Source: Paramicrosporidium saccamoebae KSL3 (taxonomy: Eukaryota; Fungi; Cryptomycota). From it: a stretch of 32,000 bases of DNA. The stretch covers positions 19,370-51,369 of the forward strand of contig MTSL01000208.1 in the NCBI GenBank assembly GCA_002794465.1. The letters run 5' to 3'. The notes beneath the pieces are model-generated. The model worked only from the letters and a program-made list of their open reading frames with translations. It had not been told where the DNA came from and did no database searches. Made by a program: the position numbers and the translations under genes. Position 1 is the first letter of the stretch. Every line of letters starts with the position of its first letter. Below are positions 1-32,000 of this stretch, piece after piece.

Positions 1-1257
1 CCGAATGCTAATTTCGCTAAACGGCTCTGCCTTTATCCCAGTGCTCGCCTTGGAGAGTCGATCAAGGGCCTGGGAATCGAGTTCGGCCCGTACAATTTCA
101 AAAATTAGCTCCCGAAGACGCTCCGTCCAGCGCGCCTTTTTCTTGCCTTCAGAGTTTGGCTCCACCGTTGGAAGAGATTCTATCTCTGCTGCCAATGACT
201 GGAACTGCTCGGGAATCACCTTGGCCCGTAGCTCGTCTCGGTGTAGAGGGACAATCTTGAAGCTGATCAGCTTTTGCAGTGCAGCAATCGGAAATGGAAG
301 ACAACTTCCAAGATCAGCCAACACTGACTCTGGAATTTCCGTCTTTTTATCTAGCTGTCGCAGACAAGTGACCACTACTTCATTACATAATGACCGCAAG
401 TTTGAGGGAAATCGTTTTGGGTCTGCAAATACCGTCTTTTCAGCCTCCATTTTGAACGCTTCCAGTGCTAATTTGTATTCCAATTCCATCAATGGTTTGG
501 CAATGTCCAGTTTCTTCCGCATCTTTTCCTCGCTCGACTCGGCCTTTTCAGGCGATTGTCGTGAAGCCTTACGGGGTGACTTTGTATGTATCGAAGGACC
601 CACTGAGGGCTGCCCTGATGGCTGATGTGACAACTGGTCTGACGGATGATCCGATAAATCCGGAAGCACCACCTCCACAATTTCGTTATCGCCAATGTCG
701 GCAAGTCGATCCATGACCGATTTATCCTTCTTACTAGGAGGAACCTTTGTGCGCTTCACTTTGCTCCGTTCTTGACTCCGCTCGGGTGATTTCCGTCGTT
801 TCGTCGCAGGTGTTCGGCGCTTCTTCTTAGTTGCCAACATCTTTTCCTCCCATAAAGGGTCGATTTTGCGTTCCGGCAACCGGCCCTTCCATACATAATA
901 GTCACATTCAGCCGTTATAACGGGCTGTTCCTGTTCAGTATCACAGGTCCCCGCCAGGAGCTCCTGCAAGGTTATTCCCGGTGGTAGCTCGTCGTCGTCA
1001 ATAAACGGGTCATCCAGGTCGTAGTCTTCCCCCTCGTCGCGACGTTTACGTATTTTTTTCCTTGGTCCCTCTTCCTCCTCTTCCGAGTCGGCCTCCACCG
1101 TCGGTTCCACATTAGGCTGTGCGCGGACGCCGCTTACCAGTGCACTAAAGTCAATCTTGTACGAATCCTTCAAGGCGCTGCTGGAGACATTGACTACAAT
1201 GGTCGTGGGACCATTATCGACCTGTGGATTGATGCCAGCCTCATGCATTGCCAGCAT
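1..1257 (-). CDS. Ubinuclein/HPC2-like histone chaperone (HIRA complex subunit), 3' end runs off the window
   Basis: Manual translation from ATG 1257 is open to base 1, so it is missing from the ORF track (no stop in window). It contains the HUN/HRD motif RKRRDEGEDYDLDDPFIDDDE and ubinuclein middle-domain-like FPSNLR...CLPFP...KKKARWTERLRELIFEIV. The + strand ORF 5..625 is its antisense shadow. Confidence 0.8.
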   Translation of the reverse strand, partial: MLAMHEAGINPQVDNGPTTIVVNVSSSALKDSYKIDFSALVSGVRAQPNVEPTVEADSEEEEEGPRKKIRKRRDEGEDYDLDDPFIDDDELPPGITLQELLAGTCDTEQEQPVITAECDYYVWKGRLPERKIDPLWEEKMLATKKKRRTPATKRRKSPERSQERSKVKRTKVPPSKKDKSVMDRLADIGDNEIVEVVLPDLSDHPSDQLSHQPSGQPSVGPSIHTKSPRKASRQSPEKAESSEEKMRKKLDIAKPLMELEYKLALEAFKMEAEKTVFADPKRFPSNLRSLCNEVVVTCLRQLDKKTEIPESVLADLGSCLPFPIAALQKLISFKIVPLHRDELRAKVIPEQFQSLAAEIESLPTVEPNSEGKKKARWTERLRELIFEIVRAELDSQALDRLSKASTGIKAEPFSEISIR

Positions 1258-1274
1258 CGATTTATATCAATTAG

Positions 1275-2234
1275 CTATTTATTCTTTTCTACTGATTGCA
1301 AGTTTCCCAATTCCCCCTCTGATCGCTTGTAAATGTCATAGTAGCGACGTAATACTTGGTCCCCCGTAGAGTTTTTCGGCTCAGGACTGCGTCCCTTGGT
1401 CTTTGCAAAGTGCATCTCGTAATCCCTAATCCCTGGAAACAATTTTTTCAGTCTAGCGTCGGTGGTTTGTATGGCTGTCTGTGATACATTGGTCAGTTTT
1501 GAGATGCCTCGAAGATTATACCATCGAATGTCACCCTCAGCCTGGGTCGGATAGTGTGAACGAAAATCCAAAAGTCCATCAACCAATTCGGAGAGGAGAG
1601 TCTGAGTCTTGGTTGCTACGACGCGTTCCAGGTATCGATCCAGAAAAGGCTCTTCCAATCCCAACTCTGCATCAAGTTCATCGGCTACATGGCCATGCTC
1701 TGCCTTTACTTGATCCCACACCTTTCTAACCGTATCACGAAGCGCCATATGAAGCTCAAAGCTTTGATCAACCGTGACGGCGGGTGAGGGATCATTTCGC
1801 AATTCATCGGAAATGTCCTCAAGAAGGGGATTGTCTTTATATTGAATACGCTTAAAGTGGGCCTTTTTGGTTCGGCTCACCTCTTTTTCGACTCGTCGGT
1901 TGACACAACGGAACAACGGGACTGGCAAAACTTCAGTTGTGGGTTTTGTGGGTCTTCGGTGGACCAAATAGCTTTTCTCCAAATTCTCAGGTTGCACCGG
2001 CCATTTGAATCCTGGCAACGGCGCCGATATTTTCCCATGTCGTTTGCGACGCCAGACGTCATAGAATATCAGATTAGACAGCTGGTACTTTAGCCCGTAT
2101 CGCTTCGTACCTAGGCACTCAAGCTGTTTTCGATATTCTTCATCGCCCAAATTCCCAGAATACACTTGGTCATCAGTGGGAATTCCAATGTCGTGAAATT
2201 CTTCGAAAGGGTCTGGTTGGCAAAGTTCATCCAT
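1275..2234 (-). CDS. Hypothetical protein, weakly resembling fungal Rrn9-like (Pol I upstream activating factor) proteins
   Basis: About 320-aa ORF. The ORF-track start at 2246 is TTG; first ATG is at 2234. C-terminal LLSELVDGLL...WYNLRGISKLTNVSQTAIQTTDARLKKLFPG recalls the fungal Rrn9-family C-terminal pattern as I remember it. Gene is well supported, product is tentative. Confidence 0.55.
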   Translation of the reverse strand: MDELCQPDPFEEFHDIGIPTDDQVYSGNLGDEEYRKQLECLGTKRYGLKYQLSNLIFYDVWRRKRHGKISAPLPGFKWPVQPENLEKSYLVHRRPTKPTTEVLPVPLFRCVNRRVEKEVSRTKKAHFKRIQYKDNPLLEDISDELRNDPSPAVTVDQSFELHMALRDTVRKVWDQVKAEHGHVADELDAELGLEEPFLDRYLERVVATKTQTLLSELVDGLLDFRSHYPTQAEGDIRWYNLRGISKLTNVSQTAIQTTDARLKKLFPGIRDYEMHFAKTKGRSPEPKNSTGDQVLRRYYDIYKRSEGELGNLQSVEKNK

Positions 2235-2427
2235 GATAAAGAACAAATCATTTCATTGATACTGGTTGATTGGCTGTGACCGACGAGTCGACAATCATGG
2301 TTGGTCAATCGAATTGTAGCCAATCATTGCACTGGACAATCGGCACTGATTCGCAAGCAATCCTCTCCGCCAATACAGCTTTTAGATCTTTATAAAGAGT
2401 ACCTCGAGTCGACTGTCACCAAACGCC

Positions 2428-4551
2428 ATGAAGATCAATCTACTGGTCATCACTGCGAAACTTCTGGCATTAACAACTGCCACCACTGTTCATCATCACA
2501 ACTACAATCGGGGACCCCTTCGTCCACAAATTGTCGTGATTAACCATCACTTTCATAATGCCGATACAGCCGGCATCTCTGGTGCGCATAACACTCGTAA
2601 CACTCATGGAGGGATGAGCGCAAATGCAAACGCTCCTAGTGCACCTGGTTCTTCTGGCGCCAAGTCGAACACTCCCAGTGCACCTGGTTCTTCTGGTGCA
2701 TTTAGTGTCCCTAATGCTAGCGCATCTGGTGCTTCTAGTGTCCCTAATGCTGGCGCATCTAGCGCCTCTAGTGCACCTAATACTGGTGCATCTAGCGCCT
2801 CTAGCGCACCTAGTACGCCTGCTGCACCTCACACTCCTGCTGCATCTACCGCTCCTGCTGCATCTAACGCTCCTGCTGCTGGTGCTTCCAGTACTCCCAA
2901 AGCTGCAAAGGCATCAAAGAACTCTCCGCCTACCGCGCAGTTCAAAGAAAACACCGCAAGCAGCCCTCCTGTGAAAGAACACAAGCTCACTGGTAGCGTA
3001 TTTGGTGCTAGTCATGCGGCTCCACCGGCAGCAGGTGCATCGAGTCAAGAAAAGAGCGCCACAAAGTCAAAAATTCCAGCTCCACCCGGACCGGCACCGA
3101 TTCTGAGCAAACCCAACAAGGCACCCAAGCCATGTGTCCCTGTTCCATCGTCAAATCAAAGTCAGACGAGCCCCACAAACGCCACTGCTGCCTCTACTCC
3201 AGCCCAGCAGGCAACAAAGTCTACTGTTCCCCCTCCACCTGGGCCTGCTCCAATCTTGAGTCAATGGAAGCCAAAGAAGGCCGCGCCCAATCCGAGTCCA
3301 GCCACTCCTTCTCAGGCTGCCGCTCCCGCTGCCACCAATTCTACGACTCCCATTCTGAACAAACCCAAAGGTTGCAAACCGATTAATGTCTCTGGCACTG
3401 TTCCGGCATCAGCTGCGCCAAGTGGAACAGCTTCTTCTGCAACTTCTGCGTCAAGCTCTGCTGCACCTGGATCTGCTGCGCCTGGATCTGCTACACCTGG
3501 CTCTGCTGCGCCCGCGACAAACACAACTGCAGCACCCGTTTCCTCCAACACTGCGACCAATACTACACGCACCAAGGATGACACGGCCCATCTAGTCGGT
3601 GATTACGTAAGCACAGCTAAAATGTTAAAGATTCTTCAAACACCAGGAGCTCCGCTGCCTTGGAAATGGCAGGAGCAGTGCTACAATAGCCGTGTCAGCC
3701 ATTGTGGACCAGTCTTCAAGACGGCTGCTCGGGATATCAATCTTTACGGGGCCGAGTTGGATACAAGTCTACGTGCACCGACCACCGTCTTCCCCAGTCC
3801 CACAGACTTGCGATTCCGCACATTGACTGCGGCAGGAGCTGTGCTGGGTGGAAAGCTGCCAGCCTTTAAGGACGAAACCATTCCGTATCATACTTATGCC
3901 GCCATGGAAATGCTCATTGGAACTGGACTGACACCGGTCGCCTCGGGTGAGAGTAGTGCCCAGAAAAAGGTGGTGAATGTTGCTCCGTTTGTGGCGTCCC
4001 GTGGGCAGCTCAAGACCCATCTGAGTCCCATTGTCCGTCTCGGACTGCACCGACTCGCTGCTGCCCTGCTTTCCCTCTCGAACACAAAGTTTACCTCCAT
4101 CGACGATGAACTTCGTGCTCTACTCGCGGATGCCCAGCATCAGCCCTTTACTCTCGCTGTCCTACTAAAGCATGTTGAGGGAGAGCAGTTGCGTCGCACC
4201 CTTTCCAAGGAACATCGGGCTCCACCGCTCCTGCAAGCCGGTATTTACCACGCTCTGACAGTCAACGTTCCTGACACGCTCAACTTGTGTCATCCGAATG
4301 CACAACTGCCTGCCATCTCCGTCCATGCCCATTTCCTGAAAAAGTATGGCAGCACGCTGCCGAGGATGAGGCAGATCGTGCTGGCTCGTGCCTTCTTGTA
4401 TCTAGTCTTTGGGGTTCCCTTCGACCGCTCCTACTGCAAGAATTGCGGCAATCCTAGGACTGCGTCCAAATCCACTGCAAGGCTCCTTGTTAATGGAATT
4501 CTGGCAAGCTATTGTCGTCCTCGTAGCAAGTATCACGTAGTAGTCAATTAA
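2428..4551 (+). CDS. Secreted Ala/Ser/Pro-rich repetitive protein with an unrecognised ~320-aa C-terminal domain (707 aa)
   Basis: Signal peptide MKINLLVITAKLLALTTA, His-rich start, about 330 aa of low-complexity repeats (APGSSG, NAGASSASSAP, PPPPGPAPIL x2, PGSAA x3), then a globular region with CxxC near the end. TATAAAG at 2391-2397. Confidence 0.85.
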   Translation: MKINLLVITAKLLALTTATTVHHHNYNRGPLRPQIVVINHHFHNADTAGISGAHNTRNTHGGMSANANAPSAPGSSGAKSNTPSAPGSSGAFSVPNASASGASSVPNAGASSASSAPNTGASSASSAPSTPAAPHTPAASTAPAASNAPAAGASSTPKAAKASKNSPPTAQFKENTASSPPVKEHKLTGSVFGASHAAPPAAGASSQEKSATKSKIPAPPGPAPILSKPNKAPKPCVPVPSSNQSQTSPTNATAASTPAQQATKSTVPPPPGPAPILSQWKPKKAAPNPSPATPSQAAAPAATNSTTPILNKPKGCKPINVSGTVPASAAPSGTASSATSASSSAAPGSAAPGSATPGSAAPATNTTAAPVSSNTATNTTRTKDDTAHLVGDYVSTAKMLKILQTPGAPLPWKWQEQCYNSRVSHCGPVFKTAARDINLYGAELDTSLRAPTTVFPSPTDLRFRTLTAAGAVLGGKLPAFKDETIPYHTYAAMEMLIGTGLTPVASGESSAQKKVVNVAPFVASRGQLKTHLSPIVRLGLHRLAAALLSLSNTKFTSIDDELRALLADAQHQPFTLAVLLKHVEGEQLRRTLSKEHRAPPLLQAGIYHALTVNVPDTLNLCHPNAQLPAISVHAHFLKKYGSTLPRMRQIVLARAFLYLVFGVPFDRSYCKNCGNPRTASKSTARLLVNGILASYCRPRSKYHVVVN
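2638..2830 (+). repeat. Coding tandem repeats (39-nt and ~30-nt units) in the Ala/Ser/Pro-rich protein
   Basis: agtgcacctggttcttctgg occurs twice; (t/c)ctagtg(t/ca)ccctaat(g/a)ct(a/g)g(c/t)gcatct-like units occur about 4 times. Confidence 0.7.
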
Positions 4552-4756
4552 TCATTAAACTGTGAGTAAAACAATGTAGTAACTGTGTGAGTTAGAGTGT
4601 ATCAGCAGGTCAGGAACGGAGGAATATCTCGGATCTACATATCCGAAACAAAGAGCCACTATTTAAAGCTTCATAAACTAAACACAATAACGTTTATCGG
4701 ATCTGAACCATTTGTTTGCTCTAACAACCACCTTGTATTGTCGATGGGTAAAAGGG

Positions 4757-5113
4757 TTAAACGTTAGTATTTATGAAATCGTCATATTCCTCGAGAGTGG
4801 TAAAATACAACGTGTGGGGGGTTAGTGAAATGATTGGATCATCAGATGTTCGATTAAGCAGTGATTCTTCATACTTGAAAATTCTACTCCCACTGCTATT
4901 TGTGAGTCCCACCGCTATAATCACCAATTCGTTTGGTTCGAACGGACAGAAAGCTTCGTGTCCTCCTGTCGGGAAATCTAGCTCAACGATCTCCCGGTCC
5001 TTGCCAAGGACCATTACTGAGCTAACATTATCAATACCCTCCCATGTGATGGTCGAGGCTTGCACAGAGGCGGCCAAGAGATATAAAAGTGATAAAAGAG
5101 TTTTAACGTGCAT
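4757..5113 (-). CDS. Small secreted protein, family A (118 aa)
   Basis: Likely start MHVKTLLSLLYLLAASVQA (ATG 5113) gives a 19-aa signal peptide matching the paralogs at 10305-12019. Mature part STITWEGIDNV...IISLTP...YDDF. Confidence 0.8.
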   Translation of the reverse strand: MHVKTLLSLLYLLAASVQASTITWEGIDNVSSVMVLGKDREIVELDFPTGGHEAFCPFEPNELVIIAVGLTNSSGSRIFKYEESLLNRTSDDPIISLTPHTLYFTTLEEYDDFINTNV

Positions 5114-5467
5114 GTCTTTTGTGGCGTTGGCAACGGCTATCGTAAAGGGTTCTTTAAAAAAAGACCAGGGCCCGTGGTGCTGTTTATGCAATCAAACTGG
5201 GCATTGACAGATAGTTAAATTGTTAGTGCCTAACTGTCGTGTCGATCTCCCGCGGCTACATACATTGGGGATTGCAGAATTATATACTACACCCCTTAAT
5301 ATGCTTGGCGTTCCTAGCATCAAATTACTAAAGTACAAGTACAATTGCTACATGGTAGAATCAAACGAAGACACCGTTTTCAGTTCGCCACTTTGGATTA
5401 TACATCTCCCGCACCCATCACCTTACCGCTTTTATATGCATTACGTATTGTACAACATGCAAAATAT

Positions 5468-6400
5468 CTATTTCTGTAAGGCATCACAGAGCAAGTCTAT
5501 AAATCCAATGTCATCAAAACCTGGAAAGTAGTTGACATCTATTACAAACATTCGCTCCGTCTGCTCCTCGAATATCAAATCCCATCCAAACAGTGTCAGT
5601 CCCAGTTCCGTCCTTAGTGCCTCTGAGAAGGAGCTCACTTGCTGTGCATGTCGAGTGTACCTGGCCATGGCACTCTCATATTCCTCAGATGCAACGCTGC
5701 CGTTTCGCTTCATCGCTTGGCTGTTAAACTCGAGAGAATCGCCGTCCTTGTCAGCCCGCAGCGACGGCCGGAGCTGAATACGAATTTTCCCACCCACAAC
5801 ATACACCTTGTATAATATACCGTAATGTGGCACATACTCTTGCAGAATATACTCTGCTCCCCCAACAATCTGCTCCACCCGATAATAGAGCGACATGCTG
5901 TGAGAGTGTTTTGCGCTACACGCCGCCACAGGCTTCCGAATTACGGGAAAACGGAGGGGCTCGTTGCATTCGCCAGTAGGAGGGAGGTGCAGACCATGGA
6001 GTGGGGCAAACCAGCGCAACAGGTCGCAAGTACGTCGTCGGTCGGACAGAAGCGCTACATTCCAATCAACTACACGACCACCCCATCTCCTCAACTCTTC
6101 CTCAATACGGAGCAGGTCAACCTCGGGTAGTAACCAGTCACTGAGCTTGTGAAGTAGTACTGTCAGCTGTAACTCGCAAAGACGGTTCGCCGTCAAGTCC
6201 ACAGGAGAAAGATGCACAAAGGTGACATGGTTGCATTTCTTAGTATGGTCGCATTTCTCAGTATGGTCGCATTCCTCAGTATGGTCGCATTCCTCAATAT
6301 GGTCACATTCTTCAATATGGTTGCATTTCTCAAAGCCATGTTTGTGCCACTTTTTGGCCAGCACTACTACACCCACCCTCAACTTTTCATTCACTGTCAT
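5468..6400 (-). CDS. ITPK1: Inositol-tetrakisphosphate 1-kinase / Ins(1,3,4)P3 5/6-kinase (ATP-grasp fold)
   Basis: Motifs LLHKLSD, FPVIRKPVAACS..SHSM, LQEYVPHYGILYKVYVVG and IDVNYFPGF match the ITPK1 family. Confidence 0.88.
   Translation of the reverse strand: MTVNEKLRVGVVVLAKKWHKHGFEKCNHIEECDHIEECDHTEECDHTEKCDHTKKCNHVTFVHLSPVDLTANRLCELQLTVLLHKLSDWLLPEVDLLRIEEELRRWGGRVVDWNVALLSDRRRTCDLLRWFAPLHGLHLPPTGECNEPLRFPVIRKPVAACSAKHSHSMSLYYRVEQIVGGAEYILQEYVPHYGILYKVYVVGGKIRIQLRPSLRADKDGDSLEFNSQAMKRNGSVASEEYESAMARYTRHAQQVSSFSEALRTELGLTLFGWDLIFEEQTERMFVIDVNYFPGFDDIGFIDLLCDALQK
6227..6334 (-). repeat. 18-bp x6 coding minisatellite encoding (E/K)(E/K)C(D/N)H(I/T/V) in the ITPK1 N-terminus
   Basis: Six units of atggtcgcattcctcagt-like sequence on the + strand, in frame with ITPK1. 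Confidence 0.95.
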
Positions 6401-6547
6401 GGCCCCTGTGAGATGGTGCTGCGGCTGTCAACATTAACGCTAAACGTCAAAGTGTACTGATTCATCAAATCCTAATGCTAAAGTGCGTTAATTTATCAAA
6501 CCCTACTGTATAGAACTCGGCATCACTACTAAGCGCTATGTTGACAG

Positions 6548-10207
<3,660 letters not shown>

Positions 10208-10304
10208 TTAAAACGGCATTAATGTGAAATTCCTTTTATTTGCAAATAATGAGGCCTGGTTTATGTTGATGGAAAAGACTTGTTATCTCTAGTCCGTATA
10301 TATT

Positions 10305-10682
10305 CTACTGATATGCTCTTTCGCTGTCATCAATGGTTTGGTGCTGATGTGGTGCGTAAATAATGTACTCATCAGGGGTCAGTTCAATAACTGGGAGTTC
10401 CTTCACCACGTCGTAATAGTACCCAAATTGTGTGTCGATTGGGTACAATTTACCATCTCCAGGTTCTTCAAAGTATAATACAATACTTTTCAAGTCGGAG
10501 AGACGAACCGGAATTATACATGTGTGATCTCCCAGCTCAGGTGGATTGATTTTGTAGACCCTACTTCCGTATGCATTGACAGTTATTGACTTGACACCCT
10601 GAACCTTGCCCCACTTGAGGCGTGAAGCTTGTACATAAGCGTTCAGCAAAAACAGGGACGACAGACAAGCCACAATGTTCAT
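10305..10682 (-). CDS. Small secreted protein, family A (125 aa)
   Basis: Signal MNIVACLSSLFLLNAYVQA, mature SRLKWGKVQGV, C-terminal VIELTP. Confidence 0.75.
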   Translation of the reverse strand: MNIVACLSSLFLLNAYVQASRLKWGKVQGVKSITVNAYGSRVYKINPPELGDHTCIIPVRLSDLKSIVLYFEEPGDGKLYPIDTQFGYYYDVVKELPVIELTPDEYIIYAPHQHQTIDDSERAYQ

Positions 10683-10832
10683 TTCCGTGAGAGAGTATGC
10701 CTCCTACGGACCAGGGGGATAAAGGGTCTATTGTATGAGCATCTATGTATGATATCACTCTAATAATATAATATAGAGATTGTGTAAATTGCGTTAATAA
10801 CCACCTTGTGTTGCCAATGTTTAAATAGCTAG

Positions 10833-11180
10833 CTATCCCTTTACAAAATCGTCATATGCAGGAGGACTGGTAACATACGGTGTATTAGGAGTCAATGAAA
10901 TGGTGGGCCTGCCAGACACTTGACTAAGCATGGAGTCGTTGTATTTGTAAAATCTAGACTCGCCTCCATCGGAAGTTAATACTACTACTTTACATTCATT
11001 CGGCACGAGGACGCACCATGCTCTATCCCCCGCAGGCGCAATATTTAGGACATAAGTTTCTCGGTTAATACTAGTGACAATTACTGAGATAATGTCTTCA
11101 ATGCCTGTCCACGTGATAATTAAAGCTTTCACGGAAGCGGCTAAAAGAGATACAAGTGTTAGAAGAGCTTTAAAGTTCAT
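10833..11180 (-). CDS. Small secreted protein, family A (115 aa)
   Basis: Signal MNFKALLTLVSLLAASVKA, mature LIITWTGIEDI...TISLTPNTPY...YDDF. Closest paralog of 4757-5113. Confidence 0.8.
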   Translation of the reverse strand: MNFKALLTLVSLLAASVKALIITWTGIEDIISVIVTSINRETYVLNIAPAGDRAWCVLVPNECKVVVLTSDGGESRFYKYNDSMLSQVSGRPTISLTPNTPYVTSPPAYDDFVKG

Positions 11181-11566
11181 GTCCTTAAAGCCACCGAAAT
11201 TGGAATCACAGGGTTTTGCGCAACACTGTCCAATTTACCATATATGGTAATAGATCTGATGGTCTATATCAATATCGATCAGAATAATGTAATTGAATTT
11301 GCCCCACTGCATCCACCACCAGTGTTTGGATGCATGGTATATTCCCACATATTGCTTATCAAAGATACAGGCTAAAGTCACTCACATGAAATGTACCAGC
11401 ACGGGAATTATGATCTAGGGGGGTTTAATCTCGCAGGGCCCAATGCTTTAACTCAATGTACCCATATTATTCAAGTAGACGGATTTGTGAAGCAATTAAA
11501 ACTTCCAATTGATGCTGTATTTATTAGAAACCTTCAGGACGCTTGTGCCACTGGTTACGCCATGAT

Positions 11567-12019
11567 TTACTGAGGAAGAGTTGTAGAGCCCCCTGACGAG
11601 GCATCGGTTTTTCCAGAATACGGACATTTGCCACTTTGGGCAGAAGGACGTCCGTATGGTTTTTCTCGGGCAAGCCGCTCACGAAGCTTACGAGGATCTC
11701 CGACATGATGTCTTTCAGGAGTCAAAGCAATGACGCTTCTGCCGCAAGGCGGCCGTTTGAGCATGGTTGCTTCATTGTATTCGTATTCCTCGACTTTCTC
11801 GTCAGCTCCAATTACCAATTCAATTTTTACCAACTCTTCGTGGTCAGTCAGTGTAGAGGTTAAGTAAACGTCTCCTTCAAGAGGTATCGAGCTAATCTTG
11901 CCGTCTTTAGTGGTTAGGACGACCAAAGTAACATTATCAATCCCCTTCCACGTCAAGAACGAGGCTTGTACAGAAGCAGCCAGCAGCGAAAAGAACGGGA
12001 GGAAGGCTGTAATATTCAT
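11567..12019 (-). CDS. Small secreted protein, family A with basic C-terminal extension (150 aa)
   Basis: Likely start MNITAFLPFFSLLAASVQA (ATG 12019), mature SFLTWKGIDNV...VIALTP. TATAAAG on the minus strand at 12052-12058. Confidence 0.8.
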   Translation of the reverse strand: MNITAFLPFFSLLAASVQASFLTWKGIDNVTLVVLTTKDGKISSIPLEGDVYLTSTLTDHEELVKIELVIGADEKVEEYEYNEATMLKRPPCGRSVIALTPERHHVGDPRKLRERLAREKPYGRPSAQSGKCPYSGKTDASSGGSTTLPQ

Positions 12020-12502
12020 ATCGGCACTGTGGCGTAGCCAAGTCTGCACAACTTTATAACAATGTCTCAATCTATCAGATATAGTAATTTATCAGATGCT
12101 TAATACAGCTGCCGATCAACTTTAAGCCAGCAAGTCCCATGCTTCAGTCTGTGGATTTTTTATCAAATATCAGCCAGGTGCATTAACCGGTTGTGCGAAT
12201 TAGAGCAACAACTCTGGCCGGAATTGGTTCTTTGTGGCTTCACATCACGTGACATTAGAGGGTTAGATGTGCACAGACTCGAGTCGCTGTGTTTTATCAG
12301 TATCTCGTGGGCCATTCTATAGACTCTACAACATGGTGACCGTATGTGTTAAATGGGATCGTCAGTTTCCAATACGCGCCTCCTTTCACAATTGGCCGAT
12401 CAACCCACTGCACAACATAGGATGTAGTCAAGACACTTTATCAGTGATCTGGTCTGAACTAGCACAATTTTCTATTTTATAATATGGTCCGAGTTTGTCA
12501 AA

Positions 12503-12829
12503 CTACTTTACATAAAGCAATTTGGATCCTTCCCTATAATGCTCGTCGGAGACTATGATGAAATGCTTCCCACCCGAGGCATTGTACATTTCATCCTTCA
12601 CAAACGGCACCACCACCTCGCCCTCAGCCGTAATAAATGCTAAATTCTTGATATAATCAATGGATGGCACCTCTATCTTAATCTTGATAGTTGGCGTGAC
12701 TCGACGTTCTTCATACTCTTGACCGATTATGCGCACTCCTTGGACTGGAAAATGCGAGTTCATGTAAATGCGCACCTTTATCGGATCAGCAGCTACCATT
12801 ACCAGCAGACATAACAGAGCAACCAGCAT
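12503..12829 (-). CDS. Small secreted beta-rich protein (108 aa), possibly a distant family A member
   Basis: Internal ATG 12829 gives signal-like MLVALLCLLVMVAA. VQGVRI resembles VQGVKSI of the 10305 gene. Same strand and cluster as family A. Confidence 0.55.
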   Translation of the reverse strand: MLVALLCLLVMVAADPIKVRIYMNSHFPVQGVRIIGQEYEERRVTPTIKIKIEVPSIDYIKNLAFITAEGEVVVPFVKDEMYNASGGKHFIIVSDEHYREGSKLLYVK

Positions 12830-13011
12830 AGACACTGATGCAACTATCGACGCACCTATTTGGTATATTGCGGCAATAATCTTGATAAAACGATTCGTGA
12901 ATGAATTATGGGCCATAATAACGTGATTAGTGCCAAGTACACCCTGCTGATTCATGGATACGATATAAGATTTCACAGTGGGGAGATTTCATGGATTAAA
13001 TAGCATCTGGT

Positions 13012-13071
13012 CTTGATAAAACTCTAATCTGTATCCAGTGTACTGATGAAATCCCAATCCAGACTTGGTGT
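13012..13071. repeat. 30-bp repeat, two copies (first degenerate)
   Basis: cttgataaaactctaatctgtatccagtgt and actgatgaaatcccaatccagacttggtgt; same unit as 13301-13420. Confidence 0.8.
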
Positions 13072-13300
13072 ACTTGTGACGTAGAAGACTGACTAGTTGA
13101 GTGTTTGGAGATAGTTCCCTGGTTTGGAGAAGGGATAATCAGAACAATTGATGAAGGATAATGAGGTCTTTACCATTTGGGGGTTATGTTATTTGTGACT
13201 ATAAATGGGTCGTTGAATTGATTGCATAAATTCTCTTCTCATCCCATCTCGTCTCTTCCCGCCTGACAAAGCCCGTGGTATTATCCCCACTACGCGACAT

Positions 13301-13420
13301 ATTGATGAAATCCCAATCCAGACTCGGCGTACTGATGAAATTTTAATCTAGACTCGGCGTACTGATGAAATTCCAATCTAGACTCGGTGTACTGATGAAA
13401 TTCCAATCTAGATTCAGTGT
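13301..13420. repeat. 30-bp x4 tandem minisatellite
   Basis: Consensus ACTGATGAAATTCCAATCTAGACTCGGTGT, four head-to-tail copies with 1-4 substitutions. Confidence 0.95.
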
Positions 13421-13483
13421 ATTACATCTCCCCCTCCCCCCACTCATACACACGCACAAATGACAGTTGATATAATGTATTTG

Positions 13484-14885
13484 TTAGTACTTTGACTGCA
13501 AAGATACTAGATAGCGACGATTAAATGGATGGCTTTCCATTCTCAGATCTGCCTTTTTCTCTGGCCGACTCTCAATGGACACGTAACTGCGAGTCGCGGC
13601 ACCAGTGTAGATCTGTCGTGGCCGCCAAATCTTTGGGGCCTCTTCTTGCATTGCTTCACGCCAATGCGCAAGCCACCCCACTACCCGGGGGATTGCAAAT
13701 AGGACGGGAAAAAAGTCGGTTGGAAATCCCATAGCTACACGATTACAAATGCACAAGATGGATACCGCGGTAAATGAGACCCGAGTAGAAATCGACATTG
13801 GGATACAGCTTCCGCTTGATAAAGTAGTCGTCTTTGAGGGCAGCCTGCTCTAGGGCCACAGCAAGTTCAATTAGCGGCTCCTTCCCACAAACCTCAAACA
13901 CATCGTAGGCGACCTTGCGGATTATCTTGGCCCGTGGATCATAGCTACGATACACGCGATGTCCAAATCCAATCAGCTTTTTCTTCTTTTCCTTTACCTG
14001 TTGCAGGAACCCGGGCACATTCTTGGCAGATCCAATCTCTTGCAGCATATGAAGCACTGCCTCATTAGCGCCGCCATGCAGGGGGCCATACAATGCCGCA
14101 GCTGCGCCGGCAATGGCAGAATACGGGTCAACCCTTGAGCTGCCAATGTGCCGCATTGCAGCTGTGCTGCAGTTCATCTCGTGGTCTGCATGAAGAATGA
14201 ACATGACATCCAGCGCTTTGGACAATACTGGATGTGGCTTATAGTCACTCTCCGCCAGTCGATCCATCATGTACAGCAAATTCTCGGTATATCCCAAATG
14301 ATTCTGTGGCAAATTGTACGGACGGCCAATTCGATGTCGATACGCTGCTGCTGCTACGGTGGGAGCTTTGCCCAAGATCCGCACAATCTGCTTGTTCATC
14401 AGATCGGGGTTATTAATGAACAGGTCGGCACCCTTCAAAGCCGGATTGGCATTTGCATGAAAGGTAGACATTGCAGCCATAGCGCTGATAAACATTCCCA
14501 TAGGGTGGGCATCATAATTAAAAGTTTTCATCAGCTCAGTTAGCCGCGAATGGACAAATGTGTGCTGCATGACCTTTTTGCTCCATTCCTCCAGCTGCTC
14601 CTTTGTGGGCAATTCGCCATAAAGTAGCAGATAGGAGACTTCGAGAAAGGTAGACTTTTCAGCCAGCTCTTCAATGGGATATCCCCGATATTCCAGCACG
14701 CCGCGGTCTCCGTCAATATAACAAATCTGAGACCTGACCACGGCCGTGTTCTGGTAGCCCGAATCGAACACTCGCAATCCCTCTCCGTCTTTCTGGATCT
14801 TTCCAAACGCTGTAGCGGGCACTGAAGAGTCTTTGATGGGCACAGTGTAAGTTGCCTTTGTGCGACTATCCTCCACCCGTAACAT
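13484..14885 (-). CDS. Citrate synthase, bacterial-like/peroxisomal type (456 aa; intron 13735-13765)
   Basis: LEYRGYPIEEL, ILHADHEMNCST, GPLHGGANEAV, GFGHRVY, YPNVDFYSG. A 31-nt intron joins IYR to AMGFPTDFFPVLFAIPR. Confidence 0.95.
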
Positions 14886-15084
14886 TGTTTGGAGTCTAAT
14901 TAAAGAATATTGTCGATTATTATGAGATAGCTATAAGATGGTTATGCGGGGGCTATGATGAGATATTCATGTGGCTTATAGTAAATTTACTCTCTCAATC
15001 CCGCGCCATTATACACAGTTTAAACTAGCCCCTATTTGTTGACCCTCTGTTCTTTCATAATTTTGGCTCTTTGAAACTGCACTA

Positions 15085-18380
<3,296 letters not shown>

Positions 18381-18567
18381 TTGATTCAATAAACCATATA
18401 GCAGTATGAGTAATGGGGACAATGTACTGTGACTACACAGTGAATGATATGCAAATAAATATGTAGGGTACATGTGCTACAATGGCCAGTATATTAGATT
18501 ACACAACATTGCAATATATACTACATAGCCCGGCAATAATTCGACAATTTCCGTAATCAGCGCGACC

Positions 18568-19410
18568 ATGTCCTTTGTGAAGGGAGCCATCGACAACCTG
18601 CGATGCAACCAACCCGTCTCCAGTCAGCATTGGTTTGAACACTTTGTCAAATATTTTGTGGAACACGAGGATGAGGATGACCTGCTCTTTTTCGTGCAGG
18701 AAGACGGAATCCAGGTGAAACGACGGGTGGGGACGGAAATGCCGCAGATTGACGGTCCTATGCAGTGGGAGGAGACCTTTTATGTCAACCTTATTGCGCG
18801 ACTGCGCTGTGAAGTGCGGGTTACAGTGGTGCACAATACAAACGTTCAGCGTCAACGCAGTGGACGAGTGTTTGCAGAACCCACCAAAGGCGAAACATTA
18901 GCCTTTGCCAACTCTTTCCCGCACATTTACTTTTCCGTTGCTGACAGCGAAAAGGTGTTTAATGACATTGAACTCTCAGCCGGTGAAGCCTTATGTGTAG
19001 AGTTGCGAGCCTTACTTGACGACACTGCCGACGCATCAGACTCATCCAATGCATCGGAAAACAATCAATATGAGGCATGGAGGGAGGGTGAATCGACAGT
19101 GGTGCTGTTTCAGGGAGCAGCACCATATGAAGGATTGTATGGGGCACATGGGAAAAAGGTGGGAATGCGCTTGTCCACCCCGCAAAAGGTATTGATGCGG
19201 GGTCCACATGGGCGGGGATATGCCCAAGTCCTTCTGACGGACACTGAGGCGGCAACATTGGGCAGTCTTCGGGTGGGACTTCAACGGGCCCTCCATCCAA
19301 CATCGAGTCGTCTCCGTTGTTGTTTGGCCTTTGTCCATGTGCATTGGCGACTGATTGTGCTCGATCTGTTTCGCCATCGCCACTCTATCACGATAAACAC
19401 GCCGGGATAA
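18568..19410 (+). CDS. KIAA0930/DUF2045 family protein
   Basis: Motifs DDLLFFV, WEETFYVNLI, FPHIYFSV..SEKVF, GEALCVEL, LFQGAAPYE, MRGPHGRGYAQV and LRCCLAFVHVHW follow the KIAA0930 family pattern. Confidence 0.8.
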   Translation: MSFVKGAIDNLRCNQPVSSQHWFEHFVKYFVEHEDEDDLLFFVQEDGIQVKRRVGTEMPQIDGPMQWEETFYVNLIARLRCEVRVTVVHNTNVQRQRSGRVFAEPTKGETLAFANSFPHIYFSVADSEKVFNDIELSAGEALCVELRALLDDTADASDSSNASENNQYEAWREGESTVVLFQGAAPYEGLYGAHGKKVGMRLSTPQKVLMRGPHGRGYAQVLLTDTEAATLGSLRVGLQRALHPTSSRLRCCLAFVHVHWRLIVLDLFRHRHSITINTPG

Positions 19411-19450
19411 ATACCGTCCCGTCCGGTGGTTGTCGGCTGAATAGGACACA

Positions 19451-19825
19451 ATGGACGAAACTATCAAACGTCGTCGTCGTTTGCACCCCCACGAAACGGA
19501 CTTTTTGGTGCGCGTCTTTGAACAGTATCCACGTCCCACTGCACCTATGCGTGAGCTGATTGCCGTTCGTCTGGGAATGTCATCGCGTGGGGTTCAGATC
19601 TGGTTCCAGAACCGACGGGCCAAGGTCAAGCGCGATTTGGCCGAGTCGGGTCAGATGCTCATGTTCTCCCCCACTGTAGATCTATTTGCCTGGCCGTCCC
19701 CCCAAAGCGGGGCATCCATGAGTCCTCCTAGCGTGCCCAGTGTGGAGCAATTGGAAGACTTGTTACGTGAGACCCCCCTCGATGCCGTTGCTTCTGATTT
19801 TGATTTTTTAAATGCTTTTCAATAA
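19451..19825 (+). CDS. Small homeodomain transcription factor (124 aa)
   Basis: KRRRRLHPHETDFLVRVFEQYPRPTAPMRELIAVRLGMSSRGVQIWFQNRRAKVKR is a canonical homeodomain with WFQNRR. Confidence 0.92.
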   Translation: MDETIKRRRRLHPHETDFLVRVFEQYPRPTAPMRELIAVRLGMSSRGVQIWFQNRRAKVKRDLAESGQMLMFSPTVDLFAWPSPQSGASMSPPSVPSVEQLEDLLRETPLDAVASDFDFLNAFQ

Positions 19826-20021
19826 ACTGGCATTGGTCGAGGGAAATATTGTGTCGTGGGTCTCGCAAATCTGTTGGTAATATTGCGTCTGCAAACTGTC
19901 TATCCATTGCATTCAAGCATTCCTGTTAGTAGCGTGATATAGCGGACTGATTACCATACTTTTTGAGGATATGCCTAAAATGGGAGCGGCTTCAATCTTT
20001 CATTGGCTGCTCTAAAGTTTT

Positions 20022-20177
20022 CCTCGAATACCCACCACTCTATCATAAATGTTAGAGAGCTATCCTCAAATACCCAACACTCTACCATAAATATCAAAGA
20101 GCCGCCCTCACATACCCGCCACTCTATCATAAGTGTTAGAGAGCTACCCTCAAATGCACGCCACTCCATCATAAATG
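20022..20177. repeat. 42-bp x~3.7 minisatellite between convergent homeobox and GWT1 genes
   Basis: Units start at 20022, 20064, 20106 and 20148; consensus cctcaaatacccgccactctatcataaatgttagagagctac. Confidence 0.9.
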
Positions 20178-20183
20178 GACCGA

Positions 20184-21452
20184 TTATAGTTTAATGGATA
20201 CATCTAATCGGTGCAACATAGTGGACATGGTACACAGAATGGCCATATAGCCTATTAACACTGAAACGGTCGTCCAGTAGGATTGGAGGAGTGTGTACAT
20301 GGCCATGTTGACGGCTCCCGTCAGTAAATTGCCAGCCAGGAAGAAGACCAGCTGGTTGCGCGAAATACCTGACAACAATGATGGTACAGAGACTCGTTGG
20401 ACGAGCCATCGGTATGCGCATGTCTGCAGTGCCGTCATCAGTACAGCTCCCACCACAAACGGCAGATTTGCCAGCCGTCTTGAGGGCTGCATAATGTTCC
20501 CTGCCACACTGCCTCCATAAAGAATCCCCAACACTAAAAGTTTCCAAATCAGATTGCGGGGTGCAGTGAAAAAGTCTCGACCCAATCCAATACTCAGCAG
20601 CGTTAATGCCAAATAGCCTGGCCAACTAACCAGTCCCTCCTTGTTCATCTCCACTAATGTGGTGCGGGGCTCCGATGACAGTACAAATTGCTGCAGTCCT
20701 GCAGAAAGCGCCATCTGATGACCCACGGTGAGCAGTAAGCCGACTAAAAAGACTCGTCCAATAGGGACAATGCGGCCAACAATAGTAGTGCCTAATGGCA
20801 GCAGTCCCAGTGTGATGAAAAAGTTCCAATGTACTCCGTATTCGCTCACATGTTCCTACGGCGTCAGTGATCCCTCCGGTCATACGTGATAGTCCAGCGA
20901 CTTTACCAACAATACTCGGAGCAGTCCCAACACCAGCAGCGGCAGAGTACTGCGCATCGCCCGAAACACACTCCCCTCCCCCCATCGGTTTGCTGCTGTC
21001 AAACCCATTGACACCACTACACATCCCACTCCCACATCCATCAACGAAATTCCAAATGTCTCCGTTTTGGCAAAGCGTCTGGGAAAGGCTAAAAAATCTA
21101 CTGCCAAAATTCCCAATGTGCACATTGTCATAATCGCCGCCCTCGCTGCTGTTATGAAGGGCACCAACTTTTCCATACGGAGAGGACGAGATTGACCAAA
21201 AAATATGGCCGTCGCCACGGTCAGCGGATAGATAACCATCCACAAATGCGGTGACAGAAACAATAATATCTGTGGCACAATCAGCACAGCGAATTGCAAC
21301 ACCACACTCTCGCTTCTTGGCTCCACAACTCGTCCGTAAAAGAACACACCAAACAACATCCAGCTCACCACCACAAAAACTTCAAATTCTGTAGTTCCTC
21401 CATGTCCATGGAATGCAGCATGTTGCAAAAGACGGTATTCCTCCGCATCCAT
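20184..21452 (-). CDS. GWT1: GPI inositol acyltransferase GWT1/PIG-W (412 aa; intron 20856-20885)
   Basis: TLGILAVDFLAFPRRFAKTETFGISLMDVGVG; spliced SLDYH-EHVSEYGVHWNFF; PSRRLANLPFV; ISRNQLVFFLAGNLLTGAVN. Confidence 0.93.
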
Positions 21453-21562
21453 CAATGATTAATTGAATTAATCTTTATGATGGTCCTAGTAAAGACTCGT
21501 TATCCTCCCGATCTGTAAGAGATGATACGATATAATATTGACTTACTCTCACGACCAACATC

Positions 21563-21626
21563 CTCTCATAACCAATGTACTCTCATAACCAATGTACTCT
21601 CATAATCAATGTAATCTCATAACCAA
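21563..21626. repeat. 17-bp x~3.8 tandem repeat upstream of the family B gene at 21745
   Basis: CTCTCATAACCAATGTA units at 21563, 21580, 21597 and 21614. Confidence 0.9.
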
Positions 21627-21744
21627 GAGTCCCTTTATTCTTGGTCCGTTGGTGCGGTATACTCTCGCACACTAGTGATTGGACATTTACGACGAATGAC
21701 TGCGCCATTGAATTATCAATAACCCCGGTGCAATTTAACGAGTT

Positions 21745-23374
21745 ATGCAGGTCTCACTATTTGTCCTTGCATTTTCAGCCGTGTACTGTTCGCTCCCAAA
21801 GGATGTTGGAGAGTATTGTCAACAAATTGAAAGCTCAATCTCTCAGGTCACAGACTGCCTTCAGAGCGGCGATACCGACGCTGCCCGTACTGCCTTCAGC
21901 AGAGCTGTGAGCCTCAAGTCCAGAACCGACGATAACGTTTACTCTAGTACTGTGCATTACTGTTAACTGATTCGTAGACTGGGAGGAAGATTTTACCGAG
22001 TTTAGCGAGGCCGCCGAGATGTTTGAAGCTCGGCTTGCAGGGCTGCGGAGTAGACTCTCTGAAGAGTCAAGCCCAGGGGAGAAATCTCTGGAAAATGACG
22101 AGGATGAAGGAGAGTTTCTTGAAGAGGGTGGTTCAGGTGAAGACGGTGGTTCGGCCGAGTTTCTAATGGACGAAGAGGAAAACAAAGGAAAAGGAAAAGA
22201 AAAGGGACCAGAAGAGCCCGTGATCCATCCCCAATTTCAAAGCAGAATTGAGACTCTCTTTGCAGACATCCCTAACCGTGGGGTAAGAGGCAGTGCAAGC
22301 GACGTCTCCGATGGCACTGGAGCGCAAAGCAGTAGCAGCTCGTCAAACCTAACAGGAGTGACACCACGGTCCTCTCGGGGACCAGGTGATATGTACGATT
22401 TTTCCTCCTCGGGGGCTGCACGAGGACTCCAAGGAAATCGAGTTCACGAAGGAAGCCAGCGAAACGATAACCTACTCTATCTGGGTAACGCATTGAGAGG
22501 CGGCCGCTCTTTTGGAAAATCCAGCGACACCTCTGACGAACGGTTCTTTGGCATGAGTAGTAGCAATCGCGTACATCCCAACAGTTCATTCGGTGGAGAG
22601 GGCAACGATTCAGACGACCTTACGAGCGGTATGGAGGACGAATCGCAATTTTCCAATCTGCTAAAGAGAGGGAGAAATCTGTCAGATCGCAGCCCGTATA
22701 GTAACCCGTTTGACAGCGGCAGAAATCATCACGATAGCGGAGCTAATTACGATTTTTTTGATCACCAAATCGACTTTATCACTCCCGGAGAAGTCAATCG
22801 TCCTAGCGAAAGTAGCGCTGGCTTTGCCTTATCGGCTCATCCCAACCCACTCGTTCTTCGACGTGATGTTTCGACCCCAAATCACCATCAACCAGCCTTT
22901 GTAGTGCCTCTTGGGTATGAAAGTTTCTCACACTTGACTCCAGAGCAGCAGTACGAGCACATGATGCTCCTAGAAAGTATGGAGGAGCACAGTGTCGAAA
23001 CACCCCGAGATGACACTACAACCACAACCACTACTACTACCACCACAACAACAACTACTACTACTACCACTACCACACCCATTGCCGACTTGAGACGACC
23101 AGCAGCAAAATTGGAGATTCCCGAAAAGTTTTACGCACTGCCAAACTCCAGAACTGACGAATCACTTGCACAGATTTACGAGAAATTGCAGGCAATCGAA
23201 GCGCACTTTTTCAAAAATGGCTCCCAAAAAGAGGCCGTGTGCAAGAGTCATTTGCCGCTGTTTAGCGAGTTGACGATGAGCATCCGACAGCTCCAAGGCT
23301 CTCTGGAGATTTTCCGTCCGTTGGGGGAGCCTATCTGGCAGAGTACCAACCCAAGAATTCTTACTAATCTATAG
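21745..23374 (+). CDS. Secreted protein, family B member 1 (532 aa; intron 21947-21977)
   Basis: Signal MQVSLFVLAFSAVYC. A 31-nt GTACTG...CGTAG phase-1 intron joins ORF 21745 to ORF 22019 in frame. Acidic/Ser-Gly linker, poly-Thr tract and C-terminal TDESLAQIY domain. Confidence 0.75.
23015..23077 (+). repeat. (ACN)21 coding trinucleotide tract, poly-Thr
   Basis: 21 consecutive Thr codons using ACT, ACC and ACA. Confidence 0.95.
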
Positions 23375-23542
23375 TTATGCAAAGTTATCACAAAAAGATA
23401 CAGATGCTGATTAATGACTTTTGTGGTGAACACACGTTATTGCACTTTATACCTCCCAACAAGGAGATTCGCTATTTTCGTGGAGTGGTGCGCCAGGTCA
23501 CAGTAAGGTCAAAGACGAAAAAGTAACTAGCACGACAAAGGT

Positions 23543-23592
23543 ATAACCATACCCATAACCACAACCATAAACACAACCACAAACACAAACAC
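23543..23592. repeat. Degenerate hexamer microsatellite A[TC]A[AC][AC]C x8 just 3' of UFD2
   Basis: ataacc ataccc ataacc acaacc ataaac acaacc acaaac acaaac. Confidence 0.8.
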
Positions 23593-23597
23593 ATAAA

Positions 23598-26312
23598 TTA
23601 GTCTCTTTTTAAGAATTGGGCAATGCGATCTGCAAGTTCCTTCTCAGGCACCGTCTCTTCCAAAGTAAGCGGTTTTCGGTTAAAGGGATCTGTCGGATCA
23701 TTCAACAAATGAGCCACAATGGTACTACGATCAACCACCATATTACTCGTCGGCAGTCGAACCGGCTCCCGCATCACCGTAAACATGAGCGGATCCAGAA
23801 ACTCGTCCGGTACTTCCATCTCCTCTGCTTGTTCTGCAATCGCCGCCACCCGCGTCGCAATTCGCTCCAATCGCGCAATGTCACTGGGCGTGCGGATCGA
23901 ATGGCGTCGGAGGATGGCTGTTGCTCGTGAAAACGTCTCCACGCTAAAGGAACGCGTGTCGCGTGCCACTGCCTGCAGGAATGTCTCACGACGACTCATA
24001 TTCAGCAACGATCCCACCAGCAGACGGAGCACCACCCGGGGCTCCCAATGGTACTTTTCCGGTGTCTGCACCTTTAGGTTGGTGCATTTGGGCCCCACCA
24101 TTTGCAAAATATTATGACACAACATGGCAGCCAGACGATCCACCACTTCTGGTCGCACAAATGGATCCAAAATCTCACTCGTAAAATACTCTAACATGTC
24201 GAGGGTGGAGGTTGCAAGCTGCAGATACGATTCACATTGTCGTTCCAAGGTCCGCAGGCCATTCTCCACCTCTTGGCGCTCATTAGGCGGCCGATTCGAC
24301 CAGGTGGAAAGTTCATTTTGTTTCGAGTGAATATCGGCCAATTTGCTAATCGATTCATCAAGCAGAAAGGTCACATCGTTCACCAGCAAATTCACAAATC
24401 GGATAAAGAGTTCGTTATCTTGGGAGCAGGCAATGATACGGGATCGATGGGAGGGATGGCCCCAACACGTCTTGAAAATCTTGGATATGTTATAGCGAAT
24501 ATTAAACTTGTCATAGAAAGATGAAGACGCCCCAGTGCTCTCCACTTCAATGTAGAAACGCATCAGCTTGCCGGCCAGCTGATCTACCACCATGGGATAT
24601 AGATCAAAATAGTGCTCCAGACGGGGATCAGTAAATCCATACAAAAAGTCGACAAATTTGGACCGCAAGTATGGGTTCTTCACATATGTCGGTCGATCCA
24701 ATAGAGTAACCATAAATTTGAGCAAAATGTCCAGCTGCTTGTCCAGCCAGAATTGAGGATGGAATCGGGAAATGAACAATGAAAACTCTCCCACACTCTC
24801 CACCAGGAACTCGGGCAGCATTGCAAATTTGACCGGTGGGGTAGATGTCAGCTCATCAGGTAGCAAAGTCAACATCCATCGCACAATGAACGTGACAAAG
24901 GAGAATCCATTCTCCATGAGGGTGGGATCCAACAGATAGACGTCAAGAGCCAATTTGGAATCCTTCATCTTCTGAATCTGTGCTTTGGCATTTTTAATAG
25001 CAAGATTGTTCATTGGATTTGTGCTTCCTTCGGCTTGGGATCGCTCAAACGAATCAAGCGCCTGCTGGGCTTCGCGGAGATTACGCAGCAGATCCATATA
25101 TTCGTTCATCATCCGGATGGGTCCCAGACGGAAATATTGCACAGTCAGGAAGAAGCACTCAGTGACGAAATTTGGGGCATAATTCGTCGTGTCTGCTTGC
25201 TGGATATACTCCTTGTACTCGTCATTGGTAGCATGATTCTTGGTCGCCTCGCTCACATTGATCCGACTGGAACGACAGTAATAATCTCCATCAATCATAC
25301 TAATTTTGGGCGATGAGGGTGACAAGAAGGGCTCGCAGAACTTTAGTAGCACTGCGTAACAATTTGCCAGGACACGATCGGGAGTCACTGTCTTGGGATC
25401 GACGTGCATCTTTAGACGATCATTGTTACGAGCAGCCAGCCATCCAAGCCAATCCAGCACCGATTCCCTTTCACCGCTCTTGATGAGGGAATAGAGGAGC
25501 TGGTGTGTTTTGCCAAAGTGCAGGTTCAGGGCCGTGCGCATAGAATAAAACGCCGACTCAACCTGGGGCACATATAGGGTCTCCCGATTGGGAAGCAGCT
25601 CCAGGAGGGGCCCTAATTCAATTGGATCAACCCCCACTGACAGCACTCCTCCCAAAATCGTATAGCCGCCCAAGTTAAGAGCATCGCAGTTGGCCTTCCA
25701 AGAATCGCTTGCCACCAGCAGTTTCCTAACCTCGGCATGCTGCAACAGAATATAGAGTGCATCCATCCCGGAAATGAAGCGTCCAAGCAGTCCCTCCTTC
25801 TGCATGCTGGCAACTATCCCCAATAGCACTGGCTCGAACAAATCGGCCATTTGCTCCCCGTCGTCTGAAAATCGACCCACCAATTCGCCCAGTAGTTTTG
25901 GCGATAGCAACTCTCCAGACCTGTCAATGCCCGTCAGCATTGGCACAAGGATCCTGGCACCGTATTCCTCTGCCATCGCAGGCTGACTGAACATTGTCGG
26001 CATCGTCGATACCAGCCCCATATACGAAACCAGCAGATATTTGAGTTCCGTGGCCAGTCGGTCATTCTGGCCGCTGCGCTCAATGCGATTGAAGCAGCCT
26101 ATCAGATACTCTACTACTAATCCCTCCTTGGGGGTCCAGCTGCTGAGTTTATCCATTAGAATTTGTTCCAGCTCATTACTATGTTCATCAAGCCTCAATT
26201 TTGCAATGCGCTCCTCCAACCCCGCAGGAACATCCTATACTGTTAATCTTTGTCCTTGTCGTACACTGCTGAGCTGAAGAACTGCGTTCAGCCGGCCACT
26301 CGCTTCCACCAT
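23598..26312 (-). CDS. UFD2: U-box E4 ubiquitin-chain elongation factor UFD2 (894 aa; intron 26235-26264)
   Basis: Ufd2P core (FVTECFFLT, NPYLRSK, QFYDK-like SFYDKFNIRY, FVNLLVNDVTFLLDES) and C-terminal U-box PDEFLDPLMFTVMREPV...DPFNRKPL. Short exon 1 MVEASGRLNAVLQLSS is joined by a 30-nt stop-containing intron. Confidence 0.95.
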
Positions 26313-26340
26313 CTCAACGAATAATCATTAAATCTTACTT

Positions 26341-26856
26341 ATGCTCGACTACATTCATCATGCACTGTTGCACGCTGTTCGTCTCTACGACTCGCTTCAT
26401 CACTGGCTACTACGGCAACAGTTAACGGGAGAGCTGGTAAAGGGGAAGCGGCCGGGCCATATAGTGATAATGGGAGACTCTAAACCCACAAGCCGCCATG
26501 TACAGCTGCTAAATGGCGAATGTCGCAGGCTTAATGTCCCACTCGTAACTGTGTTGGATCGCAATGTTACTGTCAATAATGAACCTGGTCTGGACGGCTG
26601 CGTCCAAATAAAGGGCTACGATCAGCCATTGCTGCGACATTTACAAAGCTCGACTGGACAACTCACATCCCTACCCGGAACGCCCGTAGATCTCGTGATA
26701 TCGACACAGCAAACGCTCAATCTCGGCGGGGTGGACTGTACTCAGTTGGGCTTTGCAGAGCTGTGCCATGTGCCAGAACACGAATTCATCACGGCAAATA
26801 TTTTTAGATATGCCATCTCTCAATATTCCATTTGTCGACAGAACTGCGGAAAGTGA
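26341..26856 (+). CDS. NUS1: NUS1/NgBR-like cis-prenyltransferase subunit, reduced (171 aa)
   Basis: KRPGHIVI, ECRRLNVPLVTVLD, PVDLVIS...QLGFAELCHV and C-terminal QNCGK (cf. NxG/RxG-K tail of Nus1/NgBR). Confidence 0.65.
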   Translation: MLDYIHHALLHAVRLYDSLHHWLLRQQLTGELVKGKRPGHIVIMGDSKPTSRHVQLLNGECRRLNVPLVTVLDRNVTVNNEPGLDGCVQIKGYDQPLLRHLQSSTGQLTSLPGTPVDLVISTQQTLNLGGVDCTQLGFAELCHVPEHEFITANIFRYAISQYSICRQNCGK

Positions 26857-27056
26857 ACGTTTGTAAATATATTTTCTTGTTCCAAATATTGAGAGTTGTC
26901 TTATCTATCTCAGCTATATAGCATAATTCTAGCCGATGGATAATGAGTGTCTCCATCACTAAAGATTTTCACGATTCAGCGTCCACCTCAGAGTACGTGA
27001 TGTATAGGACTTGTATTGCTCTGGTGACTTGCCGGGGTATGTCTCCTTGGGCCACA

Positions 27057-28467
27057 ATGATGTTGGTCTTTTTCATGCTTGTCGGCCTGGTTGTCTCGTC
27101 GTCTCTCTCCGAAAAGGACAAACATATCAGAGACATGTGTAATCAAGGTACACAAAGGATATACTACTGGTATTCATTATTCAGCACAGGACGCTATAGA
27201 GGTTCAAGATTTGAAACTAGGTGAAGAGTTTTTGAAGGTCGGCAGGAGCATAAGGGCTTCCTTGGATAAATTTCTAGAGGCCCAGAATGCGGGACCGATT
27301 GAAGCGCTTCTGAACCGTGAGAAATTGAAAACACTGGATGAAAAACTTGATGCGACAGCAGCGCTTTTGCTGGCTGCGCAGCTTGGAGTTGAACCCGTGG
27401 ACCGTTCTGGTCAATACGACAACGGCTTGTTGGATTCTTACGAAAGGAAAATTGAGGAGCATATTATAATGGCGCAAAAAGCCATTGAAGCCCAACACAT
27501 TGCACTGGCAAACGAGATGCTTTTAATTGCGAGAAATGCCAAGAAAGAGTGGGATCTGGAAGTGACACAGAGGGCGTCCAGCTCTAGTGGGGCACTGGTT
27601 AATAGATACCTGATGCCGTCGAATTTATTAGAGCAAAAGCTGAAAGATACATACATTAATCTGAAACGCGAAGAATTCAAGTCTCGGCGCAATGCTCCTC
27701 CAAATGAACAAAACAGCTCTCAAAGAGATGCCCCTCTTTCGGATATGGACTGCGCCTTGCTGGAACACTATAGAAAACAGGTCAATGGCATTACTTTGTC
27801 AGCGCGACAAATGCTTACGGTCAGTAACGATACAAATAGGGAGAAGATACTGGCAATGGTCCGCGATCAAAAATTTAAGCTTGACATGATGACGAATCCT
27901 AAAATGGAAGAGATTGGCGGTCAACTCCTCAAGGTGTATCGCGAGCAGACTATCTCAATGGATTATAAAATTAACGAGGCTCTTGGGATCTCAAATAACC
28001 CGAACAAAGGGGAAGAGCAAAAGGGGACAACCTATAATGAGCGCTTGGACGCGCAGCGATCTCGTTACCCGAGCATGTCGACAGCCAACAGAGTGCATGC
28101 AGCTCTATCTACAGCACAACAGAGACAACGCGCTCCCAAAACTGTCGCTGATGTAATAACTATCCCTGCAACGTTTTGTCGCTTGGAACCATATCAAACA
28201 GATGAATGGCTCGCAGCCATCTACAAGAATTTCAAACACCTGGCCACCAAATACCTTGCCAATGGGTGGGCTGCAATGGTTGCAGTATTGCCAAAGAAAA
28301 ACTGTAGTCTGATTGTAGCAGTCTTTAGAAACGTGGTAGTATGTCTGCAGAACATTCAACAGATTCTGCCAGAATTCTACGGTGAGGCTGTCTCTGCCGA
28401 CATTAACCGTTTAATCGGAAATTATTACTCAAACTTGCAAAGGGTTGCCGAGAAGATGAGGGCTTGA
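27057..28467 (+). CDS. Secreted protein, family B member 2 (~457 aa; intron 27148-27184; alternative ATG 27039)
   Basis: Signal MMLVFFMLVGLVVSSS lies in the frame of ORF 26943. A 37-nt GTACAC...TTCAG phase-1 intron joins it to the frame of ORF 27079. Two copies of the 28-aa helical module; C-terminal TDEWLAAIY domain. Confidence 0.75.
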
Positions 28468-28510
28468 CAATAAAGCAAGAATCTTTGTGTGAGATTTGTG
28501 CAAGTTTGTA

Positions 28511-28598
28511 TTCGTAGTCATGGCACGTTATTCGTCATCATGACACATTCGTAATCATGACACGTTCGTAATCATGACACGTTCGTAATCATGGCCCG
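28511..28598. repeat. 17-bp x5 tandem repeat upstream of the family B gene at 28644
   Basis: TTCGTAATCATGACACG units at 28511, 28531, 28548, 28565 and 28582; palindromic TCATGA core. Confidence 0.92.
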
Positions 28599-28635
28599 CT
28601 ATTGAAGATTGAATTGGGGTCCCAGCATCAACGCG

Positions 28636-28643
28636 CCCTGGTC
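28636..28643 (+). promoter_or_regulatory. CCCTGGTC motif abutting the ATG (other copies at 5163-5170, 10709-10716, 31785-31792 and 31957-31964 on the minus strand)
   Basis: Same 8-mer found five times by eye, all outside the called coding regions; four lie within 55 nt upstream of a same-strand ATG. Confidence 0.4.
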
Positions 28644-29504
28644 ATGAGGCTCGAAGTTGCTATATTGTTCGTACCATTCGCAATATGCTCGGCTGTTCTG
28701 ACGCATTATGAGCAAAGTTTCAGTCAGAGAATCATGGCCAGTACTATCTCTTGCCATTATTGATCAATAGTCAAAAAAGATATTGAAGCGTGGGAAACTG
28801 AGCGGGGATTTGACCATATGCAACGTGCCTACCGTCGGAAAGGAGAACTTGATACAGAATTCTTTGCTGAAGACCCGACAAAGGAGGAGATACAGCGGTG
28901 GGAGCGCCTCTCCGAGTCAGTGTTGAGCGAGCTGAGTGAATTGGCTGTCGTCTTGGGCTATTTCCCGGAAGAGTGTGGGCCAACAGCAGGACAATATCAA
29001 GAGACTGTCATCCCAAGCGAGAGAAGGCATCAGACGACGACCTCCAGGTCAGGTATAGAGAATCGCAAAGAAAGAGCGTCTACTTCAAGAAAAAGGAAGC
29101 CCCGAGAGGATAATAATACCTCGAGAAAGAAGCCGAGGACTGACGCGTACGGCTTCCCCAGCGCCGAGAGTGAGCAGGACGATAGTTTTGACGAGGGTGT
29201 GGATGAATTCATTCCTCCTAACCACAACAATCGGGCTACGAGAATGAACGCTTACAATGTCATCTGTCCAGCGGTGAGGTACACTATAAAAGATTACAAA
29301 ACAGATGATCTCCTACAGAGCATATACTCAACTTATGAACAACTTGCGGAACTTTTTCGAAACGCCAAGACCAAGAATGACATCTGCGGGCCTCATGGAA
29401 TCTATTTCGACCAGCTTTACGGCTATTACACGCAGTATAAGGTTGTCTTATACGATGCATTTCCACTCGTTGCCAAGGATCTCTGGTTGAGTAAGACCAG
29501 GTAA
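28644..29504 (+). CDS. Secreted protein with bipartite NLS, family B member 3 (276 aa; intron 28741-28770)
   Basis: Exon 1 MRLEVAILFVPFAICSAVLTHYEQSFSQRIMA is too short for the ORF track. A 30-nt GTACTA...AATAG phase-1 intron joins it to ORF 28818. RKRKPREDNNTSRKKPR; C-terminal TDDLLQSIY domain. Confidence 0.75.
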
Positions 29505-29726
29505 AGCGGCTAATGGCGTAGTGGTTGGACTGTACTACCAAAAGATTGGATGTGTCATCGACAAATTTTGCAACGCCAAAGCGCAACCAACCGACACTGG
29601 TCCGAGTGGCTCCAAGCCAACTCGTGACAAAAAATAAGGTGTCACAGCCAAAGATAATGCCGTGAAGTTTATAAAGACCCCTCATTAACTTTCCCGGCCT
29701 GTAGATACGATATACTATCTCACAAT

Positions 29727-30359
29727 TTACACCTTTTTCTCAGTCTTTGAAACAAGGAGGGGGCTAGTGTATACTACAACAGACGGAACCATGACAAGTC
29801 CACGATCTTTAGTCCTCAGGAGAACATACCGTGCATCAATGGACTCGACTTCTCCTTCCAGATTCTGTCCTGCTGCGGCACCCAGCACCTTTAAATGTTG
29901 TCCTTTCTGGAATGGCTTGTTGAACACCAACAGTACGCCTGATAAAAAGTTGGTGGCAATCTCCTTGAGGGCAAAGCCGAGTGTGAAACCAGTCACTCCA
30001 ATACCTGCAATAATAGGCTTAGTGTCCACACCCAACGTTCCCAATGCAGTAACTCCCGCAAGTGTGTAGATGGCAATTCCAGCTGATTTGCCGAGGAAGC
30101 GCGCCATATCCACGTCACGGGTAAGTCGGGATCGAAGGATTAAATTCTCAATGGGACGACTGATGGAGAATGAACTTTTGAATCCGCCCGGCTGCACATG
30201 GTCATCCTGCGGCGGAGGGGGGGGAGTAGAAGTAGAGAGTCTGCGGGCCAAATTGCCACCGACAGAGTAGAGAGAACGACGGACCCCAACAGGATGTAGA
30301 AAGCAAGAGGCTAAGCCCTTACCAATACCAATAGACTGTAAAGAGCGACAGTGGATCAT
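29727..30359 (-). CDS. Small-conductance mechanosensitive channel, bacterial-like and C-terminally truncated, with presequence-like N-terminus (210 aa)
   Basis: [50 protein letters not shown]...EGEVESI..RYVLLRT....VMVP matches MscS TM2-TM3 plus the middle beta-domain. The ORF-track start 30416 lies inside BUD31; first ATG outside it is 30359. Confidence 0.88.
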
Positions 30360-30385
30360 CAACACAGTCCAGCGGCCAGGGGTCA

Positions 30386-30820
30386 ATGCCCAAATTTGGA
30401 CGACGAAAGGCCCCACCGGCCGGATATGAGGACATTGAACCGACTCTTCGAGAGCTCGACAAGAAGCTACGGGACGCAGAGAATGCGTCGCATGAAGGAA
30501 AGCGGATAGTGGAGGCTACCTGGCCCATTTTCCAACTACATCACCAGCGCTCCCGCTACATCTATGAGCTGTACTATGAACGACAGGCCATCAGCAGGGA
30601 ACTCTACGAGTACTGCTTGGAGGAGGGTGTGGCTGACAAAAACTTGATTGCGAAATGGAAGAAACCTGGATATGAGCGACTATGCTGTCTGCGGTGTGTG
30701 CAGCGGGCCGACACTAATTTTGGGACGGCGTGTATTTGCAGGGTGCCGAGATCGAGCCTCCCTGAAGATGCAGCTATTGAATGTGTACATTGTGGGTGTC
30801 GAGGCTGCGGAGGTAAATGA
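30386..30820 (+). CDS. BUD31: Spliceosome protein BUD31/G10 (144 aa)
   Basis: [57 protein letters not shown]. Confidence 0.97.
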
Positions 30821-31027
30821 GCAAAGCTGTAGCTGTTGCGGTTTAAAGTTAATGTATAATATCAAGAACAATTCCATACTTTGCAGTACACGGAATTACA
30901 CATTGTGCAGTTACGTACTTTGCAACTAAACGCCTTGCCCCTCTAAACACTTTGTAACTACGCGCCTTGAAACTGCACATTTATAAATCACTCAATAACG
31001 CAACCCCACTTTGCATTTACTAACCGG

Positions 31028-31729
31028 TTATTTGCGTAGATACTTGGAACGCTGCTTGAACATGTGACGATACATGAACAGGAATCCACATGGGTATACT
31101 CCGAGCAGCCCGAGCAACAGATAGTCGTACATATTGCCCGCCTTGGCAAAGACTTCACGAGCTGCCCATATCATGGACATTTCACCCGCCGTGCCCAGCG
31201 GATACAGGACTATAAAGAGCGAATAGCGAGCCCAAGTGATGAATCGAGGACAGATATTGAACAGATGCAGAAAGTAATAGAGATAACGTGTAAGGTCGGA
31301 AAGCGTCCAGGCTACAGCCAACACCAAATAACCCGGATTTTGAGCCAATCCCAGCAAGTGTCCAGGCACCCAAACCACAAACAGACGTGAGAAGATTTGC
31401 ACTGTGGTGCTGAAAACTGCAGAAGGCACTAACCCCAACATTGCATGGAATATCTCCAGTATAGCTGCAGTCTGCACCCAACACAACAGCGGCAGAGTTG
31501 TTGCGGTTTTGGCGGGATTATAGCCATCCTTCAAGGTGAGACAGAGTCGGTAGGCAAAGTATCCCCAAGCACCAAAGGACGCCAAGTTGTACAGAGCGAG
31601 ATATAATTTCACCACCCATGACTGATTGAGACGGGGACGACGTTCATCGCGATAGCTGGCAGGTGGAGCACGGTCCTCAGTGGAACGGTTGCGCGCACGC
31701 TCTCGTTGTGTCAGTTTAGATTGGTCCAT
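31028..31729 (-). CDS. PHS1: Very-long-chain 3-hydroxyacyl-CoA dehydratase (PHS1/HACD/PTPLA)
   Basis: YLALYN, QTAAILEIFH, QIFSRLFVVW, WARYSLFIVLYPLGTAGE (catalytic Y-x6-E), MYRHMFKQR. Confidence 0.92.
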   Translation of the reverse strand: MDQSKLTQRERARNRSTEDRAPPASYRDERRPRLNQSWVVKLYLALYNLASFGAWGYFAYRLCLTLKDGYNPAKTATTLPLLCWVQTAAILEIFHAMLGLVPSAVFSTTVQIFSRLFVVWVPGHLLGLAQNPGYLVLAVAWTLSDLTRYLYYFLHLFNICPRFITWARYSLFIVLYPLGTAGEMSMIWAAREVFAKAGNMYDYLLLGLLGVYPCGFLFMYRHMFKQRSKYLRK

Positions 31730-31988
31730 CTTTGCAATTAATTATTTTTATTAAGCGCCATCTTTGGGGGGCAGCGTAACTGCGGACCAGGGACCAAGGG
31801 CCTGGACTCTGACCTTTTCTCGCCTACTGAGCAGACAATCACAACTATCTTAAAAGAGATCCACAACTTATTGCGGCCTGTTCTATCATACGAAATAGTA
31901 CTGCCTGACGCGGTGCAAAAAGGCATGTGAATAAACACTCATTGTACTAAAAAACGGACCAGGGACTGGAATAAAGGCTTTACTCCAA

Positions 31989-32000
31989 CCCCCCCCCCCC
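31989..32000. repeat. Poly-C homopolymer (at least 12 nt) running off the window end
   Basis: Directly visible. Confidence 0.9.

Follow-up and report, generated by a model that had tools for sequence, protein, structure and literature searches.

Whether three seemingly unrelated genes of an intranuclear parasite encode one hidden family of secreted proteins, and what such a family might do, is the question raised by contig MTSL01000208.1 of Paramicrosporidium saccamoebae (Rozellomycota). This parasite, which has a polar filament, grows in the nucleus of Saccamoeba, and its genus is placed at the root of the line of descent that gave rise to Microsporidia. The window analysed here spans 32,000 nucleotides of the contig (positions 19,370 to 51,369) and contains three plus-strand genes, here called A, B and C, with a common C-terminal domain. 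A first-pass annotation had proposed that the three form a hidden family, each member gaining a signal peptide only after splicing of a very short intron. Our best reading is that they constitute a lineage-restricted, fast-evolving secreted family, and that their shared domain is previously undescribed.

The three reading frames and their spacings (P-x10-TD, C-x6-F and F-x13-L) were recovered, as were three phase-1 introns with GT..AG ends, measuring 31, 37 and 30 nt, and splicing gave 1599, 1374 and 831 nt, exactly as claimed. Gene A opens with exon 1 (21745..21946, +), which encodes a beginning that resembles a signal peptide (MQVSLFVLAFSAVYC), together with a helical N-region; the GenBank model of this gene begins at the same ATG (21745). 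Intron 1 (21947..21977, +, 31 nt, phase 1, GTAC..TTAAC..TAG) leads to exon 2 (21978..23342, +), with a probably disordered, acidic, Ser/Gly-rich region, a run of 20 Thr and the start of the domain at 23117. Gene B has a signal-peptide-like exon 1 (27057..27147, +; MMLVFFMLVGLVVSSSLS), an intron (27148..27184, +, 37 nt, phase 1, GTAC..CAG) whose donor is identical in GenBank model P0013, and an exon 2 (27185..28467, +) that carries a conserved helical middle and then the domain (28162 to 28464). A second intron is absent from this gene. Its start is ambiguous, further in-frame ATGs being present at 27039 and 26943, from which B would have 463 and 495 residues; from 26943, the hydrophobic stretch would sit 38 residues in. 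The GenBank annotation joins gene B to an upstream ORF. A 171-aa ORF upstream of gene B (26341-26856) was considered as a candidate NUS1-like prenyltransferase subunit, and Pfam and the PDB gave no support for that identity. Gene C begins with exon 1 (28644..28740, +), again signal-peptide-like (MRLEVAILFVPFAICSAVL), followed by intron 1 (28741..28770, +, 30 nt, phase 1, GTAC..TAG) and exon 2 (28771..29490, +), which encodes a hairpin of helices, then disordered sequence containing K/R clusters (RKRKPR..RKKPR) and the start of the domain at 29265.

The ends of genes A and C had to be revised. The stops used by the first-pass annotation (23372-74 and 29502-04) are intronic, each being enclosed by a second intron located at 23343..23374 in gene A (+, 32 nt, phase 1, GTAC..ACTAAT..TAG) and at 29491..29521 in gene C (+, 31 nt, phase 1, GTAAG..GCTAAT..TAG). 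The terminal exon of gene A (23375..23526, +) completes the domain with YH-x6-INDFC (to ~23424) and adds a basic tail and stop, and that of gene C (29522..29637, +) completes it with YY-x6-IDKFC (to ~29571), followed by a tail and stop. The true ends are at 23526 and 29637, the latter meaning that the feature extends past 29504, and the corrected proteins have 572 (A), 457 (B) and 310 (C) residues. Intron 2 lies one residue past a conserved Trp, in phase 1, in A, C and the metagenome relatives L005 and L006, the L006 orthologue having a 33-nt intron at the same place as gene A; it is absent from the intronless relative P0020 and from the B type. After splicing, the motif W-x5-Y[YFH]-x6-I-[ND]-x-[FY]-C aligns with P0020 without gaps, and the terminal exons match the contiguous tail of that protein with z of 4.2-9.0. 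They also supply the second conserved cysteine of A and C.

Furthermore, the position and phase of intron 1 are kept in the metagenome relatives L004, L005 and L007, a comparison that covers the B and C types, the contigs with the A orthologue being truncated on their 5' side. In L007, exon 1 reads ..QLITIENSVGRLFSE/AQGAI and the contig stops before any signal peptide. For gene B, the L007 orthologue is interrupted at the identical codon, in the same phase, by an intron of 31 nt, and exon 1 of gene C is conserved in L004, L005 and L007 (75% identity in L007). Among orthologues, intron positions are conserved and intron sequences differ. A 30-nt GTAC intron restores the Walker-A N-terminus of SMC3, which indicates that such short introns are real in the P. 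saccamoebae genome. Taken at the level of aligned sequences, this comparative evidence supports the introns of A, B and C, and with them, together with hydropathy, the proposal that a signal-peptide-like exon is joined through a short phase-1 intron in each gene. The GenBank models differ from the earlier and the corrected models alike; in exact look-ups, none of eight spliced variants of A, B and C was present in the public protein collection, and two ORFs of the window were absent from it as well. By missing 30-nt introns, public annotation loses signal-peptide and terminal exons and fuses one gene to its neighbour, and secretome counts for P. saccamoebae are probably too low as a result. 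A simple rule for these introns (GTA[CA]..CTAAT..YAG) could be used for re-annotating the genome.

Similarity among the three C-terminal domains was assessed by several approaches. BLASTP gave E-values of 1.4e-4 (A-B), 1.1e-5 (A-C) and 1e-3 (B-C). Smith-Waterman z ranged from 6.8 to 11.7, and the real score was attained by none of 2000 shuffles, the control against which the first-pass annotation had wanted its alignment judged. Profiles built from one type and its orthologues retrieved the other types with E-values from 1e-4 to 5e-15 (Z=1e6). The hidden three-member family is thus borne out by shuffle z, BLASTP and cross-type profiles: as far as alignments can tell, A, B and C are homologous, and they are old paralogues whose shared domains are about 20-25% identical. 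No fourth copy of the domain was found within the window. It is very improbable that the similarity and the introns are products of chance or annotation artefacts and that the ORFs are unrelated or non-coding. In favour of such an origin, pairwise identities are just 25-33%, B-C alone reaches only 1e-3, and the GenBank models disagree with both the earlier and the corrected ones; yet cross-type profile E-values fall to 5e-15, and orthologues with conserved synteny occur in at least three other genomes, where intron positions are kept around differing intron sequences. By these comparative data, an artefact is already contradicted.

When 1.84 billion protein representatives were searched exhaustively with HMMER, in a profile search of the kind that the first-pass annotation had suggested, only four other clusters were returned. 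All four come from metagenomes and are positional or sequence orthologues from uncultured relatives, and the family is accordingly restricted to Paramicrosporidium and close uncultured relatives. Sequences of such relatives occur in JGI 3300042204/5, SRR26282673 and DRR438482. Four strong-looking matches to bacterial HYR-like or TPR repeat proteins (P0014, P0017, P0018 and P0021) were rejected as summed repeat noise, since a 25-residue stretch was matched many times over. Word-indexed protein searches with domain profiles of three and then seven sequences found nothing or P0019 alone, and scans of JGI metagenome DNA with B-type and A-type patterns gave no confirmed match; the alignment of mixed types contained no segment of sufficient conservation for such a scan. 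Synteny is conserved among the relatives: the orthologue of A is convergent with UFD2, that of C adjoins MscS and PTPLA, and the B-C tandem is retained in L007. Around UFD2 in the contigs L001 and L002 of more distant relatives (57-61% identity in UFD2), no copy of the domain was found; a Dicer-like gene occupies the place of gene A.

Orthologues of A, B and C share 39%, 39% and 27% identity, respectively, while neighbouring genes in the same relatives share 92% (UFD2), 92% (MscS), 76% (BUD31) and 64% (PTPLA). By this measure, A, B and C diverge much faster than their flanking genes. Lineage restriction and fast divergence relative to flanking genes count in favour of a host-facing role, while fast divergence is also to be expected of any largely disordered protein. 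The same comparisons bear on the idea that A, B and C, as lineage-specific components, reside in the parasite's own secretory pathway or at its surface and do not touch the host directly. The family is not expanded, having three members with none added in relatives, the orthologue of every paralogue is stable in position, and the domain itself retains 49-59% identity in the orthologues of A and B, all of which would suit residents. The extreme overall divergence compared with neighbouring genes speaks against this, as does the lack of any visible retention signal or membrane anchor in the three proteins, and we regard a resident role as unlikely.

The proposed modular layout held for the signal and the C-terminal domain, the latter being longer than described, and failed elsewhere. 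A single hydrophobic stretch (12-residue hydropathy 2.2-3.1) is present in each protein, at the N-terminus, and nothing else in the sequence looks like a membrane segment; a signal-peptide-like profile, judged solely from hydropathy, is seen in A, B, C and two orthologues, subject to the ambiguous start of B. From this we infer cleavage of the predicted signal peptides and secretion. The "conserved N-module" could not be upheld, as similarity among the N-terminal regions was not significant (z 0.5, 2.1 and -1.5). Describing the middle regions as unrelated low-complexity linkers was apt for A and C but not for B, whose middle is conserved (39% identity to its orthologue over 439 aa). Similarly, C-x6-F is present in A, B and C, but the Cys is replaced by H in the orthologue of B. 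The Cys pair conserved in types A and C is missing from the B type. All three C-type proteins contain K[KR]x[KR] clusters.

For the domain, AlphaFold2 with a seven-sequence alignment predicted a three-helix bundle (pLDDT 79, pTM 0.65), and a full model of C from a seven-sequence alignment showed an N-terminal hairpin, a disordered middle and the C-terminal bundle. As modelled, the bundle gives no specific hint of function. The view that the domain has no recognised family stood up: a Pfam-A scan of the full proteins and seven domain sequences yielded nothing above the gathering cut-off (best matches E 0.01-0.2, each in one member only and far under the cut-off), PDB sequences gave no significant match to the domain, and Foldseek with two models against the PDB and with a viral library found nothing below E 1. 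The best Foldseek neighbours, namely the FAT domain of focal adhesion kinase, the MIT domain and the SNARE Habc domain, are bundles of similar size, built from three or four helices, that typically bind other proteins. Their resemblance is non-significant (E 2.9-10, TM 0.3-0.6, 3-20% identity), and unlike A, B and C as predicted, they are cytosolic and have neither signal peptide nor disulfide.

A PDB profile search gave a borderline match to human interferon-beta (1au1, E 0.003) and, in the same register, a match to a fish type I interferon (3piw, E 0.17). Family and interferons have a P-x17-IY pattern in common, followed by two helices, and both would be secreted helical proteins with one disulfide (predicted in A and C). 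A distant kinship between the domain and class II helical cytokines is nonetheless hardly credible: the sequence E-value is borderline, the model has three helices where type I interferons have five, no cytokine was among the Foldseek matches and interferons are not known outside vertebrates. This lead was dropped, as the sequence match had no backing from the predicted fold.

We return to a lineage-restricted secreted family, for which the following picture can be drawn. In each of A, B and C, a small first exon would supply a cleavable signal peptide at the N-terminus, by which the protein enters the endoplasmic reticulum. The C-terminal domain of about 105-115 residues would consist of an extended segment with a conserved Pro followed by three helices. 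Types A and C have two conserved Cys residues, one where helix 2 begins and one where helix 3 ends; in the model both lie at one end of the bundle, and they probably pair in a disulfide. The stretch that separates signal peptide and domain is acidic, Ser/Thr-rich and mucin-like in A; B has conserved helical repeats there, and C a helical hairpin and then a disordered stretch with nuclear-localisation-like K/R clusters. The shared bundle might serve as a common binding or assembly module, while the variable parts would give each paralogue a separate job outside the parasite cell, which for P. saccamoebae means the host amoeba nucleus or the spore envelope. On balance, we think it probable that A, B and C are secreted paralogues of this kind, with a shared binding or assembly module and variable parts acting outside the parasite cell. 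We likewise infer the disulfide and any host-directed action. The effector role proposed in the first-pass annotation is plausible from sequence features, and an effector is one of several fates open to a secreted protein of a spore-forming parasite.

Another such fate is the spore itself. The three proteins could be structural parts of the spore wall or polar filament and not host-manipulating effectors, with the bundle as an assembly or cross-linking module and the Thr-rich stretch of A as a glycosylated coat. Although a polar filament is present in spores of P. saccamoebae, the genome authors could detect no polar-filament protein by homology, their PFP HMMs finding no match in the proteome, and they explained this by rapid evolution. 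The predicted signal peptides, the conserved Cys pair, the run of 20 Thr, the tandem B-C pair and the fast divergence would all fit, and PTP1 and PTP2 of microsporidia have like general traits. There is, however, no Pfam match to a polar-tube or spore-wall family at E<=1, the composition (Pro 3-5%, Lys 4-7%) is unlike that of PTP1 or PTP2, and it is not obvious what the nuclear-localisation-like clusters of C would do in a spore wall. We consider the structural role, with the functions it would assign to bundle and coat, rather unlikely, yet a rival to be reckoned with. A broader conjecture, that A, B and C belong to the polar-filament or spore-envelope proteome or that the C type, which has conserved K/R clusters, is released into the host nucleus and acts on host chromatin, is possible though still doubtful. 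If true in either form, it would offer a first molecular handle on invasion or manipulation by a pre-microsporidian intranuclear parasite, and the shared bundle of three helices, stapled by a disulfide, would then count as a novel module for assembly or targeting. As a lineage-restricted, fast-evolving and probably secreted family, A, B and C provide a short candidate list for host manipulation or the invasion apparatus.

Two known systems offer points of comparison. Microsporidian PTP1 and PTP2 have, in general outline, a signal peptide, conserved cysteines, tandem genes and fast divergence. A, B and C share with them the (predicted) signal peptide, genes that lie next to each other on the same strand, conserved cysteines, Thr-rich sequence that could be O-glycosylated and a rate of change at which homology searches fail. 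Unlike them, they give no profile match, are neither Pro-rich as PTP1 nor Lys-rich and basic as PTP2 (Pro 3.2-5.3%, Lys 3.6-7.2%; pI 5.0, 8.6 and 6.1 for A, B and C) and are defined by a helical C-terminal domain that is not a described PTP feature. Microsporidia also carry large lineage-specific families of secreted or host-exposed proteins, such as the NemLGF groups of Nematocida. No sequence or Pfam relation to such families was detectable, and the comparison with NemLGF is one of general features. In contrast to them, A, B and C comprise three members with stable syntenic orthologues and no copy-variable expansion; like them, they combine a (predicted) N-terminal signal peptide with a conserved module and variable regions, belong to a narrow parasite clade and change rapidly in sequence.

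Three plus-strand genes, A, B and C (starting at 21745, 27057 and 28644), had been proposed in the first-pass annotation as a secreted family with a common C-terminal domain. All three open reading frames and their motifs were found where they had been placed, and the likeness of the C-terminal regions went beyond chance. BLASTP of these regions gave E-values of 1.4e-4 (A-B), 1.1e-5 (A-C) and 1e-3 (B-C), and local alignment gave z-scores of 6.8-11.7, with the real score matched by none of 2000 shuffles. Profiles built after the orthologues were known also linked the types. That of the A type recovered B with an E-value of 1e-4 and the C types with values of 2e-7 to 4e-12, and that of the C type recovered B with 1e-5 and A with 5e-15 (all scaled to a notional one million database sequences). 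The trio is a real paralogous family, and a search for a fourth copy of the domain in the window found none.

Word-indexed searches for the family gave almost no matches. When 1.84 billion cluster representatives were searched exhaustively with HMMER, the GenBank models of B and C came up together with four real relatives, every one metagenomic: an orthologue of B (P0015; JGI 3300042204, locus L007), an orthologue of A (P0016/P0023; JGI 3300042204/3300042205, loci L006/L008) and two C-type proteins (P0019; Logan SRR26282673, locus L005, and P0020; Logan DRR438482, locus L004). Four more hits were discarded as bacterial repeat proteins, in which a 25-residue stretch was matched up to 20 times. 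The A orthologue and UFD2 converge, an arrangement also seen in the window (UFD2 at 23598-26219, minus strand); P0020 adjoins MscS, BUD31 and PTPLA, like C; and in L007 the B orthologue directly precedes a C orthologue, represented by its signal-peptide exon. Because synteny is conserved, the metagenome relatives are true orthologues. The domain was absent near UFD2 in remoter relatives (UFD2 57-61% identical), and two scans of JGI metagenome DNA found no further copies; the family is confined to this lineage. In the L008/L006/L007 species, UFD2 is 92% identical to that of the window, whereas A (alignable part) and B are each only 39% identical. Likewise, MscS, BUD31 and PTPLA of the L004 species reach 92, 76 and 64%, against 27% for the positional C orthologue. 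Conservation within the orthologues is highest in the shared domain (49-59% identity in A and B). Judged by these identities, the family evolves fast.

A short intron had been placed behind each signal-peptide exon (intron 1; 21947-21977, 31 nt, in A; 27148-27184, 37 nt, in B; 28741-28770, 30 nt, in C), and its excision does yield in-frame sequences of 1599, 1374 and 831 nt. All three start with GTAC, end with YAG and are in phase 1. Comparison with relatives takes in the B and C types, the A orthologue contigs ending short at their 5' side. The C-type intron recurs at the matching codon and phase in L004 (38 nt), L005 (32 nt) and L007 (29 nt), with sequences that diverge between relatives and a hydrophobic first exon that is kept; the B-type intron in L007 (31 nt) is identical to that of B in codon and phase. 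Elsewhere in the window, excising a 30-nt GTAC..TAG intron from SMC3 (10086-10057, minus strand) gave a textbook SMC N-terminus with Walker-A, which argues that introns of this short length are real in the genome. A pattern scan found comparable elements at the 5' ends of other genes, UFD2 among them. At 26312-26235 (minus strand), GenBank UFD2 misses a short first exon, and joining it via a 30-nt GTAC..TAG intron gives MVEASGRLNAV..; GenBank SMC3 probably lacks a short first exon joined in the same way (10177-10057, minus strand).

The ends first assigned to A and C did not hold, as both stop codons fall within second introns. The A orthologue extends beyond the apparent stop of A, and a matching continuation is encoded just downstream in the window in another frame. 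Intron 2 of A spans 23343-23374 (plus strand, 32 nt, GTACCAACCCAAGAATTCTTACTAATCTATAG), its last three bases being the former stop codon, and that of C spans 29491-29521 (plus strand, 31 nt, GTAAGACCAGGTAAAGCGGCTAATGGCGTAG), with the former TAA inside. Both are in phase 1, one residue past a conserved Trp. This position carries an intron of 29 nt in L005 and of 33 nt in L006, the latter in frame, so that the metagenome gene caller translated through it; P0020, B and the B orthologue have none there. The spliced sequences align without gaps through W-x5-Y[YFH]-x6-I-[ND]-x-[FY]-C, and the terminal exons, each alone, matched the contiguous P0020 tail at z 4.2-9.0 (at most 14 of 5000 shuffles equal).

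The corrected plus-strand models are A, 21745-21946, 21978-23342 and 23375-23526 (572 aa); B, 27057-27147 and 27185-28467 (457 aa); and C, 28644-28740, 28771-29490 and 29522-29637 (310 aa). Neither these proteins nor the first-pass versions were present in a 15-billion protein collection. GenBank A (512 aa) stops at the codon within intron 2, and GenBank C (228 aa) has neither signal exon nor terminal exon. GenBank B (P0013, 641 aa) is a fusion with an upstream 171-aa ORF and uses the same intron 1 donor with an acceptor 15 nt further on; the residues past the intron (AQGAI versus AQDAI in the L007/B comparison) favour the first-pass acceptor. Three in-frame ATGs, at 26943, 27039 and 27057, are candidate start codons of B. 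The 171-aa ORF (26341-26856, plus strand) has its own stop, and P0013 joins it to B via an atypical intron of ~80 nt starting GTGA. It had no match in Pfam or PDB, and may resemble a NUS1-type prenyltransferase subunit.

Each of the three proteins has one strongly hydrophobic stretch at its start and no second membrane-like segment. The regions after the signal peptide lack significant similarity, contrary to the conserved N-module once suggested, and the description of the middle regions as low-complexity linkers suits A and C but not B. The middle of A is acidic and rich in Ser/Thr, with a 20-Thr run encoded by an imperfect ACT/ACC/ACA repeat (23014-23077); its orthologue has just 5 Thr there, so tract length is unstable among close relatives. 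For the middle of C, disorder is predicted, and K[KR]x[KR] clusters occur there in each of the three C-type proteins. That of B is helical and conserved (39% identity with its orthologue across 439 residues). B residues ~110-270 (27400-27900) and the orthologue show two to three apparent copies of a ~40-residue unit, Y-x2-K-[IQ]-x..A-Q-x-A-I..A..L..AR; BLAST aligned B with L007 out of register at E 0.09, and an internal repeat is possible.

An AlphaFold2 model of the domain from a 7-sequence alignment (pLDDT 79, pTM 0.65) placed the invariant Pro in an extended N-terminal segment, followed by helices 22-41, 45-73 and 78-103; the full-length C model also showed a helical hairpin at the N-terminus and disorder in the middle. 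The conserved Cys of C-x6-F falls at the start of predicted helix 2, and the end of helix 3 carries the terminal Cys revealed by the corrected gene ends. In an up-and-down bundle both would sit at one end, which makes a disulfide between them plausible; the B orthologue lacks both. Neither the family proteins nor the domain matched any Pfam family. Among PDB sequences, a profile search picked out interferon-beta with borderline significance (E 0.003, P-x17-IY in common). Foldseek with both models against PDB and a viral library found nothing below E 1, the top neighbours being generic helical bundles such as FAT, MIT and Habc, and the interferon match was taken as chance.

UFD2 of the window is recorded in NCBI on contig MTSL01000208.1 (assembly GCA_002794465.1), part of the Paramicrosporidium saccamoebae KSL3 genome, MTSL00000000. 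The window is high in gene density, with ordinary eukaryotic content including SMC3, citrate synthase, a DEAD-box helicase, a homeobox gene, GWT1, UFD2, an MscS-like channel and BUD31. Many intergenic spacers, among them those around A, B and C, are packed with short tandem repeats (unit 6-42 nt, 3-8 copies; 13303-13412, 20022-20177, 21544-21626, 23543-23593 and 28509-28593). Spacers of the relatives are likewise repeat-filled (L004 1-180, L005 1190-1310, L006 900-1060), with units unrelated to those of the window. Small proteins of ~115-170 aa (minus strand, 4757-5191, 10305-10682, 10833-11180 and 11567-12070; pairwise BLASTP E 4e-5 to 7e-25) make up another paralogous family, probably the first-pass "family A", and have signal-peptide-like N-termini such as MNFKALLTLVSLLAASVKA. 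A 707-aa ORF (2428-4551, plus strand) has a signal-peptide-like start, a long tandem-repeat region rich in Ala/Ser/Pro (TRF rows 2703-2879 and 3446-3512) and a non-repetitive C-terminal half, and looks like a further secreted, mucin-like protein.

A, B and C are a new orphan family combining a signal-peptide-like start with a novel helical C-terminal domain. The original observation is confirmed in part, and its interpretation finds partial support. Most probably the three proteins are secreted and work outside the parasite cell. The bundle that they share would act as a common module for binding or assembly, with each paralogue drawing its specificity from the variable regions. P. saccamoebae (Rozellomycota) is a parasite in the nucleus of Saccamoeba, with microsporidia-like spores bearing a polar filament; "outside" could mean the host nucleus, if they are effectors, or, if they are structural proteins, the polar filament or the wall of the spore. 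The structural reading stays alive because, according to the genome paper, the polar-filament proteins of this species are still unidentified, probably through fast evolution. The trio offers a candidate list, and its gene models are evidence of tiny introns missed by the public annotation of this genome. Many parasites have effector families that are expanded; this family, by contrast, is small and its synteny stable.
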